Source: a virus
IMG/VR virus record: IMGVR_UViG_3300032224_001305
Coordinates: 1 to 64,000 of that record
Strand: one strand, 5' to 3'
DNA length: 64,000 nt
Shown: positions 1-64,000 of the stretch, piece by piece
Numbering within the stretch: position 1 is the first letter of the stretch
Layout: each line of letters begins with the position of its first letter
Notes under the pieces: model-generated
Databases searched by the model: none
Seen by the model: only the letters and a program-made list of their open reading frames with translations
Told to the model about the DNA's origin: nothing
Translations under genes and position numbers: made by a program

Positions 1-1095
1 CTGGCAGCGGTTGCTACTGCGGCTACCTTGGGGTCTGCCACCAAGTCACTGACGGTCACGATCGACGCCAAGGGGCGCGTGACGTCGATGACGGAGAACA
101 CAATCACCGCGACCGACTCGACCAAGCTGCCGCTTGCCGGCGGCACGATGACCGGCACCTTGGTGCTGCGGACAGGGTCTGCGACAGCGGGCACGTCGCC
201 GGTCAAATTCGTTAGCGGGTCGCTGCTGACGGCACCCGAGGCCGGCGCGGTTGAATTCTTGACCGACGACTTGCTGCTCACGATCTCCACCGGCACCGCA
301 CGCAAGCGGCTTGCAATCTGTGACGCCACCCTGACCTCCGGGCGCATTCCTTTCAGCACGACCAATGGACGCCTTCTCGACAGCGCGAACCTTACATACA
401 CAGATTCTACTGCTGTCCTGACCATGACGCTGTCCTCGAACGCGTTGATTGGTCCTGTTGTCAGCAACCAGAACGCAGGCTCCTCGGCGGTTGCCGGGTT
501 CAAGTGCAGCACCGCCGTCAGTAATGTGATTTTCGGAGCGGGCTCTAGCGCCAGTACATACGCTGGTGGTGCTCATATCTACACGGCAGACGCTGTATCT
601 ATTTCGTTCTGGAACCTCGGCACTCGGCGTATGACCATCAACAGCTCGGGTCTGGTGGGTATCGGCGTAACCAACGCTACCGCATCCCTGCACCTGGTGG
701 CCGGAACGGCTTCCGCAAATACAGCACCTATCAAGATCAACTCCGGTACCGTTATGGCTACACCTGAAGACGGGTGCATTGAGTACAACGGCACGAAATG
801 GTACACGACCATTTCAACAGACCGTCAAGAGCTGCTGCGCGGCGCGACTTACTCCCAGTCGTTGACCCCAACCGCGGTTTCTGCCAATAGTGAGTCCGTC
901 CAGACGTTCACAGTTACGGGGCTAATTGTGCCTTATGCCGTATCACTGTCGCCGCCCGCAAGCATGTCCGGTCTGGGCATCATGTGGGCGCGCGTATCGG
1001 CGTCGAATACACTCGAAGTCGGGTTCCGTAACTTTACCGCCGGTTCGCTGACTCCGCCGTCTGGAACCTGGCGCATCATGGCTGCCCGCAACTAA
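1..1095 (+). CDS. Tail fibre/receptor-binding protein, C-terminal part (5' truncated by window edge)
   Basis: Frame is open from base 1. Thr/Ser/Gly-rich with fibre motifs (LPLAGGTMTG, RMTINSSGLVGIG) and an internal repeat (GSATAGTSPVKF / GTASANTAPIKI). Confidence 0.75.
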   Translation: MAAVATAATLGSATKSLTVTIDAKGRVTSMTENTITATDSTKLPLAGGTMTGTLVLRTGSATAGTSPVKFVSGSLLTAPEAGAVEFLTDDLLLTISTGTARKRLAICDATLTSGRIPFSTTNGRLLDSANLTYTDSTAVLTMTLSSNALIGPVVSNQNAGSSAVAGFKCSTAVSNVIFGAGSSASTYAGGAHIYTADAVSISFWNLGTRRMTINSSGLVGIGVTNATASLHLVAGTASANTAPIKINSGTVMATPEDGCIEYNGTKWYTTISTDRQELLRGATYSQSLTPTAVSANSESVQTFTVTGLIVPYAVSLSPPASMSGLGIMWARVSASNTLEVGFRNFTAGSLTPPSGTWRIMAARN

Positions 1096-1108
1096 GAGGA
1101 CATGACTG

Positions 1109-1288
1109 CTAGGTCACTGAAGGGTCGGGGGTAGCATCTGCAAGCTCACCATACAGGGCGATTCGACCGACCAGTGCGGGCTGTTCCGTAGTTCCGCCCG
1201 CCATATAGGTCGTGTTGAAGGTCACATCTTTCAAGGGAATAGTCTTGGTCGTGCCGTCCGGCAGTTTAAGTATTAGCTCTGCTTCCAT
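1109..1288 (-). CDS. Small hypothetical protein, 59 aa (MEAELILKLPDG...), absent from ORF track
   Basis: ATG at 1288 preceded by AGGAG; open to TAG at 1109; fills the intergenic gap. Confidence 0.55.
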   Translation of the reverse strand: MEAELILKLPDGTTKTIPLKDVTFNTTYMAGGTTEQPALVGRIALYGELADATPDPSVT

Positions 1289-1444
1289 TGTGTCTCCTGT
1301 GAAATATGCAAACCGTCAATAGACGCTGAGACTACAGTATACTAACTAATGCCGCGTGTAAGCATCGTCAGACTAAAATGTAGGCAGGCAGACAACTACC
1401 GTTATCGCTCGTAATAAGTTACGCTATTTCCAACGAGGTGTGTT

Positions 1445-3418
1445 ATGGCAGTAGTAAGAAAGGTCGATCGCCCAAAATTCGATAAGATTGCAGCTGTTCG
1501 TGGTACTTTGGGCGACGACCCAAACAACTACCCGACAGAACTTCTCGCCGCTCTTATGCACCAACACCAATTTCTTAGCGAGTACTCTGTAAACGTACAG
1601 ATACATAAGCAAGATGACGTTGCTGGTTATATGTACGGTGTCTTTGTAGCTCGGCCGATGACAGCGGTTCCTAATCCAGACACACCCACAATCAGAATAC
1701 CAATTATTGTTTCAGGCCGTCGCGTATTCCCATTTGATGTGTTTATCACGTCAGATGGTAGATTTCAGCCGTTAACACAGGGCAGAGTAGCCGCCTCTTT
1801 ATTTAGCGCTAGCAATGTAAGCGCAGTAGCCAAGAGCTCGCTCCCAGCACAGGCACAAATAGGCGTTGGCGGTGGATTCCCTATCGCTGGTGAGGACATG
1901 TTCCTCAACCCGCGTTACGGTCAATCCAAGACAGCGAGCGCGTCCATACTGGAGGCCGTAGTTCCCACTGTATCCTCAGAGAAAGTAGCCGCCTTCTTGG
2001 CGGGTATACAGAACTCTCCAGAGCTGATGTACTCAGTAAAAGAGAGCACGAACTTTGCCAACTCCCTGCGGAAAATAGCTTCGGCTGAGCCTGTACAATA
2101 TGTAGAAGACCCTGCGGAGCTAAACGTTTCGGCGTGCTTGGTTACTAAAAACAGCGACGGTTTCTATTTAGACCGTATGCTTGAGAACGAAGAAGGTATT
2201 GCCGTAGCACAGGACAGAGTGAAGCTAGCCCGTGCAGATGTAGAGTTGCTACCCCTAGCGATACGCCAAGAAGCGCTGGTTAACGGTGTCGCATACCTGT
2301 CCGATTCCACATCTCCGCTAGAGCAGGTATCCACAGACACTGGTGCCTTGAACAAGGTAGCTACAGCTTCTGGCTCCGGTGTATACGCGGCAATGACCAA
2401 GACAGCCAAAGCCGAAAGAGTCGTTGTTTTAGATAACGTGCATACTCTAGGCGGAAAGCGTACAGATGCTGTTCTTGTGGTCGGCGCAGCAGGAACTTCT
2501 CTGCAAGAGAAGATAGCCGGAATAAGATGCGGCAATATCGATACATCAGTTCTCTCAGGTAGAGAACCTCACGGTCGCGGCGTTTTTATTATCGGTGATA
2601 TCGTAACTGAGCCGCTAACAGTAAGAGCTACTCTTCTCAACGCGGATGGAAACGTACACCAGGCTGATACAGACCTAGGTCAGCGCTACCTGCTGAAAGA
2701 AGCAGCAGTCAGCAAGCTTGCTTCTTACGGCAGCAACAAGATGCTGATCCCGTCTTCAGCCAAGTTCATTCCGATAACACAAGGCGATTCATACATAAGC
2801 GACAAGGATAAGCTGAAGTTTGCTAGTGCGCTTAAGGAACTCGCTGGAGCGTACACAGTTAAGTCCAATGCTCGTGGTGGTGTAGACGTTCTAAATGAAG
2901 AGGATACACTAGTCCATACAACGAGCGATGCTCCGTCTACTGGTCTTCTGTTCTTGGCGCTGGGCGATACTGCTCAGGGTGCTAAGGAGAAGGTCGCTAA
3001 GATGTGTGGTTCTTCTTCGTACTCGACTATGCGCGTAGTACCTAAGAAGAAGGTTAACACCCTAGCGAAGAAGAAGCCTGTAGAAAAGAAGGCGTCAGCT
3101 CTCATAGACATAACAGGTATACGCGCCTCCTTGGTTAAGGAGGCAGCCGTGTTAGCCGCCCCCGACACCATAGACGCGGTATTGTCGCTAGAGTTTGTCA
3201 CTCCGGAGAATATAAACACTTACATAGAGTTTATACCTACTCTGGAAGACGCACTCGCCAAGCTGTCCGAGACGCTGGTTGGAGCACGCATAGGCGTACC
3301 AGACATACCGGAAAACGCACTAACATCATCAGTGACAAGCCTGGACCGAGCTATACAGGGCTTGAAAAAGTTACAAATACGCCTAAGCTTGCCTACAGAT
3401 GAACAGACGTTCACCTGA
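1445..3418 (+). CDS. Putative head-associated/prohead core protein with many K-x-A motifs
   Basis: 657 aa, GAGGTG RBS; repeated KTAS, KVAA, KIAS, KEAA, KLAS, KKAS motifs shared with scaffold-like proteins. Confidence 0.5.
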   Translation: MAVVRKVDRPKFDKIAAVRGTLGDDPNNYPTELLAALMHQHQFLSEYSVNVQIHKQDDVAGYMYGVFVARPMTAVPNPDTPTIRIPIIVSGRRVFPFDVFITSDGRFQPLTQGRVAASLFSASNVSAVAKSSLPAQAQIGVGGGFPIAGEDMFLNPRYGQSKTASASILEAVVPTVSSEKVAAFLAGIQNSPELMYSVKESTNFANSLRKIASAEPVQYVEDPAELNVSACLVTKNSDGFYLDRMLENEEGIAVAQDRVKLARADVELLPLAIRQEALVNGVAYLSDSTSPLEQVSTDTGALNKVATASGSGVYAAMTKTAKAERVVVLDNVHTLGGKRTDAVLVVGAAGTSLQEKIAGIRCGNIDTSVLSGREPHGRGVFIIGDIVTEPLTVRATLLNADGNVHQADTDLGQRYLLKEAAVSKLASYGSNKMLIPSSAKFIPITQGDSYISDKDKLKFASALKELAGAYTVKSNARGGVDVLNEEDTLVHTTSDAPSTGLLFLALGDTAQGAKEKVAKMCGSSSYSTMRVVPKKKVNTLAKKKPVEKKASALIDITGIRASLVKEAAVLAAPDTIDAVLSLEFVTPENINTYIEFIPTLEDALAKLSETLVGARIGVPDIPENALTSSVTSLDRAIQGLKKLQIRLSLPTDEQTFT

Positions 3419-3424
3419 TGGACC

Positions 3425-4210
3425 ATGCGCCTCCCATACGAATATTGGCTAAAATATCTTCTCGTATCTGCGCAGGCCACTACTGAGCAGATCGGAGAGT
3501 TATGTGAGCTCCACCAACTGCCCGTACCAGAAGATGAATATCTTACTAGGTTACGTGCTGAGCTAGGTGGAAGACGTCACATTACCGATATCCCTACACT
3601 ACGTAGACTGAAGATAAAAGGGTTGGCTGTATCTGATCCAGATGCAGTTGCTGCGCGTGAGTTGTTGTCTGAATATAGACTTCGACCCGCGCTGGAACTT
3701 TTAATCATAAGCGGTATGACGGACGCAGATATTGCGCATTATCTAGAAGTAATACTTAAGCGCATTGTCCCAGAAGCAGTCATCGGTATGTACCGGCATT
3801 ACTTTTGGAATGTAAACTTACTTTCTAATTACGACTGGGAAATATATTTTCTAGACAGTAAGGATAGCCAACACGGTAAGAAGCTAAAGCAGGGTCTTCT
3901 TAGAGGAGAAGAATTTGCCCTATGGAAGTTAGGTTACATAAAAGAAACTGAGCAGCGAGGAATAATCTCCAATATGCTCTATGAATCGGCCATGCGGTTT
4001 AGAGAACTTAGTTCATATGGCAATGGTCAAGAGACCGCACTGGCTGCTAAGATGTGGGCCGAGACAGTATTTAAGTCTGCAGAGTTCTTATCTCGCGACG
4101 AGGACGCAATCAAGTCCACCGTTGAGGATCTAAACGCATTTGCCCTTAAACTAGGACGTCGCGAAATCTCATCAGTTGCTTCATTAAATAACAAGCTCAC
4201 TAAGGAGTAG
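3425..4210 (+). CDS. Hypothetical protein (helical)
   Basis: 261-aa ORF tightly packed between neighbours; no recognised motif. Confidence 0.7.
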   Translation: MRLPYEYWLKYLLVSAQATTEQIGELCELHQLPVPEDEYLTRLRAELGGRRHITDIPTLRRLKIKGLAVSDPDAVAARELLSEYRLRPALELLIISGMTDADIAHYLEVILKRIVPEAVIGMYRHYFWNVNLLSNYDWEIYFLDSKDSQHGKKLKQGLLRGEEFALWKLGYIKETEQRGIISNMLYESAMRFRELSSYGNGQETALAAKMWAETVFKSAEFLSRDEDAIKSTVEDLNAFALKLGRREISSVASLNNKLTKE

Positions 4211-4214
4211 TGTA

Positions 4215-4553
4215 GTGTTTAACGCAATAGACTTATCCAAACTAGAGTTCCCCGAGCTAGTATCTTCCAACACCAAGAATGATGAACTACGTTTTGATTA
4301 CGTCATTAGATCAGACAAGGTATGTATCCACGTTTGGCCAAATAACAAAGATAAAGTATTCCCCAGTAATACACCGTCGGCTCTTAAGGCAGGATTAGTC
4401 AGCATGGCTGGGTATATTTCTATCATTGAATACGTACCAGAGGTCGATTCCTGGTATGTAGAACTGACCAATCTACCTGTGAAACCTACAGATGCTATGC
4501 TAGAATCGTTGCTTACTAAGATCTTAGCAGCGCAGGTAGGAAATGGCGGGTAA
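4215..4553 (+). CDS. Hypothetical protein
   Basis: 112-aa ORF, AAGGAG upstream, overlaps next start. Confidence 0.65.
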   Translation: MFNAIDLSKLEFPELVSSNTKNDELRFDYVIRSDKVCIHVWPNNKDKVFPSNTPSALKAGLVSMAGYISIIEYVPEVDSWYVELTNLPVKPTDAMLESLLTKILAAQVGNGG

Positions 4554-6417
4554 CAAGAAGAAAGATCTCGGTTATTTACCAGCAGTTGCCGCGGCAGCTC
4601 CCGTATTTGGGCTAAAAGCGGTAGTCGGAGATCTTCCTAAAGGTGCCCTAGAGTATGCTGTAGAAAACAAAGCTCTAGGCGGTAATAGAGCCTTTGGTAC
4701 GTATTTGCGCCAGGGGTTTAAGGGTAGAGGGGCTGGACGCGCTCTTGGGGCAGGACTTGGAATACTTAGTGCTCCTTTCTTTGTGAAAGGTACTCGCCTA
4801 CTTGAATCGAAGAACAAAGACGATAAGAGAAGAGGCCTTGCCTTAGTCGCAGGATCTACTGCCGGTTTGGCGGCTGCCAAGGGTTTCTTGGAGGCCGGTG
4901 TAGAAGGTATATCCTCTGGTATGAATCCTATAGCCGCGGCCACGTCTGGTGGCATGCGCGCTGGTATTCGCGCCGGGTATAAAATACCTCTAGCTCTTGC
5001 CACCACTTTTGGTGTGGCCGCTGGTAGAAGCAAGTCAGATAGTAGCCCAGCTATGAAATATCTAGCCCCTGTGGCTGCTGGTGCTGGTGTAGGCGCTATA
5101 AGCCGCTCAATAGAGGAGGCGGCACAAATAGCTGCTAAGGGAAAAGGACTTCGTCTGACTCCAGCCAATCTGCGTAAAATAACTGCGGCAGGTTTAGGTG
5201 GTGCTGCTGGCGGTGTCCTAGGAGGCTTAGTTCTAGCCAAGGCGGTAGACGTTCTTTCTCCAAAAGAGAAAAAAGCAGCCGTTCCGGTTGGAGCAGCCCT
5301 AGACGCGCTACTAAGTATGGGCGGATCGGCCGCAGCGCACGCGGGTAAAGAAATAGGTTTAGGATACGCAGGGCCTGGTCTCCTACAACATACCGTTACT
5401 GGCGCAGGCTATGGCTACAAAGCACAGTCAGGATTTCTGAAGAAGCTCCTAGGGGAAAAAGCTGTAGCTTCGCTGCAGAAGTCAACAAACCGTGCTCGCT
5501 CCAGACAAGTAGGTCTAGGTATTCAGGAGGGTCTGTACGGCTACGGTACAGCCCCTATGGGAGCTAAGTTTCTATCCAACTTTGGCGTTGGTATAGGCGG
5601 AGTATCTCCAGAGTCTATGGCCTACAGAGAACTAGGCATAAAGCTTGGACGATCTTTAAGAGAGAAAGCCCCTGGTGAGAGAGAAGCATTTCTAAAGAAA
5701 ATGCAGAAGTTCATCATAGATAGACCGGATACCTTAAAAGGAGCGGAGGGAGAGCTTAACCCACTCACCGCCCCTTTATTAGGCGGAATATCTATGGCAG
5801 TAGGTGAGCGCCCTTTTTACGTTAAGGGTGGCAAGCTAAAGGAAGTAGGTAAGTGGGCTCTACATGGTGGTCACCCATATTCTGAAAAGGGATTACCCAC
5901 CGCACTAGGCGCACTTGAAAAAGAGCCCGGATGGCTGAAGCAGAACTATCCTCATCTAATGGCTATGACTGGTCTAGCCGCCAGTGGCCCAGGTGTCCTA
6001 GGGACCGCGGCTGGTATGGCCGGTGGTCACGGAGCGCTTAGCGGCATAAAGAACATGGTGACTACCCTTCCCTTTGTTAAGGAGAAGATAGTTAAGTCCA
6101 CGCACCAAGGGATACGGTACGGAGTATTTCCAGGCAAAGCTTTCAAGCCTACGCTTGGAATGGAAATAGGCTTATCGCCCGCCACTACTATGATGGAGCG
6201 TAGTCTTAAACCATTGGTTACGGCAATAAGAGATGAGGAAATAGCACGTGGTGTTGGAGCGATAAAGCGTACAATAGCTTCTGGTAAAGACACTAGTCGC
6301 GCCAAGCGTATTATAAAAGATACGCCAAAAGCGCTTCTTCTACCACTAGGCGCTGGTGCTGGTGTCGGTCTCGCGGGCAACGCTATACTATCAAGAAAGA
6401 AACAAGGAGAACCGTGA
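4543..6417 (+). CDS. Gly/Ala-rich protein with glycine-zipper hydrophobic helices; candidate inner-head/ejection protein
   Basis: Multiple GxxxG-type segments (AAGLGGAAGGVLGGLV), basic linkers, EKKAA motif. Confidence 0.5.
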   Translation: MAGNKKKDLGYLPAVAAAAPVFGLKAVVGDLPKGALEYAVENKALGGNRAFGTYLRQGFKGRGAGRALGAGLGILSAPFFVKGTRLLESKNKDDKRRGLALVAGSTAGLAAAKGFLEAGVEGISSGMNPIAAATSGGMRAGIRAGYKIPLALATTFGVAAGRSKSDSSPAMKYLAPVAAGAGVGAISRSIEEAAQIAAKGKGLRLTPANLRKITAAGLGGAAGGVLGGLVLAKAVDVLSPKEKKAAVPVGAALDALLSMGGSAAAHAGKEIGLGYAGPGLLQHTVTGAGYGYKAQSGFLKKLLGEKAVASLQKSTNRARSRQVGLGIQEGLYGYGTAPMGAKFLSNFGVGIGGVSPESMAYRELGIKLGRSLREKAPGEREAFLKKMQKFIIDRPDTLKGAEGELNPLTAPLLGGISMAVGERPFYVKGGKLKEVGKWALHGGHPYSEKGLPTALGALEKEPGWLKQNYPHLMAMTGLAASGPGVLGTAAGMAGGHGALSGIKNMVTTLPFVKEKIVKSTHQGIRYGVFPGKAFKPTLGMEIGLSPATTMMERSLKPLVTAIRDEEIARGVGAIKRTIASGKDTSRAKRIIKDTPKALLLPLGAGAGVGLAGNAILSRKKQGEP

Positions 6418-8135
6418 CTGGGTTCTACGACCTTCTTTTAAAGACCGCTGCTGAACAGCAGGCACCCCAGGCCGCACCAAAAAGTGGCTCTGGTGTTCCT
6501 ACTATGATACCCGAGTTCACGCCTAAGCCGCACCAAGTAGAAGCGGTCAAGCGCCTGGAGGAGAACAACGGTAAGATGATAATGGTTCATGCCATGGGTA
6601 CTGGTAAAACGCTCACCAGTATCTACGGTTTTGAGAAGATGCGGGACGAAGGCAAGGCCAAGAAGGCTGTTGTAATCACTCCAGCTGGCTTACGTAATAA
6701 CTTCTTTGACAGCATTACTAAGTTTACGACCAGTAAAGCCAATATAGCCAACCAGCCAAATAAGATAGACCCTAACGCACAGTACAACGTCGTTAGCTAC
6801 GAGACTTTTAGACAAGATCCCGTAGGGATAATGGAACGCGCTGGCGCTGACACTATGATCGTTGACGAGTATCACCGCGTTAGAAATGCTGAAGCGTCCA
6901 CGCATCAAGCTCTTGTTGCTGGTAGACAGAAAGCTAAGAACTTTATAGGTCTTACTGCGTCTTTCATAAACAATAAGCCATCAGAGATAGCGCCTTTATT
7001 AGCACTATCTGAGAATAACCCTAATCTTACGTCGCAAGAGTTCAACACCAAGTTCGTTAGAACTATTGGTGCCATAAAGTCGTTCACAGGGTCTACTAAG
7101 AAACAGGTAGGTCTAAAGAACGCCCCAGCGTTCGTCAAAGCTGTTTATCCAAAAGTAGACTTCGTAGCCACTGAAGATGTGTCCGGTAATGACATGCCAA
7201 AGAAACAGGTGAAAGAAGTACCTGTTCCCATGTCTGAAGAGCAGTACAAGTTATATGAATTAGCGCTTAATAAACTTGGGCCAATTTCAGAATACATAGA
7301 AAGACGAGACCCTAATATCTCGGTTAGAGACACTGAGCGCATATTTACTCAGATAGGGCAGGCTAGACAAATAGCCAACTCTGTTGGAATGGGTCGCAAA
7401 GACATAACGCCAGAACAAGCCGCTGAGAAGACGCCTAAGGTTAGACGCATAATAGAAGATACGGTAAAGCACTTGGCCGAAAAGCCGGATAACAACGTAG
7501 TGCTATATACCAATCTTGTTAATGGCGGTGTTGATGTTCTAGACGCCGGACTGCGTAAGGCTGGAATAGACCACGCGCTGTTTATAGGTAAGGGTACAGA
7601 AGTCAACGGCACCAACGTCACAGAAACTTCTAGACAGCAGGGCGTGAACGAGTTTAAGGAAGGTAAGAAGCGCGTCATAGTCATTTCTGGTGCAGGCGCA
7701 GAAGGACTAGATCTAAAGAATGCAACCGCCTTCTACGCACTAGACGGACACTTCAATCCAGAGCGCATCTTGCAAGCAGAAGCTCGTGCACGTCGCCTAG
7801 GCGGTCAAGCGCACAGACCTCCTGAGCAGCGCGTCGTAGACGTACGTCGCTATAAGTCAGTAGCGCCTGCTAGTGAGCAGCCATCTTTATTTCGTAGAAT
7901 ACTTGGCGCAGAGAAACCACGTACAACCGATGAGTGGATGTATGACGTAGCTGCCGAGAAGTATAAGACTAACAAGCAGTATTATTCGGCACTGAAAGAA
8001 CCGCACAAGTACGTAAGAAAGGAGATTGCTCCTACTGGAAAAGTGCGGTACTTATATCCCGAAGAAGTTCCTCAGCAGGGGTTCTTTGCACGTATGATCT
8101 CCCCGTCTCCATATAAATATGAGACTCCTAAGTAG
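6414..8135 (+). CDS. SF2 (SNF2-like) helicase/translocase
   Basis: Motif I MGTGKT, II DEYH, III LTAS, V GAEGLDL, VI QAEARARRLG. Confidence 0.9.
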   Translation: MTGFYDLLLKTAAEQQAPQAAPKSGSGVPTMIPEFTPKPHQVEAVKRLEENNGKMIMVHAMGTGKTLTSIYGFEKMRDEGKAKKAVVITPAGLRNNFFDSITKFTTSKANIANQPNKIDPNAQYNVVSYETFRQDPVGIMERAGADTMIVDEYHRVRNAEASTHQALVAGRQKAKNFIGLTASFINNKPSEIAPLLALSENNPNLTSQEFNTKFVRTIGAIKSFTGSTKKQVGLKNAPAFVKAVYPKVDFVATEDVSGNDMPKKQVKEVPVPMSEEQYKLYELALNKLGPISEYIERRDPNISVRDTERIFTQIGQARQIANSVGMGRKDITPEQAAEKTPKVRRIIEDTVKHLAEKPDNNVVLYTNLVNGGVDVLDAGLRKAGIDHALFIGKGTEVNGTNVTETSRQQGVNEFKEGKKRVIVISGAGAEGLDLKNATAFYALDGHFNPERILQAEARARRLGGQAHRPPEQRVVDVRRYKSVAPASEQPSLFRRILGAEKPRTTDEWMYDVAAEKYKTNKQYYSALKEPHKYVRKEIAPTGKVRYLYPEEVPQQGFFARMISPSPYKYETPK

Positions 8136-8140
8136 GGCTA

Positions 8141-8401
8141 ATGCCTGAACTAAAAGATCGAGATAGAAACCTTGAATTGAGCCGCGATTCGTCTAGGTCG
8201 TGCTCACAATGCTATTTCTTCTACCTACTACAAATGAGATGGCCGGCGGATGACGGCAAGTGCAGTCAGTTCGATGACTTTGTACGCGCCGATTTTATTT
8301 GTGACAAATTTATTTCCGCTTACTCTTCACACGAACCAGATGTTCTTTCATCTGGCCATACACCGGACCTAGCCCGGGACGAAGGGAAAGAAATAATTTG
8401 A
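8141..8401 (+). CDS. Small four-Cys protein with HiPIP-like spacing
   Basis: CSQCYFF...GKCSQF...V...FICDKF. Confidence 0.4.
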   Translation: MPELKDRDRNLELSRDSSRSCSQCYFFYLLQMRWPADDGKCSQFDDFVRADFICDKFISAYSSHEPDVLSSGHTPDLARDEGKEII

Positions 8402-8535
8402 TGTTCTCATAGGTAGTTTTATTTACTCCTGGATCTAAGTAAAGTACAAGCTCATCTTGCTCTACAGAGTATCTCTGTAGATCAGCGCCTATAGCGCGCG
8501 ACAGGGTTGCGATAACTTCCTCTTGCCAGGACTCC

Positions 8536-10164
8536 ATGCCCTCACCCATAGACTTATTCCCCTCTGAGTACACCAACTACGCGTTTAGAATGCCCAACCA
8601 CGAAGGCATACTATCCAATTTTGATTTTACCGGAAGAGAATACTTAATTCCTATTTACGATACTCCCGCCAAAAATCTTCTTTTAAAGTTTGGACGTCAG
8701 TGCGAGAAGAGCACTACTCTCGGTAACAAGCTGATTTCGTATTCAGTACTTCGACCTTTTATTAGGTCATTGTATGTAACTCCATCGGAACAACAGACCA
8801 CGGTTTTCTCTAGCGAGCGTATCGCCACTCCTATAGAGATGTCGCCTGTTCTACAGAACTACATGCGTAATACTGGTAAGAAGCGCGTAGTCGATAATGT
8901 GCTTCTAAAGGTATTTAACACAGGTAGTCGCATAACGTTTCGATACGCACACTATGACGCAGATAGCTCACGCGGTATTTCCGCCGACAAGTTAGTTGTA
9001 GACGAGATACAGGACATCCTGCTCGACGTTCTACCAGTTCTTGAGGAGTGTATTTCTCACGGTACGCTGAAAACCAAAGAATACGCAGGCACCCCCAAAA
9101 CCTTTGATAATCCCATAGAGCATTACTGGGCACAGTTCTCTACACAGTATGAGTGGGTAATACCCTGCGATAGTTGTGGAGGCGGGGACTATAGGCACTG
9201 GAATATAATTGTCTATGACTCAGTGCAGCGCAAAGGTCTTAGCTGTACTAGATGCGGTAAAGTCATAAACCCTCGTCATCCAGACGCTGGGTGGGCTTCT
9301 ATGCGAGATGAGAACTGGCTACGTAATCCTCCGAACGGAATAATACCGTATGAAGGCTACAGGATTGCCCAACCAATGGTCTCATGGCTTTCTTGGGAGG
9401 AAGTCTACGACAAGAAAATTAAATATCCCATGTCCAAATTTCATAACGAGGTGTTGGGACTTAGCTATGACGCCGGAGAAAAATTAGTAAATAAGCAAGC
9501 GCTGATTGATAGTTCTGACAGTAGTATTGATGAGAACACCATTAAGAACGCCGTAGGTAGGACGCCTCTGTTCATGGGCGTAGACTGGGGCGGAGGTTCT
9601 GAGACCAGCAGCTTTACGGCAATAAGCATAATAGGTTACGCCGGTGAGAAGGTCATGGTCTTCTACATGAAGAGGCTAACGGGTATGGAGGCCGAACCTG
9701 CAAATGTTGTTAATACAATATGCTCACTCATAGATAAATACAAAGTGCATCTAGTAGGTTGTGACTATGGTGGCGGATTAGACAGAAATGATACTCTTAT
9801 ACGAAGATACGGACTACAAAAGATTCTCCGGTATCAATATGTAAATACTAAGAAAATATACTTTGACAGTTCTTTGATGCGATGGATGGCCAACAGAACA
9901 GAGGTTTTGATGGCACTAGTAAATGCCATAAACAGAACCAATGTATTTTCTTTTCCAAGATGGGAACTATGGGAGCACACAGCAGCTCCTGATATCCTTA
10001 GCCTACTTCTTGAAAGAAGCGAGAAGACGGGCTCCAGTACAATAATTAGAACTCCCGGACAACCAGATGATATAGCGCACTCCCTTTTGTATGCTTTTTT
10101 AGCGAGTATGGTCGTGTACCCGAGGCCAGATATTTTGACTCCAGATAAGGAGCCATCGCGCTAA
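8536..10164 (+). CDS. terL: Terminase large subunit (lambda GpA-like)
   Basis: Walker A GRQCEKST, Walker B VVDEIQD, coupling motif GTP, CxxC...CxxC, RNase H-like GVDWG and PDD. Confidence 0.9.
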   Translation: MPSPIDLFPSEYTNYAFRMPNHEGILSNFDFTGREYLIPIYDTPAKNLLLKFGRQCEKSTTLGNKLISYSVLRPFIRSLYVTPSEQQTTVFSSERIATPIEMSPVLQNYMRNTGKKRVVDNVLLKVFNTGSRITFRYAHYDADSSRGISADKLVVDEIQDILLDVLPVLEECISHGTLKTKEYAGTPKTFDNPIEHYWAQFSTQYEWVIPCDSCGGGDYRHWNIIVYDSVQRKGLSCTRCGKVINPRHPDAGWASMRDENWLRNPPNGIIPYEGYRIAQPMVSWLSWEEVYDKKIKYPMSKFHNEVLGLSYDAGEKLVNKQALIDSSDSSIDENTIKNAVGRTPLFMGVDWGGGSETSSFTAISIIGYAGEKVMVFYMKRLTGMEAEPANVVNTICSLIDKYKVHLVGCDYGGGLDRNDTLIRRYGLQKILRYQYVNTKKIYFDSSLMRWMANRTEVLMALVNAINRTNVFSFPRWELWEHTAAPDILSLLLERSEKTGSSTIIRTPGQPDDIAHSLLYAFLASMVVYPRPDILTPDKEPSR

Positions 10165-10217
10165 GGGCTATCGTAGACGTACATAACTGGTAGTATGTTA
10201 TTTACTCGGAGGCTGTA

Positions 10218-11186
10218 ATGAACCTAGTAGACTACATTATGTCCAAGAAAAGCGCCGGTGGCGCAAACTCTGTCGAGCTTCAGTCAATTGGTAAGGCTGC
10301 GGCAAAGGCGTATGTAGAGAACGGCACGCCACTAAATGATACAGTTTCTGAGATGGCGAAAGAGGCCGGACTAAACTACGAGCAGATAAAGCGCGCAGCA
10401 GAGTTTGCTAACAACGAAACGTTCCTTATCAAGTTTCGACAGCCGTACGAGAAGAACGTCGCATTTCCTGTAGCAGACGCCTCAGTTATCTCGCGTAATA
10501 TTCATAGTGATGCCGTTCCGGTGCAAGAAAAGACAGCTTCTAGAGCATGGACTGGCTCTGCATCCAATCGGTATGTACCGGGTGGCGAGGGATTCAGTCT
10601 AGAGAAGATGCTAGGGGTAAAGCCGCTGGAGAAGCGGGCTTCTACAGGCCCGTCTAGAAACGAGGTCATACGTAGCTTCTTGTCGCATAAAGATAAGTTA
10701 GCTGAATTAAAAGCCGAAACTGAAGTACTAGAGGCGCGCTTCCTAGCTAAGGTCGCGCGGCTAAATAGAGAAGTGCATCAAGAAATTGTCAGCGGAACAG
10801 AGCCGTGGGCCATTGGCGCTGCCGTAGTTAAGGCTAATCCTTCTGCTGGTTTATTTTCGATAATAGCCTCTGAGCTACGCGGATCTATGGATACATCGTC
10901 TATGCACAAGATGGCCGCTGGCTACGAACTGATAGACGATAATCCGGTCACCGGACTGGTCCAAGACCTAGAGGCAGTATCTCAGAAGTTGTTATCCAAC
11001 GAGGACACTTCACAGAGAACACGCGCTGCCATAGAAGAGATGCTAACGTTATTGCGTGGCCAGCCAGATACCAACCCGACTGTAGAGTTGTTCTCAGGTG
11101 CTCCCATAGACACCACAGAACAGGTTCCTTCAGTGCCTCAACCAGCTCCTGAAGGACCGGGCGCATCGCAACCTATGCCACAATAG
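10218..11186 (+). CDS. Putative prohead core/inner-head protein
   Basis: Lies between terminase and protease; EKTAS, EKRAS, KMAA motifs; coiled coil; GGAGG RBS. Confidence 0.5.
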   Translation: MNLVDYIMSKKSAGGANSVELQSIGKAAAKAYVENGTPLNDTVSEMAKEAGLNYEQIKRAAEFANNETFLIKFRQPYEKNVAFPVADASVISRNIHSDAVPVQEKTASRAWTGSASNRYVPGGEGFSLEKMLGVKPLEKRASTGPSRNEVIRSFLSHKDKLAELKAETEVLEARFLAKVARLNREVHQEIVSGTEPWAIGAAVVKANPSAGLFSIIASELRGSMDTSSMHKMAAGYELIDDNPVTGLVQDLEAVSQKLLSNEDTSQRTRAAIEEMLTLLRGQPDTNPTVELFSGAPIDTTEQVPSVPQPAPEGPGASQPMPQ

Positions 11187-11196
11187 TGAGGTAGCT

Positions 11197-11685
11197 GTGT
11201 CTCGCAGAGATACGCTAGTAAAAATAGCTTTTCTAACCGGTGGTACCAAAAGCATATCACTAGGTGCTAAAGCTATTAAGGGTATAGACACGCTGCTAGA
11301 ACTACCGGGACGCGGCCTGTTCGCAGCATCCGCTCCCATTGTAGGCGGAGTAGCGGCTGCTCCGGTCAAGGTTGGTAAAGGACTGGGCAGAAGTGCAATT
11401 GCCTTCGCAAAGAAACATCCATTTCTAGCGGCAACCGCAGCGGCACCGGTTCTATTCCCGGGCCCCATAACTGAGTTGCTGTCACCACAAGCCCTAGCTA
11501 AGGTGGCTGTAGAGCCTCTAGCTCCTAGCGCGCTTATAAAACCCACTGCAGAGTTTGAGCGCTCTTTGGCTAGAGACGCAGCGCAGTCGCAACAAAATCT
11601 TCCTATCTTCGCCAGAATGCAAGATCCAAGATTTCCCGCCACTAGTAAGTACCAGTGGGGTTTAAGAGAAAGAGCCGCCGGCTGA
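11197..11685 (+). CDS. Putative inner-head protein with N-terminal RxxL[LVI]KxA motif
   Basis: GTG start after GAGG; MSRRDTLVKIAF; Ala/Gly-rich hydrophobic segments. Confidence 0.5.
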   Translation: MSRRDTLVKIAFLTGGTKSISLGAKAIKGIDTLLELPGRGLFAASAPIVGGVAAAPVKVGKGLGRSAIAFAKKHPFLAATAAAPVLFPGPITELLSPQALAKVAVEPLAPSALIKPTAEFERSLARDAAQSQQNLPIFARMQDPRFPATSKYQWGLRERAAG

Positions 11686-11734
11686 TAGTGACAACCGCCC
11701 AAAACAGTAACTAGCAAACACAGAGGTACGTACA

Positions 11735-12319
11735 ATGAGCAAGTCAGTTAGAGAAAGACTCCTAAAGACCGCCTCCCCAGGAGCCATAGGAAGATTTGCT
11801 AGCGCACACGGCGGAGATATAGCCAAGTCGCTCATATTGTCTGGGCTCGGCGGCGCAGGTGCCTTAGCGATGAAGCGGTTGACCAAGCCCACACTATCAT
11901 CTCAAGTTAGACTCGGCATGGGCCGCGCTCTTGGGTTTGGTCTAGGTGGTCTAGCTCTCGGTACCGGCGTAATGGCCGCATCAAAGGGATATGAGGCCGT
12001 AAAGAATCCCATCGAGCGCAAGCACAGCTTCGACAAGATGTTGGCCGAAAACCCCGGTCTAAAGAGAGAAGACAAGGACGTCGTGCGTAAGAGCTTTGCT
12101 ACGCTACATACGTTCAACCCTATGATGGCAAAAGATCCGACAGTCGCCGGTGCGTTTGTACGCAGAGCCCTTGCTTTCAAGGATGAGGGCATACAAAGCG
12201 CTGACGTAAAGACACTGTCAGAAATAAGAAAGAACCTAAGCTACTCAGGTAAGCGCCGTGATGTTGGCTTCTTAGAGATGGCAAAAAATCTGCAGTCTAT
12301 GAGCCACGAAAACGATTAA
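11735..12319 (+). CDS. Putative inner-head protein with N-terminal RxxL[LVI]KxA motif
   Basis: MSKSVRERLLKTAS; two glycine-rich hydrophobic helices. Confidence 0.55.
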   Translation: MSKSVRERLLKTASPGAIGRFASAHGGDIAKSLILSGLGGAGALAMKRLTKPTLSSQVRLGMGRALGFGLGGLALGTGVMAASKGYEAVKNPIERKHSFDKMLAENPGLKREDKDVVRKSFATLHTFNPMMAKDPTVAGAFVRRALAFKDEGIQSADVKTLSEIRKNLSYSGKRRDVGFLEMAKNLQSMSHEND

Positions 12320-12359
12320 TAGCTGAAGTTACGCGGGTCATCACAGCCGAGGTACTATC

Positions 12360-13961
12360 ATGTATAAGCTTATAACAGTGAGTGGAAGTGATGACTCGCG
12401 TTTATTCTCAGAAATAATACGCCCAGGCGCACCCTTAGTTAAAGAAGCTTCTGTGGTACACCCAGATGTACAAAAGTGCATCAGTGGCCTGAAGTCAACT
12501 CCCGGTAAGATCTACATACTTGTAAATGCTATGGGTGCTGGCGAGTACTATGGTTCCAACTTCAATGGTGACTTCTTCGAGGAGAAAGAGCTTAATCCTC
12601 CTGATGGTACGTCTGAGTATGGATACAAGACCTTCCTCAATTCTGGCGTCTACAGAAACCACAGCAATAAGGATGTAACTAAGTCCTATGGCAAGGTTAT
12701 ATGTTCAGCCTATAACCTCGTAATGCACCGAGTTGAGCTCGTAATAGAGATCGATGAAAAGAAGTGCAAGGAAGTTGGGCATGCTGATCTGTGGGATAGG
12801 CTTAGTTCTGGAGAAAAGCCCGCAGTTAGTATGGGATGTAAAGTAGCATATGACGTGTGTTCCATCTGTGGGCACAAATCAGCCACTAGACAGGACTATT
12901 GTGAACATGCCAGAGACCAACTAAGCCAAGTGCTGCCTGACGGTCGTAAGGTGTTTGTCTACAACCCTAAGCCAAAATTCTTTGACCTATCTATAGTAGT
13001 GATAGGCGCGGATAGGGCAAGTTTTGTGATGGACAAAGTCGCCCACGCAAGATTTGGTATCCCTTCTTCTGCAGAACTGGCTGAAGACGTTAACCTAACT
13101 GCCGCATCAGATATTCTCAAATCTAGAATGAAGCTGGCAGCCAAAGGTAAAAGCGCAGAGATTCTAAAGCGTGTAAGAGCGACTTCTGCCCGTGTAGTAG
13201 ACCCTGGTGAGAAAGAAGTAGACATACCAGATGAGACTCTAGACGAAATGTCTGAGTCCGGTGATCTTGGTAAAATACTTACTACCGCGTCATCGGCAGG
13301 TATAGTACTTAAGCCCTCTGAATTTCAACGTATTGTACTGAACATAGTCGGTAAGCCTAGCCTTGCGCGACAATACTCAGACAGCGGTTGTTGTTTCTGT
13401 AATAGCAATGATACAGACGAGAGTGTAGAGTTTGGCGACCCATCCATGTTCTCACATAACATAATGTCTGCGCTAATGCCTATGCTACAAGAGCGCTCAG
13501 CTTTTGAACCTGTTGTATCACGCAGAATAATCATCATAAAAACGGCTAGGGCTAAGAAGCCCTTACGTAAGATTAAGACACCACTTCTAGATAAGGTGGC
13601 TGCCGCTTACAATGGGTACAGAAAACAGCTACTAGAAAAAATTGGTACTATAGTTGCCAATATTACTGAACGCGAGTTAAACTTACTGGCGACGGTTCGC
13701 GGTGAACTGCTCGAAGATAGTCTGGTGAGAAGAAACCTTGGAGTAAAAACAGCTTCAGCGGCTGTTCCATTGGCCCTTCTTGGCGCTATTCCACTAGCCT
13801 ATATTTATGGTGCCCACTCGGGCTCCGATGAGCAGGAGAAAGCGGCCGACAGCATCATAGCTAAGCATCCAGTGCTTGCTATGTCTGTCTTAGCGGGCTT
13901 GGCCAAGATAGCGGACAAAGAGCTTGTCCAGTCTGGCCTACTTAATAAAATGCTCCGCTAA
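12360..13961 (+). CDS. Putative prohead (capsid maturation) protease with C-terminal extension
   Basis: NxNGDxF, YRNH, VSMGC, CSICG...YCEH, FFDLSIV..GAD pattern seen in large-phage prohead proteases; located upstream of scaffold and capsid genes. Confidence 0.75.
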   Translation: MYKLITVSGSDDSRLFSEIIRPGAPLVKEASVVHPDVQKCISGLKSTPGKIYILVNAMGAGEYYGSNFNGDFFEEKELNPPDGTSEYGYKTFLNSGVYRNHSNKDVTKSYGKVICSAYNLVMHRVELVIEIDEKKCKEVGHADLWDRLSSGEKPAVSMGCKVAYDVCSICGHKSATRQDYCEHARDQLSQVLPDGRKVFVYNPKPKFFDLSIVVIGADRASFVMDKVAHARFGIPSSAELAEDVNLTAASDILKSRMKLAAKGKSAEILKRVRATSARVVDPGEKEVDIPDETLDEMSESGDLGKILTTASSAGIVLKPSEFQRIVLNIVGKPSLARQYSDSGCCFCNSNDTDESVEFGDPSMFSHNIMSALMPMLQERSAFEPVVSRRIIIIKTARAKKPLRKIKTPLLDKVAAAYNGYRKQLLEKIGTIVANITERELNLLATVRGELLEDSLVRRNLGVKTASAAVPLALLGAIPLAYIYGAHSGSDEQEKAADSIIAKHPVLAMSVLAGLAKIADKELVQSGLLNKMLR

Positions 13962-14055
13962 GTAGTGGAGACAAGGCCCGTAGAGCGATAGTTAGAACCC
14001 GAATACGGTTTGATGACACTCTTGCTCAGCAAACAACAAGCACTTGGAGAACACA

Positions 14056-14652
14056 ATGAACGAGCTACTTGCACAGCTGTATGGAACACATGAGAAGATT
14101 GCCAGCGCCGCCCAGGTTCAGGAGACTGTTGAGACAGTTTCGGACGAGGAAGCGTTGGACGAGTACATCGTTGCTGAGATCGAGAAGGTAGCCGAGGCGC
14201 AGGGTGTTGACCTGAACGCGCTGTCGGACGAGGACCTGGGCGAGATCTTCGCGGCATACAAGGGCGAGCTACTGAAGGAGGCTTCGGCTGACTTCGGCGG
14301 TGAGGAAATTGATGACGCCACGCAAGAGGCGCTGTCGGTTGGCGACCTGATCGGCCGCACAGCCCTGCACGCGTTCTACGACGAGGCCAACAAGGTTCAG
14401 GCTGTTGCTGAGACGCATGAGAAGCTGGCGGGTCTGTCGGACGAGGAAATCTTCGAAGGTCTGGCCATGCAGCGCGCCGAGAACATCTTGGCAGCTCTGG
14501 CCGGTGAGCCGGAAGGCTTCTTCAAGGAGGCCGCGCTAGCTCTTGACGCCGAGGACGAGGATCTGGACGACGCCATCACGTCGGCCGCAGCCGATATCCT
14601 GGACGCCAATGGCTACGACGTCGACGCCATCGCGGCGGCTCTCGTAGGTTAA
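14056..14652 (+). CDS. Acidic scaffold-like protein
   Basis: ATG at 14056 after GGAG; very Asp/Glu/Ala-rich and helical; EKIAS, EKVAE, KEAS, EKLAG, KEAA; GC-ending codons like the capsid gene. Confidence 0.65.
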   Translation: MNELLAQLYGTHEKIASAAQVQETVETVSDEEALDEYIVAEIEKVAEAQGVDLNALSDEDLGEIFAAYKGELLKEASADFGGEEIDDATQEALSVGDLIGRTALHAFYDEANKVQAVAETHEKLAGLSDEEIFEGLAMQRAENILAALAGEPEGFFKEAALALDAEDEDLDDAITSAAADILDANGYDVDAIAAALVG

Positions 14653-14660
14653 TAAGCATT

Positions 14661-14707
14661 GGAGACTGTGGGTAAGAAGGAGCGATTCTTTCTTACCCAC
14701 AGTTTCC
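14661..14707 (+). terminator. Long stem-loop after scaffold gene (terminator or mRNA stabiliser)
   Basis: GGAGACTGTGGGTAAGAA ... TTCTTACCCACAGTTTCC. Confidence 0.65.
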
Positions 14708-14739
14708 GTGTATATTCGTTGTATACGGTGGAGCATTAA

Positions 14740-15390
14740 ATGAGCGCGCTTCAAAAACTACTAGCAGCCAAAAAAGCACAAACCACTGAGAAAGTGGCAG
14801 CAGCTATTGAGCCTGAGTACATCACGAAGCTAGCTTCTGCGTGCGAGTACGCCGCGCAAGTTATTAGCGGTAAATATATTGCCGATTCAGAACAAAAAGT
14901 AGAGCACACCTATACTCAAAAGACGCCTGTTGCTGAGAAGCTCGCTAGCGTTGCTAAGCCGGATTTCCTGACCGACAAGCTGCGTGAGAAGGTTGCTTTT
15001 CATCAAGAGCAAGAGCAGAAAGCTTACGTAGAAGATACGCGCAATATTGTCGCTAATATTATTTCGCGCTTTGCCAAAAACGACGGTGTTGAATACACCA
15101 GTCGAGAAAAGAATCATATAGAGGTAGACACTCCGTCAGCGCTTGTAGTAGCTGAGGAGACTTCCTCTAACCCAGAGATGGGTAACAGTTCAGTTGATGT
15201 TGTAGCAGCTACGGCTGGTACTCGTCTTTCTGATGTGCTGGCAGCAGCACAATCTGCCAATGGAGCCGGTGAGAGTGCGACAATAGTAGGCACGAAGACC
15301 GCAGGTGCCCAGGGCAAAGGGCCAATGGCCGTTGGGGCAGCTACGAACCGGATAAAGGCTCGTTTGATGTCACAAGCTGGCGGTAAATAA
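14740..15390 (+). CDS. Putative prohead core/scaffold protein
   Basis: EKVAA, KLAS, EKLAS, EKVAF, KTAG motifs; head-module position. Confidence 0.55.
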   Translation: MSALQKLLAAKKAQTTEKVAAAIEPEYITKLASACEYAAQVISGKYIADSEQKVEHTYTQKTPVAEKLASVAKPDFLTDKLREKVAFHQEQEQKAYVEDTRNIVANIISRFAKNDGVEYTSREKNHIEVDTPSALVVAEETSSNPEMGNSSVDVVAATAGTRLSDVLAAAQSANGAGESATIVGTKTAGAQGKGPMAVGAATNRIKARLMSQAGGK

Positions 15391-15408
15391 GTAACCGTGG
15401 AGTAAACA

Positions 15409-15750
15409 ATGGATACAGCAACACTCCAAAGACTTCTGACAGACGCGGCGAATACAATTCGTTCGTTACACGCAGAAAAGGAGAAGTTAGCCAGTGCGTT
15501 GGCTAACTATCAACGTAAGGAGCTCGCTGAGGAGATTGTCGACCTCATGGATGCGCGCGGAATGGGCAACGAAGAGGTCCCGCACAAAGAGAAAGTGGCG
15601 CATGTGCTTTCTTCAGGCAAAGACCTCACAGTTACCCGCGAAGCTCTACGCATGGCTTCTACCGACATGTCCTTCGCTCGGGTGGCTGATGAAGCCGACC
15701 TGACACACGCCACAGCTTCGGACAAGCTGAAAGCGTTCCTACTATCGTAG
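15409..15750 (+). CDS. Small coiled-coil scaffold-like protein
   Basis: EKLAS, EKVAH; lies just upstream of decoration and capsid genes. Confidence 0.55.
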   Translation: MDTATLQRLLTDAANTIRSLHAEKEKLASALANYQRKELAEEIVDLMDARGMGNEEVPHKEKVAHVLSSGKDLTVTREALRMASTDMSFARVADEADLTHATASDKLKAFLLS

Positions 15751-15765
15751 TAACAGAGGTTCAAA

Positions 15766-16374
15766 ATGGCAGATACAAAAATCGGTGATATAAAGTACAA
15801 TACAAAGGGCATCAACTGCTCGCCTACTTCGAGCTTCCTCTACACCAGAATAGAGGATGTTGATTACTCGGCAGTAGCGATCACGGACGGCAGCGGTCCC
15901 CTAGACGGACAGTTCATCGTCGCCCCTGCATCAACTGGCACCAGCGGTTGGGTAACTGACCTGGATGCGACAAACCTGAAGTTCCAGTCAGACACCCTGA
16001 CGGACTTGGCAGAGGCGCAGGGAACAGGTCTAGCCATGGTATGGCAGAGCCAGTTCAAGACGGACCAGGACGCTCTCGGCAGCGCCAAGGTTCCAGTTGT
16101 TCGTGGATCGCTCCGCGTCAAGACCAAGCTGTTCGGTAAGCCGACCGCCGTTGCCATCGCTACGGCGTACGCTGCGGGCACACAGCTCACCGTACAAATG
16201 GTAGACGTTACTGTCGTAAGCGGTACCTACAAGCGCTTGGTACTGTTCCCGGTAAGCAAGAAGACCGCGTGGGTTGTAGGCTTCGTAACTCAGGTTGTTA
16301 GCGACGTTGCGGGCTCAGAGGAGATCGAGGTTCAGCTGTACGAGTTCCCTCGTCAGGTTTCTCTGAACGCCTAA
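15766..16374 (+). CDS. Putative head decoration/cement protein
   Basis: Beta-rich 202-aa protein directly upstream of the major capsid gene; capsid-like codon bias. Confidence 0.55.
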   Translation: MADTKIGDIKYNTKGINCSPTSSFLYTRIEDVDYSAVAITDGSGPLDGQFIVAPASTGTSGWVTDLDATNLKFQSDTLTDLAEAQGTGLAMVWQSQFKTDQDALGSAKVPVVRGSLRVKTKLFGKPTAVAIATAYAAGTQLTVQMVDVTVVSGTYKRLVLFPVSKKTAWVVGFVTQVVSDVAGSEEIEVQLYEFPRQVSLNA

Positions 16375-16424
16375 TTTACTTTAGCTAACTGACTAGTTCG
16401 GAATACCCGTAAAGGAGAAATACC

Positions 16425-17612
16425 ATGAGTGACGGAGCACTGCAGAATGAGATGTTCATCGATAAGATGAACACAGAAGACGGTCGTACAAAGCTAGCTG
16501 GTCTGAGCGCCGAGCTGCTGAAAGACCGCATCCGCGAAGAAGGCTTTCTGGGCATGATCCTGACCCGCAAGCCGGTGTCACGCCAAGACCTACAGGTCTC
16601 GACCAAGCACCAGGGCATGGTCAAGATTGTTCAGATGACCGATCTGCGCACAGGTGCGATGACAGCGTCGTTCCGCGCCCAGCCGGAAGTTTCGTACTTC
16701 TCGGCCCCGCGTTTCGAGGTTCCTTTCTACCGCATCAACTCGAAGCGCTATGAGTACGAGGAGATCGAACTGAAGTCGTACGACTTCCCGATCACCGACG
16801 TAGTCATGCAGCACATCAGCAACGACGTCCAGGAGATCGAAGATCGCCAGGGCCTGTTGCTGTTCGAGACGGCGGTTCAGGCTGTTCAGAAGAAGGCCAA
16901 TAACATCGCCCTGTCGACAGCGTCGTTCGGTGACACCACCGCTTGCACAGCTTACAACGTACTCAACAAGACCTGTGTTGAGCGCGGTAAGTGCAAGAGC
17001 AACGACGTCGTCGCCAACAGCGCGGCGGCCGGTGCGGCTGCATCTCAGGATGAGAACCTCATCTACCCGCTACAGAAGGACGACATCACCAAGCTGCAGA
17101 AGCTGTTCATCGGCACCGGTGGACAGGGTTCGCGTCTGCGTGCTGAGAAGCTCCTGATGACCGACTACGATCATCTCGACTTCAACAACTGGGTGTTGTC
17201 GGACGTAGGCGACAAGATCGTCATGGAGACAACCGTTGACGGCTACAAGTACAAGCAGGTCCAGGGTCTGAAGTTCTTCAAGACCCTGAAGACCGACATC
17301 CTGCGTCCCGGTAACCTCTACGCGTTCGCGCCAGAGGAGTACTTGGGCGGCTTCCTGCAGTTCGGCAAGCTGACGTTCTTCACGGACAAGATCCGTGACC
17401 GTTACTCGTTCGAGGCGTGGGAGGACATCGGTCTGTACGTCGGTAACGTCGCTGGCGTTCGTAAGTTGGAGCTGTACGCTTGCTCGGTCGATGCCGGCAA
17501 GGTCGGCTCAACAAACGGCGCGAACTACCAGCCCGTTGCAGAGAAGGACCTGTCGACGCTCAACAACCTCATCTCAGAGGGTGGCGCTTACCCGCAGGTA
17601 ACCACTTTCTAA
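16425..17612 (+). CDS. Major capsid protein
   Basis: 395 aa, AAAGGAG RBS, strongest C/G-ending codon bias in the window, follows protease and scaffold, followed by a long hairpin. Confidence 0.8.
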   Translation: MSDGALQNEMFIDKMNTEDGRTKLAGLSAELLKDRIREEGFLGMILTRKPVSRQDLQVSTKHQGMVKIVQMTDLRTGAMTASFRAQPEVSYFSAPRFEVPFYRINSKRYEYEEIELKSYDFPITDVVMQHISNDVQEIEDRQGLLLFETAVQAVQKKANNIALSTASFGDTTACTAYNVLNKTCVERGKCKSNDVVANSAAAGAAASQDENLIYPLQKDDITKLQKLFIGTGGQGSRLRAEKLLMTDYDHLDFNNWVLSDVGDKIVMETTVDGYKYKQVQGLKFFKTLKTDILRPGNLYAFAPEEYLGGFLQFGKLTFFTDKIRDRYSFEAWEDIGLYVGNVAGVRKLELYACSVDAGKVGSTNGANYQPVAEKDLSTLNNLISEGGAYPQVTTF

Positions 17613-17632
17613 GAAAAAGTTGTTCGTGTAAG

Positions 17633-17683
17633 GTTGAGGCCGATTGGTTTTCCTGTAAACTCAGGGCGCCAGTCGGCCTCAAC
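17633..17683 (+). terminator. 15-bp stem-loop after major capsid gene
   Basis: GTTGAGGCCGATTGG ... CCAGTCGGCCTCAAC. Confidence 0.7.
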
Positions 17684-17700
17684 TATTAGGAGCTAATAAA

Positions 17701-18213
17701 ATGCCGTATCAGATTTCTAATCTAATTATGACCTGCCACGATCCACTTAAGCGCGGTAACAAGCCTTTCTTAGCGCGCCGTCCCATAACTGTTGGCCAGA
17801 GAATTATCCGCCCTGGTGAGACAATTACCATTGGTGACCATATTTATGGCCAGGTAAAAAGCAAACTGGAAGTGTACGTCAATCTTGGTCTTATCAAGAT
17901 AAACCGTCTTCCGTCTACTGTTACTCCTGTGTCAGAGCCAAGCCTACTAGAGGATCGTGCCGAAATGGTCTCTGTATCTGATGTAGTATTATTAGTTGAT
18001 CCTCCTACTGAAGATGTAATTAAGATTTCAACTGCGGACAATATTGTTGATAATGTCGAGAGCGCCGCTCCAGAAGCCGTGATTGCTTCTTCTGAGGAGA
18101 CACCGGAACAGGCCGAAGTCCCCGCTAGCACTGAAACTACTGATGTAGCTGTAGTCGACGAGCCAGCAGCAGAAGAAGTAAAGACGGTGAAGAGACGTCG
18201 TACAACGGTGTAA
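17701..18213 (+). CDS. Hypothetical head-module protein with acidic low-complexity tail
   Basis: AGGAG RBS; lies between capsid and adaptor genes. Confidence 0.65.
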   Translation: MPYQISNLIMTCHDPLKRGNKPFLARRPITVGQRIIRPGETITIGDHIYGQVKSKLEVYVNLGLIKINRLPSTVTPVSEPSLLEDRAEMVSVSDVVLLVDPPTEDVIKISTADNIVDNVESAAPEAVIASSEETPEQAEVPASTETTDVAVVDEPAAEEVKTVKRRRTTV

Positions 18214-18214
18214 A

Positions 18215-18727
18215 ATGGACAGTCCTACGCTAGACAACTCAGTTAATTCCGCGTTAATAAAATCTGTCCAAGCCTACATAGCTCTAGTCCGTGCCAAAAT
18301 GCGTGACTATCCAGAGTTAAATAGACTTACGGACGGTGTAGAGTCTAGCGATAGAAATATAGCCACAGCGCTGTTACTTGCGCTAGATGACTATAACAAT
18401 ACTCCTCCGCTGATTAACGCCGCATCACTAGCGGAGTTCCCTAGCGTTGATCTGCTAGTACGCGGGGCCATTATTCAGCTTATTGAGTCTCTGGGTTTAT
18501 TACAGACTAGAAATCGTCTGCCTTATGCAGACGGGCAGATACAAATACAGACTGAACAACCACAGCTGTACATGCAGTGGTGGAACATGTTTAAGACCGA
18601 TTACGAAAATAAGAAGTTCAGACTAAAGCAGTCCATAAATCTTCGAGACGCTTTAGGATATCAAGTGGGCATGAGCACAGAGTACCTACTGATAAACGGC
18701 TTCTTTGATACACTAGATAAGCGCTAG
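18215..18727 (+). CDS. Putative head-tail adaptor (neck) protein
   Basis: 170-aa helical protein in canonical post-capsid position. Confidence 0.55.
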   Translation: MDSPTLDNSVNSALIKSVQAYIALVRAKMRDYPELNRLTDGVESSDRNIATALLLALDDYNNTPPLINAASLAEFPSVDLLVRGAIIQLIESLGLLQTRNRLPYADGQIQIQTEQPQLYMQWWNMFKTDYENKKFRLKQSINLRDALGYQVGMSTEYLLINGFFDTLDKR

Positions 18728-18735
18728 GAGGACTC

Positions 18736-19104
18736 ATGTCTATTTCAATTGCTCCAGTAAAAAGAAACGTAGCCTCCTATACTGGCGGCAGCGCTACACT
18801 AACTATAGGTATAGACGACTCATCGTATTATACACGCTTTGTGTTTCAGGTTAAGGGCTTTACCGCAGGCGTGAAGTTGTCAGTTCATGGTAGCGTAAAT
18901 GGGCAAGACTGGGCTCCATTAGATTCTACCAGCACTTTTTTGGCTTCAAGTTATACAGTATCTACCGCTAATACTGTCATTATCTTAGACACGTATGCTC
19001 CTCTACCGGGCGGCCTACGTTTTGTTTTAGATGGTGTTAGCGCCGCTAGCGGAACCATCCATACTTGTATGACAGCAAGCCCCTATAACACCAACCGAGC
19101 ATAA
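18736..19104 (+). CDS. Small beta-sandwich virion protein
   Basis: Alternating beta pattern, GSVNGQDW motif; AGGAGG RBS. Confidence 0.5.
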   Translation: MSISIAPVKRNVASYTGGSATLTIGIDDSSYYTRFVFQVKGFTAGVKLSVHGSVNGQDWAPLDSTSTFLASSYTVSTANTVIILDTYAPLPGGLRFVLDGVSAASGTIHTCMTASPYNTNRA

Positions 19105-19113
19105 GGTAGCACC

Positions 19114-19941
19114 ATGAGCTTGACTGATTTCATCACAGAGACCTCAAAGAAAAATGAGGCCGCTCGTATAGTGAACGGTATGGCTTTTCTTACTGAGCTT
19201 AAGAAGACTGCTGCTACCTACGTTCCTCCGCAGAAGGATGAGAGCTACACGCCGTCCCCGGCCAGTTCTCTCAATACCGACGTGGGAGCACGGCAGCAGT
19301 TTACATCTGTTTCGTCTCAGAAAGGTGTAGCCGCTCGTGGTGTTGGTATACGTGGTGGTTCTGCGGGTGCTGGTAGAATTAAGAAAGCGACCATCGATAA
19401 GCAGGCATTCATAGACGCGCTATTTCAAGGATTAAAATCGGACGTTAAAGGTCTGTCGGCTGCTGCAGAAGGATACAGAGAGGGACTCAGCCAGTTCCGC
19501 GCAGGTGGTGCTGCAAAGCCTGACTTAGGTTCAGCCTTCGATAGAGCTAAGGCTTTCATAACTAGAAAGCCGACTAGAGAGCAAGCAGCCTACGCCAAGG
19601 GACCGGACTACTACAACGCGTTTATACGTGCAAAGAATCTTCAGAAGGGCACCGGTGCAGCAGACGTCTTGGACGAAATAAATATGTCTATGCGTAACCC
19701 ACAAGGTAACCTAACGCCTATGTCAGTCACACGCGGTGCTTTAGAGACAGGACTAATAACTCCTGCGTCTTTAAAGAACATTGCTAATAAGGCCAAAGAC
19801 TATGCTACTGGAGCATCTAGAGAAGCCGAGGCTGCAGAGAAAACCAAGAAACTTCTTCAAGGTGCCGGTCTGATAGGCGGTGGTGCTCTGGCTGGCGGTT
19901 TACTAGCTAAGAACATGTCGTCTAAGAACAGAAATGCTTAA
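19114..19941 (+). CDS. Putative inner-head protein
   Basis: KKTAA, KKAT, DKQAF motifs; C-terminal glycine zipper GAGLIGGGALAGGLL. Confidence 0.5.
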   Translation: MSLTDFITETSKKNEAARIVNGMAFLTELKKTAATYVPPQKDESYTPSPASSLNTDVGARQQFTSVSSQKGVAARGVGIRGGSAGAGRIKKATIDKQAFIDALFQGLKSDVKGLSAAAEGYREGLSQFRAGGAAKPDLGSAFDRAKAFITRKPTREQAAYAKGPDYYNAFIRAKNLQKGTGAADVLDEINMSMRNPQGNLTPMSVTRGALETGLITPASLKNIANKAKDYATGASREAEAAEKTKKLLQGAGLIGGGALAGGLLAKNMSSKNRNA

Positions 19942-20827
19942 TCCAAGTAATATACGCGTCAGAGCCTTTGACAGAGGATACCTAGATATATTCTGGGACT
20001 TAGGTTCTACGTTTGAAGACTTGAATAGTTACGACATTTTTGTGCAGCGCGCTGAAGCTGAGTTTGGCCCGTATGTGGACGTCTCTCCCGCTCTTAGAGC
20101 GGTTGAGCATTTTAGAGATGCGGCTGTACGTGGATATACTTCTTTTTATCAGCGTATATATTACCGACTACGAGTAGTTAAACGCTCTACTGGTGAAGAG
20201 AAGACCTGCCCTGATTTGGGCGGTGCGCGTCTTGAGGCTCGCCCAGACCTAGCAGCTCTCGAAATAGCTCGCCATGCTAATCTTCGTCTAAAAGAGTCGG
20301 AGGGGCGCGTTGTCTGGATCTTTCCTAGGAAACGCTCGGGTCAGCGCTGTACTACCTGTTTTGATAGAACGACCATGCGTTCGCGCAGAGCTGATTGCCC
20401 TGTGTGCTACGGAACTACATACGTAGGTGGCTACCATACGCCGGTAAAAACTTACGCACAAGTTCTTACTCCACAGGAGATGACGTACCACACGCAAAAT
20501 GGTCCTGTAGAAAGTCTTAACTCTATGATAAAGTTAGGCAACTATCCAGAATTATCCGAAGGCGATGTTGTAATAGAAGCCGAAAATATTCGTTGGAAGA
20601 TTGGTACTTCTATTACACGTATAGAGAAATCTAGAGCGCTGGTAAGGCAGCAAGCACCGATACATGCCATACCTGTCTCTGATATTGAGTTCTCTCTCCC
20701 GGTTAAGATGACTCTACTAGAAGCTGGAGAACTAGAAGCGTCTCCGCATAGAAACTATACGAATCCATCTAACCTAGAGACTGCGGGATTTGACCCAGCC
20801 TCGTCCAGCATATTTGGTAAAAAATGA
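19934..20827 (+). CDS. Putative head-closure/neck protein with Zn-finger insert
   Basis: N-terminal FN3-like strand pattern, CTTC...CPVCYGT..VGGY; neck-module position. Confidence 0.55.
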   Translation: MLNPSNIRVRAFDRGYLDIFWDLGSTFEDLNSYDIFVQRAEAEFGPYVDVSPALRAVEHFRDAAVRGYTSFYQRIYYRLRVVKRSTGEEKTCPDLGGARLEARPDLAALEIARHANLRLKESEGRVVWIFPRKRSGQRCTTCFDRTTMRSRRADCPVCYGTTYVGGYHTPVKTYAQVLTPQEMTYHTQNGPVESLNSMIKLGNYPELSEGDVVIEAENIRWKIGTSITRIEKSRALVRQQAPIHAIPVSDIEFSLPVKMTLLEAGELEASPHRNYTNPSNLETAGFDPASSSIFGKK

Positions 20828-21483
20828 ACACAGGTTCTCCGCTGATATCACCGGATAATACTTTTCCGGAAATAGACGACCGCGTCTATTACGCAGTACG
20901 CGCCCTTATCTTATGGCTGCAGGGAGTGTTCAGAACAAGGCCGAAGGGGGCGTATCGATGGGATATAGACCCCGAGATAAGCGAGATTATCATAACCGCA
21001 CATGACCCATATGAGTCCGACAAGACTAACAAACGTCCAAACATTGTTGTATCTAGAACACAGATGACCAATGCCAATACGTCTATTGGTCAGACATTAT
21101 CTCCAGGCATATTCTCCGAATCAACTACATATACGGACTTAATGCAGGGCAATCTGATTATCACTGTGATAGCCAGAGAAGGACTTGAGGCGCAGAATAT
21201 TGCCTATAATTTATTCCGCCTAATACCTGTATTCAGAGGCATGCTCAATAGAACGGGTCGTATGACTACTTTGCCTGGGCGCATGTCCATGACGCCGGAA
21301 ATGCCGTATGCTGACGTATCGTCGTCGGCAACATCTCCCTACAGAAGAGCCGTGTCGGTAGTTCTGCCCATATCTATACAAGACCATTTTTCCGTAGATA
21401 CGGGTCAGCACTTTTCCTTCCTACACGCAGTAGAGACTTACGTAAATGGCCAGCTAACTGAAAAAATTACAAGCGAAGACTAA
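20824..21483 (+). CDS. Putative tail terminator/completion protein
   Basis: RPNIVVSR motif; immediately upstream of sheath. Confidence 0.55.
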   Translation: MNTGSPLISPDNTFPEIDDRVYYAVRALILWLQGVFRTRPKGAYRWDIDPEISEIIITAHDPYESDKTNKRPNIVVSRTQMTNANTSIGQTLSPGIFSESTTYTDLMQGNLIITVIAREGLEAQNIAYNLFRLIPVFRGMLNRTGRMTTLPGRMSMTPEMPYADVSSSATSPYRRAVSVVLPISIQDHFSVDTGQHFSFLHAVETYVNGQLTEKITSED

Positions 21484-21560
21484 TAACACAGCCTGTGAGT
21501 ACCTAGCACAGCTTCTGCGAGATAAACTCTAAAACGTCTTATTTGTGGGAGACACTAAAC

Positions 21561-24500
21561 ATGGCAACGTTAGAGAGACCCGGCGTAGAAGTTGAACAGG
21601 TTGTTGTAAACAACACACCTACCGTACTCGCAGCAGCGTTACCAGCGTGTGTCGTTGGTCCGTGCTACCAAATTGTCTCCCCCACGACGGCTGAAGGTGT
21701 GTTAGATAGCACGTCAGTCGTTATCACGCCGGCTCAAATAACGGGCGACGTTATTGCAGAGCCTATTGCCTGCAATGGCAAACAGCTCAAGGTCGTAGTC
21801 AACGGTGGAAATCCGCAGGTCATTATCCTGCCGACACCGCTGTCTGGTAACCCTCTGACCTTTACCACCATCGTTAGCAGCATCAATAAGCAGCTAGCTG
21901 GTGCTACGTCAGCGGTCGTTAACGACAAGCTCGTTATCACTACCCTCAACAAGGGTGATTCCTCCTCTCTGTTCTTAGCTGCTACTGACGGAACAAGCGC
22001 CTACGCGGATCTTGGTCTATCGTCAGTGGATCTCACAGAGTTCAAGGGCAAGTCCAAGTACGACAACACAACGTCGATCGTACAGTTCTCGTCTCTACCG
22101 GCTACTAAGACAGCCACAAGCAATCTGTCTTGGGATGCCAACAACATAGACTTGTACAACTACCGTGGAAGCGGCGAGCCGGTAAAGCTATCGGACGTCA
22201 GCGCTATCATCCACAACTCGTGGTCCAACGGCACCATCGACCGTATCTTCAATACCGATATTGACGACGGCGGCTTTGATGGTAACTACTTCCAGCCGAT
22301 CGTTTCTAAGCGTATAGGTCTGTATGGTAAGAACGTCGGTGGTGGTAAGACCAACACTGTGTTCCATCCAGGTACGCACGCATCGTTGACGCTTCCTCTA
22401 CGTAACAACGTGGGTAATGGCGGAACGTCTCCTGACACCACCGGCGGCAACTACCTATACGTAGAGGCGCTCGGTCTACAGGGATTTGTTTCCAACAAAG
22501 ACGCCGCGATCGGTAACTATGTAGGAAAGGCCGGTAACGAAGTGAGCGTAAAGATCACTTCAGGCGTAGCTACCGGCGTTGCATGGAATGCCGGTCTGAA
22601 GCAGTTGCAGATCACGCTACTGGATTCAGGTGCTGGTGCATCTTCTGTGACTTATGCGCAGCTAGAGACCGCGCTAAACACCATCACTGGTGGGTTCGAC
22701 GCAACCAAAGACTTGTCGATCTCGCTCAAGTACACAAACGGCGCTGCGGCCGTAACAGAAAACGATATCAGCGGTGCCAACGCGATCACATGCTACCTGA
22801 CCGGTGGCTCAGATCCGTTGAACTTCGCTGCTGCTGATAGCTCAGCTACTAAGAACTTGGTAGCCACAGTGACCGGCTCAGTAAAGGTCGGCTCGTTTAC
22901 TGGCGCTGACTTGGGCCTAACTGGCGAGTGGATTGACCTATCAATCAACGGCTCACCGGCCATTAGAACCACGTTTGCCAGCGGCACATCGGTTGTCACC
23001 ACGCTAAACACAACACTAGCCAGCTCCATATTGGGCGCTGCTGGTACTGTTACCGTAGATAACGTGGCCGTTAACGCTTACGCCAGAAGCGTAACCATAA
23101 CGTCGCAGTTCGGTGAGTCAGTAGCAGTACTACAGCTCCTAGCCAATCCGTCACCGACCAGTTCTTTCTACAAACAGTACCAAGATTCGACCATACAGGT
23201 TGTAGCTTACTCGAACACCAAGGTAGTGCAGAAGTTGTTCAGTGGTGTACGCGACAATTTCAAGAACGGCATATCTATCACTCCAGATAATAATGATGCC
23301 GGTACGGGTTCTTCTTTACACCACTCTTCGTACAACAGCATCGCAGGCCCTACCTCATTGGTAGGCTCAGTAATGGAGCGCGGTCTAGTGCCCGGTTCAC
23401 AGGCTCTTAGCCTTCTGAGCGTCAAAGCGCAGGCTGCCATAGTGTTTGCCCCAAACACCACCGCAGCCGTATGGACCGGTGCTGCCTTTAACGTCGTTCT
23501 AACCCATAGTGCTGTTGGCGGCGATACCACAATAACTACAGCGGGTGGTGCGGCAAACTACGCAGCAGCAGTCGGCCAGATACAAACTGCTCTTGCTGCC
23601 CTAGGTGGAGCGCACGCGGCTTCTATAGTTGTGGCGTCTAGAACTATCAATGGTGTCGCGTGCCTATGCTTCATCGACAAGACAGGCACAGGTACTTTGA
23701 AGGTAAAAGGTACAACTACAGCTGCAGTAAAGACCGCACTTACAAACACCGCTACTAACGGTGCTACTCTGTACGACGTGCCTTACTCGTCGGTGACTAC
23801 ATCGTTCACTCTAGCGGATTCCTCTGTGGGCGGATGGACGGTAACGGGCATCTCGTCGTCCATGTCACAGGTGAAGTTTGCCGACAACATCGGTTTTATT
23901 AATACAAATACAGCTCACCTGACTGAGTACTTCCTAGACTCGAGCGCTACCGTTACTTACACCAAGTACATGGGCGCCACTAACGGCGGTGATCTAAAGA
24001 CCACCTTCGTCAGAAGCGCAGGTAACGTGCCTCTGGCAGCGTTCTTCTCAGGATCGAGCGCCAACCTATCGTGGAAGCAGGGATGGGCTAGCTCGTTTGC
24101 GCAAGACAGCAAGGACTACACCGGACGTATCTTCACCGGTGGATCGGCTCTAGCAAAGGTTGGCGATTCACTGAACAACGCTGGCACGCCGTACGGTCGT
24201 ATCAGCGCGATACAGTCGCTGAACATAGCTGGCTATGCGGCTTTCTCAGGAGCGCAGTTGCTCCTGTCTGAGTCGTCAGTAGACACCTACGGAATACTGA
24301 CCGATTGGTACGTACGTGCCGAGGCATTAGATACTTACTCGCCTGCCAGAAACGTAGCGCCAGAAGTAGTCATAGACACCGCTACGCAGAACATCACTGT
24401 GAAGGCGGCGGTTAATCGCTCTTCGGCAGGAATTCCGTCAGCGGTGACGTCTACTCTGTACGCTGGTTACACGGCGCTACGCCTAGACGTAACTCCGGCT

Positions 24501-25907
24501 GCGGCGAACCCAAGTCTGATGTCGTTCCAAGACACGACAGAGGTAGAAACATTGATAGGACCGATCAGCCCAGCCAACCCGCTGGCGTTCGGTATAGCAA
24601 AAGCATTCGACAATGCGCCTACGGTACAGATTACCGGCATGGGCGTTGACGATGTCTCGGCAGATGCCCCGTACGGCACCGCCGAGGCCTACAGTAGAGC
24701 CTTCACAGAGCTAGAGCGCTACGAGGTCTATGCCATCGCTCCGATGACGTTCGACCGCGAAGTACACAAATTGCTAGCTCTACACTGCTCTACTATGTCT
24801 CTTCCCGGTGGAAAGAAGGAGCGCGCAGGCATCTGCTGCACTACTTTGCCCACAGAGAAAGAGTCGCTGCTATGTCTGAGCGGTACAATGACCGCTACAG
24901 AGGGAGCAGCTGGTAAGTGGACCCTCACTATAGAAGGTAAGAGCTTCGTAGACGCCCTAGACGGCAAGAAGGATGCAAACGGAAACACCATCTCGGCGTT
25001 CCCAGGCGCTACCTTCTCGGCGGCCAACGGTATCTACATCGATAGATCTGGCGATGCCTACAAGTATCTCGTAACTGAGATCTCCAGCACCACCGAGATT
25101 GTCATCGAAGTAGATTACGCGTTTGACGCTGGTGGCGGACCCGGATCAAATGGAAACGATGACGGATACTACAAAGAGGATGCCTCAGCGCTAGCGGAAT
25201 TCCCCGCTGCCGGTGAGAACTGCAGCTTGCTCGTACGTCAGGCTTCCATTGACGATACAACCACCACCGGTAAGAACCAGCAGGTTGAGGCAATCGCAGC
25301 GTTCGCTTCAGGCTTTGCCATGTCGCGCTTCACTGAGATTCAGCCTGCGTACTTCGGTACCCTTGTAAACGGTACTGAGACACTGGTTGAGGGCTTCTAC
25401 TTCTGCGCAGCATGGGCTGGAGCTTCGAGCCAGCAGAATCCTGCACAGGGCTTTACCAACTTCCCAATGGTAGGCTTCACACGTCCTATCGGCTCTAATG
25501 ACAAGTTCACGGAGACGCAGATGGCTACAGCCGCTGCCGGTGGCGTCAACTGGATAATCCAGGATTCCTCGGGTGGTCCGGTGTTCAGCCGTCATCAGCT
25601 GACAACCAACACCTCTTCTCTAAAGACTAGAGAGTGGTCAGTTGTCAAGGCGGTTGACTACGCAGCCAAGCTTCTCCGCGAATCGGTCAAGGGCTACATA
25701 GGACGATACAACATTACTAAGGCATTGCTGGAGGAGATCTCCATCACTTGCACTAGTGTGTGTTCAAGCTTAGGTGGTACGGTATTAGCGGAAATAAGTG
25801 TCACTGGCATCAAAGTTTCCGATACAGCGCCGGATCACGTCGAGCTAGACATTGTTGCGGTTCCGTTCTACCCAGCGAACAAGATAAAGATCCGCATCAC
25901 TGTTTAA
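21561..25907 (+). CDS. Tail sheath protein with large internal insertions
   Basis: ATG at 21561; N-terminal RPGVEV...ACVVG; C-terminal RHQLTT...REWSVVKAVDY...YIGRYNI...PFYPANKIKIRI sheath signature. Confidence 0.85.
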   Translation: MATLERPGVEVEQVVVNNTPTVLAAALPACVVGPCYQIVSPTTAEGVLDSTSVVITPAQITGDVIAEPIACNGKQLKVVVNGGNPQVIILPTPLSGNPLTFTTIVSSINKQLAGATSAVVNDKLVITTLNKGDSSSLFLAATDGTSAYADLGLSSVDLTEFKGKSKYDNTTSIVQFSSLPATKTATSNLSWDANNIDLYNYRGSGEPVKLSDVSAIIHNSWSNGTIDRIFNTDIDDGGFDGNYFQPIVSKRIGLYGKNVGGGKTNTVFHPGTHASLTLPLRNNVGNGGTSPDTTGGNYLYVEALGLQGFVSNKDAAIGNYVGKAGNEVSVKITSGVATGVAWNAGLKQLQITLLDSGAGASSVTYAQLETALNTITGGFDATKDLSISLKYTNGAAAVTENDISGANAITCYLTGGSDPLNFAAADSSATKNLVATVTGSVKVGSFTGADLGLTGEWIDLSINGSPAIRTTFASGTSVVTTLNTTLASSILGAAGTVTVDNVAVNAYARSVTITSQFGESVAVLQLLANPSPTSSFYKQYQDSTIQVVAYSNTKVVQKLFSGVRDNFKNGISITPDNNDAGTGSSLHHSSYNSIAGPTSLVGSVMERGLVPGSQALSLLSVKAQAAIVFAPNTTAAVWTGAAFNVVLTHSAVGGDTTITTAGGAANYAAAVGQIQTALAALGGAHAASIVVASRTINGVACLCFIDKTGTGTLKVKGTTTAAVKTALTNTATNGATLYDVPYSSVTTSFTLADSSVGGWTVTGISSSMSQVKFADNIGFINTNTAHLTEYFLDSSATVTYTKYMGATNGGDLKTTFVRSAGNVPLAAFFSGSSANLSWKQGWASSFAQDSKDYTGRIFTGGSALAKVGDSLNNAGTPYGRISAIQSLNIAGYAAFSGAQLLLSESSVDTYGILTDWYVRAEALDTYSPARNVAPEVVIDTATQNITVKAAVNRSSAGIPSAVTSTLYAGYTALRLDVTPAAANPSLMSFQDTTEVETLIGPISPANPLAFGIAKAFDNAPTVQITGMGVDDVSADAPYGTAEAYSRAFTELERYEVYAIAPMTFDREVHKLLALHCSTMSLPGGKKERAGICCTTLPTEKESLLCLSGTMTATEGAAGKWTLTIEGKSFVDALDGKKDANGNTISAFPGATFSAANGIYIDRSGDAYKYLVTEISSTTEIVIEVDYAFDAGGGPGSNGNDDGYYKEDASALAEFPAAGENCSLLVRQASIDDTTTTGKNQQVEAIAAFASGFAMSRFTEIQPAYFGTLVNGTETLVEGFYFCAAWAGASSQQNPAQGFTNFPMVGFTRPIGSNDKFTETQMATAAAGGVNWIIQDSSGGPVFSRHQLTTNTSSLKTREWSVVKAVDYAAKLLRESVKGYIGRYNITKALLEEISITCTSVCSSLGGTVLAEISVTGIKVSDTAPDHVELDIVAVPFYPANKIKIRITV

Positions 25908-25979
25908 GGTTTTTACCTAGGTTTACGTTTTGTTGGAAGTATCATAACGGTGTAAAGGTCTGCACCATCGGAGTTCAAA

Positions 25980-26528
25980 ATGGGTACATCAACTAGCTTC
26001 GGTTCTAAAAAGCGTCCCGCAGGTAAGGTATATCGTACTTACGGTCCTCTTGCGCGAGTTATTACTGACATATACAACGATGTAGACGCGGGCTTTTTGA
26101 ACGCTGAGGGTACCATCGTACCTAAGGCGACGTACACTAGCGCCGGTCAGATTCTAGTATCCACGGCTGCTAGCACAGTAGCCGTGCGCAATACTCTGAA
26201 GACCGTTCCTATCGTGGCTCTAGCCAACGATACGGCTATCATCACTGCCGCGCACTTGGTTACCAACGGTGTAACTACGATAACCCCTACAGCTCCTAGA
26301 TCAAAAGCAACAGATACGGCTGCTAATATAATAGCTCTGACTGGTGCTGTAGTTGGAACAGCCTACGAGTTCACTGTCGCTAACTTAGCCGCTAATTTTG
26401 ACCTGACCATAACAGCCGGAGCCAGTGTCACACTAGTTCCAGCTACTATTACAGTAGCGGCTGGGTTTGCTAAGTCGTATAACGTCATCGTTACTAGCGC
26501 CACAACTGTGACGCTGATGGCTAAGTAA
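25980..26528 (+). CDS. Putative virion structural/decoration protein
   Basis: Thr/Ala/Val-rich beta protein between sheath and tube. Confidence 0.55.
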   Translation: MGTSTSFGSKKRPAGKVYRTYGPLARVITDIYNDVDAGFLNAEGTIVPKATYTSAGQILVSTAASTVAVRNTLKTVPIVALANDTAIITAAHLVTNGVTTITPTAPRSKATDTAANIIALTGAVVGTAYEFTVANLAANFDLTITAGASVTLVPATITVAAGFAKSYNVIVTSATTVTLMAK

Positions 26529-26607
26529 ATTACTTACCGGCAACTGCTCTAGCCGGTAGGACGGAGCATCCCCTCGGGGTTTATTATCTGCTGATAAAGG
26601 AGCACAG

Positions 26608-27432
26608 ATGCCTAGCATTTCAGAGTGGAAGCCATATACACACCATGTTCAGGGCGGTCTGCGCGAAGGCAACTTCATCAGCAGCCAGTTTGCCGTTTTA
26701 TGCGCGGGTCCTCCGTTCCTACGACATCTATCGGCTACACAGGGTAACTTGAACTCTGCCAAGTCGCTGCCTGTGTATCCGTTAGGCATTGTTCAGCAGA
26801 TGTCGCTAGGCCAGAGCAAGAACATCAGCCGCTTCTTTGAAATCGGCTCTGATCGTTCTTACTTCATAAGCGGTCGCTCGATGGGCCAAATCTCGCTAGG
26901 TCGTTTGTCGTTCCACGGCCCTAGCTTGCTTCGTGCTCTGTACGCGTACTACGACACGTCGAATAGCACCAAAGAGAACTCATACAAAATGCGTTCTCTT
27001 TTCGACACCTCAAGCGGTACTAACCCGTTTGGTGTCCCTCCCTTTAGAACCGGTGCTAATAACAAAGAAGCTACTTCGGCGCAGGGAGAGAAGCTGCACT
27101 CGGTTATGATCCCTCCAGGCTACGATAACTTCTTTATCAACTTGGCGTCTGACTTGTTCAGCCAGCCGATGGGGCTTCTGTTTGTACTAAAGGATAACGA
27201 AGAGACGACCTACGGCGCGTTCTACCTAGAGCAGTGCTACGTGCCGTCGCACTCAATGGGATTTGACGCTCAGGGACTAATCATCTCAGAGTCAGTCTCT
27301 ATTCAGTACGAGCGCCTTGTACCGGTCCAGATGAACCAGCTGGAACTGATACGCGACGTTGGTGGCACCGAAACTTCGGGCTTCATTGCAGATCCGTTTG
27401 GCTCGTATGGTAATGTTGGTTCAACGCTCTAA
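26608..27432 (+). CDS. Tail tube protein
   Basis: GIVQQMS..Q......FEIGS..YFISGR, YLEQCYV.SHS......IISESVSIQYER; follows sheath; AAAGGAG RBS. Confidence 0.75.
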   Translation: MPSISEWKPYTHHVQGGLREGNFISSQFAVLCAGPPFLRHLSATQGNLNSAKSLPVYPLGIVQQMSLGQSKNISRFFEIGSDRSYFISGRSMGQISLGRLSFHGPSLLRALYAYYDTSNSTKENSYKMRSLFDTSSGTNPFGVPPFRTGANNKEATSAQGEKLHSVMIPPGYDNFFINLASDLFSQPMGLLFVLKDNEETTYGAFYLEQCYVPSHSMGFDAQGLIISESVSIQYERLVPVQMNQLELIRDVGGTETSGFIADPFGSYGNVGSTL

Positions 27433-27454
27433 AATAATCTAGTTTCTATTGTGG

Positions 27455-27497
27455 ATAGCCCGCCAAGTACTAAAATACTCGGCGGGCTATTTACTTT
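27455..27497 (+). terminator. Intrinsic terminator after tail tube gene
   Basis: ATAGCCCGCC ... GGCGGGCTAT followed by TTACTTT. Confidence 0.7.
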
Positions 27498-27513
27498 AAA
27501 ATGGAGAACAAAA

Positions 27514-28005
27514 ATGGCAACTGTAAGAGATTTATTACTAAAGATGGCTGCTCGTTACATGGAAAACGAGAAGGGTGAGAAGCACTCTTCTAAGAAAGAA
27601 GAGAAGAAAGAGATGAAGGGATCTTGCGGCTGCGGAAGATGCGCCAAGTGCAAGATGATGGCCGGTAAGTCTAAGATGGCCTATGTAACCGGTTCAGGCC
27701 AGTCGATGTTCCAGCGCATGTTCACTGGTGCAAACGCAGCTCGCCAAGCTGAGAACGCTGCCTCAGCCCCTGTAGCTCCTTCTAAGCCTGTAAGCAATAC
27801 GTTGCGTCCTGGCGTGCCCGGCTATTCAGCTAAGGCAGCACTCGAAGATACTAAGGAAAACTACGCTGCCGGCGGCTACGCTGCTCCTAGCACTAGTTCC
27901 TTTTTAGGAAATATAACTGGCGTTGGTAGAGTAGACAACGCGTTAAACAAGCAGGTACAAGAAGGTGGAGCCTATAAGCAGATAGCCCGCTCGCCCCGCC
28001 CATAG
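27514..28005 (+). CDS. Putative inner-head protein with N-terminal RxxL[LVI]KxA motif and Cys cluster
   Basis: ATG at 27514 after GGAG; MATVRDLLLKMAA; CGCGRCAKC. Confidence 0.6.
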   Translation: MATVRDLLLKMAARYMENEKGEKHSSKKEEKKEMKGSCGCGRCAKCKMMAGKSKMAYVTGSGQSMFQRMFTGANAARQAENAASAPVAPSKPVSNTLRPGVPGYSAKAALEDTKENYAAGGYAAPSTSSFLGNITGVGRVDNALNKQVQEGGAYKQIARSPRP

Positions 28006-28089
28006 CTAAATTTTATAAGAAAGCAAAAAAACAGAACACCCACCTAAGGATCTATTGGTGGGTTCCTGTTTATCGTAGATAATGCCTAT

Positions 28090-28494
28090 CTAGTTTGAGG
28101 CATGTACTCCGGCTATTACTGCTCCAGCACCTATTACTAAGCCACTGCCAAATAGAAACCATCCTGAAGAATACCAAGGTGTCTCTACTGGTTTGTTTAC
28201 TGGAACGACGCAGTTCATCAGCTTTTCTTCTAGTTTCTTAGAGTACTCTTTCTCTACACGTACCTCGCCTACTAATGCCGTAATAGACGCGTCCTTAGCA
28301 AGAGATACTGCAGATGCTTCTAGCTTGCACTTAGGCAATTCAACAGAGCGGCACTTTTCTCCCTCTACAGCCCAAGCTGTTGGTAGTACAACTCCGGCAC
28401 ATGGTACAGAAACACCTTGTGCCTTAGTACATTGCTCCGCTGCTGTAGCCACGTTTGCGATTAACAGAAATAACACTGTGAGTTTAGTTTTCAT
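28090..28494 (-). CDS. Exported protein with signal peptide and C-terminal TM helix (spanin-partner candidate)
   Basis: MKTKLTVLFLLIANVATAA signal; several Cys; coiled coil; C-terminal WFLFGSGLVIGAGAVIAGV. Confidence 0.55.
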   Translation of the reverse strand: MKTKLTVLFLLIANVATAAEQCTKAQGVSVPCAGVVLPTAWAVEGEKCRSVELPKCKLEASAVSLAKDASITALVGEVRVEKEYSKKLEEKLMNCVVPVNKPVETPWYSSGWFLFGSGLVIGAGAVIAGVHASN

Positions 28495-28495
28495 G

Positions 28496-28888
28496 TCACA
28501 CACCTCGCAGTTTGTTTATCTCATCAGCAGCAGCGTCCGCATCCCCAGTGGTCTTGTCTAGGGCCGTACCTTTAGCATCTAGTTCTTCTGTTTCCTTCTT
28601 TAACTTAACCGCGATAGCTTCTTTATCGGCGGCCTCTTTATCCTTTAACTCTTTTAACGCTTTGTCTTTCTTCTCTTTGTCTTCAATGATCTCTTTAACA
28701 GTCTTAACAGCTTGCTTACCAGTCTGCACTTGACCCGTAAGATCCTCTATCTTGTCGTTTTTATCTTTGAGCTCTTTTTCTTGGCTTTTGAATTTTAGGA
28801 AAGCTAGTACAGCACCGCCTAACAGCACCAATAGGGCGATTGTTTCTACCTTCGCCTTTCTGAACCAATTGAGTACTGACAACCACAT
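28496..28888 (-). CDS. i-spanin-like protein
   Basis: N-terminal TM helix followed by a long Lys/Glu coiled coil; AGGAGG RBS. Confidence 0.55.
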   Translation of the reverse strand: MWLSVLNWFRKAKVETIALLVLLGGAVLAFLKFKSQEKELKDKNDKIEDLTGQVQTGKQAVKTVKEIIEDKEKKDKALKELKDKEAADKEAIAVKLKKETEELDAKGTALDKTTGDADAAADEINKLRGV

Positions 28889-28903
28889 AACAGCCTCCTA
28901 GCT

Positions 28904-28934
28904 AAAAATGGATGCAGTCTTTCGACTACACCCA
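28904..28934 (-). terminator. Intrinsic terminator ending the AAA/DUF1257 operon
   Basis: On - strand TGGGTGTAGTC-GAAA-GACTGCATCCA followed by TTTTT. Confidence 0.7.
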
Positions 28935-28940
28935 CTCTTG

Positions 28941-29360
28941 TTATGCCCAGTTGGTAGCTACTACCTGCAGCGTACCGTCCTTCTCCTTAGCAACTTCACA
29001 CGTGTAACCAGCCAACTCTAGTTCCTTCTTTGCCACCGCGGCGGTGTAGTACTGAGGTACTGCGCCAAAGAAGTCGTTTATACCAAACGCTTTGTCCAGC
29101 TTACGCGTGTCATCAACATCGTAGATGACTTCAAGCGTACCAGCTGGAGTAGAACACCAAGCTATATCTTCCACGCCTGAGAACACCTCACGCGGCAGAA
29201 CTAGCGCACAGTTGTGCTGCTCACGATAAGCGGCAAAACCTCTACGAGTAGTATTGGTCTGCAACTTGGTTGCCACGATCTTGTTCATTAATCCAAGAGC
29301 AGATCGTAATGCTTCGACGTTCTTGATCTCAGGTAGTTCCAGTTTTCTCAATGCTGACAT
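28941..29360 (-). CDS. DUF1257 (Ycf35-like) protein
   Basis: MS....L.EIKN.EAL..AL N-terminus; Y......ELELAGY...V.KE.DGTL.V C-terminus; context with DUF2997 and Ycf46-type ATPase. Confidence 0.65.
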   Translation of the reverse strand: MSALRKLELPEIKNVEALRSALGLMNKIVATKLQTNTTRRGFAAYREQHNCALVLPREVFSGVEDIAWCSTPAGTLEVIYDVDDTRKLDKAFGINDFFGAVPQYYTAAVAKKELELAGYTCEVAKEKDGTLQVVATNWA

Positions 29361-29919
29361 AGTCTCCCTCCGCGCTAGGAAATCCTAGCAGCTTGCTACC
29401 TGTCGGAGTAATCTTGACTTCCACTGAAGGCAGGTTCACCAACATATCTGGAGTTATTTTATAACTCAGACATAGAACCTTTTGATTAGAACTAGATAGC
29501 AGGTTTCGCACAGGAGTCATCGACATCTCCTGCTTGTATGGACCAGCGACTACAGCGTCTATGTACTTCTTGATATCAGCCCATTCCTCAATTTGATTGA
29601 GAGATCGCTGATCTATTCCAGTAAATAAAAGTACGCCTAGTGGTAGGTTCTTAAACCATAACTCTTTTACCAGTTCCAACAACGCCGGTGCTTGCTCTAG
29701 CGGTTCACCGCCACTTATTGATACGCCTTCTGGATTGTCCTGTAGAAGAAGCTTTAGAACTTCTTCTACATCCATTAATTTTCCAGCGCTCTTCGACCAC
29801 GTGTGTTGTGAGAAGCACCCCGGACAACGAATTCGACAGCCCGCAAGGTGGACGATATTCCGTAGGCCAGGCCCATTTACTCGGGTGCGGTACGTGATGT
29901 CTAGTACCGACAATTTCAT
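29329..29919 (-). CDS. Radical SAM protein, NrdG/activase-like
   Basis: NGPG.R, CRIRCPGC (CxxxCxxC), SGGEPLEQ, D.VVAGPY. Confidence 0.85.
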   Translation of the reverse strand: MKLSVLDITYRTRVNGPGLRNIVHLAGCRIRCPGCFSQHTWSKSAGKLMDVEEVLKLLLQDNPEGVSISGGEPLEQAPALLELVKELWFKNLPLGVLLFTGIDQRSLNQIEEWADIKKYIDAVVAGPYKQEMSMTPVRNLLSSSNQKVLCLSYKITPDMLVNLPSVEVKITPTGSKLLGFPSAEGDYVSIEKTGTT

Positions 29920-30113
29920 GGCTTGCCGTCGTAAATCGAATTGGCGTTGGTTTCTTGAGCGTAAAATTCGGGAGTTTTCTTTTCATCCGCGACCTTTGCG
30001 CCAAGGGCTTCGGTTATCTTATTTATGACCACAAGACAACTGGAACCGGGTGACCCACTTACTTCTATTGTAGACTTGCCTTTCTTATCAATCTTGACTG
30101 TCACCTTTTTCAT
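29916..30113 (-). CDS. DUF2997-like small protein
   Basis: ATG at 30113 after AAGGAG; V.IDK.G...IEV.G..G.SC......I.EALG......TPEFY. Confidence 0.7.
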   Translation of the reverse strand: MKKVTVKIDKKGKSTIEVSGSPGSSCLVVINKITEALGAKVADEKKTPEFYAQETNANSIYDGKP

Positions 30114-30915
30114 GCAGCTCCTTGAGTTGTTGCGAAGCGCGTTCGTAACCTGGACCAAGCAAAGTGCCGGCTTTGGTAACCCAGTATGCCCCTTTGGATA
30201 CGACCTTCTTAGTCGATATTAGATACTTTAGAAGCTCTAAGTATCTATCTATTCCAGAGTCAGAGAACACATGCACCTGTGTCTTTTTACCAGGCACAGC
30301 GTCTCTATTTCTCTCCACTAAGATGTCTACTTTTCTATAGGCGACCTTACCGTACGCAGACTTTGTTTCAGCTATCTTAAAACTTAGCTTTGCAGTCACG
30401 CCCATATCTGTGTTCAGAGCAGAACGCACTTTATTTACTCTTCCAAGTACGGCGCGTGCTTCGCTTATTAGAACTACTGTGCCACCCGCCTCGTCGCACG
30501 CGTCGGACAGCATATCAATGGTCTCTTGCGTCTCAGTTCTATTGTCAGTGTAGCTTATTCTGTTCAGAGAACGCGCTACGTTTGCGGAGGCTTCTAACGC
30601 TGACGCAGAGTCTACGATTATTAGCAGATTAGGTGTCTGCCGCATTACAATAGAGAACACCGTACCTAAGGTCTTCCAATCTGGGACAGTGGCAATAGTC
30701 GTATCACCAGGCACGCCTAGTTCTAGGTATCTATCTTTATCCAATGGAGTGGTGTGGATAAGTATGGCGGGACGGCCCTCTGAGGCGGCTTGTTTTATCA
30801 AGCACGCCCCAAAGGCCGACTTACCGCTACTCGGCTCTCCATAGATATCTACAACACCAACTGGCAAACCACCAGATAGTAACTCATCTACGGAGTCAAT
30901 GCCGGTAGACTTCAT
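30088..30915 (-). CDS. RecA-superfamily protein, degenerate
   Basis: STGI.SVD.LLSGGLP.G, Walker A GEPSSGKS, Walker B IIVDS, RecA-like C-terminal (GID, KGAYW). Confidence 0.8.
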   Translation of the reverse strand: MKSTGIDSVDELLSGGLPVGVVDIYGEPSSGKSAFGACLIKQAASEGRPAILIHTTPLDKDRYLELGVPGDTTIATVPDWKTLGTVFSIVMRQTPNLLIIVDSASALEASANVARSLNRISYTDNRTETQETIDMLSDACDEAGGTVVLISEARAVLGRVNKVRSALNTDMGVTAKLSFKIAETKSAYGKVAYRKVDILVERNRDAVPGKKTQVHVFSDSGIDRYLELLKYLISTKKVVSKGAYWVTKAGTLLGPGYERASQQLKELHEKGDSQD

Positions 30916-32525
30916 CCGAGGATACTCCCCTTAATAAAGCGCTTCTTTACTGACGATTCACTGGTCGACGCCAACTGCTGTTTGGACGCAGGTATGGCAC
31001 GTGTCTTTGACCACTCTCTCAGCGACTCTATCTCTACTTGCATAGTAGATGATAAAGGCACCATTGATGATATGGCAGAGATCCAGCTAGTCGTAGTGAC
31101 ATCAGTCTTAGCAGAGAACGCGTTATACATAGCACTTACAAAAGACGTATCTATCTCAGCGCCTGAGTAACCAGAGGCTGCTGTAGATATTGTGTCCCAG
31201 TCAAAGCTGGCATCAGCTCTACCGTACTTTGCCGCTACAATCTTTGCGATCTCCATTCTCTCTTTATCGTTTGGAAGATCAACAAAGAACATCGCATCAA
31301 AGCGACCAGCGCGTAGCATCTCTGGCGGCAGAGAACTAACGTCATTAGCGGTAGCTACCACAAACACCGGAGAGGTCTTATCAGACATCCAAGTGAGGAA
31401 GTTGCCGAACACACGGCTGGATGTGCCTCCGTCGTTGCCTCCTGACTTGCCCATGCCCTTTTCCATCTCATCGATGAACAGCACGCACGGTGCAACAGCC
31501 TCAGCAGTCTTTAGTGCGCGTCTCATACGAGACTCGCTTTCGCCAACCAAAGAACCAAACAGTGAGCCGATGTCCATGCGTAGCACAGGCATGTTCCACT
31601 CTTTGCCGATTGTTTTAGCGACCAGAGACTTACCGCAACCAGGAACACCCATCATTAGCAACGCACGCGGAGGCGGCAACCCAAAGTTCTTTGCCTCTTC
31701 AGAGAACGCGTCTGTTCTCTCACGAAGCCATCCCTTCAGATTATCCAGACCGCCTACTACGTGTAAGTCATGCTCTGCGGAGTAATACTCCAACACACCA
31801 GACTTTCTGATGATGGACTTCTTCTCCGACAACAGCATCTGCGTATCTACTTTGCCAGTAGCCACGATAGACATTGCCAACGCTGACGAAACTTCCTGTA
31901 AGGTTAGTCCCACAGTAGTTCTCGCTACAAGCGTAGATAGTTTAGCTATCTCCTTCTCACTGTTCTTATCAGCGAGTAAGTCTTTCAGCGTGTAGTAACA
32001 CTCATGCGCGATCTGCTCTTCTGTAGGAAGATCAAAATCTATCAGCGTTAATACTTTTTCCATACGTGGTGGAATATCCGACTCCGAGTCCACAATGATT
32101 ACTGAAGTAGAATCTCTACGTTCCATCAGTAATTGAGAGCGCAACTCCTTGAGCAGTCTTCCTATTGCGAAGCCACCGCCGCCACCTAAGAAAAAGCCAT
32201 AATCTTTCAACACCATCAAAACGTCTTTAGCACCGTTGGCAGACGCAGACTCTGTCGTAGCGGTCATTAGGTACTTTATGGGTGCTGTAGGATCACCAGC
32301 GTGTTCAGTAAGAACCGTACCCACTTTGTGTGGAGACGTTGATGCAGCGTACTTACAAGCTGTACCAACGCCATATGTCCATACGAGCAGAGCACTATAT
32401 TTATTGTTCTTTGCGATTTCGATTAGATCGTCAACAACCCGGTGCTCCTCGTGAGTTACTACGAAGAGCACCGGATCGCTGGCGCCCAATCTACGCTTAA
32501 TCTGCGTGATTGAATTGTCTGACAT
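30912..32525 (-). CDS. AAA+ ATPase, Ycf46-like (inactive N-terminal AAA plus active AAA)
   Basis: VGGLDNLK.WL, GVPGCGKS, LFIDEMEK, TAN, LPPEMLRAGRFD, GYSGAEI. Confidence 0.9.
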   Translation of the reverse strand: MSDNSITQIKRRLGASDPVLFVVTHEEHRVVDDLIEIAKNNKYSALLVWTYGVGTACKYAASTSPHKVGTVLTEHAGDPTAPIKYLMTATTESASANGAKDVLMVLKDYGFFLGGGGGFAIGRLLKELRSQLLMERRDSTSVIIVDSESDIPPRMEKVLTLIDFDLPTEEQIAHECYYTLKDLLADKNSEKEIAKLSTLVARTTVGLTLQEVSSALAMSIVATGKVDTQMLLSEKKSIIRKSGVLEYYSAEHDLHVVGGLDNLKGWLRERTDAFSEEAKNFGLPPPRALLMMGVPGCGKSLVAKTIGKEWNMPVLRMDIGSLFGSLVGESESRMRRALKTAEAVAPCVLFIDEMEKGMGKSGGNDGGTSSRVFGNFLTWMSDKTSPVFVVATANDVSSLPPEMLRAGRFDAMFFVDLPNDKERMEIAKIVAAKYGRADASFDWDTISTAASGYSGAEIDTSFVSAMYNAFSAKTDVTTTSWISAISSMVPLSSTMQVEIESLREWSKTRAIPASKQQLASTSESSVKKRFIKGSILG

Positions 32526-33724
32526 TACTTAGGCAACTTCTTACCGGCGGAGGTGACGATGCGACGAACCGGCGTCTTAACCACTTCCTCTTCTTCCTCA
32601 GTGTCGTCGCCCAAGTCTTTCTTGGCACGCTTAGCCACCTCGGCTTTCTTCTGAGCCGCCTTCTCTGCGGCCTCCTCCACCTTGCGCTGCTTCTCTGCTT
32701 GCTTGGTGGCTTTCTCTGCCTCTTTCTTCCGAGACGCCTCAGCCTTAGCCGTTTGCTTCTCAGCGTCCTTCTTTTCCTTTTGCGCAACCTTAAGCGCCAG
32801 CTTCTCGTTCTCGCGCTCCACCTTCTCTTCCTCGGAGAGCTTAGGACGACCAGCGCTACGCGGCTTAGCTACCTCTACTTCCTCGTCCTCTACGCTCAAC
32901 TTGTAGTCATTGTCCAGTTCAACGCGCTCCAGTACTTCCTCGTCCGAAAGCTCCAACAGGAACCAACGGATCAGCGTCAGCAATGAATCGCGGTGCGACT
33001 CTTCGATGTCTAGCTCGTCATCGGTGACCAGCGCTTTACGAAGCAGCATGATGTCTGTCTTCGTGCGGTTGGTCGCTTCTTTCTTCTTGGTGTCTTTCTT
33101 CTCGGTCTCGCCGCGACCAAGCATCTTGTTGAGAGCTGCCACCTGTGCGTCTACGTTGGGTACACCCTTCTTAGACAACACCGCCAACTCACGCGCCTGC
33201 TTCAGAGTGATTAGCTCTTTACGCAGCGCATCCTTAGCCTGCGGACAAAGCTGACGGTGCAGCGCCAAGTGGCCGCTGACCCATGACTGGCTCTTACCTA
33301 GAACCTGACCCACCTTCTCCTGATTACCGATGCGCTCCATCAAGCGACCTACCGCGTCAGCGGCATCCGCAGGATTGAGATCCTCACGTTGTACGTTCTC
33401 TGCGACGTTCATCGTGAGTGCGCCGTCTAGGTCACCCTGGTAGACGGTACAATTGATCTCCTGATACATCTCGTCAAAACCGTCGACCTCGTCAATCAGC
33501 TCTTTGATTGCGTGTAGACGACGATGACCAGCGATGAGCAAGAAAAGCTCTTTACCCTCTGCGTCCTCCGTCTGCCAAACCATCGGAGCAGTCAGCAGGC
33601 CGTTAACCTCGATGCTCTTCTTGATCTCCGTCAGATCTCCGACGCTGGTACGACAATTAGTAAAACCGGGATACTCGGTTTTGATTTCGCTCAATGGTAT
33701 TGAAAGGTGCGAGTACTGCTCCAT
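32525..33724 (-). CDS. ParB/Spo0J-family protein with charged C-terminal tail
   Basis: ATG at 33724 after GAGGAG; L..SI..NGLL.AP.V, IAGHRRL.A, ENVQREDLNP, HTH (QEKVGQVLGKSQSWVS). Confidence 0.85.
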   Translation of the reverse strand: MEQYSHLSIPLSEIKTEYPGFTNCRTSVGDLTEIKKSIEVNGLLTAPMVWQTEDAEGKELFLLIAGHRRLHAIKELIDEVDGFDEMYQEINCTVYQGDLDGALTMNVAENVQREDLNPADAADAVGRLMERIGNQEKVGQVLGKSQSWVSGHLALHRQLCPQAKDALRKELITLKQARELAVLSKKGVPNVDAQVAALNKMLGRGETEKKDTKKKEATNRTKTDIMLLRKALVTDDELDIEESHRDSLLTLIRWFLLELSDEEVLERVELDNDYKLSVEDEEVEVAKPRSAGRPKLSEEEKVERENEKLALKVAQKEKKDAEKQTAKAEASRKKEAEKATKQAEKQRKVEEAAEKAAQKKAEVAKRAKKDLGDDTEEEEEVVKTPVRRIVTSAGKKLPK

Positions 33725-33821
33725 AACGTAACTCCTCAAGTTGTTTTGAATTTCTTGCGCTGAACGGGTGGTAGCCAGGGTTTCTCAGCGCGCCTTGTTT
33801 TACTCTTCTAGTAATCTACCG

Positions 33822-34310
33822 TCAACTCGCTGCGACTAAATTTTCAGCAAGCTTGAAGATGCAAGCACGTATATCCGATACTGCTTGCTTGCTAAGTTTG
33901 GCCGTACTGATACCTTCAAGATCGGTATGGACAATCCTAACTAGATCGTCCACGGCAATACTAATAGCGACTCTTTGTGTACTCAGCGTCGTGCCCGACG
34001 CAAGCCGCTCAAACTCTCCGCGCTTTCGCGTTGCTTTTATTTGCTCTGATATACTGTTGATTATATCTGGGCGATCTTCTGGCTTTAGATCGAACAGCGC
34101 TAGCCACTTTGTCATTAACTCATACGAGGGAACTCGCTTGCCACTCTCAACAAGTGATACAGCGCCTGAAGAAACACCTAGCTTTTCAGCCAGCTGTTGT
34201 TGCGTCAGTTCCCTTTCCACACGCAACGTTGTCAAACTTACTCCGTAATAGACAACTCCACTAGCTATTGTTTTATTCCGTAATCGCGTCCGTTTTTGCG
34301 GATTGCTCAT
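33822..34310 (-). CDS. XRE/Cro-C1 family HTH regulator
   Basis: LRVERELTQQQLAEKLGVSSGAVSLVESGKRVPS. Confidence 0.85.
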   Translation of the reverse strand: MSNPQKRTRLRNKTIASGVVYYGVSLTTLRVERELTQQQLAEKLGVSSGAVSLVESGKRVPSYELMTKWLALFDLKPEDRPDIINSISEQIKATRKRGEFERLASGTTLSTQRVAISIAVDDLVRIVHTDLEGISTAKLSKQAVSDIRACIFKLAENLVAAS

Positions 34311-34653
34311 GTAGTGCTCTCGCTTCTGCAATACGCTGGTACTCGAGTATGAACATCACACCTGAGTAAGGTCTAGCGCCTTTGGACGTTTTCTCTTGTT
34401 CTAGGCGTTGCTCTAGATACATACCCAGAAGAGTAGCAACAGCGGGATCTGGGTCATCAAGGGAAACTGGGATACCAGCTACACGAAGTATGTCTAAAAG
34501 CATTTCGAGGGATATATTACCGTTTATACTTTTGTAGAAAGCGGCTGAAGATATTCCAAGCTGGCGAATTATTTCATAGTTTGGCATCTCCGAGCGACTT
34601 ATCAGATATTTTATCTGCTCTGCTAGTGTCACTCTGTCCACCTCATATAACAT
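34273..34653 (-). CDS. Cro/C1-type HTH protein
   Basis: EIIRQLGISSAAFYKSINGNISLEMLLDI. Confidence 0.65.
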   Translation of the reverse strand: MLYEVDRVTLAEQIKYLISRSEMPNYEIIRQLGISSAAFYKSINGNISLEMLLDILRVAGIPVSLDDPDPAVATLLGMYLEQRLEQEKTSKGARPYSGVMFILEYQRIAEARALHEQSAKTDAITE

Positions 34654-35046
34654 TTCTAGTTTTGTTAAACTAACTGTCTCGAATCATCAACTCTCTACCA
34701 ATTGGTTGGTAGAGTGATAATCATTGCACTTTTAAAAACACCTCTCTACCTCTTAGTTTGTAAACATTACTAGTAATGTAAAACTGAGGGTAACGAAACA
34801 ACAACTCTCTACCAATCAGTTAGTAGAGTGAATTTCATTATAGATTTTTATCTGAAGAACAAACCTCTTGGTTTGCAGTCTAACTTACTATACCTCTAAT
34901 CAACTAATACTTAACATTACTAGTAATGATTACAAACTAAGAGGTTAGTAGTACTAGAAGAAAAAGTCAATAAAATTGACTCTACCAACCTGTTGGTAGA
35001 GTTTTGTTGTTTCGATAGTATCGATTTTACAAAACTAGAAATGTTA
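34648..35046. repeat. AT-rich non-coding element bounded by 18-bp perfect inverted repeats, with nested palindromes
   Basis: TAACATTTCTAGTTTTGT (34648-34665) / ACAAAACTAGAAATGTTA (35029-35046); three CTCTACCAA-N4-TT[GA]GTAGAG; two CATTACTAGTAATG. Confidence 0.9.
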
Positions 35047-35048
35047 AG

Positions 35049-36062
35049 TTAGAGAAGCTTTCGTACCTTGGTCAGCTGATTTGTCTTTGTTCCAGCAGAA
35101 GCTGTCTCAGCCGTTTGGAATTGAGAGACGACAATAACGTTCTTACCGTCGTATACCAGCTCTCCGCCTGCGGCGGTTACCGTCAGCGTGTGCATTATTT
35201 TATCGAACGAAATAATACGCAGAATCGGATAAACCTTCTTTAGATCTTCCAGTGTCCGATACAAAGTATCCGCGTCAGCAGGATTGTTGTTTACCATTCC
35301 CGCTAACGCGTTTGTAAGCTTCGCATACAACTCAGCTAGGTTGCAGTTGTTCATCTCTATGTTTATTGCCTCTATCTTGTGCAGAATAGGCAATATGTGC
35401 ATCTGGTCACCAGGTGGTAACTCAGCCTTCCACGTGATGATGTTTACCGCAAACTGCTTTCTTGCGATCTGAAGATCACCAAGAGTCTCTTCAAGCCATG
35501 ACAGCACGTTCCAGATACTTTCTTTCTGCGCGTCACTGATAGTCGCACCCGGTAGGGTAAGAGCAATAAGGCGCTTGTACTCCTCCAGCCACTTGTTCAT
35601 TCTGTAGTGCAGTTTGTCTAGCTCGTCCGCTAGGGCGGTCACATCAAAGAAACCGCGTATGACTTCCCACTCCAGACGCTCTGCTTCTACCTTGAACGCA
35701 CTGAAATCCTCGGCGTTCAGCGAGAAGTGCTGCCAGATGTAGTACGGTAGACGAACTCGCTTGGTCTTGGGTGGCGGTTCTTTGAACCACGGAGGAACCG
35801 CAGCTAAGGACGCAAACTGCGTAACCACCGCAGCGGTCTCTTCGTCCATCACGCGCATAGGCATGTAGATAACGGCGCCGTCTTTGGTCATGCGGTATCT
35901 GTACACATGGCCCTTCTCTTTTGGACTCAGTTCACTCTTGTTGTAGGGGGCATTGTCTACCGGGTCTCGGTAGATGTTCTTGTGGAACTTTCCAAGACCC
36001 GTACTGTCTCGCCACTCAATGAAAATACCAATGTCCTCAGCGTCATTACGAACACCCTGCAT
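35049..36062 (-). CDS. Hypothetical protein
   Basis: 337-aa ORF with AGGAGG RBS. Confidence 0.75.
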   Translation of the reverse strand: MQGVRNDAEDIGIFIEWRDSTGLGKFHKNIYRDPVDNAPYNKSELSPKEKGHVYRYRMTKDGAVIYMPMRVMDEETAAVVTQFASLAAVPPWFKEPPPKTKRVRLPYYIWQHFSLNAEDFSAFKVEAERLEWEVIRGFFDVTALADELDKLHYRMNKWLEEYKRLIALTLPGATISDAQKESIWNVLSWLEETLGDLQIARKQFAVNIITWKAELPPGDQMHILPILHKIEAINIEMNNCNLAELYAKLTNALAGMVNNNPADADTLYRTLEDLKKVYPILRIISFDKIMHTLTVTAAGGELVYDGKNVIVVSQFQTAETASAGTKTNQLTKVRKLL

Positions 36063-36134
36063 TTAATCCTCCTAGGTAAAGAAGAGAGACACACGTAGAC
36101 AGGCTAGGCCCGTCCACGTGTACTCTCTTCTCCT

Positions 36135-36830
36135 TTAAGCAACTGACTTCTTAACTTCAGACGTGCGCATGAACTTCTTTCCAGACATCTTCATGGCAGC
36201 TACCTCGCCCATGGTGAGGTGATTCGTCACCGCAATGCTTGAGGAGAACTGGTCCCACTCGCCTTCCACGATAGTAGCAAAGGATGGCGGAACGCGACCA
36301 GCCAGAAGTTTTCCGAAGAATGGCAGGGCCACGAGCTTGTGGTGCATCAGGATACCCACAAGCTCACTCTCCATGCCGAGCAGCTCGTACATCGCCATAT
36401 CTTCTTCGGTAGTCTCCCCGGTCACCACCGAGAAGCCGCGGTTGTGCAGCCAAGTGCTGAGGTCTACACCCAGCTCTTCCAGGTCAGCCTCTCGCTGCTC
36501 CACAGTGTAGAACGCCGTGACATGGTGCATGAACGCCTTCTGAAGCATCTGACGACTAATGTCATACTGCTCCTTGGTTCGAACAGCTCCACGCTTAGGA
36601 TTACCGCCATCTACGATGAAGTTAAGTGCGGGACCGTACGGAATACTACCGTTGGCACCGATGACCAAAGACACCTTACAGAAATCATCAGACTCGGTCG
36701 AGAAGGGGCGACCGATCCAAGCGAGCTCATCGCCAATCCTGGTTTGCACCAAGATCGTCTTGGTTCCATTGAACTCGATAGTGAAGCGGACAGGCGACGA
36801 TTCCGTCGCCAAGAAGTAAGGTGTACGCAT
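36135..36830 (-). CDS. Hypothetical protein directly downstream of E1
   Basis: 231-aa ORF, GAGG RBS, followed by a hairpin at about 36080-36131. Confidence 0.7.
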   Translation of the reverse strand: MRTPYFLATESSPVRFTIEFNGTKTILVQTRIGDELAWIGRPFSTESDDFCKVSLVIGANGSIPYGPALNFIVDGGNPKRGAVRTKEQYDISRQMLQKAFMHHVTAFYTVEQREADLEELGVDLSTWLHNRGFSVVTGETTEEDMAMYELLGMESELVGILMHHKLVALPFFGKLLAGRVPPSFATIVEGEWDQFSSSIAVTNHLTMGEVAAMKMSGKKFMRTSEVKKSVA

Positions 36831-36856
36831 TTATTTATACCTCGCGCTATATGCGC

Positions 36857-37522
36857 TTAACGTGCTTGAGGAAGCACGGTGAAATTACGAAAATCCACAG
36901 CTACCTGATGTGGATATTTCTCACTGATAATCCAGCTCACCAACGCTGAGCACATGAGACTTGCAATCCCATAAGCGCAGAAGATCGTTGAGCGAGCCGT
37001 GCACGGTTCTGTAAACGCTTCAGCGTCACTGTGTAGTGATCCCAGATAGTTTGCCACTGAGTCTTTGTCTTCCTTATCGACAAAGAACACCTTGCCAAAT
37101 CTAGAACCCATACGACCGTCGAGATAGATCTTAGTCGACGGATCGTTTAGGAAGTTGGTGAACACAAGCTGACGTGCAGCCATGCTGTCCAAGGCGGACA
37201 CAACCAACTCTGTTCCAAACGCCCCGCCTTCATAGAACTGATCGTGCGGTACAATGGTGACGCCAGTTCCTACTTCTAGGCGTTCCTTTAGAGCATCCAC
37301 TTTCTTCTTACCAAGGTCATTCAAGTAGTAACCCTGGTTAGCAATATTATGGGACTCAACGGTATCAGCATCCCAGACGTGCATTACTCCTATACCAGTT
37401 TTTGCTAGCACTTCTGCAACGTGGGAGCCGATAGAACCGACACCAACGACAGTTGTTGTCATACCTGATACCTCTTGAGGGATCAGTGTAGATTGGCGTG
37501 TGAAATCTAGCTTGACAGCCAT
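36857..37522 (-). CDS. ThiF/E1-like ubiquitin-activating enzyme
   Basis: GVGSIG, WDADTVESHNIANQ, KKKV, ALDS..AR, DGRMG, EPC (candidate catalytic Cys); ATG at 37522 overlaps the JAB 3' end. Confidence 0.92.
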   Translation of the reverse strand: MAVKLDFTRQSTLIPQEVSGMTTTVVGVGSIGSHVAEVLAKTGIGVMHVWDADTVESHNIANQGYYLNDLGKKKVDALKERLEVGTGVTIVPHDQFYEGGAFGTELVVSALDSMAARQLVFTNFLNDPSTKIYLDGRMGSRFGKVFFVDKEDKDSVANYLGSLHSDAEAFTEPCTARSTIFCAYGIASLMCSALVSWIISEKYPHQVAVDFRNFTVLPQAR

Positions 37523-38379
37523 TTGCGTGTCCAATATCCGATATTATCTCGGATCGTTTCGGGTTTCTTCTCAACGTTTATAACGGTGCTTTCCGTCTTT
37601 ACCTGTCTTTCCTCTATTTTTTTAGCCTTTGCCGGCTCCTCTATAAATCTCACCGGAGGCACGTTCCTAGTGCCCTGCCATCCCCACCAGGCAGGAAAGT
37701 CATCGTCGTCATCATGTAGTTTAGTCTTTACCGGCAGGTTGGTCTGAACTCCAGCCTGCCACGTTCTAGTGACCGGAGCAGTAAAGGACTGTTTCTGTAC
37801 GGTGACCACGTTGTGCATACGCTCAACTTTAGCCAGTGACTCTTCTATCCACTTATTAGTAACGGTGCCCTGATACAACACACCGTACGAGCAGTTGACT
37901 ACGGTATTTCTGTACACGCTGTTGTTGTTACCGTGGCTGTTGGGATCATACGTATCTAGACGCAAGTACAGATTATTGCCAGGATCTTTACCAGCTAGCG
38001 CGGCTGCAGCACCACTTTTATTAGTGATAATACTCCACATAAAGGCGCCGTTAGCCAGACGATCGATAGTAGCTTCGTCTGTGCCAGAGGGACTAGCTGT
38101 CATGTTCACGTGGCTGTGGAAGAACACACGCAGTCTAGAAGTATCAGCGCCCTGATTGATCAACTCTAGCTGCAGCAAAGACAGAGACTGGTCGTCCATC
38201 TCAGTGTACACACCAGAGCACTTTTGCTTTGGTACATAAAACTCTTGAACGACATCGTCTCTGCCAGGCAGCAGCAAGCCGAGAGCAGAGATCTCGATAT
38301 CGCATGCCTCGGTAAGACGCCACATCTGTATCCACGCCTTGGGCGTGAACAGAAGCTTCTTCGTTTGCACTACACTCAT
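37507..38379 (-). CDS. JAB/JAMM (MPN+) metalloprotease
   Basis: Catalytic E in EISALG and HSH-x7-S-x2-D motif (FHSHVNMTASPSGTD). Confidence 0.92.
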   Translation of the reverse strand: MSVVQTKKLLFTPKAWIQMWRLTEACDIEISALGLLLPGRDDVVQEFYVPKQKCSGVYTEMDDQSLSLLQLELINQGADTSRLRVFFHSHVNMTASPSGTDEATIDRLANGAFMWSIITNKSGAAAALAGKDPGNNLYLRLDTYDPNSHGNNNSVYRNTVVNCSYGVLYQGTVTNKWIEESLAKVERMHNVVTVQKQSFTAPVTRTWQAGVQTNLPVKTKLHDDDDDFPAWWGWQGTRNVPPVRFIEEPAKAKKIEERQVKTESTVINVEKKPETIRDNIGYWTRKWLSS

Positions 38380-39410
38380 GATACCGTCCTAGGTACGCAG
38401 CCAGAGTTGTTTAGGCCGCTGTTTGTTTCTAGAGATACTAGCGAGAACATATGTAGCTTTGCGCAACAAGTGGGACATGAGCCACAATGTGACACTGCCG
38501 TTTCCTGAAAGCAGTTAGCGCAGAAAATACTCTCGTGTACATGCTCACAACCCTGAGCGGCCGGAGCTACGCCAAGATCGTTGCAGTGTGGACACACGAT
38601 CCTACCCCAAGGACCTTTGGGATCCCTATCTATGAGATTGGTATACGCGCTCGCTGGATTAGCAAACAACAGACAACCGCTTAGAAGTGCCAGCGCGTTG
38701 GCCACGTTTCCATGTAGTAAAGAGTCTGAGATACGTATAGCCTCGTCACCCGTACACACACTGTTGTTGTAGTTTATGTGCGGGTGGTCGCGAAACGTCG
38801 TAACAACATCGTTACTATCTTTAGCAGTGACCTGTAGATTAGCGCCGTATCTCTGTACATCCCAGCCAAGTTTTACTAGGTACGAACCATACTTTTCGTG
38901 CGATTTGAGACCGGTACCTCGCTGAATAATACGGAATACCTTTGTGCGAAACTCTACGTTGATTCTGGGGGGTTCAGTACCACTCTGAGTAGAGACAGTA
39001 ACCGTAGGCACATCAACGGTACTGAGTAGCTCTGAGGCGTTGTCATAGTCAAACGTATCGCACAGATCTTTGTAGCTCTCAAACAGCGCTTTATTTTTAA
39101 TGATATACTGAATAGCTTTTATAGTGCTTTGGTGACGGTCATTAAGCTCATCAGACTTGCGTTCGGCGTAGTAAACTTCGTCAGCAAGTGCTTGTTCCTT
39201 TGTTGTGATTAGTCGAAGCTTTTCTTTAAGCTTTTCCTTCTCTTCTTTTATAGCGTCTATAAACGCCTGCTTCTTCTCTTTAACCTCCTTGAGTTCGGCG
39301 TCAGCAGTGTCGACAAGCTTCTTAGTCTGCTCCGCCTCTACCCGTTTTGACTCTATGGTACTGTCATCTACTTTGAAACAGCCCATCAAACGCGTTTTCA
39401 GTTCTGACAT
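38376..39410 (-). CDS. Prokaryotic E2-like protein with N-terminal coiled coil and C-terminal Cys/His-rich Zn-binding region
   Basis: HPHINYNNSVCTG (E2 HPN/HPH...C active-site pattern), NP.SAY; tail CPHC..CEH.H..CANC..CGSCPTCC..H. Confidence 0.78.
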   Translation of the reverse strand: MSELKTRLMGCFKVDDSTIESKRVEAEQTKKLVDTADAELKEVKEKKQAFIDAIKEEKEKLKEKLRLITTKEQALADEVYYAERKSDELNDRHQSTIKAIQYIIKNKALFESYKDLCDTFDYDNASELLSTVDVPTVTVSTQSGTEPPRINVEFRTKVFRIIQRGTGLKSHEKYGSYLVKLGWDVQRYGANLQVTAKDSNDVVTTFRDHPHINYNNSVCTGDEAIRISDSLLHGNVANALALLSGCLLFANPASAYTNLIDRDPKGPWGRIVCPHCNDLGVAPAAQGCEHVHESIFCANCFQETAVSHCGSCPTCCAKLHMFSLVSLETNSGLNNSGCVPRTVS

Positions 39411-39421
39411 TGCTGACCCCT

Positions 39422-39472
39422 AAAAACGCGAGAGGGCACCACATACTAGATGTATGCAGTGCCCCCTCACGC
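39422..39472 (-). terminator. Intrinsic terminator/attenuator between Ubl and E2 genes
   Basis: On - strand GCGTGAGGGGGCACTGCATAC ... GTATGTGGTGCCCTCTCGCG followed by a T run. Confidence 0.65.
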
Positions 39473-39498
39473 AGCCATAGACCTACGCCGCTACCAAA

Positions 39499-39909
39499 TT
39501 AGCCAGCGTTGACGTTGACCTGCACCATGATGGTGTGATTGCCTGCGGGCACCGGGTCGTTAGCCGACAGCGGGACGAGCTGGCTGTCACGAACGTAAGC
39601 ATAGCTAGCGGTGCTGGTATTCCAGCCAGCCGAAGCCACGATGTCCTTGATAGGCGTACCAGGGACGAAGTTCACCGGAACCGCGTCCTTACCCAAGCTA
39701 CCCTTGAGAAGGACGGTGTTACCGCCCTGAGCCTCAGCCAGCTTCTCGTTGTACGCCGCCTTGGCGCGCGTCATCTTAGCCGCAGCGGCAGTCAACTCAT
39801 CCATGTTCTCGGTCGAGAACTCTTCTTCGAATGCCGCCTTGGCATCTTCGTACGCGTTGGTGGCTTCGTCCAGAATGCGCTGCAGATCATCAATCGAGAG
39901 TGCGCCCAT
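39499..39909 (-). CDS. Ubiquitin-like protein (N-terminal helical hairpin plus C-terminal beta-grasp ending in Gly)
   Basis: VPVNFVPGTPIKDIVASAG...VRD..V...DPVPAG..TIMVQVNVNAG-stop resembles ThiS/MoaD/Ubl; first gene of the Ubl-E2-JAB-E1 run; GGAG RBS. Confidence 0.78.
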   Translation of the reverse strand: MGALSIDDLQRILDEATNAYEDAKAAFEEEFSTENMDELTAAAAKMTRAKAAYNEKLAEAQGGNTVLLKGSLGKDAVPVNFVPGTPIKDIVASAGWNTSTASYAYVRDSQLVPLSANDPVPAGNHTIMVQVNVNAG

Positions 39910-40224
39910 GTTATTTCTCCATGAAAAGCCTAACGGCTTTTGTTGTCCTAGCTTTGCTTGTTGTTGCGATAGTTACAGATTTGTAAGTCTTTCCGCCGCA
40001 TTCGGACGTAAGACGTATAGCCCACGGCAATCTTCCGTTGTCGGGTGCTTCTGCGTCTTCTGTCTGCAGATGAGCTACAAACAAAAGAGTCGTTACATTG
40101 CCTGATTGAACCGGTTCTCGGCTGTAAGATACAGTCCAGCCTTGGCTCATTGCGTCCTTACTACTAGCTACCACCCGTAGTAGGTACAAGAGCATATAAC
40201 ATTATTTTTATTTGTTTTGCAGAC

Positions 40225-40428
40225 TTAGTCTACGGCGGTCACATCATCCGCGGCGTCAACGGTGACGGTGACATCCGTCGCTACCGAGACTTCTCCAGCC
40301 AGCGGAGCTGCGTCAGCATCTACAGCGTCTACTACATCGACATCTGCATTACCAGCGTCAACGTCAGCCGTAGACTTGCTGCAGCCTGCGAAAACAATTA
40401 CTAGTGATAAACAAGCTAAAACTTTCAT
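40225..40428 (-). CDS. Small acidic lipoprotein
   Basis: MKVLACLSLVIVFAG-C lipobox; Asp/Ala/Val-rich mature part. Confidence 0.7.
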   Translation of the reverse strand: MKVLACLSLVIVFAGCSKSTADVDAGNADVDVVDAVDADAAPLAGEVSVATDVTVTVDAADDVTAVD

Positions 40429-40446
40429 CTAAACTCCCAATCAGGG

Positions 40447-40770
<324 letters not shown>

Positions 40771-41466
40771 TTATATTTTCTCCTTGTCTTGAAATATATC
40801 TCTGAATACTTTTGTGATGTTGCCTCTACTTACTGGCTCTGGCTGTTTCCTGCCCGTAGCCATTATGGACACATCTTTCTTTGACACTTTCTTAACTACA
40901 CCAAATCGGTGCCCACCGATCTTAGAATAGAACTGGACCATATCACCGGCCCTAATAGCGTCAATAGAGACTTCTTCGTGAAAGAGAGGTGAACTCATAT
41001 TTTTCTCACACCTCATAACTTTAGCTGCATAATTTTTAGCGCGACGTAACTTTGGACCCGCTCCCTTGGCCGCAGCAGTTCCAGCGTTGTAACCCATCAG
41101 GGTATGTCGGATGGTACATGTGGTATCTTTACCGCATGCTCCCCGCGCAAGTCTATACCACGCATTAGTTTTGCCTAGTAAAGACGCTGTCCTACTAAGG
41201 GCAACCGGGACCTTCTTCAAAGACGCACAGGGTACTTTCTTTGACGGGAGTACTTGAGTAACCCCGCACTCTCCGCTGGAACCTATTTGACTAGCGTCCC
41301 ATTTGGACTCTACGTGTGCCACGCATATAAGTCTTTCTACAGGTACGTCAGATTCTTTGGCGGTGTTAACTAGAGCAGCTTCGTTCTCGCAAATTACTTG
41401 TACTTCCTTACTATTCAGTACGCCTGGATTTGCTGAGAGTACTGCGCAAAGTGCTAGATTTATCAA
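40771..41466 (-). CDS. Lytic transglycosylase (SLT) with C-terminal SH3/KOW-like domain
   Basis: VAHVESKWD (catalytic E), GECGVTQV, YNAG, YAAKV. Confidence 0.8.
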   Translation of the reverse strand: MINLALCAVLSANPGVLNSKEVQVICENEAALVNTAKESDVPVERLICVAHVESKWDASQIGSSGECGVTQVLPSKKVPCASLKKVPVALSRTASLLGKTNAWYRLARGACGKDTTCTIRHTLMGYNAGTAAAKGAGPKLRRAKNYAAKVMRCEKNMSSPLFHEEVSIDAIRAGDMVQFYSKIGGHRFGVVKKVSKKDVSIMATGRKQPEPVSRGNITKVFRDIFQDKEKI

Positions 41467-42005
41467 GGTGCCTCATCTAGTTTAGCCACCTCAGGACTTA
41501 ACCTAATCCTATCTTTAGTTAGTTGGTCGGATAGATCAGTAAAGTCCAAAGATCGCTTGAGAATCAGCTGCGCCCAAGATGCAGGTACATCTTCCCCAAA
41601 GTAGACTATTGTGCATTCCTTTCCAGCATCTCTTAGAATCTTTTGGGTGTTAGACGCAGCCTCGATGTTTGTTACAAGGGCTATCTCGCTGGCATCATTA
41701 GCCATAGCGTAAGCCAACATTTCTGGTAAGTAACTATCCTTAGACTCCCTAGTGGGTGAGTATTGTATAACCACATAACCGGATTGTTCCAATCTCTTTA
41801 TAAAATTTTGCTGTGGTTTATTTGCGTCTATGGCTGTTGTAAAACCGATGGCAGACACAGAGTCGGAAGCCTCTCCATCTAGATCTAGTAAGTATTTTAT
41901 CTCGCCAAGTAGTTCCTTGTAGTCTATTAGCAAGTCTAAGCGTCTACTGGTGAAGTACAGCTGAGTTAAATCAAACAGGATAAATACTTTGTTGCTTTGG
42001 GTCAT
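41463..42005 (-). CDS. NYN/LabA (PIN-fold)-like protein, degenerate
   Basis: VFILFD..QLYF, IDYKELL, FIKRLEQSGY.V, IALVT, L.DAGK...IV, DFTDL. Confidence 0.6.
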   Translation of the reverse strand: MTQSNKVFILFDLTQLYFTSRRLDLLIDYKELLGEIKYLLDLDGEASDSVSAIGFTTAIDANKPQQNFIKRLEQSGYVVIQYSPTRESKDSYLPEMLAYAMANDASEIALVTNIEAASNTQKILRDAGKECTIVYFGEDVPASWAQLILKRSLDFTDLSDQLTKDRIRLSPEVAKLDEAP

Positions 42006-42146
42006 TTTATTACCTATCAATATTATTGAGCGCATATATTAGCGCGAGCCCCTTGTACAGTACCGAACCTATAGTGTCAACGCGACATACCTTCGCAAGG
42101 GGTCACCAAGTATAGACCCAAAACACCTGTAGCTGTGTATGCTGGC

Positions 42147-42206
42147 TAAAAAATTGGCAGAGTACACATAGAAGGATTTATTAGACCCTTCTATGTGTAC
42201 TCCACC
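42147..42206 (-). terminator. Strong terminator hairpin
   Basis: 16-bp perfect stem GAGTACACATAGAAGG (42160-42175) / CCTTCTATGTGTACTC (42187-42202), followed by a T6 run on the - strand. Confidence 0.75.
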
Positions 42207-42379
42207 TTGGCAGTTAGCCCACGCACGACGTCCGTCTTTCTCCTTGTCACAGGATACTCAGCCGTATATCAATGCACCGCCCGCGTTAGTCTCGTCAAAC
42301 GGAGCGAACGGCCTCCGTAAGACACAGTTGGTAACACAAGTAACTAGCTAGGTACTAGTTATATGTGTCACCGACATTC

Positions 42380-42410
42380 TTCATATATCAGAAACTTTCT
42401 TATTTTTGCA
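42380..42410 (-). promoter_or_regulatory. Putative phage promoter, copy 1 (TGCAAAAA-N12-TGATATATGAA)
   Basis: Same bipartite motif recurs at 45970-46001. Confidence 0.5.
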
Positions 42411-42412
42411 TT

Positions 42413-42497
42413 TGGTGCGAGAAGCGGGACTTGAACCCGCACGCCAAAAAGCGAAAGATTTTAAGTCTCTTGCGTCTACCGATTCCGCCATTCTCGC
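42413..42497 (-). tRNA. tRNA-Leu (UAA)
   Basis: Cloverleaf GCGAGAA/TTCTCGC, loop CTTAAAA, long variable arm, CCA encoded. Confidence 0.93.
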
Positions 42498-42523
42498 GAA
42501 GCATAACGACTAACCATATACAG

Positions 42524-42596
<73 letters not shown>

Positions 42597-42636
42597 TTAG
42601 CTGGTAACGCGTACGCTACCAGAGTTTTATAAAATA

Positions 42637-43233
42637 TCAACACTGCGTAGATAGTTCTGCAAATCTATCGTTGTAGTAATTCTTTAACGTTCCACGCAAG
42701 TAAGGAAAGTCTCCTAAGAGCGCTGGCAAGTGCGTACGTAGTTTCGCCCGATCGTTGAACTTACCGATGTTAGTAGGATCAACTAAGTACGGCACCTTAT
42801 TCCTATCAGCGTAGTCTCGTATAGAAGACCTATTAGTGTTTAGCATAGGTCTAAACACTTTTCCGTTTACTACTGGCGTATAGGAGGGATTACCCTTAAA
42901 CGCCGTTATTAAATACCACTCTATTGCGTCATCCAATGTGTGTCCAGTAACTACCTGTGCTTCAGACATCTGGTAATACTGGCTACGCATATCGTGCCAC
43001 TCTGCCTCTGTACCATATGGTAGCTTAGTAACACAGAGCGGTAATTCGTGGTCAGAACAGTAGTCTTCCACTAGACACCGACTTAGCTTTGAGAAGTCCG
43101 ACTCACCGTGCTGAAAATGTAGTACAGTTATATCTTTCCTACCCACTCTACAGAAATGGAGTAGCGCCATAGAATCTGGACCACCAGAGCATGCAACTAC
43201 AACGCGCCTATCAATATTAGGGCTGAATAACAT
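42637..43233 (-). CDS. tilS: tRNA(Ile)-lysidine synthase, minimal PP-loop domain
   Basis: SGGPDSMAL, GHTLDD..E, RPML, DPTN....DR..LR; ATG at 43233 after AGGAG. Confidence 0.88.
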   Translation of the reverse strand: MLFSPNIDRRVVVACSGGPDSMALLHFCRVGRKDITVLHFQHGESDFSKLSRCLVEDYCSDHELPLCVTKLPYGTEAEWHDMRSQYYQMSEAQVVTGHTLDDAIEWYLITAFKGNPSYTPVVNGKVFRPMLNTNRSSIRDYADRNKVPYLVDPTNIGKFNDRAKLRTHLPALLGDFPYLRGTLKNYYNDRFAELSTQC

Positions 43234-43252
43234 TTGCACTCCTATAACATAA

Positions 43253-43329
<77 letters not shown>

Positions 43330-43342
43330 ACTGAAAACAATT

Positions 43343-43419
43343 TGGTCGGAGTGAAGGGATTCGAACCCATGACCCTCTGCTCCCAAAGCAGATGCGCTAC
43401 CAGACTGCGCTACACTCCG
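43343..43419 (-). tRNA. tRNA-Pro (UGG)
   Basis: CGGAGTG/CACTCCG, loop TTTGGGA, CCA. Confidence 0.95.
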
Positions 43420-43565
43420 AAAGGCTCCTGCACAATTAAGCATCGTGCTAACGCGTGGAGTACACGACGATCTTACTTCTGTCGCTGGACTAGGCCATAC
43501 GGCGCCCGATGGGGGACGAGAGAAGAGATAGATCGCGACCCGGAGGTGAACACCCCATCTCCAGG

Positions 43566-43648
43566 TGGAAGGTGGTAGATTCGAACTACCGTAGGCTGAC
43601 GCCGGCAGATTTACAGTCTGCTCCAATTGGCCACTCTGGCAACCTTCC
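43566..43648 (-). tRNA. tRNA-Tyr (GUA)
   Basis: GGAAGGT/ACCTTCC, loop CTGTAAA, variable arm; followed by CCT rather than CCA. Confidence 0.92.
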
Positions 43649-43681
43649 ATTGGGGTGCGCTCGCAGGATGATCCTAGACCG

Positions 43682-44245
43682 CTAACTTAACTGCTGATCT
43701 ACGCAATGCTCGACAGACATAAAGTCCGTATGTGCTTTGCATCTAGGCTCGTACCCTTCTTTACCTCCGACCTTAACTTCTTCCTGCTTCTCCACCAAAG
43801 TAATTGTGTAGTAGGCGTCGTTTCCGCAGAAGCAAACCGCGGGACAAAGCTCAATCTTTGTTGCCCACGGCAGTATCTTTGCCATCTCTGGAAAGGCGCT
43901 ACCTTCTGACGAGAGCTGCAAGGAGGAGACGTATATTTGCTTTCCTTGTTTGTATAACTCAACCAGAACGTCTGACACCCCCGGTATCATAAAGGCTTCG
44001 TCAACCGCTATTACCTCTGCTTTACCTAGATGGTCAAAGATCTCTCTACCCTCGCTGATAGGAATAGACTCCCAGCGGTTTCCGTTATGAGAAACAACAG
44101 CCTTCGTTGCATACCTAGTATCAATGCTCGGCTTGAACAGTTTAATTACCTTCTTCTGGTATTTTGCTCTTTCCAGCTGCGAAAGCATTCTTGACGTTTT
44201 ACCGCCGAACATTGGGCCGGTGAAGACTACAAACTCTTGTTTCAT
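43682..44245 (-). CDS. tdk: Thymidine kinase
   Basis: GPMFGGKT, FKP.IDTRY, SH.G, VDEAF, AVC.CG, VGG.E.YEPRC..H. Confidence 0.93.
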   Translation of the reverse strand: MKQEFVVFTGPMFGGKTSRMLSQLERAKYQKKVIKLFKPSIDTRYATKAVVSHNGNRWESIPISEGREIFDHLGKAEVIAVDEAFMIPGVSDVLVELYKQGKQIYVSSLQLSSEGSAFPEMAKILPWATKIELCPAVCFCGNDAYYTITLVEKQEEVKVGGKEGYEPRCKAHTDFMSVEHCVDQQLS

Positions 44246-44264
44246 TTTTATACTCTAGTTGTAG

Positions 44265-44337
44265 TGCGCTCGGAGGGAATCGAACCCTCGACCAACAGAT
44301 TAAAAGTCTGCTGCTCTACCGACTGAGCTACAAGCGC
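44265..44337 (-). tRNA. tRNA-Lys (UUU)
   Basis: GCGCTTG/CGAGCGC, loop CTTTTAA, no CCA. Confidence 0.95.
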
Positions 44338-44342
44338 AGCCG

Positions 44343-44456
44343 CTATTTATTCTTAAGATACATCCCGATTAAATCTATTATGATTGATACACCGAAGCCA
44401 AACGCGGCTCCCCATACAAATCCCTCTATACCAGAAGCGCTAGCTAGATAATCCAA
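44343..44456 (-). CDS. Small single-TM protein (37 aa)
   Basis: TTG start after AGGAGG; FVWGAAFGFGVSIIIDLIGMYL. Confidence 0.45.
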   Translation of the reverse strand: MDYLASASGIEGFVWGAAFGFGVSIIIDLIGMYLKNK

Positions 44457-44484
44457 GCTACCTCCTACTAGATTAGTATCACTG

Positions 44485-44559
44485 TGGAGCGGGCGATGGG
44501 ATTCGAACCCACGACGTTCAGCTTGGAAGGCTGACACTCTACCGCTGAGTTACACCCGC
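44485..44559 (-). tRNA. tRNA-Gly (UCC)
   Basis: GCGGGTG/CGCCCGC, loop CTTCCAA, U73, CCA. Confidence 0.95.
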
Positions 44560-44575
44560 GTCCCCATTATAGATG

Positions 44576-44664
44576 TGGCGGAGGGAGAGGGATTCGAACC
44601 CCCGGACGCTTTTAACGTCGACGGTTTTCAAGACCGCTCCATTAAACCACTCTGGCATCCCTCC
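44576..44664 (-). tRNA. tRNA-Ser (UGA)
   Basis: GGAGGGA/TCCCTCC, loop CTTGAAA, long variable arm, GCCA. Confidence 0.95.
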
Positions 44665-44720
44665 GGCTAGTACCGCCCGTGAGGACGGCACCGTTACACC
44701 TTGTACACGTGGTACATGTG

Positions 44721-45101
44721 CTATTTCTGAAACTGCTCAGGATCGTCCGCATCGGTGTCTACCTGTAGCATAGACGCGACCAACTGACATATTTTCATTT
44801 TAGTGTAGTGGGTTTGGTTAGACAACGGACACTTACTCAAGAAGTAGCTTGTGTGTAGAAAGCCTGATGCAGGTGCTTCGAACACGTAAGATTCTCCTAA
44901 CGTTCGTCCTAAGACGTAAACCGAGTTATCGTCCGGAGCAATACACGCTATGGCCTTGTATCTAGTTCCGTCGCCTGGTTGCCATTCCACCACAACCACG
45001 TTTTCTTTAATGCAAACTTTATTCGTTCCCGGCCTGCTATATGGACTGTACGCAGCATCTAACCTGCTACTCACGTTGTCGGCATATGTCGAATCAAACA
45101 T
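44721..45101 (-). CDS. Hypothetical protein
   Basis: 126-aa ORF with GAGGT RBS within the tRNA cluster. Confidence 0.65.
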   Translation of the reverse strand: MFDSTYADNVSSRLDAAYSPYSRPGTNKVCIKENVVVVEWQPGDGTRYKAIACIAPDDNSVYVLGRTLGESYVFEAPASGFLHTSYFLSKCPLSNQTHYTKMKICQLVASMLQVDTDADDPEQFQK

Positions 45102-45116
45102 GGCTACCTCAAATAA

Positions 45117-45383
45117 TTAGGTCCAATCTCTAACCACTAGAAATACACCAGTGGCTACCGTGTAACCGACGCCCTCCATTAGAGCTATCTTTACTCGATC
45201 TTGTGCACTACGTGCTTCTACTATCAATATCGTAGGAACCATAGCTATAAGCGGGTAAGTAAAGCTAATGGCCAATCCAAGGGTGTACACCTTGTTATTG
45301 GCCGCGTACGCTGCTACGTCGAACCACATCTGCAGTAGGAACGCAGCTAAAAAAGCGGCAACGTATTTAGCTTTATTACTCAT
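45117..45383 (-). CDS. Small membrane protein (about 3 TM)
   Basis: ATG at 45383; three hydrophobic segments. Confidence 0.6.
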   Translation of the reverse strand: MSNKAKYVAAFLAAFLLQMWFDVAAYAANNKVYTLGLAISFTYPLIAMVPTILIVEARSAQDRVKIALMEGVGYTVATGVFLVVRDWT

Positions 45384-45404
45384 ATTAAATTCCTGGTTAT
45401 TTGG

Positions 45405-45480
45405 TGGTGGACTCAAGGGGGATCGAACCCCTGACCCTCGGCTTGCAAAGCCGATGCTCTCCCAGCTGAGCTATGAGCCC
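45405..45480 (-). tRNA. tRNA-Ala (UGC)
   Basis: GGGCTCA/TGAGTCC with G3:U70, loop TTTGCAA, CCA. Confidence 0.95.
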
Positions 45481-45575
45481 TTGGTAAAAAGCGCGTGATA
45501 GCCAATATCATGGCGATATACAGAGACACTCGCTCTGCATATCGGCCACTCGGCGTGGACTTTGACTATACGCGC

Positions 45576-45650
45576 TGGTGGATGCTGAGGGATTCGAACC
45601 CCCGACTGCCTCCGTGTAAAGGAGGAACTCTACCGCTGAGTTAAGCATCC
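45576..45650 (-). tRNA. tRNA-Val (UAC)
   Basis: GGATGCT/AGCATCC, loop TTTACAC, CCA. Confidence 0.95.
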
Positions 45651-45776
45651 TTAAGGAAAGTACCTGAGCGCCTTTATAGGTAGCGCTTTCCTGCTGCAAC
45701 AGGCATGCGTTTTACCAGTGAGCACTTGCAGGTGCTTACTCGATCTGTCGCATCTTTCTAAATCAGGTACTCCCGG

Positions 45777-45850
45777 TGGGCCCTCTGGGATTTGAACCCA
45801 GTACCCGCAGTTTATGAGACTGCTGCTCTAACCGATTGAGCTAAGGGCCC
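45777..45850 (-). tRNA. tRNA with CAU anticodon, most likely tRNA-Ile2
   Basis: GGGCCCT/AGGGCCC, loop CTCATAA; paired 1:72 (not initiator); resembles bacterial ileX; tilS in the same cluster. Confidence 0.85.
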
Positions 45851-45867
45851 GTTCACCTAACTGACAG

Positions 45868-45949
45868 TGCGTGTAGAGGGACTCGAACCCCCACGTCTCT
45901 CAACAACAGAACCTAAATCTGCCGCGTCTACCAATTCCGCCATACACGC
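45868..45949 (-). tRNA. tRNA-Leu (UAG)
   Basis: GCGTGTA/TACACGC, loop TTTAGGT, variable arm, no CCA. Confidence 0.93.
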
Positions 45950-45969
45950 CTAATGAACTCTACGCAGTA

Positions 45970-46001
45970 TTCATATATCAAAGAACAACGCGCTTTTTGC
46001 A
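45970..46001 (-). promoter_or_regulatory. Putative phage promoter, copy 2 (TGCAAAAA-N13-TGATATATGAA), heading the tRNA cluster
   Basis: About 20 nt upstream of the first tRNA; motif shared with 42380-42410. Confidence 0.55.
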
Positions 46002-46069
46002 CGCAAATACAAAGTCGATCTTGGTATAGGAGCTGTGCTGCACAAGCACCAAGCAGCTAGGAGGTATAC

Positions 46070-46666
46070 ATGCAGTTCGACTTGACGTCAATACAACCCA
46101 ATGATCCGCTCAAGGACTTCTTATCTGCTGTGATGAGAATCGATAAAGCCAGTATCAATATGCACATGCAGAATCTGGCAGAGTTCGATATCGAAATTAC
46201 TGTCAACGGGCGCTCGATAATGCCGGATGTGCTAATCAAGACGATGCTGGCGGCTAAAGACAGAGAGATTGCGAGTCTTCGTGAAAAGCTAACGCAGGAG
46301 TCAGTTAGTCGACTTCTACGGTCTAGCGCTTCTACTGGGCAAGTCTCTGCGCCAGTAAGCGCAGAACCTGAAGTAGTGCAAGCACCTGCTACACAGGCAC
46401 AACCGGAGACACCTACAGTAAACTATGACGCTGACGTAACCGTTAGTCGAGATCTGGTCGTCTTCAAGAAAGAGGCCTTTAAGAAGTTCTACGAGTCTAC
46501 GCAGCAGGGCGTAGAGTCTCTGTCGGATCTACTACTACAGCACATCAATCATACGCAGAGACGTAAGGGTGTAATACCCAGCGAGACGCTCGTGCGTCTG
46601 CTGACAGTAGAAAGTAAATTTGGTGTTGTCTCTAAGATGATGGAGCGTGTACGAAATGACTTTTGA
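46070..46666 (+). CDS. Hypothetical protein
   Basis: 198 aa, AGGAGGT RBS. Confidence 0.75.
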   Translation: MQFDLTSIQPNDPLKDFLSAVMRIDKASINMHMQNLAEFDIEITVNGRSIMPDVLIKTMLAAKDREIASLREKLTQESVSRLLRSSASTGQVSAPVSAEPEVVQAPATQAQPETPTVNYDADVTVSRDLVVFKKEAFKKFYESTQQGVESLSDLLLQHINHTQRRKGVIPSETLVRLLTVESKFGVVSKMMERVRNDF

Positions 46667-46952
46667 ACCACCGCAGTTTGGCTTGCCTCCGCATGTGGTA
46701 AGTCACATACTGGTAAACCCGTCTCGCTGGACAAAGAAAGGCGACTTGCTGAAGAAGCAACTTCGCAAGTTGACCACTAATGAAACAGCCATAAATAATT
46801 TTCTGACTCGGCACTCTGTCGGAAGTAGCAAGGTCTACTTCCCGATAGCTGCTAACCACGCGCCTAGGCTAGATACAGCTAAGTACCCCACTAGGAATCA
46901 CTACGAGGATGTAGTACCAGGCAGTGTCTACGCCTTGGTAGTTATTCCCTAG
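46656..46952 (+). CDS. Hypothetical protein
   Basis: ATG overlapping the previous gene end (MTFEPPQF...); followed by a terminator. Confidence 0.55.
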   Translation: MTFEPPQFGLPPHVVSHILVNPSRWTKKGDLLKKQLRKLTTNETAINNFLTRHSVGSSKVYFPIAANHAPRLDTAKYPTRNHYEDVVPGSVYALVVIP

Positions 46953-46956
46953 AAAT

Positions 46957-47000
46957 AAAAGACGGCGCGATGATCTACCAAGGTCATCTCGTCGTTTTTT
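46957..47000 (+). terminator. Intrinsic terminator
   Basis: Imperfect stem AAAAGACGGCGCGATGA ... TCATCTCGTCG followed by TTTTTT. Confidence 0.55.
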
Positions 47001-47067
47001 AGCTATTGACAGTCGTAGAGGCTACGTGGTAAACCGCTGCTGTATTGATGTGTATACAGTAAACTAG

Positions 47068-47316
47068 GTGAAACCAGTGGCAAGTTCGGCACAACTGACA
47101 ATTTGGCAACACCGTGATTTGTGCTCAGTACGTCGTCATGACGAGCTGAACGGACTAGGTCCGTATCAACTTTTTACTACTGATGACGTATGCAGATATT
47201 TAGATTGCGCCAACTATGATGGCTGCCTAACCTTTGCGGCGGCAAACAAATGGGGGTCCTTTTCTTGTAAAGGATGCAGGAAGGCCCTACACGGAGAATT
47301 TGTAACAGAGGAGTAA
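47068..47316 (+). CDS. Small Cys-rich protein
   Basis: C...C..YD.CL..AA..KW.SFSCKGC. Confidence 0.55.
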   Translation: MKPVASSAQLTIWQHRDLCSVRRHDELNGLGPYQLFTTDDVCRYLDCANYDGCLTFAAANKWGSFSCKGCRKALHGEFVTEE

Positions 47317-47318
47317 TT

Positions 47319-48056
47319 ATGAATATTGAGGACCTAAAAGCCCGAGCCAGCGTAGTGTACGCTGACAAGGACCAGGAGTCACAGGCCAAAGAGGACTTTC
47401 AGTCGCACCTGAAGGGCTCAGCGCCCAGCAATCAAACGCAGCCTGACCCAGGCGGAAGACGGCTACCGTCTGAGCTACAAAGCCAATTGGCCAGTCTGGA
47501 AAAGGATATGCTTAAGGTCAATGCTACTGAGCAAAAGATTGACCTAGGACCGTTGCCCGAAGCAGCGCGTCGTAAGATTGCCGGAGCTGAAGACGACAAC
47601 ACAGGGAATAAGACCAATACACCACTCGACCAGGTTCTAAAAGAGAAGACCGAGAAAGCATGCGCGCCGATGGATTTTGGCGAGCTTATCATGACAGGAC
47701 GCGTTCAGCAGGATGTACCTGTCCTACCTGGCAAGCTAAAAGTAACATTTCAGTCTCTTACCGGAGCTGAGAGTTATTGGGTTGAGCGCATGATGAGCGA
47801 GCAGCCTACAGAACTAGGACGCTCATGGGCGGTCTACATGCAGTTGGCTATGACGGTACACGCCGTCAACGGCTCGATGCGTGAGCCTTTTAATATCGAC
47901 GGTAAGATCGACAGAGCAATCCTAGAGCGTCGTCTGTCCTTGCTGATGAAGATGAATACGCGCCTAATAGAATTATTAATTGCCAATATGTTTTGGTTCT
48001 TCGACCGCGTTAATTCCCTTTACGACAATGATTTCGAATCCATAAAAAATGGATAG
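47319..48056 (+). CDS. Putative tail assembly chaperone (gpG-like)
   Basis: ATG at 47319 after GAGGAG; V.FQSLTG.E motif; ends IKNG with an in-frame A-AAA-AAT slippery heptamer. Confidence 0.65.
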   Translation: MNIEDLKARASVVYADKDQESQAKEDFQSHLKGSAPSNQTQPDPGGRRLPSELQSQLASLEKDMLKVNATEQKIDLGPLPEAARRKIAGAEDDNTGNKTNTPLDQVLKEKTEKACAPMDFGELIMTGRVQQDVPVLPGKLKVTFQSLTGAESYWVERMMSEQPTELGRSWAVYMQLAMTVHAVNGSMREPFNIDGKIDRAILERRLSLLMKMNTRLIELLIANMFWFFDRVNSLYDNDFESIKNG

Positions 48057-48370
48057 AGACCCCTCTAGGGTGGGCACGGGCTAATTTGTTTTACGACAAC
48101 TTAGTTAGGATGCCAGAGCCGGGTTCCCTAAAGGAGGTCGTGTGTATCATTGTTCAGAGGCACCGGCAGGAACAGGAAGTCTACAGACTTATCGCCCAGA
48201 TGGAGTCATCAACAGAGGGAAGAAGTAAGGCTCTGAACAACTTCAAGAACTCGTTGGCTCCGTATGTAAACAAGCAGCGGGAGCAAGAGTCTAAGGCAAT
48301 TGCTGACCGCATGAATAAGTACATACACACTGGGCAGTGGGTTATTAACTTGGATGACAAAAATGAATGA
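48044..48370 (+). CDS. Putative -1 frameshift extension of tail chaperone (gpT-like)
   Basis: -1 frame open from 48032 to 48370 (KWIETPLGWARANLFYDN...). Confidence 0.6.
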   Translation, partial: KKWIETPLGWARANLFYDNLVRMPEPGSLKEVVCIIVQRHRQEQEVYRLIAQMESSTEGRSKALNNFKNSLAPYVNKQREQESKAIADRMNKYIHTGQWVINLDDKNE

Positions 48371-48764
48371 GCCACTACTTGTACTAATTGGCGTGGCGTC
48401 CAGATATCTGGTGGGAGAGGGCCTCGTACAAGAGGCTGTCTTCATGAACCAGGTAACAGGAGAAGAGTACGTACTAGGACTAGTCTCCGGGCAGTTCGAG
48501 GCATTACTCGAAATATTACGGTTAAACAATGGCGAGTCCACGTCAGGCCAAAACTCTCAAGATGCTGTGGAGGAAGAATCGGCTGCACGAAGCACCGCAG
48601 CTATTAGAATCGATCGTAAGCTCGGTTCTAACAGCGTACCCCTCCAACAAGAAGATGAAGAGGACACGGAACCGTCGTGGACGTCCGAGGAAGATACCGA
48701 AGAAGACGTTGTGGACGAAGCGACACCAGAAGCGATACGTTCTATCTTTGGCAGAGGATTTTAA
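48363..48764 (+). CDS. Hypothetical protein with acidic C-terminus
   Basis: ATG overlapping the previous stop. Confidence 0.6.
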   Translation: MNEPLLVLIGVASRYLVGEGLVQEAVFMNQVTGEEYVLGLVSGQFEALLEILRLNNGESTSGQNSQDAVEEESAARSTAAIRIDRKLGSNSVPLQQEDEEDTEPSWTSEEDTEEDVVDEATPEAIRSIFGRGF

Positions 48765-49130
48765 TCAACTTTGGCGGTGCCCGGTATGTAAGGGATGGTG
48801 GGTATCTGAACTTACATACTCGGGCTGCGCTACTTGTGAAAACCAAGTATTTCCAGAGGTAGTGTTGTTTAGGGAGAAAGTAGACTTACGGGAGTATTTG
48901 CAAAAATATATTGAGCTATGGCTTGAACGTACTTCGCTTATGCTTCTCGTAACGTCTGCTACTAATAGGCGCTCTGCAAAAAGAAGAATACCGTTATCTA
49001 CTGTGTTTAGTGTGTTACAGCCGAAGGCTAAGCCTTCAGTAAGAAAATCGAAGAAGTGGTTTACACAAATATTTTCTGGAGGGTGCAGATATACAGGTTA
49101 TGTTGACCATGATTTCTGCATGTATGACTT

Positions 49131-49316
49131 ATGGCCAAACACTTACGACGCCGCACTCCTACGCGTCTAATGCAGCTACGTGTACCAGAAGAGCTACACA
49201 CTTGGCTGAAGGAGTACGCGTTTGTCAACAAAACTACTATGACAAACATAGTAACTGCCTATCTAACAAGACTACGTGATAGGAAAGAGTCCCCGATGAA
49301 GGTGCCGGAGGTGTAA
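49131..49316 (+). CDS. Ribbon-helix-helix (Arc/CopG-like) DNA-binding protein
   Basis: MQLRVPEELHTWLKEYA....TTMTNIV..YL. Confidence 0.7.
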   Translation: MAKHLRRRTPTRLMQLRVPEELHTWLKEYAFVNKTTMTNIVTAYLTRLRDRKESPMKVPEV

Positions 49317-49317
49317 A

Positions 49318-49917
49318 ATGGCTGCCACAGAATTACGTGTGGAAAAGCTAACAGTACCAAAGTCTTCTACTGAAGTTGCTGGCCTACTACAAAGGCTGCT
49401 CTCCATAAAAGGACTTGTGTCGTTCTCAGTTAGCCGTGAAGGTGTAGAGATAAAGCGTTATCGGTCTCTACATGATCCACCGATATCGGATGAATCTCCT
49501 ATCGAAGAGCCAGAGCTAGGAATAGCCCTAGCTACGCTAGAAGAGATAATAGAGATAGAAGACTGTCCTACCACAGAACTATCGCTGACAAGGGCGGCAC
49601 ACCTTATATCTTCTAGGGGATTCGCTCCGTCAATCCTAGTACTGCCCTCAGAGGAATACGTAAAAGTATTCCAAGATATTACTGGACCCATAACTCCCGA
49701 TTTCTCAGAAGGAGCCGGATCTGTATTTATCAGCGGCTATCGTGTAGAGATCTCCGACATGCTTGCTGATAATACTTTTCTTATGCTGGGCTCGTTAGTT
49801 TCTACGTACCACCTGGATTCAGTACGGATGGCCGTACGTATATTCGTCAAAGGAGTAAACAATGGCGTCGACCAAGAAAGAGACAGTGTCATTGGAGAAG
49901 ATGCAGCTACAGCTTAA
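49318..49917 (+). CDS. Hypothetical protein
   Basis: 199 aa, GGAGGTG RBS. Confidence 0.7.
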   Translation: MAATELRVEKLTVPKSSTEVAGLLQRLLSIKGLVSFSVSREGVEIKRYRSLHDPPISDESPIEEPELGIALATLEEIIEIEDCPTTELSLTRAAHLISSRGFAPSILVLPSEEYVKVFQDITGPITPDFSEGAGSVFISGYRVEISDMLADNTFLMLGSLVSTYHLDSVRMAVRIFVKGVNNGVDQERDSVIGEDAATA

Positions 49918-50335
49918 GCAGGCTCTTGAAACCACCAAAGCTTGCGAAGTGTTGGCCATGCAGTCTAGAAATGGTGACCTGCGAGCAGTGTTTAGAGTCA
50001 CTGACCAACCTGCTTGGCTAAGAGTACTTTCTACATATCTAGCCAATGAGAACAAAGAGCAGTGGTACTCGTTCATAGGTCAGGCCTATAAACTGAACAA
50101 CGGTTCTCTTGTGACCGCATGGGTTATGTTTGTAGACGCTCCTCCCGGAGTATCTTTAGAAAGCGCGGTACAGGGTGCCTGTCGCTGCCTTACACAGACC
50201 GTGGCTAACACTACCGTATCAGACTCCGAGGCCTTATTTCCTGACGAAGCCACTATTCCAGCTGCATGGGCTATTGGTCCACAGGCGCTAAGTAGAATTA
50301 AACACACCGCAATCGACTCCAGCATGCGGAGGTAA
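49862..50335 (+). CDS. Hypothetical protein
   Basis: 157 aa, AAAGGAG RBS. Confidence 0.7.
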   Translation: MASTKKETVSLEKMQLQLKQALETTKACEVLAMQSRNGDLRAVFRVTDQPAWLRVLSTYLANENKEQWYSFIGQAYKLNNGSLVTAWVMFVDAPPGVSLESAVQGACRCLTQTVANTTVSDSEALFPDEATIPAAWAIGPQALSRIKHTAIDSSMRR

Positions 50336-50338
50336 TAG

Positions 50339-50977
50339 ATGTCTAAGCTAGTAACTGCAGAACTACGCGCTAATTATGTAGTGGAAGTAACGCTGCATTA
50401 TTTACCAAAGCGCGTAAATATTAGAGGAAATATAAATCTGTATAAAAAGGGCGGAGAGTACGGACGTAGCGACTCTGTACTAGATATGTGCAGCGAAATG
50501 GGATGCCTGGGCGTGTTCACAGACTCTTTCCAGCTCACTGAAGTGGAGCTGGAAGAGATAATAAAAGGCGGTAACCCAAATATCGAGTTCTGGCCAGAAA
50601 GCGCCAAGAACCGCTATGACAATTGGGGAGCCATGTTGGTTACATGTCCTAAGTGCAAGGTAATCTCCAGACGTAATACTCTGTCCGATGCTTATGGATT
50701 CAACACCACGTTAAACAAGATAGCTCTAGCAGTTACCGGGTACTTTAGAGAGCTTGATAGCAATGCTGATATAGTTCTAAAAGTGCACAGAGCCCCTGGC
50801 AGCTTACAGACAGCCAAGCAGGATTTTCTATCCACCGGCAATAAGGGAAAATATGCCGAGGATCTAGAAAAGGCTCGCTTGAACCATCACGTTTTCTATC
50901 CGCTAGCTAAGCTGTTAAAAGATACTGCTGGAGGCGCTTCAGTAGAGTCCTGCATCGAGAGATTCTTACGAGCGTAG
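50339..50977 (+). CDS. Hypothetical protein, possible Zn ribbon
   Basis: GGAGGT RBS; CSEMGC ... CPKC. Confidence 0.7.
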   Translation: MSKLVTAELRANYVVEVTLHYLPKRVNIRGNINLYKKGGEYGRSDSVLDMCSEMGCLGVFTDSFQLTEVELEEIIKGGNPNIEFWPESAKNRYDNWGAMLVTCPKCKVISRRNTLSDAYGFNTTLNKIALAVTGYFRELDSNADIVLKVHRAPGSLQTAKQDFLSTGNKGKYAEDLEKARLNHHVFYPLAKLLKDTAGGASVESCIERFLRA

Positions 50978-50982
50978 AGCTG

Positions 50983-51270
50983 ATGAACATAAAAGAGGCA
51001 CTAGTAAAGATAAGCTACCTGCGCCACAAGGACGCTGCCCTTGACTTTTTGCAGAAAGAACTCGAGAGAGTATTGCCAAATGACGCAGGAACGCGTACTA
51101 AGGAGCCGCTGAGTGCAGCGGGTGTGTCTCCAGAGCAAGTTCCTGACGATGTAATACAAGATGTATTGGCCACGTTGGGCGAGTTACGGTCCACACTACA
51201 AATAGAGCTCGAACAAATAGAGCGTATGGAGTTTACAGATGTCGGAAAAGGAAAATCCAACCGTAAGTGA
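50983..51270 (+). CDS. Hypothetical coiled-coil protein
   Basis: 95-aa ORF in the same operon. Confidence 0.65.
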   Translation: MNIKEALVKISYLRHKDAALDFLQKELERVLPNDAGTRTKEPLSAAGVSPEQVPDDVIQDVLATLGELRSTLQIELEQIERMEFTDVGKGKSNRK

Positions 51271-51634
51271 CATTGCGACACTAGAAGCCAAAGTGGCTGA
51301 GATAGATAATAACGTTGTCCAAATAGCAATGTTCATAGACAAGCTAGCAAAGGAGCACATGGCAGCTACTAAGCTGCTACAGCGCACCGAGCACTTCTTG
51401 TTCTCGTTAATTAAGGTAGGACTAGATAGCGGCCTAGACTTCAATGCTATGCAGGATGCTATGGAAGACTACAACAAGCATGAGGACTTGTTGGTATTCT
51501 GGGGCGTGCGTACTCAGGAAGAGTACGAAACACTCAAAGCGCAGTCACAAGCTGCTCAGGAAGCTGCACAGGTACTGGCAGATGGACAGGCAGCTAGTAT
51601 GGCTGACATCGAAGCTGAGGCTGAGAGCGTATAA
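51239..51634 (+). CDS. Hypothetical protein
   Basis: 131 aa, GGAG RBS, followed by a terminator. Confidence 0.7.
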   Translation: MSEKENPTVSDIATLEAKVAEIDNNVVQIAMFIDKLAKEHMAATKLLQRTEHFLFSLIKVGLDSGLDFNAMQDAMEDYNKHEDLLVFWGVRTQEEYETLKAQSQAAQEAAQVLADGQAASMADIEAEAESV

Positions 51635-51656
51635 CAATCCGTGTGAGGGTGAGGTA

Positions 51657-51691
51657 AGGGGTCGCCGTAACTGGCGGCCCCTTTCTTTTTT
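51657..51691 (+). terminator. Intrinsic terminator
   Basis: AGGGGTCGCC-GTAACT-GGCGGCCCCT followed by TTCTTTTTT. Confidence 0.8.
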
Positions 51692-51922
51692 GTAATAGGT
51701 AAAAGAATGACAAGAGCGCTAGCTCGTTGTCATTCAGTCGCGCTCTCAGCCGAATACGGCTACAAGAAGCGCAAAGAACACATGAAATCCTACTAGGGCC
51801 AGAAGGGCCCCGAGAATTTCTTTCACCGAAAAATCTTCCAGGCCACCAGGTTCACCGCGCATACGCACCTCTAAGCGTGTTACTGTACGCTCATAATACT
51901 TATACCGTAATACGCCTATAAT

Positions 51923-52324
51923 TTAGCTAGGGTTTTCGTCTGCCATCCAGAAGGCCAGGTCGTTTATAGTATCGACGGCCATACATCCCTCTTGGCTAGT
52001 TATAACCGGCTTATCTACTGATAATAATTTTTCAAGAATAGGAATAAACGAGACATTCTCGTCAACAATTTCCGCTCTGCGGTGAACAATCTTAAGCGGC
52101 TCCTTGTTTTCCAGTGCTCGCTCGAAGTTATCGGGCTCAAGTAGAAACAAACCAACGCGCTTGTCTTTCTTTAGTAGTAAGCATTGCGACGGGCGCTTTC
52201 CGTTCATTACACGCCCATAAATCACGTCTATCTCGTCGTGTATTGGTGCAATACGCCAATACATAGCCGTGAACTTGTCGTATATACCGTCTAGGTGCTC
52301 AGTCATATCTTCTTGTATGCTCAT
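51923..52324 (-). CDS. Hypothetical protein
   Basis: 133 aa, ATGA overlap with upstream gene. Confidence 0.65.
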   Translation of the reverse strand: MSIQEDMTEHLDGIYDKFTAMYWRIAPIHDEIDVIYGRVMNGKRPSQCLLLKKDKRVGLFLLEPDNFERALENKEPLKIVHRRAEIVDENVSFIPILEKLLSVDKPVITSQEGCMAVDTINDLAFWMADENPS

Positions 52325-52962
52325 ATCGGTTCCTCTAACAATTTACCGGCCCTTATATCTCCGTAACCATACTCGTACATCTGTAGCACAGGTAAAAACG
52401 CTTTACGTTCCTCGTAAAGGTCCTGTACAAGCTTCCTGGGTATTTCTCTACCAGCATAATCCATAAAGTCCGGGTAGAAGCCTAGCTGCGCCCGTCTGGC
52501 TACATGGTTGTCGTAGTAGTCTATTTCTAAAGTGGTGGCTAGGTCGGCTACCTTGCCGTGCAATGTGCACCAGGCGTGGTACTTGACCTCGTCCCCATCC
52601 TTCAAGAAACCCTCGTAGTACCTGAGTTTGTGCGCGTCGTCTTCCATAAGCATCTTCTGGTGCAATGTAAACGCGTATTGTGGGTCTAACTGCCTATTTT
52701 TTAACGTATAACCTACTTTTGTGAAAATAAGAGATACGTAGCGCTTTTCTTCCACAGACATGACGTGGTTAGGAAAAGAAATCCAGCCAAGAGCACATAC
52801 AAGCTCTCTACTAGTATGTTCTAGCTGCAGATTCTCGCGTTCTAGGCTGTAACGCTTCTCTCTTATTGTCCTGTTGATTTCCAACGCTACAGACACGCCT
52901 CTAGAGAGGCTGGATAGCTCTTTTGGCCGTGTTTTTCTTATGAAATCTTGCCTAGTTGTCAT
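52321..52962 (-). CDS. Hypothetical protein with transglutaminase/papain-like HAW..D motif
   Basis: LRYYEG......YHAWC...GKVAD. Confidence 0.5.
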   Translation of the reverse strand: MTTRQDFIRKTRPKELSSLSRGVSVALEINRTIREKRYSLERENLQLEHTSRELVCALGWISFPNHVMSVEEKRYVSLIFTKVGYTLKNRQLDPQYAFTLHQKMLMEDDAHKLRYYEGFLKDGDEVKYHAWCTLHGKVADLATTLEIDYYDNHVARRAQLGFYPDFMDYAGREIPRKLVQDLYEERKAFLPVLQMYEYGYGDIRAGKLLEEPI

Positions 52963-53144
52963 TTTGAAGCCCGTAAATGCTCAATTTTACGTTAAAAATG
53001 GCTATTTTTGCTCATGGAGGCCTATTTTGGCCTATTTTTACTGAATTTATCACTAAGAAGCATAAAAAGGCCATTTATAATGACCATTTCTCTGTAATGA
53101 TAGCTAAGTACGAGGTGGTTGTAAACCACCCCGTACCAACACCT

Positions 53145-53564
53145 CTACGCCTCGGCCATAGGTGCCATAATCGCGCCCTCGATATCCTTATCGAAATACG
53201 TAGAGTCGGAGTCAACCAGTTCGATGCTACTAAGCTCTTTATCGTGGATGATAAGTGTCAGAGGACCCATCGTGGCATATTCCTCTATCAACTTGGCGGC
53301 CTTTTCTTTACCTACGATGCCCTCTAGAAGTAAATCGAGGAAAGCGACTATGCGATTTACAAACTCGTCGTGTAGGCCCGTCAGACGTATGTTAAACCGC
53401 AGCTCGAAATAGAACGCTGGGCACTTACGTAGAACTTCGTACATACCTTTTAGCTGCTTGCGTTCATCTGCACAATCGGGACAGTCTCCGCATCCTACAC
53501 ACGTCAGAAACAGCATAGTCGCTATCCATTCGCTGACTTCTTCCAATGAAAGCTCATTACCCAT
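53145..53564 (-). CDS. Hypothetical protein with CxxCxxCxxC
   Basis: MGNELSLEEV...CVGCGDCPDC; GAGG upstream. Confidence 0.55.
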   Translation of the reverse strand: MGNELSLEEVSEWIATMLFLTCVGCGDCPDCADERKQLKGMYEVLRKCPAFYFELRFNIRLTGLHDEFVNRIVAFLDLLLEGIVGKEKAAKLIEEYATMGPLTLIIHDKELSSIELVDSDSTYFDKDIEGAIMAPMAEA

Positions 53565-53681
53565 AATCAACCTCGCTGGCGCAAGAGCGCCATCTATTTG
53601 GCAAACGGCGCTCCTGCACCAGCGGTAACTATGCCACATAGTAGTCCATGCCCACTACGCTATATTTATTACTCGTGGATA

Positions 53682-53864
53682 TTACGCCAACGAGTCATAG
53701 CTCATCAGTCCTAGTTCTAGCGCCAGGAAATGCACAATCGCCTGACCGAACTCGGACACCAATGGCATGATCTCTTCGCTGATGAAACGCATAACGCTGG
53801 ATGTGAGAATACCCAGAGCCTGCTTGAACATACCGACGAAGAAGTCAAAAATGGTAGAGAGCAT
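53682..53864 (-). CDS. Small amphipathic protein
   Basis: 60 aa, AAGGGG RBS-like element. Confidence 0.45.
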   Translation of the reverse strand: MLSTIFDFFVGMFKQALGILTSSVMRFISEEIMPLVSEFGQAIVHFLALELGLMSYDSLA

Positions 53865-53934
53865 ATTCTAATCCCCTTTAAGTTTGGCGGCTTTATCAAT
53901 GAAGGTGCGCCTGCCGCCTATAGGCTATCTCACC

Positions 53935-54849
53935 TTAAACCACCGTTCTAGGAAGCCGTATGGTAGGCATTCCTGAACTGAACATTCGATCTATGAAGAC
54001 CTCGTTCAAGAGCTCTTCAGCAGCGTAAGCAGTAATATTATCGTGAATAGTCTTACCATCTAGAGACACAACCGGGTTCACCACCACGGTGTATCTATTG
54101 TCTTTGTTAATACCAATCCAGAACCACGCACAGTTTTTGACGTTGCGCATATTATTCAGCCCGCCCATAAGACCGGTGCTATCTTTTGCTTTTATGACAG
54201 TAAACGCGTGGGAAGCGGTGAAAGCGCTAAGAATAATCTCTAGAGGATTATTTGGACCATTAATACCGCGGAACAATTGCTGATGAACGTACTGTTCACG
54301 CACGGTTACTGGAGAGGTACCGTAGGACTCAAGGTACTTACCGCGCACCTCTCTAAAATGCACTCTAGGAGACGTAAAAGACAGTAAGGAGGAACTGGGC
54401 AGTTTAGGCAGATCCTTTTTCACTTGCTGGCACATGCGAACTGCTATTTCGTTTACCAGTTCCGGATCGGCACTAATGTATTCAAGAATTCCTGGCAGGA
54501 ACCTATTCAAGAACACAGCCATAGACGTGCAACTACCTACCTGAATTCTTTTAGGAGAAGCCGCGTCCGCTGTCTCCCGCCAAGGAGTGTGTCCACTACG
54601 ACCACGTGCCTGCCTATACCAGAGCACAATTCTGACACTGTCCGGAGTCTCACTAGCTATATCGATGGTTTTCAGTACTACTATCGCAGACTGATTTCCC
54701 ATTATGCTGATGCCCTGCCTACACGTGAAAGTGGCCCTATCATCTAACACATGCGCATCAAATGCCAATCGCCCAATGGTGGGCAGAATGACTTTCAGGT
54801 ACTTAGTAGTTTCTAGATATAGAGACATCCGCAACACCTCCGTCAACAA
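53935..54849 (-). CDS. Hypothetical protein
   Basis: 304-aa ORF; likely start is the ATG at 54828 after GGAGGTG. Confidence 0.65.
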   Translation of the reverse strand: MLTEVLRMSLYLETTKYLKVILPTIGRLAFDAHVLDDRATFTCRQGISIMGNQSAIVVLKTIDIASETPDSVRIVLWYRQARGRSGHTPWRETADAASPKRIQVGSCTSMAVFLNRFLPGILEYISADPELVNEIAVRMCQQVKKDLPKLPSSSLLSFTSPRVHFREVRGKYLESYGTSPVTVREQYVHQQLFRGINGPNNPLEIILSAFTASHAFTVIKAKDSTGLMGGLNNMRNVKNCAWFWIGINKDNRYTVVVNPVVSLDGKTIHDNITAYAAEELLNEVFIDRMFSSGMPTIRLPRTVV

Positions 54850-54969
54850 CTAAAGTTTATTGGTGCGCAATAATCTTTTGACTGCGCATGTACATATACC
54901 TGCAAATAAGCCAAAGTTGCGGCTGAACGGAACGAGTGTGCTACACTGCCACCACTTGCGGAGTGTAAG

Positions 54970-57900
54970 ATGGCCATAAACTCAAGCGATATATCACAGA
55001 GAATAGCCCAAGACGCCGCTGCCATGCAGGCGCAGCATATGGCTGCACTACAGGCACAATACCCAGCCACAGGAGTAGGTCCTGGACTACAGCAGCCAAT
55101 GCCGTCTGACTTTCAGGCCGGTATACCAAATATGGCCGCATCTGCCGCTACGTATGCGGGTGGTGTACCAGGTGGTCTCACCACAGGTATCGGACTAGCT
55201 GCTGCCTTTGGTTACGCACCAAGAATCCTAGATCCTTTCACTCAAGCCATACACGCAGGTAAGACTGCTTCCGCTATGCGCGGCGGTTTCATGGCTAGCG
55301 GTGCTGGCGCCGCAGCAGGTATTGGTGCAGCCGCTGTAACATTAGGTGGATACTATGCCGCAGGCGCAGCAGCTGATTACTTAGCCTTCGATCCATTTAA
55401 GACCGGCGCACAAATGCGCGGCCAAACATTAGGCGCAATCCACTCATTTATGCCGCAAGCACCGATGTCATCTATGGCATCCACCGCGGCCATGATGGAA
55501 AACATACAACGCCAATCTGGTGGTATGTATGGCATAGGTGACTTATCTAACTTAATGGGAATGGGCGTGTCCGGCGGTGATATCCGCACCATGGACATGA
55601 ATTCATTTCAATCCGACTTTAAGACATTAATAAGCAAGACTAAGGAAGTCGCGCAGGCACTATCGTCGTCTCTAACAGAAGCCTACGGGGCTATGAAAGA
55701 GATAAAGTCGTTAGGCGTGTCTGACGTAGCCGGCACTGCATATGGTATGCGCGGATTAGGCGTAGCCGCAGGTATATCTCCCGCAGAGATGATGGGTATA
55801 GCTCGCGGCGGATCTATGCTCGCAAAGCAATCAGGTATTAGCCGTGATATTGGTGTATCTGGTGCAATGTCTTCCGCAGCCACATTTGGCTACATAGGCC
55901 AACGCAAATTATTAGGAGAAGACTTTGGTTTAGAGGACTTAGGCACTTTCCAAAACGCGGGCTATCGATTCTTCGGTTCTATGCAAGGACAAAAAGTCCT
56001 AGCGGCCATGATGAATCAGCGCGGCGAGATAGATGAATCCATCGCCCAGCAGATAGCACAAGGAACGATCTCTAAGTCAGAGATCAACCGCCTGTCAAAT
56101 ATCACGCTAAATAAAAGACAAGATTTATTCGGCGCGCACAGTTCCGAATTAGTCGCCACCTACCTGAGCCAATACGGGCCGCAAGGTATTGTTAACCCGC
56201 TGTCCACCATGACGCAGGGTATGGCTAATCCATTATCAGCTAGACAAGGACTCACTGGACTCAACCAAGAGCAGATGCACGAGCTGAGTCTACTAAACTC
56301 AAGTAGCGCGTCTCTAAAGCAGCAAATAGCAAACGCCGCCGTAGAAGGGTTCGCTCAAGGAACACAGAAGCTAGGTCTACAAGATCAGCTAACTCTAGCC
56401 GTAAGCAAAATGACGGCACCGGTGAGAGAGAAGTTCCAGCAAATGGGCGCATCAGTAGCTCAGTCAATTGCTGAGTCCATAGAGGATGTAACCAAAGACT
56501 TCGTAACAAGACCTACTACCGTCACGGCTGACTACAGTGGCGTGCGTGCCATGAGATCGGCCTTATCTACAGGCAACTTCTCACGAGCCTCAAATATCGA
56601 ATCCATGTTGTCTGGTGGCGGTGGGCTAGGTATGCGCCAGTATCAACTGGGACCTAGATCCGGTGGATTCCTGCAGAGAAATCTACCGCGAGCTCTGTCT
56701 GCAGAAGCATATGGAGAAGAGATAGATCTTCTGCCTACTACCCTAGGTATACACGGACTAGATAGCTACCAGTCTACTGGTGACCTATTAGAGGGTGCGG
56801 CATTGGGCGTTGGCCTAGGTGGAAGACTAGCCGGAGCTTCTTACAGAAACGCGGGAATGCTTGCCAACGCAACTCTAGGTAGGGCGGGCAGATACTTAAC
56901 AGGCCTGGGAGCAGAAGCCGCTGCTGAAGGCGGACTTGCCGGCGTAGGTCTTGCCGCTGGTTCCGTAAGAATGGCAGGCGGCGCATTAAGACTAGCCTCA
57001 CTAGGTGCACGTGTCCTAGGTCCAGTAGGTGCCGCACTAGCAGTTAAAGACTCCTGGGAGTTAGGTGCAAAAGCAGGCCACTACATAAACGCTCTAACAG
57101 GTATGGAGAGCTTTGCCGACGCCGACTACACAAAGCGCGGACAAATGATGCGCATGGCACAGGAAGCAGGATTAGCTGATCCGAACGAAGTTATGCGCAT
57201 GTCCGACGCTGTGCACGCATCCTCCGGAGGGAAAGACCTCATAGAGATCGCGGGTACGGCGCAAGTTAGATATGTAGAAAATCCTAGCTACGATCCAAAC
57301 TACATCCCCCCAGTCGACGCCACTACAGGGTACGTTACACACGAAAACCCTGTCATAAACGACCCAATGCGTATGTACTTCAAAAGAGATGCGTCTAGGA
57401 CACTAGCCAACATAAATAAATTCGACACTAATAAAACAATTTCTGCCCTTACTCAGGCCACCGACGGCGCGTTTGTATCACAGCTCAGAGGTATCGCCGG
57501 AGACCAGACAAAGAGCACTACGCAAAAAGAACAGGAACTGCGTGGTCTGATGCTCCAGCGTGGTGCAGATCTACAGAGACAAGGAAAGGGTACGTCTGCT
57601 AGCGACCTTATTAATAGTAATAAAGGCGCAATTTTCGCTCTCATGAAGGAAGGCGGTCACTACGACGAAACCAATGAAACATACGTTCAGCAAGTATCTA
57701 GTAAGCTAGACGAAGCTAGAAATGGAAATAGACTACAGAATGTAGCCGCAGACTTTATGTCTGGGCAGATGAACACATACCAGGGACTAGTAGCCGAAGT
57801 ACTGACTGAAGGTAAGTATGGGATAGGTAATAAAGACGCGTTCGCTCAAGAAGTAAATAGACGCTTTACGGAGAGATTTACTGGTGCTGAAGCAGTACAG

Positions 57901-58740
57901 GCACAAAATGCGCTGGCCATATTTAAAGACGCCCAACCAATACTAATAGGTGCTGGTCTAGAACCCTTGCAGAAGGCCGCACACGAAATAAACCTAGCCT
58001 ACCGCAATCAATACAGAAAAGAAGGCGGAGAAGTAAAAGAGTTTATGTCAATGGCCGCTGGTTCTGCAGGTATGACTGGTGTCGTATCCGAAGCGTCTAA
58101 GTCTTTGTTCGCTGCTCTTGGTAACGATAACGTTGGACCAGTGCAGCGCACTCAAGCCATGACTGAGTTCTACGAGAAGATGATTGACAGCAAGGCGACC
58201 GCCGAACAGCTAGGCGCCTTCACGTCACGTATGGGTATGTCTAGAACTGAGCTAGGTATAGACATAGCCGCCGCTGGTGCTGGCTATACCCGTATGTTAG
58301 GTCTCGAAGAGCAATTCTTTGGTAAGGGTAGAAAGGGCAAAGGCAAGCAGTGGGCCGAAGCGTTCTTGGGTACGTCTCTATCTGGCGTAGGACTTGAGGA
58401 CTGGGTAAGTGGTAAATCTAAGACAGCCACTGCTGACGCACGCCAGAGAATAGAAAAGGGCATCATAGATATGATGGTCACTACTTCAGGTGGTGCCCTA
58501 TCACCAGACCAAATACGCACTGCGGAGTCCAACGTACAAAAAGTGCTCGACCACATGAAGGGCGGCGGCACTGGAGATGTAAAAGAGTTGGCCAAACTCT
58601 TCCAAGCTCCGTCGGGTAATGCAACGCCTCCGCCTAATGCCGCACAGCAAGCCAAGTTAATGGCCGACTTCAACACGACGATAGACAGCGTCACTAAGAA
58701 GATGCAAAAGCTTGCAGACGTAATACCCGCAGGTAGCTAA
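54970..58740 (+). CDS. Tape measure-like protein
   Basis: 1256 aa, helical, Ala/Gly/Met/Gln-rich with glycine-rich hydrophobic stretches; downstream of the chaperone-like gene. Confidence 0.65.
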   Translation: MAINSSDISQRIAQDAAAMQAQHMAALQAQYPATGVGPGLQQPMPSDFQAGIPNMAASAATYAGGVPGGLTTGIGLAAAFGYAPRILDPFTQAIHAGKTASAMRGGFMASGAGAAAGIGAAAVTLGGYYAAGAAADYLAFDPFKTGAQMRGQTLGAIHSFMPQAPMSSMASTAAMMENIQRQSGGMYGIGDLSNLMGMGVSGGDIRTMDMNSFQSDFKTLISKTKEVAQALSSSLTEAYGAMKEIKSLGVSDVAGTAYGMRGLGVAAGISPAEMMGIARGGSMLAKQSGISRDIGVSGAMSSAATFGYIGQRKLLGEDFGLEDLGTFQNAGYRFFGSMQGQKVLAAMMNQRGEIDESIAQQIAQGTISKSEINRLSNITLNKRQDLFGAHSSELVATYLSQYGPQGIVNPLSTMTQGMANPLSARQGLTGLNQEQMHELSLLNSSSASLKQQIANAAVEGFAQGTQKLGLQDQLTLAVSKMTAPVREKFQQMGASVAQSIAESIEDVTKDFVTRPTTVTADYSGVRAMRSALSTGNFSRASNIESMLSGGGGLGMRQYQLGPRSGGFLQRNLPRALSAEAYGEEIDLLPTTLGIHGLDSYQSTGDLLEGAALGVGLGGRLAGASYRNAGMLANATLGRAGRYLTGLGAEAAAEGGLAGVGLAAGSVRMAGGALRLASLGARVLGPVGAALAVKDSWELGAKAGHYINALTGMESFADADYTKRGQMMRMAQEAGLADPNEVMRMSDAVHASSGGKDLIEIAGTAQVRYVENPSYDPNYIPPVDATTGYVTHENPVINDPMRMYFKRDASRTLANINKFDTNKTISALTQATDGAFVSQLRGIAGDQTKSTTQKEQELRGLMLQRGADLQRQGKGTSASDLINSNKGAIFALMKEGGHYDETNETYVQQVSSKLDEARNGNRLQNVAADFMSGQMNTYQGLVAEVLTEGKYGIGNKDAFAQEVNRRFTERFTGAEAVQAQNALAIFKDAQPILIGAGLEPLQKAAHEINLAYRNQYRKEGGEVKEFMSMAAGSAGMTGVVSEASKSLFAALGNDNVGPVQRTQAMTEFYEKMIDSKATAEQLGAFTSRMGMSRTELGIDIAAAGAGYTRMLGLEEQFFGKGRKGKGKQWAEAFLGTSLSGVGLEDWVSGKSKTATADARQRIEKGIIDMMVTTSGGALSPDQIRTAESNVQKVLDHMKGGGTGDVKELAKLFQAPSGNATPPPNAAQQAKLMADFNTTIDSVTKKMQKLADVIPAGS

Positions 58741-59040
58741 GGCAATGGCTCTCCGCCGCCAGCTACAGCGTCGGGCGGCGCTGGATACTCTGACGCACGT
58801 CTGAAAGATAACGTGACGGCCTTGCTTGTATCTGTATATGCGAAAATAGGTCTGACCGGAGTTTCTTGGATATGGAATGGTGTGGCCAACGCTATAGGAC
58901 TATATGGCTACGCAGAAGGTGTTCTAGCGCAAGAGGTATTAGAGAAGTATCCAGACACTGTTGGTGTTGACGAGAGTGGTTGGTTATTCGTTCGATACGA
59001 TTTACTTAACGACATGATAGGAAGAGTATCTAATATCTGA
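58741..59040 (+). CDS. Peptidase S74/intramolecular chaperone domain, in frame behind the tape-measure stop codon
   Basis: YSDARLKDNV ... W.WN ... GVLAQEVLEKYPDTV..DESGWLFVRY..L. Confidence 0.7.
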   Translation, partial: GNGSPPPATASGGAGYSDARLKDNVTALLVSVYAKIGLTGVSWIWNGVANAIGLYGYAEGVLAQEVLEKYPDTVGVDESGWLFVRYDLLNDMIGRVSNI

Positions 59041-59050
59041 GGTAATAAAA

Positions 59051-59353
59051 ATGAACAAACTGCGCCGACAATTGCTGAAGATAGCTGGAGCCTATGGCCA
59101 GATAACAGACCCGCAGTCTTCTGCTGGTATACGTCCTGATTCTGAATATCCAGGACCGGGCGAATATGAGCCCTTAGTACGTACAGACACTTCTCGCAAA
59201 GGCGCGTACCCAACGTCTAAGTACAGCGTAAGAGACGAAGAGACGCCGCAGAGATTTGCTCCAAAAAATAATCTAACGGCGGGTTTGTTCTCAGACCCAA
59301 AGAAGGTTACTGACGAGCAGTTGATGCGCTATAAAGATTTAGCCCGTAAGTAA
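59051..59353 (+). CDS. Small protein with N-terminal RxxL[LVI]KxA motif
   Basis: MNKLRRQLLKIAG; GAGGT RBS. Confidence 0.65.
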   Translation: MNKLRRQLLKIAGAYGQITDPQSSAGIRPDSEYPGPGEYEPLVRTDTSRKGAYPTSKYSVRDEETPQRFAPKNNLTAGLFSDPKKVTDEQLMRYKDLARK

Positions 59354-59377
59354 TTACTCGTAATAAAGGTGGCGGAC

Positions 59378-59842
59378 ATGGCAAACGTACGTGAGCAGCT
59401 GATAAAGATAGCAACTGAACTAAACAAGGAAGCAGCGCGCCCTTTGACCTCATCCGAGTGGTCTGGTCGTGCAGCTGGCGAACACCTCTTCAACGCTAGA
59501 TTGTGGGACGCCGAAAGAAAGCGTGCCGAAGGTGCTGCCAGTAGACTACGTACGCAATTTACGGGAGACAGTCCTGCAGCTTTATATGGCCAAGGCTTAG
59601 CTAAGAAGATGGATACAGCCGCTTCTGACTATGCCTTTGGTGCAGCTAACAACTTAGAGCACGCTAAGTACATGGCTGACGTGGGTGCTTCTCACAAGGC
59701 TAGACAGATAGCCGAAGCAGGCATACCCGCAGAACAAGCGGCTAATAACCTCAGTAAGTTCTTAGCCGCATCAAGAGCACCAGAGAAAGCAACTGCCGCT
59801 CCTTCGTTGATGAAGCGCCTACTCGCCAAGATTGCTCGTTAG
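59378..59842 (+). CDS. Protein with N-terminal RxxL[LVI]KxA motif
   Basis: MANVREQLIKIAT...NKEAA. Confidence 0.65.
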   Translation: MANVREQLIKIATELNKEAARPLTSSEWSGRAAGEHLFNARLWDAERKRAEGAASRLRTQFTGDSPAALYGQGLAKKMDTAASDYAFGAANNLEHAKYMADVGASHKARQIAEAGIPAEQAANNLSKFLAASRAPEKATAAPSLMKRLLAKIAR

Positions 59843-59866
59843 TATTTTCTATTAATAAGGTGCGTC

Positions 59867-60175
59867 ATGAATACGAGACTCAGACTGGTAAAGATGGCGG
59901 CTAGGTTACAGCTTGGTATACCAAAGCCACCACCTCCGGTGTCACAACCGCCCGCACCAGAGAATGTGCCTCCGCCTCCTCCACCCCCTGAGCCAACTGA
60001 GATGCCGGGTATGGACTACTCGCGCAACATGCAGCAGCTCCTAAAGACGTACGGGTTAAAGTCTGCCATCAACCCAAATAAGATACTGAAGGGGTTGTCT
60101 GATGTGCAGGACATTAGCCAGTACGTAGACCAGCCCGCACCACCCCCCGCAACACAAGCACCAGCACCTCAGTAA
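59867..60175 (+). CDS. Pro-rich protein with N-terminal RxxL[LVI]KxA motif
   Basis: MNTRLRLVKMAA; polyproline tracts. Confidence 0.65.
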   Translation: MNTRLRLVKMAARLQLGIPKPPPPVSQPPAPENVPPPPPPPEPTEMPGMDYSRNMQQLLKTYGLKSAINPNKILKGLSDVQDISQYVDQPAPPPATQAPAPQ

Positions 60176-60184
60176 GGAGCCTGT

Positions 60185-60610
60185 ATGACACGCGTTCTCA
60201 GTTTAATATCTATCGTAATATTCTTCTTACTTCCATCCACGGCGTACTCATACGACTGGAAGGTAGTGAAGGTGCTTGACGGAGACACCGTGAAGTTTGA
60301 GGTCAAGTTCCTACCTAAGGAGCTAGGCACCAATCTAAGCGTGCGCGTGCTGGGCATAGACACACCAGAGAAAGCTCCGCGTGCTAAATGTGACAAAGAG
60401 GCGCAGCTAGGTCTGAAAGCTACTGAGTTCACCAAGCAGGCGGTAGGGCAAGCTAAGAAGATCGAAGTAGACATCACCGAGTGGGACAAATACGGCGGTC
60501 GTGTACTAGGGCACATCAAGCTAGACGGTAAGCGGTTGTCAGACCTTCTGATAGATGCGGGTCTTGCTAGACCGTACCACGGTGAGAAGAAGTCTGACTG
60601 GTGTAAGTAG
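60185..60610 (+). CDS. Thermonuclease (SNase-like) with signal/anchor
   Basis: V.KVLDGDT, VRVLGIDTPE, DKYGGRVLG, L..GLAR.Y.G. Confidence 0.92.
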   Translation: MTRVLSLISIVIFFLLPSTAYSYDWKVVKVLDGDTVKFEVKFLPKELGTNLSVRVLGIDTPEKAPRAKCDKEAQLGLKATEFTKQAVGQAKKIEVDITEWDKYGGRVLGHIKLDGKRLSDLLIDAGLARPYHGEKKSDWCK

Positions 60611-60613
60611 TAG

Positions 60614-61402
60614 TTAATCTCTACTTAGCAATTTAGACAGCACCAGGGCATTATCGCCTATTTTGCCGTGATACCACGGACTTCTAAACGGCCTAACCGT
60701 TACCATCTCAAAGTGGCCGTCACTCTCTAGTGCTCGCACTGAGTTCTGCGTTTCTGTTCTGGCCATGTATAGGATCTCTACTCTGTCTGGGATATTGCGC
60801 AGGCAAGCTTTCCAAGCCCGATTCAACCAATCGCCATACGTAGAGTCTGACCATAGGACTAGGTATGGGTCCATGTCACATAGCCCGCCACTGGTTGCCG
60901 CGTATGCAATAGACTTACCTCCCCTAGAGTGACCGACCACTACCAGTCTCTGCGGTAGACTCCTCTTCATGGCAGGCACTTTATTCATAGCAGCTTCTAC
61001 CATGCGCTTGAAAGAACCTGGTGTCGTCCATGCTCTACGGGCCTCTATTGATCTCTCATAGGTGCTCCACGGCAGCTCAGGCTCTATCAGCGTGAAACTA
61101 AAGCCACGTTTAACTAATGTGCGGAGCTGTGGGTACATGTTGTGCTTAAAATCATGGAAGCCGTGCATACCATGGCCCCACACTATCACGTAGTGGTATT
61201 TGGCATCCGGGTTCTCATGATGAACCACTAACGTCACCCTCTTTTTATTACGGTGCAGGATATCCAGCTCATCATTACCTTCCATATAGCCGACCCATGA
61301 CCACAGGTCTTCTGCCGCAGCAGATTTAACGTCGTTTGCTATTTCCGGTAATACTCCGTGCTGTATTGACAACCACCCTGCTAGAAGCCACCACATGAAC
61401 AT
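60614..61402 (-). CDS. Alpha/beta hydrolase-fold protein
   Basis: VIVWGHG, nucleophile elbow GHSRGG, WSDSTY, C-terminal His (WYHG). Confidence 0.75.
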   Translation of the reverse strand: MFMWWLLAGWLSIQHGVLPEIANDVKSAAAEDLWSWVGYMEGNDELDILHRNKKRVTLVVHHENPDAKYHYVIVWGHGMHGFHDFKHNMYPQLRTLVKRGFSFTLIEPELPWSTYERSIEARRAWTTPGSFKRMVEAAMNKVPAMKRSLPQRLVVVGHSRGGKSIAYAATSGGLCDMDPYLVLWSDSTYGDWLNRAWKACLRNIPDRVEILYMARTETQNSVRALESDGHFEMVTVRPFRSPWYHGKIGDNALVLSKLLSRD

Positions 61403-61537
61403 CTCCTTGCTAATTCTTACAACGACAATATCATCTCTAATATTTGGTGTTAAGAGCTTTCAAAGCGTAGCGTATTGGCATTACACCCTTTACTTAGTAT
61501 CCTAGTGAACGTGTTACCTACTCTTCGTGAGGAAATT

Positions 61538-62452
61538 ATGCTACGTCACGACAAAAAAGCGCGTCTTCTAGCCAAGGTAGCCGGTAAGGGCGGCAAAGGT
61601 GACGCTAGCGTTTTCACCAGTACTGGCGTAGACGCCGCCATATCACACCATAAGCACAACAAGGGAACATGGGCGTCGGGCACAGACCTACAGCCCGTAG
61701 TTCCAGTTCCCTTAGAGACAAAGCGCCCCATATTGGCGGACGACTTTCCTAAGAACCTTGCTGAGATAGTCAACGCTAAGTACCAGGCCTTGCGTGAAGA
61801 AGCACACCACACTGAGGAGATGCACAAGACTCCTAGCGGTGAGAAGGCTCCCTCAGCAGAGACACTGGTTGACGTAGTTCCCACGGGAGCCGGTAGATTG
61901 CGTCTACAGGCTATTGCCGATGGGCTGACCTCATCAAAGAATACGACTGGCGGTGACTACGATCCGCTCTACCCACGCAAGGTCACCTTTGGCAATGCCA
62001 AGGCCGACAAGCCCATAGCGGTAGGACAGGACAAGGTCGCTAGCCACGAGGGTTGCTGCAACAAGTGTGGTGCCAAGTGCGCTAAGTGCTCTGCCGAAGA
62101 AGAGAAGAAAGAGCATTCAAAGAAGGCCAGCGCAGTTATGGGTAGCCAACTTGGTCAGTTCATCGCTGGCGCTCCTGGTGCAGCCCTAGGCGCAGCGGCT
62201 CTGACCGATAAGAAGAAGAATCGTGGTAAGGCCGCGCTATATTCTGGCCTTGGTTCAGTGGGCGGTACACTGGCCGGTGCTCTTGGCGGAGCAGGCGCAG
62301 GAGCCATAGCTGGACCACACGTTGCCGTACCGTTGGCACTATTAGGTGCCGTAGCTGGTGGTCATGTAGGCGCAGGCTACGGAGCTCATAAAGCAGAGCA
62401 CGGTTCTAAGGTTAGAGCCAAGCTAAAGAAGAACAACAAGAAGAGCAAGTGA
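61538..62452 (+). CDS. Putative inner-head protein with C-terminal glycine zipper
   Basis: ATG at 61538; RLLAKVAG, DKVAS, KKAS; CCNKCGAKCAKC; GxxxG-rich C-terminus. Confidence 0.6.
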   Translation: MLRHDKKARLLAKVAGKGGKGDASVFTSTGVDAAISHHKHNKGTWASGTDLQPVVPVPLETKRPILADDFPKNLAEIVNAKYQALREEAHHTEEMHKTPSGEKAPSAETLVDVVPTGAGRLRLQAIADGLTSSKNTTGGDYDPLYPRKVTFGNAKADKPIAVGQDKVASHEGCCNKCGAKCAKCSAEEEKKEHSKKASAVMGSQLGQFIAGAPGAALGAAALTDKKKNRGKAALYSGLGSVGGTLAGALGGAGAGAIAGPHVAVPLALLGAVAGGHVGAGYGAHKAEHGSKVRAKLKKNNKKSK

Positions 62453-62482
62453 TAACCGCACTTAGCTGTTAGGAGACAGACA

Positions 62483-62995
62483 ATGAACAGAGAGCGTTTA
62501 CTACGTATGGCCGCACTAGCAAACGGCGCGCCGGTTGAGAAGACTGCAGCTGATATTTCTTCATGCAAGGACACGCTGTGCCACGTACTAGGCGCTCTTC
62601 TGGCCCTGCGCCAGATGCACCAGTCGATACACTGGACGCTGTCAGGACCCAACTACTACGGTGACCACCAGCTATTTGGTCGCCTATATGACGCGCAGGA
62701 CGACGACATCGACACGATCGGTGAGAAGATCGTCGCTTTCTGCGGCCCTGACCCAGTAGAGGCGGGTTACCTGTCGAATCTACAGGCAGAATATATCAAG
62801 AAGTGGTCTTCGGGTGATGCGATCAAAGCAGCCCTAGCCGCTGAGCAGGACTTCCAGGCCATCATCAAGGACGTATACGACAAGCTTGAGGAGAACGACG
62901 AGCTGACACTAGGCTTGGACGACTTCTTGATGACCGTGGCTGACAAGCACGAGACGCACATCTACCTGCTACAGCAGAGACTAGGTGGTAAGTAA
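62483..62995 (+). CDS. dps: Dps/ferritin-like protein with N-terminal motif extension
   Basis: HWTLSGPNYYGDHQLF..LY......D.IGEK ferroxidase signature; HE.H.YLL near the C-terminus. Confidence 0.82.
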   Translation: MNRERLLRMAALANGAPVEKTAADISSCKDTLCHVLGALLALRQMHQSIHWTLSGPNYYGDHQLFGRLYDAQDDDIDTIGEKIVAFCGPDPVEAGYLSNLQAEYIKKWSSGDAIKAALAAEQDFQAIIKDVYDKLEENDELTLGLDDFLMTVADKHETHIYLLQQRLGGK

Positions 62996-63018
62996 TTTTC
63001 TAACCAGTAGAGGGCTGC

Positions 63019-63546
63019 ATGTCTAACAGAGACCAGCTAGTAAAATTTGCTTTCGCTACTGGCCTTGTAAAAGAGGCCGTTAATCCTATGGCTGCTGTAG
63101 AAACTGTGGCTAAGGGATACGGCGCAGCAGCGAAAGGCCTAGGGGCAGACATAAAGTCTGGCGCGGGGCAGTTCTTTGAGAATGTGCTGGGCAAGAACGT
63201 TGCTGGTGCTAAAGCAGCGCGTACAGAGGCCAAAGCTGCCATAGGTAAGCTAGACACAGAGCTTACGGAAGCAGCCAAAGCTGGTAAGCCTGTTGAGGCA
63301 CGTTTCGGTGAGTTTGCTCCTCTGAGAGACAACTTAGAAGCGGCAAAGACAGGAGTAGGCGAGGCAGAAATGGCCACCAGAAAAGCTAGACTAGCTGCTG
63401 GTGCCGGTGCTGGCGCGATAGGTGCTGGCCTATTAGGCTTGAAGATGTACCGCAACGCTGCTGCCAAAGCTATGAACCGCAAGCTGCTAATGGGTGCTGG
63501 TGCCGCAGGCTTGGGCGGTTTGGCTCTTGGTTCGGCACTGGACTAA
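63019..63546 (+). CDS. Ala/Gly-rich protein with N-terminal RxxL[LVI]KxA motif and glycine zippers
   Basis: MSNRDQLVKFAF...VKEAV. Confidence 0.65.
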   Translation: MSNRDQLVKFAFATGLVKEAVNPMAAVETVAKGYGAAAKGLGADIKSGAGQFFENVLGKNVAGAKAARTEAKAAIGKLDTELTEAAKAGKPVEARFGEFAPLRDNLEAAKTGVGEAEMATRKARLAAGAGAGAIGAGLLGLKMYRNAAAKAMNRKLLMGAGAAGLGGLALGSALD

Positions 63547-63548
63547 TA

Positions 63549-63773
63549 ATGACGTCTCACTTACGTAGTAGATTAGTGAAGCTGGCGTCCTCTCTGTACA
63601 AGGGGGACGTCCGCTTTATTAATAGAACAAAAGTCACTACGGAAGTGGGTACGAATCAGGTAGTGACCTCTAAGTTATTGGGCCTGCCAGATCCTACGGA
63701 TCTAAGCGTCGTCCCCGTGGGACCTAGCAACCCGCAGAGTGAGACGACACCATGGACCAAGACTCTTACCTAG
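63549..63773 (+). CDS. Small protein with N-terminal RxxL[LVI]KxA motif
   Basis: MTSHLRSRLVKLAS. Confidence 0.55.
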   Translation: MTSHLRSRLVKLASSLYKGDVRFINRTKVTTEVGTNQVVTSKLLGLPDPTDLSVVPVGPSNPQSETTPWTKTLT

Positions 63774-64000
63774 CAAAACAAGCCGCACATGCAGACGATA
63801 GGCTACGTGAGCGTACCAAGGCTCACCCTGCCGTCTTGCATGAGCTACGTAAGAAATTACGAAGAATAAAACTAGAGCGCGGAACCCACCATGCTAGGAT
63901 ACCTGGCGGTGGCTACGCTGTTCTAAAAGATATTGGCGACCGTCATGTAGTAGCTACAGTACTAGCTAGCAACATGAATCCGCCTGGCAAAGACGTAAGT
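63752..64000 (+). CDS. Basic protein, 3' truncated by window edge (MDQDSYLAKQAAHADDRLRER...)
   Basis: ATG at 63752, open to the window end; not in the ORF track. Confidence 0.55.
   Translation, partial: MDQDSYLAKQAAHADDRLRERTKAHPAVLHELRKKLRRIKLERGTHHARIPGGGYAVLKDIGDRHVVATVLASNMNPPGKDVS

Follow-up and report, generated by a model that had tools for sequence, protein, structure and literature searches.

A probable phage ubiquitin-like conjugation cassette whose E2 carries a predicted coiled coil and a conserved Cys/His-rich tail

To our knowledge, the bacterial systems of ubiquitin-like conjugation that have been characterised to date, Bil and CBASS Cap2, serve host defence and operate without an E3. 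Burroughs, Iyer and Aravind reportedly described, in 2011, prokaryotic operons that bring together E1, E2, RING, JAB and Ubl genes. Among described systems, the BilABCD anti-phage operons (Types I and II) encode the same four functions as the locus reported here, in the same order of Ubl, E2, JAB and E1 (PMC10557695, PMC11601596, PMC11601603). Their E2 is likewise devoid of the canonical C-terminal helices, BilB dimerises, and no separate E3 is present, the Bil E2 being thought to choose targets itself (PMC11601596, PMC10557695). The E1/E2/RING/JAB/Ubl operons of prokaryotes (Caldiarchaeum, PMC3082918, PMC5654768; the tri-ligase Ubl system, PMC7159879) are also mobile and complete Ubl systems that include a JAB and a zinc module of E3 type, and their E2s also have a eukaryote-like motif before the catalytic Cys.

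In the phage operon the genes follow each other in the order Ubl, E2, JAB peptidase and minimal ThiF-type E1, all on the minus strand of the window, a stretch of 64,000 nucleotides that makes up positions 1 to 64,000 of the 101-kb record IMGVR_UViG_3300032224_001305. The E2 gene, for a protein of 344 aa referred to hereafter as P0001, occupies positions 38376..39410 with the stop codon included; the plus-strand frame across the same interval is broken by many stops, and the start at 39410 is common to homologues opening with MSELK or MQDLK. An earlier note made from the sequence had proposed a coiled coil, a central E2-like core and a Cys/His-rich tail, and all three parts are present. Residues 1-120 (39051..39410, minus strand) form a long helix in the AlphaFold2 model, and two copies are predicted to pair as an antiparallel coiled coil that has its centre at residue 61. 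They are followed by a predicted UBC-fold E2 core without the two C-terminal helices of canonical E2s (residues 121-264, 38619..39050, minus strand; AlphaFold2, Foldseek, VIA-align), and then by the tail, with its 12 conserved ligand positions (residues 265-344, 38379..38618, minus strand). This domain layout, its conservation and the operon in which it lies are plain in the data.

The first gene of the operon (39499..39909, minus strand) encodes a candidate ubiquitin-like modifier of 136 aa, in which a helical N-terminal region of ~60 aa and an invariant QGGN linker precede a ThiS/MoaD-like C-terminal half that ends in NVNAG with no extension, an end found in 4/4 Ubl homologues. Between the Ubl and E2 genes, a pattern scan alone marks a terminator- or attenuator-like hairpin of 20 pairs (11 G-C) followed by TTTTT (39427..39471, minus strand). 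The start of the gene for the JAB/JAMM peptidase (290 aa, 37507..38379, minus strand) overlaps the E2 stop by 4 bases, and its product matches Prok-JAB (E 1.1e-4) with an intact H88-x-H-x7-S-x2-D101 motif. The minimal E1-like adenylating enzyme (225 aa, 36857..37534, minus strand) consists of a single ThiF domain (E 1.6e-17), with GVGSIG at residue 31 and Cys at 178, 186 and 195; MccB, PaaA and TcdA are its nearest sequences, and in PADLOC it matches only the E1 part of the Cap2 models. Solved structures gave no match for the JAB at E <= 1 and none for the Ubl at E <= 10. A 231-aa protein with no family match is encoded 26 bases downstream of the E1 (36135..36830, minus strand) and is a possible partner of the operon, for example as a target or an adaptor. 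The 337-aa protein encoded after a terminator-like hairpin at 36089-36123 has no family match either (35049..36062, minus strand), and its membership of the system is uncertain.

The likeness to Bil extends to the modifier: in some Type II Bil Ubls a single beta-grasp domain is preceded by an N-terminal coiled coil, an arrangement that resembles the phage Ubl candidate. E. aridi BilA, however, requires trimming, whereas the phage Ubl is already Gly-ended, and BilABCD lies in a host defence island while the present cassette is phage-encoded. BilD has an IAD-AAD-CYS architecture, unlike the single-domain phage E1, and BilB has a CEHH motif with the His after the catalytic Cys, whereas P0001 has HPH before it (PMC10557695). 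The coiled-coil rod and the zinc tail on the E2 are a further difference from Bil. Considered as a BilB orthologue, P0001 was rejected because both its motif and the architecture of its E1 differ; no solved Bil chain was found among the sequence matches to P0001 or the E1. In the E1/E2/RING/JAB/Ubl operons the RING is described as a separate small protein, whereas the zinc module of P0001 lies within the E2 chain and has no RING-model match.

The same idea, in which a Cys-rich C-terminal domain comes after a bacterial E2, is found in Pfam E2-Crich (PF20272, 'cysteine-rich domain C-terminal to E2') with E2-ntca (PF20298). An Atlas cluster with both domains (263 aa, Pseudomonadota, no coiled coil noted) is a structural neighbour over residues 134-340 of P0001, at a TM of 0.38 that makes it a lead only. 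The PF20272 model found nothing in this genome at E <= 10, and was absent from the Pfam scans of P0001 and of its tail. Literature searches for E2-RING fusions and for E2-Crich returned nothing relevant, and the combination of an E2 with a coiled-coil rod and a zinc tail was not found described in the literature searched, although Burroughs et al. (2011) may list a fused form. We conclude that the cassette is real and represents a new form of the ubiquitin-like conjugation systems of prokaryotes and phages.

Both the E2 fold and the dimer of P0001 are predicted by models, the fold by AlphaFold2 from an alignment of 25 sequences (mean pLDDT 80; only 48 in a single-sequence run). The model has a helix of ~105 residues (16-119, pLDDT up to 95) and an alpha/beta core (122-262, pLDDT 80-89); the E2 part ends at about residue 264, with helices 3 and 4 missing. 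E2 enzymes were the best-probability Foldseek matches to the core (probability up to 0.87), with the lowest E-values taken by two Ccp1 chains and no match reaching E 0.001. VIA-align of residues about 103-270 against UbcH8, UBE2S and UbcH7 gave Z values of 5.0-6.8 and an rmsd of 4-6 A over 110-131 aligned residues; because these Z values are moderate, we rate the model as consistent with, rather than strongly matching, the UBC alpha/beta fold of the E2/UBC superfamily. A wide VIA-align search was dominated by coiled-coil matches to residues 1-120 and was uninformative on core or tail.

The active-site motif HPHINYNNSVC (38754..38786, minus strand) aligns with HPNINSNGSIC85 of UbcH5c, the Asn of HPN being changed to His, and the His-to-Cys spacing of P0001 and its closest relatives is that of UbcH5c. 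On this HPH-x7-Cys219 motif and the predicted fold, the E2 identity of the central core holds. H209, P210, H211, C219 and N251 are invariant across the 25 family sequences, which are 18-55% identical to P0001, while the family consensus after C219 reads LGD-x4-I-x2-AL-x2-G with no conserved E/H/H. Pfam UQ_con (PF00179) did not match P0001; a distant member, P0017, hit this model at E 0.0037, below the cut-off.

The tail (residues 265-344) contains 10 Cys and 5 His. Its ligand string was correctly written before apart from the first spacer, which is of 11 residues and not 10: CPHC-x11-CEHVH-x4-CANC-x7-HCGSCPTCC-x3-H, with a further conserved Cys338 within a GLNNSGC motif. The twelve conserved ligands (C273, C276, C288, H290, which is H or C in relatives, C297, C300, C309, C312, C315, C316, H320 and C338) are at invariant or nearly invariant positions of the family alignment; they are enough for the 2-3 Zn ions foreseen, and their number suggests that three would be bound. 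Cys has a frequency of 0.96% in the long ORFs of the window, which gives the tail a binomial P of ~2e-9, and no other ORF of at least 150 aa in the window has 8 Cys in any 72-aa stretch; a chance origin of the Cys/His pattern was rejected on these grounds. The objection that the tail might not be conserved in homologues fails because all full-length members have it, and because no other region is as well conserved (an identity of 42-71%, compared to 29-65% in the core and 13-40% in the coiled coil). In a distant branch of the family (P0017-P0023, P0027) that shares the HPH-Cys core, a YNPxSxY motif and a W before the first CxxC, the tail is, unlike in P0001, an array of 6-8 CxxC knuckles, and the conserved CC-x3-H...GC end is lost from most sequences.

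As to its fold, the earlier note had likened the tail to a RING or B-box module. RING fingers are indeed its best single-sequence matches, but weak ones, none of which was significant; RING or B-box is a candidate identity only. In phmmer searches of the PDB the tail matched RINGs at E 0.026-0.2, with TRIM21, RING1B, RNF4, BRE1 and RNF168 making up most of the 33 matches (E from 0.026 up); Pfam zf-RING_6, searched with the tail alone, gave E 0.049, its 13.9 bits falling short of the cut-off of 35, and zf-C3HC4, zf-RING_2, zf_RING-like, zf-AN1 and IBR gave no tail match at E <= 10. A RING follows the pattern C-x2-C-x(9-39)-C-x(1-3)-H-x(2-3)-C-x2-C-x(4-48)-C-x2-C, in which eight ligands form a cross-brace. 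Ligands 1-8 of the tail are in RING order, with H or C as the fourth; the spacing from ligand 4 to ligand 5, however, which is 2-3 in RINGs, varies from 2 to 13 across the family (6 in P0001, and 2 in P0016 only), unlike that of cross-braced RINGs. The best solved match of the family profile is the tandem zinc-ribbon protein YfgJ (E 0.004), and Pfam DZR hit the tail at E 2.1. AlphaFold gave pLDDT 51-70 over residues 273-300, the low-confidence part of the tail, and the nearest neighbours of a low-confidence Atlas model of the tail (pLDDT 0.63) were IBR, DZR, Zn_ribbon_6 and Trm112p (TM 0.37-0.43, leads only), while an Atlas feature search with the tail gave no usable named match. Both the family profile and the structural comparison, itself of low confidence, lean towards tandem zinc ribbons or an IBR-like fold.

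At the other end of the protein, the homodimer is predicted as an antiparallel coiled coil with an ipSAE of 0.56 (best control 0.00), a mark reached by 20/30 proteins solved as pairs and by 1/23 solved as single chains. At least 90% of contacts agree between runs, the partner pLDDT is at least 76, and contacts include 40-82 and 61-61. The model supports self-pairing of P0001 without demonstrating binding. Because the predicted coiled coil is antiparallel, one E2-zinc head would sit at each end of the rod, as in TRIM ligases, which are also antiparallel coiled-coil dimers with zinc-bearing catalytic heads at both ends. E2/E3 hybrids such as UBE2O and BIRC6, with E2 and E3-like parts in one chain, offer a further likeness (the UBE2O-like idea, PMC12109548). 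TRIMs, however, have a RING but no E2, and UBE2O has no zinc module of the P0001 kind; the likeness of P0001 to TRIM, UBE2O and BIRC6 is by analogy only, with no detectable coiled-coil homology.

We suggest, with a probability of about 0.5, that P0001 is the E2 of a phage Ubl-E2-JAB-E1 conjugation cassette, that it works as a coiled-coil dimer, and that its zinc module acts as an E3-like element in cis. The minimal ThiF-type E1 would adenylate the free C-terminal Gly136 of the Ubl, which would be handed as a thioester to Cys219 of the E2, in its eukaryote-like HPH-x7-C setting, and from there to lysines of presumed targets, whereas the JAB peptidase would reverse the tagging. By pairing antiparallel with a second copy, the N-terminal helix of ~105 residues would place a catalytic head at each rod end. 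The two C-terminal helices of ordinary E2s would be replaced by the obligatory module of ~75 residues, probably with three zinc ions, and this module may in cis keep the target in place, or keep the charged Ubl in a reactive pose, which would make a separate E3 unneeded. The putative E3-like role of the tail is plausible, and a built-in adaptor would be unusual for a minimal prokaryotic system, as had been remarked before, because Bil operons with the same gene order encode no predicted E3 (PMC11601596). Carried further, P0001 would be a phage-encoded single-chain E2-E3 ligase, an antiparallel TRIM-like dimer with a eukaryote-like E2 site and a RING- or RBR-related three-zinc module at each end, tagging host or phage proteins with the phage Ubl, for example to disarm host defences; this fuller proposal we consider unlikely.

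The tail may instead be purely structural, because it is placed where helices 3 and 4 of canonical E2s sit. It would then stabilise the truncated E2 core or form an E1-binding surface rather than act as an E3, and target choice would fall to the coiled coil, the N-terminus or the 231- and 337-aa downstream proteins. This is suggested by a core that stops at about residue 264 short of those helices, by BilB, which is without them too and whose contact with the E1 has a structural zinc at its centre (PMC10557695), by a very high conservation that suits an enzyme-enzyme interface better than a fast-evolving target binder, and by the failure of RING family models to match. On the other hand, ~75 residues and 12 ligands would be much to spend on a cap, such a module is dispensed with in other minimal bacterial E2s (the Prok-E2_B, Prok-E2_D and E2-CBASS clusters, of 146-175 aa), and the best single-sequence matches are RING fingers. 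We regard a structural or E1-docking tail as somewhat unlikely.

The tail could also have sequential zinc sites of IBR/Rcat type and a spare reactive Cys, for instance in the C315-C316 pair; the Ubl would then pass, in the manner of RBR ligases, from Cys219 through a tail Cys to the target. Two RBR/IBR clusters are among the Atlas structural neighbours of the tail (TM 0.37), the variable ligand 4-to-5 spacing fits sequential sites, and every full-length member keeps the CC pair. However, Pfam IBR does not match, every TM is below 0.5 with a model pLDDT of 0.63, and three zinc ions can use all twelve ligands, leaving no Cys free; we consider such a relay quite improbable. More improbable by far than the E3-like reading is that P0001 is a pseudo-E2 (UEV-like) scaffold, with zinc fingers that serve to bind nucleic acid or some other ligand, while E1, JAB and Ubl serve other chemistry such as sulfur transfer or peptide modification; we give this the lowest standing of all. 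Nucleic-acid binding is common among zinc ribbons, UQ_con does not match P0001, and the E1 is nearest in sequence to MccB, PaaA and TcdA, none of them a protein-conjugation E1. Against this stand the invariance of H209, P210, H211 and C219 in 25 sequences that are 18-55% identical to P0001, a His-to-Cys spacing equal to that of UbcH5c, and the order Ubl, E2, JAB, E1, which is that of Bil, a proven conjugation system (PMC10557695).

The locus provides an uncultured large phage with a full Ubl conjugation kit, in which the putative zinc module of the E2 is obligatory and shows higher conservation than the catalytic core, the catalytic Cys is preceded by a motif of eukaryotic appearance and the predicted quaternary structure recalls TRIM ligases. 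Were the tail an E3, the protein would be a minimal and tractable model for the joining of E2 and E3 functions, would bear on the origin of RING-type or RBR-type E2 partners, and would be a case of a phage that turns protein tagging to its own advantage. A single-chain E2-E3 ligase, if true, would be a natural E2-E3 fusion outside eukaryotes, with a phage turning Bil-type chemistry to offensive use. Even with an only structural tail, P0001 would still define a new E2 family.

This family is very rare, with 20 representatives among 1.8 billion proteins; every match at E < 1e-3 among these 1.8 billion representatives has the Cys-rich tail, incomplete entries excepted, and a profile search of the family (A1) gained nothing further. 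PHROGs, PADLOC and NCBIfam have no family for P0001, Ubl or JAB. No relatives of P0001 were found in IMG/VR or GTDB species genomes, nor, by tblastn, in GenBank phages or PLSDB plasmids; the JAB and E1 proteins had no relatives in IMG/VR, megablast of the 7-kb operon region (35000-42000) against phages found none, and the 101-kb record contains no second E2-family copy. In one JGI metagenome contig (L002), an E2 relative is followed by a JAB, so that the adjacency recurs. Further to that, 3/4 Ubl homologues lie on contigs of 2416, 2398 and 8442, the same sizes as those of the contigs carrying the E2 homologues P0003, P0004 and P0005.

P0001, the 344-aa protein at 38376-39410, is encoded by a single ORF, which lies on the minus strand at the coordinates given in the earlier note, and its start is supported by an N-terminus common to its homologues. 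The same protein is also encoded on a 158-kb contig. The source IMG/VR virus record, of which the window is a part, comprises 101,375 bases (estimated completeness 56%), and the window carries genes for a terminase, a sheath-like protein and a head protease.

The proposed E2-like core of P0001 has no match to Pfam UQ_con. Its HPHINYNNSVC219 motif aligns with HPNINSNGSIC85 of UbcH5c, and LLFANPASAY with the LLCDPNPDDP region of the same enzyme. All 25 family sequences, at only 18-55% identity to P0001, keep H209, P210, H211, C219 and N251. E2 enzymes match the AlphaFold2 model (25-sequence alignment; mean pLDDT 80, core 81-89) in Foldseek with a probability of up to 0.87, none of the hits reaching E 0.001, and in VIA-align with Z of 5.0-6.8 and rmsd of 4-6 Å over 110-131 aligned residues (model residues ~103-270). 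Structural neighbors in the Atlas include clusters of Prok-E2_B, Prok-E2_D and E2-CBASS, which serve as leads only. Motif alignment, invariant residues and model matches agree in pointing to an E2. The motif preceding the putative catalytic Cys is of the eukaryotic type, with His for Asn, and the CEHH motif of BilB, the E2 of the bacterial ISG15-like BilABCD (Bil) systems, is missing. The core ends after the crossover helix and, like BilB (PMC10557695), lacks the pair of C-terminal helices seen in canonical E2s. In BFVD, the named viral E2s rank below a set of unnamed phage proteins, 420-590 aa in length except for one of 1146 aa. These are the closest viral neighbors of the P0001 model (E 2.6e-4 to 3.6e-3, Foldseek probability 1.00) and may match the core or another part of it.

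The N-terminal coiled coil of ~100 aa noticed earlier appears in the model as one helix spanning residues 16-119. Prediction with two copies gave an ipSAE (dimer-prediction score) of 0.56 against 0.00 for the best control, with controls passed, contact agreement between runs of at least 90% and partner pLDDT of at least 76. Among proteins of solved structure, 20 of 30 pairs and 1 of 23 single chains came up to that mark. Predicted contacts are antiparallel (40 with 82, 61 with 61) and would therefore place the two heads at opposite ends of the rod, a geometry that recalls TRIM ligases, purely as an analogy. In the prediction, residues 1-16 of one chain contact the E2 core of the other (129-141 and 236-240), and the tail lies outside the interface. 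The model supports homodimer binding but is not proof of it; long helices pair easily.

Residues 265-344 contain 10 Cys and 5 His (Cys background 0.96%, P ~2e-9), a Cys richness that none of the window's other long ORFs approaches; the runner-up, a 164-aa ORF at 53148-53639 (minus strand), has at most 7 Cys per 72 residues. In the phage-like subgroup the tail reads C-x2-C-x(6-11)-C-x-[CH]-x(2-13)-C-x2-C-x(7-10)-C-x2-C-x2-CC-x3-H-x(16-17)-C, and its twelve conserved ligands would, by count, suffice for three Zn ions, the upper end of the two to three first proposed. Searching 1.84 billion representative proteins, with hit length unrestricted, gave just 20 matches at E < 1e-3; every full-length match carries a Cys-rich tail, and therefore none of those found represents this E2 family without a tail. 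By the earlier note, a tail that was unstructured or not conserved would count against the adaptor reading; as to conservation this does not apply, since the tail is the best conserved region (42-71% identity, against 29-65% in the core and 13-40% in the coiled coil). Model confidence is high over residues 300-340 (pLDDT 81-90) and weak over 273-300 (51-70).

On the suggestion that this tail is RING- or B-box-like, the evidence points both ways. Among 33 weak PDB matches of P0001 (E from 0.026), most are RING E3s (TRIM21, RING1B, RNF4, BRE1, RNF168) with which ligands 1-8 are in register; the family has His or Cys at ligand 4, as RING variants do, and zf-RING_6 is the sole Pfam match under E 0.1 (E 0.049). 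Against this, zf-C3HC4, zf-RING_2, zf_RING-like, zf-AN1 and IBR have no match at E <= 10, the gap from ligand 4 to ligand 5 varies from 2 to 13 residues in the family versus a fixed 2-3 in RINGs, and the family profile finds the tandem zinc-ribbon protein YfgJ best among solved structures (E 0.004), with RING1B and TRIM21 behind at ~0.02. In a low-confidence Atlas model, the tail is closest to IBR/RBR, DZR/Zn_ribbon_6 and Trm112p folds (TM 0.37-0.43). We conclude that the tail is a putative zinc module, perhaps of RING-like or ribbon/IBR-like class; sequential ribbons or an IBR-like fold have not quite an even chance, and a RING-like cross-brace is slightly less likely.

As to its role, we tentatively favor an E3-like element acting in cis, at a probability of roughly 0.4-0.5. 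Alternatively, the module might be structural or an E1-docking stand-in for the C-terminal helices that the core lacks, which we consider possible but rather unlikely; an RBR-like relay, to which the IBR/RBR resemblance of the Atlas model would correspond, seems improbable. Operons with a RING as a separate protein are known from comparative genomics and Caldiarchaeum (PMC3417536, PMC5654768, PMC7159879). Pfam E2-Crich is a Cys-rich domain placed after the E2 in bacterial proteins, and P0001 is not matched by it in sequence. In the searchable literature we found no account of a phage E2 that combines a coiled coil with a conserved three-zinc tail.

Genes in the surrounding minus-strand cassette are ordered as in Bil systems (PMC10557695). 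The cassette may work alike but departs from Bil in two defining features, its E1 architecture and its E2 motif. Its Ubl candidate (39499-39909, 136 aa) is helical in its N-terminal half and ThiS/MoaD-like by sequence in its C-terminal half, and ends in NVNAG, with nothing beyond the Gly, in five of five known sequences. A strong hairpin of 20 pairs followed by TTTTT (39427-39471) separates it from the E2 gene and could be a partial terminator setting a high Ubl:enzyme ratio, with the modifier in excess. The start of the JAB peptidase gene (37507-38379; intact H-x-H-x7-S-x2-D motif) overlaps the P0001 stop, and a single-domain ThiF-type E1 (36857-37534, 225 aa) and two genes without assigned family (231 and 337 aa) follow. 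Most likely, the E1 would adenylate Gly136 of the Ubl, which would be transferred to Cys219 as a thioester, passed by P0001 to lysines and taken off again by the JAB. Since Gly is already the last residue of the Ubl, the JAB probably serves deconjugation and not maturation.

The E2-JAB pair recurs on a metagenome contig (L002), and Ubl homologues are recorded on contigs equal in base count to those of the E2 homologues P0003, P0004 and P0005. P0005 and P0006 (38% mutual identity), both with the E2-zinc-tail arrangement, are recorded on 8442-base contigs, as is the Ubl homologue P0031; two paralogous E2s may thus sit together on one phage contig. QGGN (residues 61-64; 39718-39729, minus strand) is invariant in five of five Ubl homologues and marks the junction between the helical and beta-grasp-like halves; the Gly-Gly within it may be cut by the JAB or serve only as a linker. 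ThiF/MoeB enzymes carry D-x-D-x-V-x2-SNL-x-RQ at the site matching E1 residues 55-67, which here read DADTVESHNIANQ, apparently with Ala in place of Arg; the Cys residues of this E1 are at 178, 186 and 195. Directly upstream of the cassette (40225-40770, minus strand) lie two small ORFs, one of 67 aa that is lipoprotein-like (signal peptide plus Cys) and one of 107 aa that is nearly all Asp and Glu. The same minus-strand block encodes, at 40771-42035, a weak SLT-like lytic transglycosylase match (E 0.002) and an NYN-domain protein (E 7e-4).
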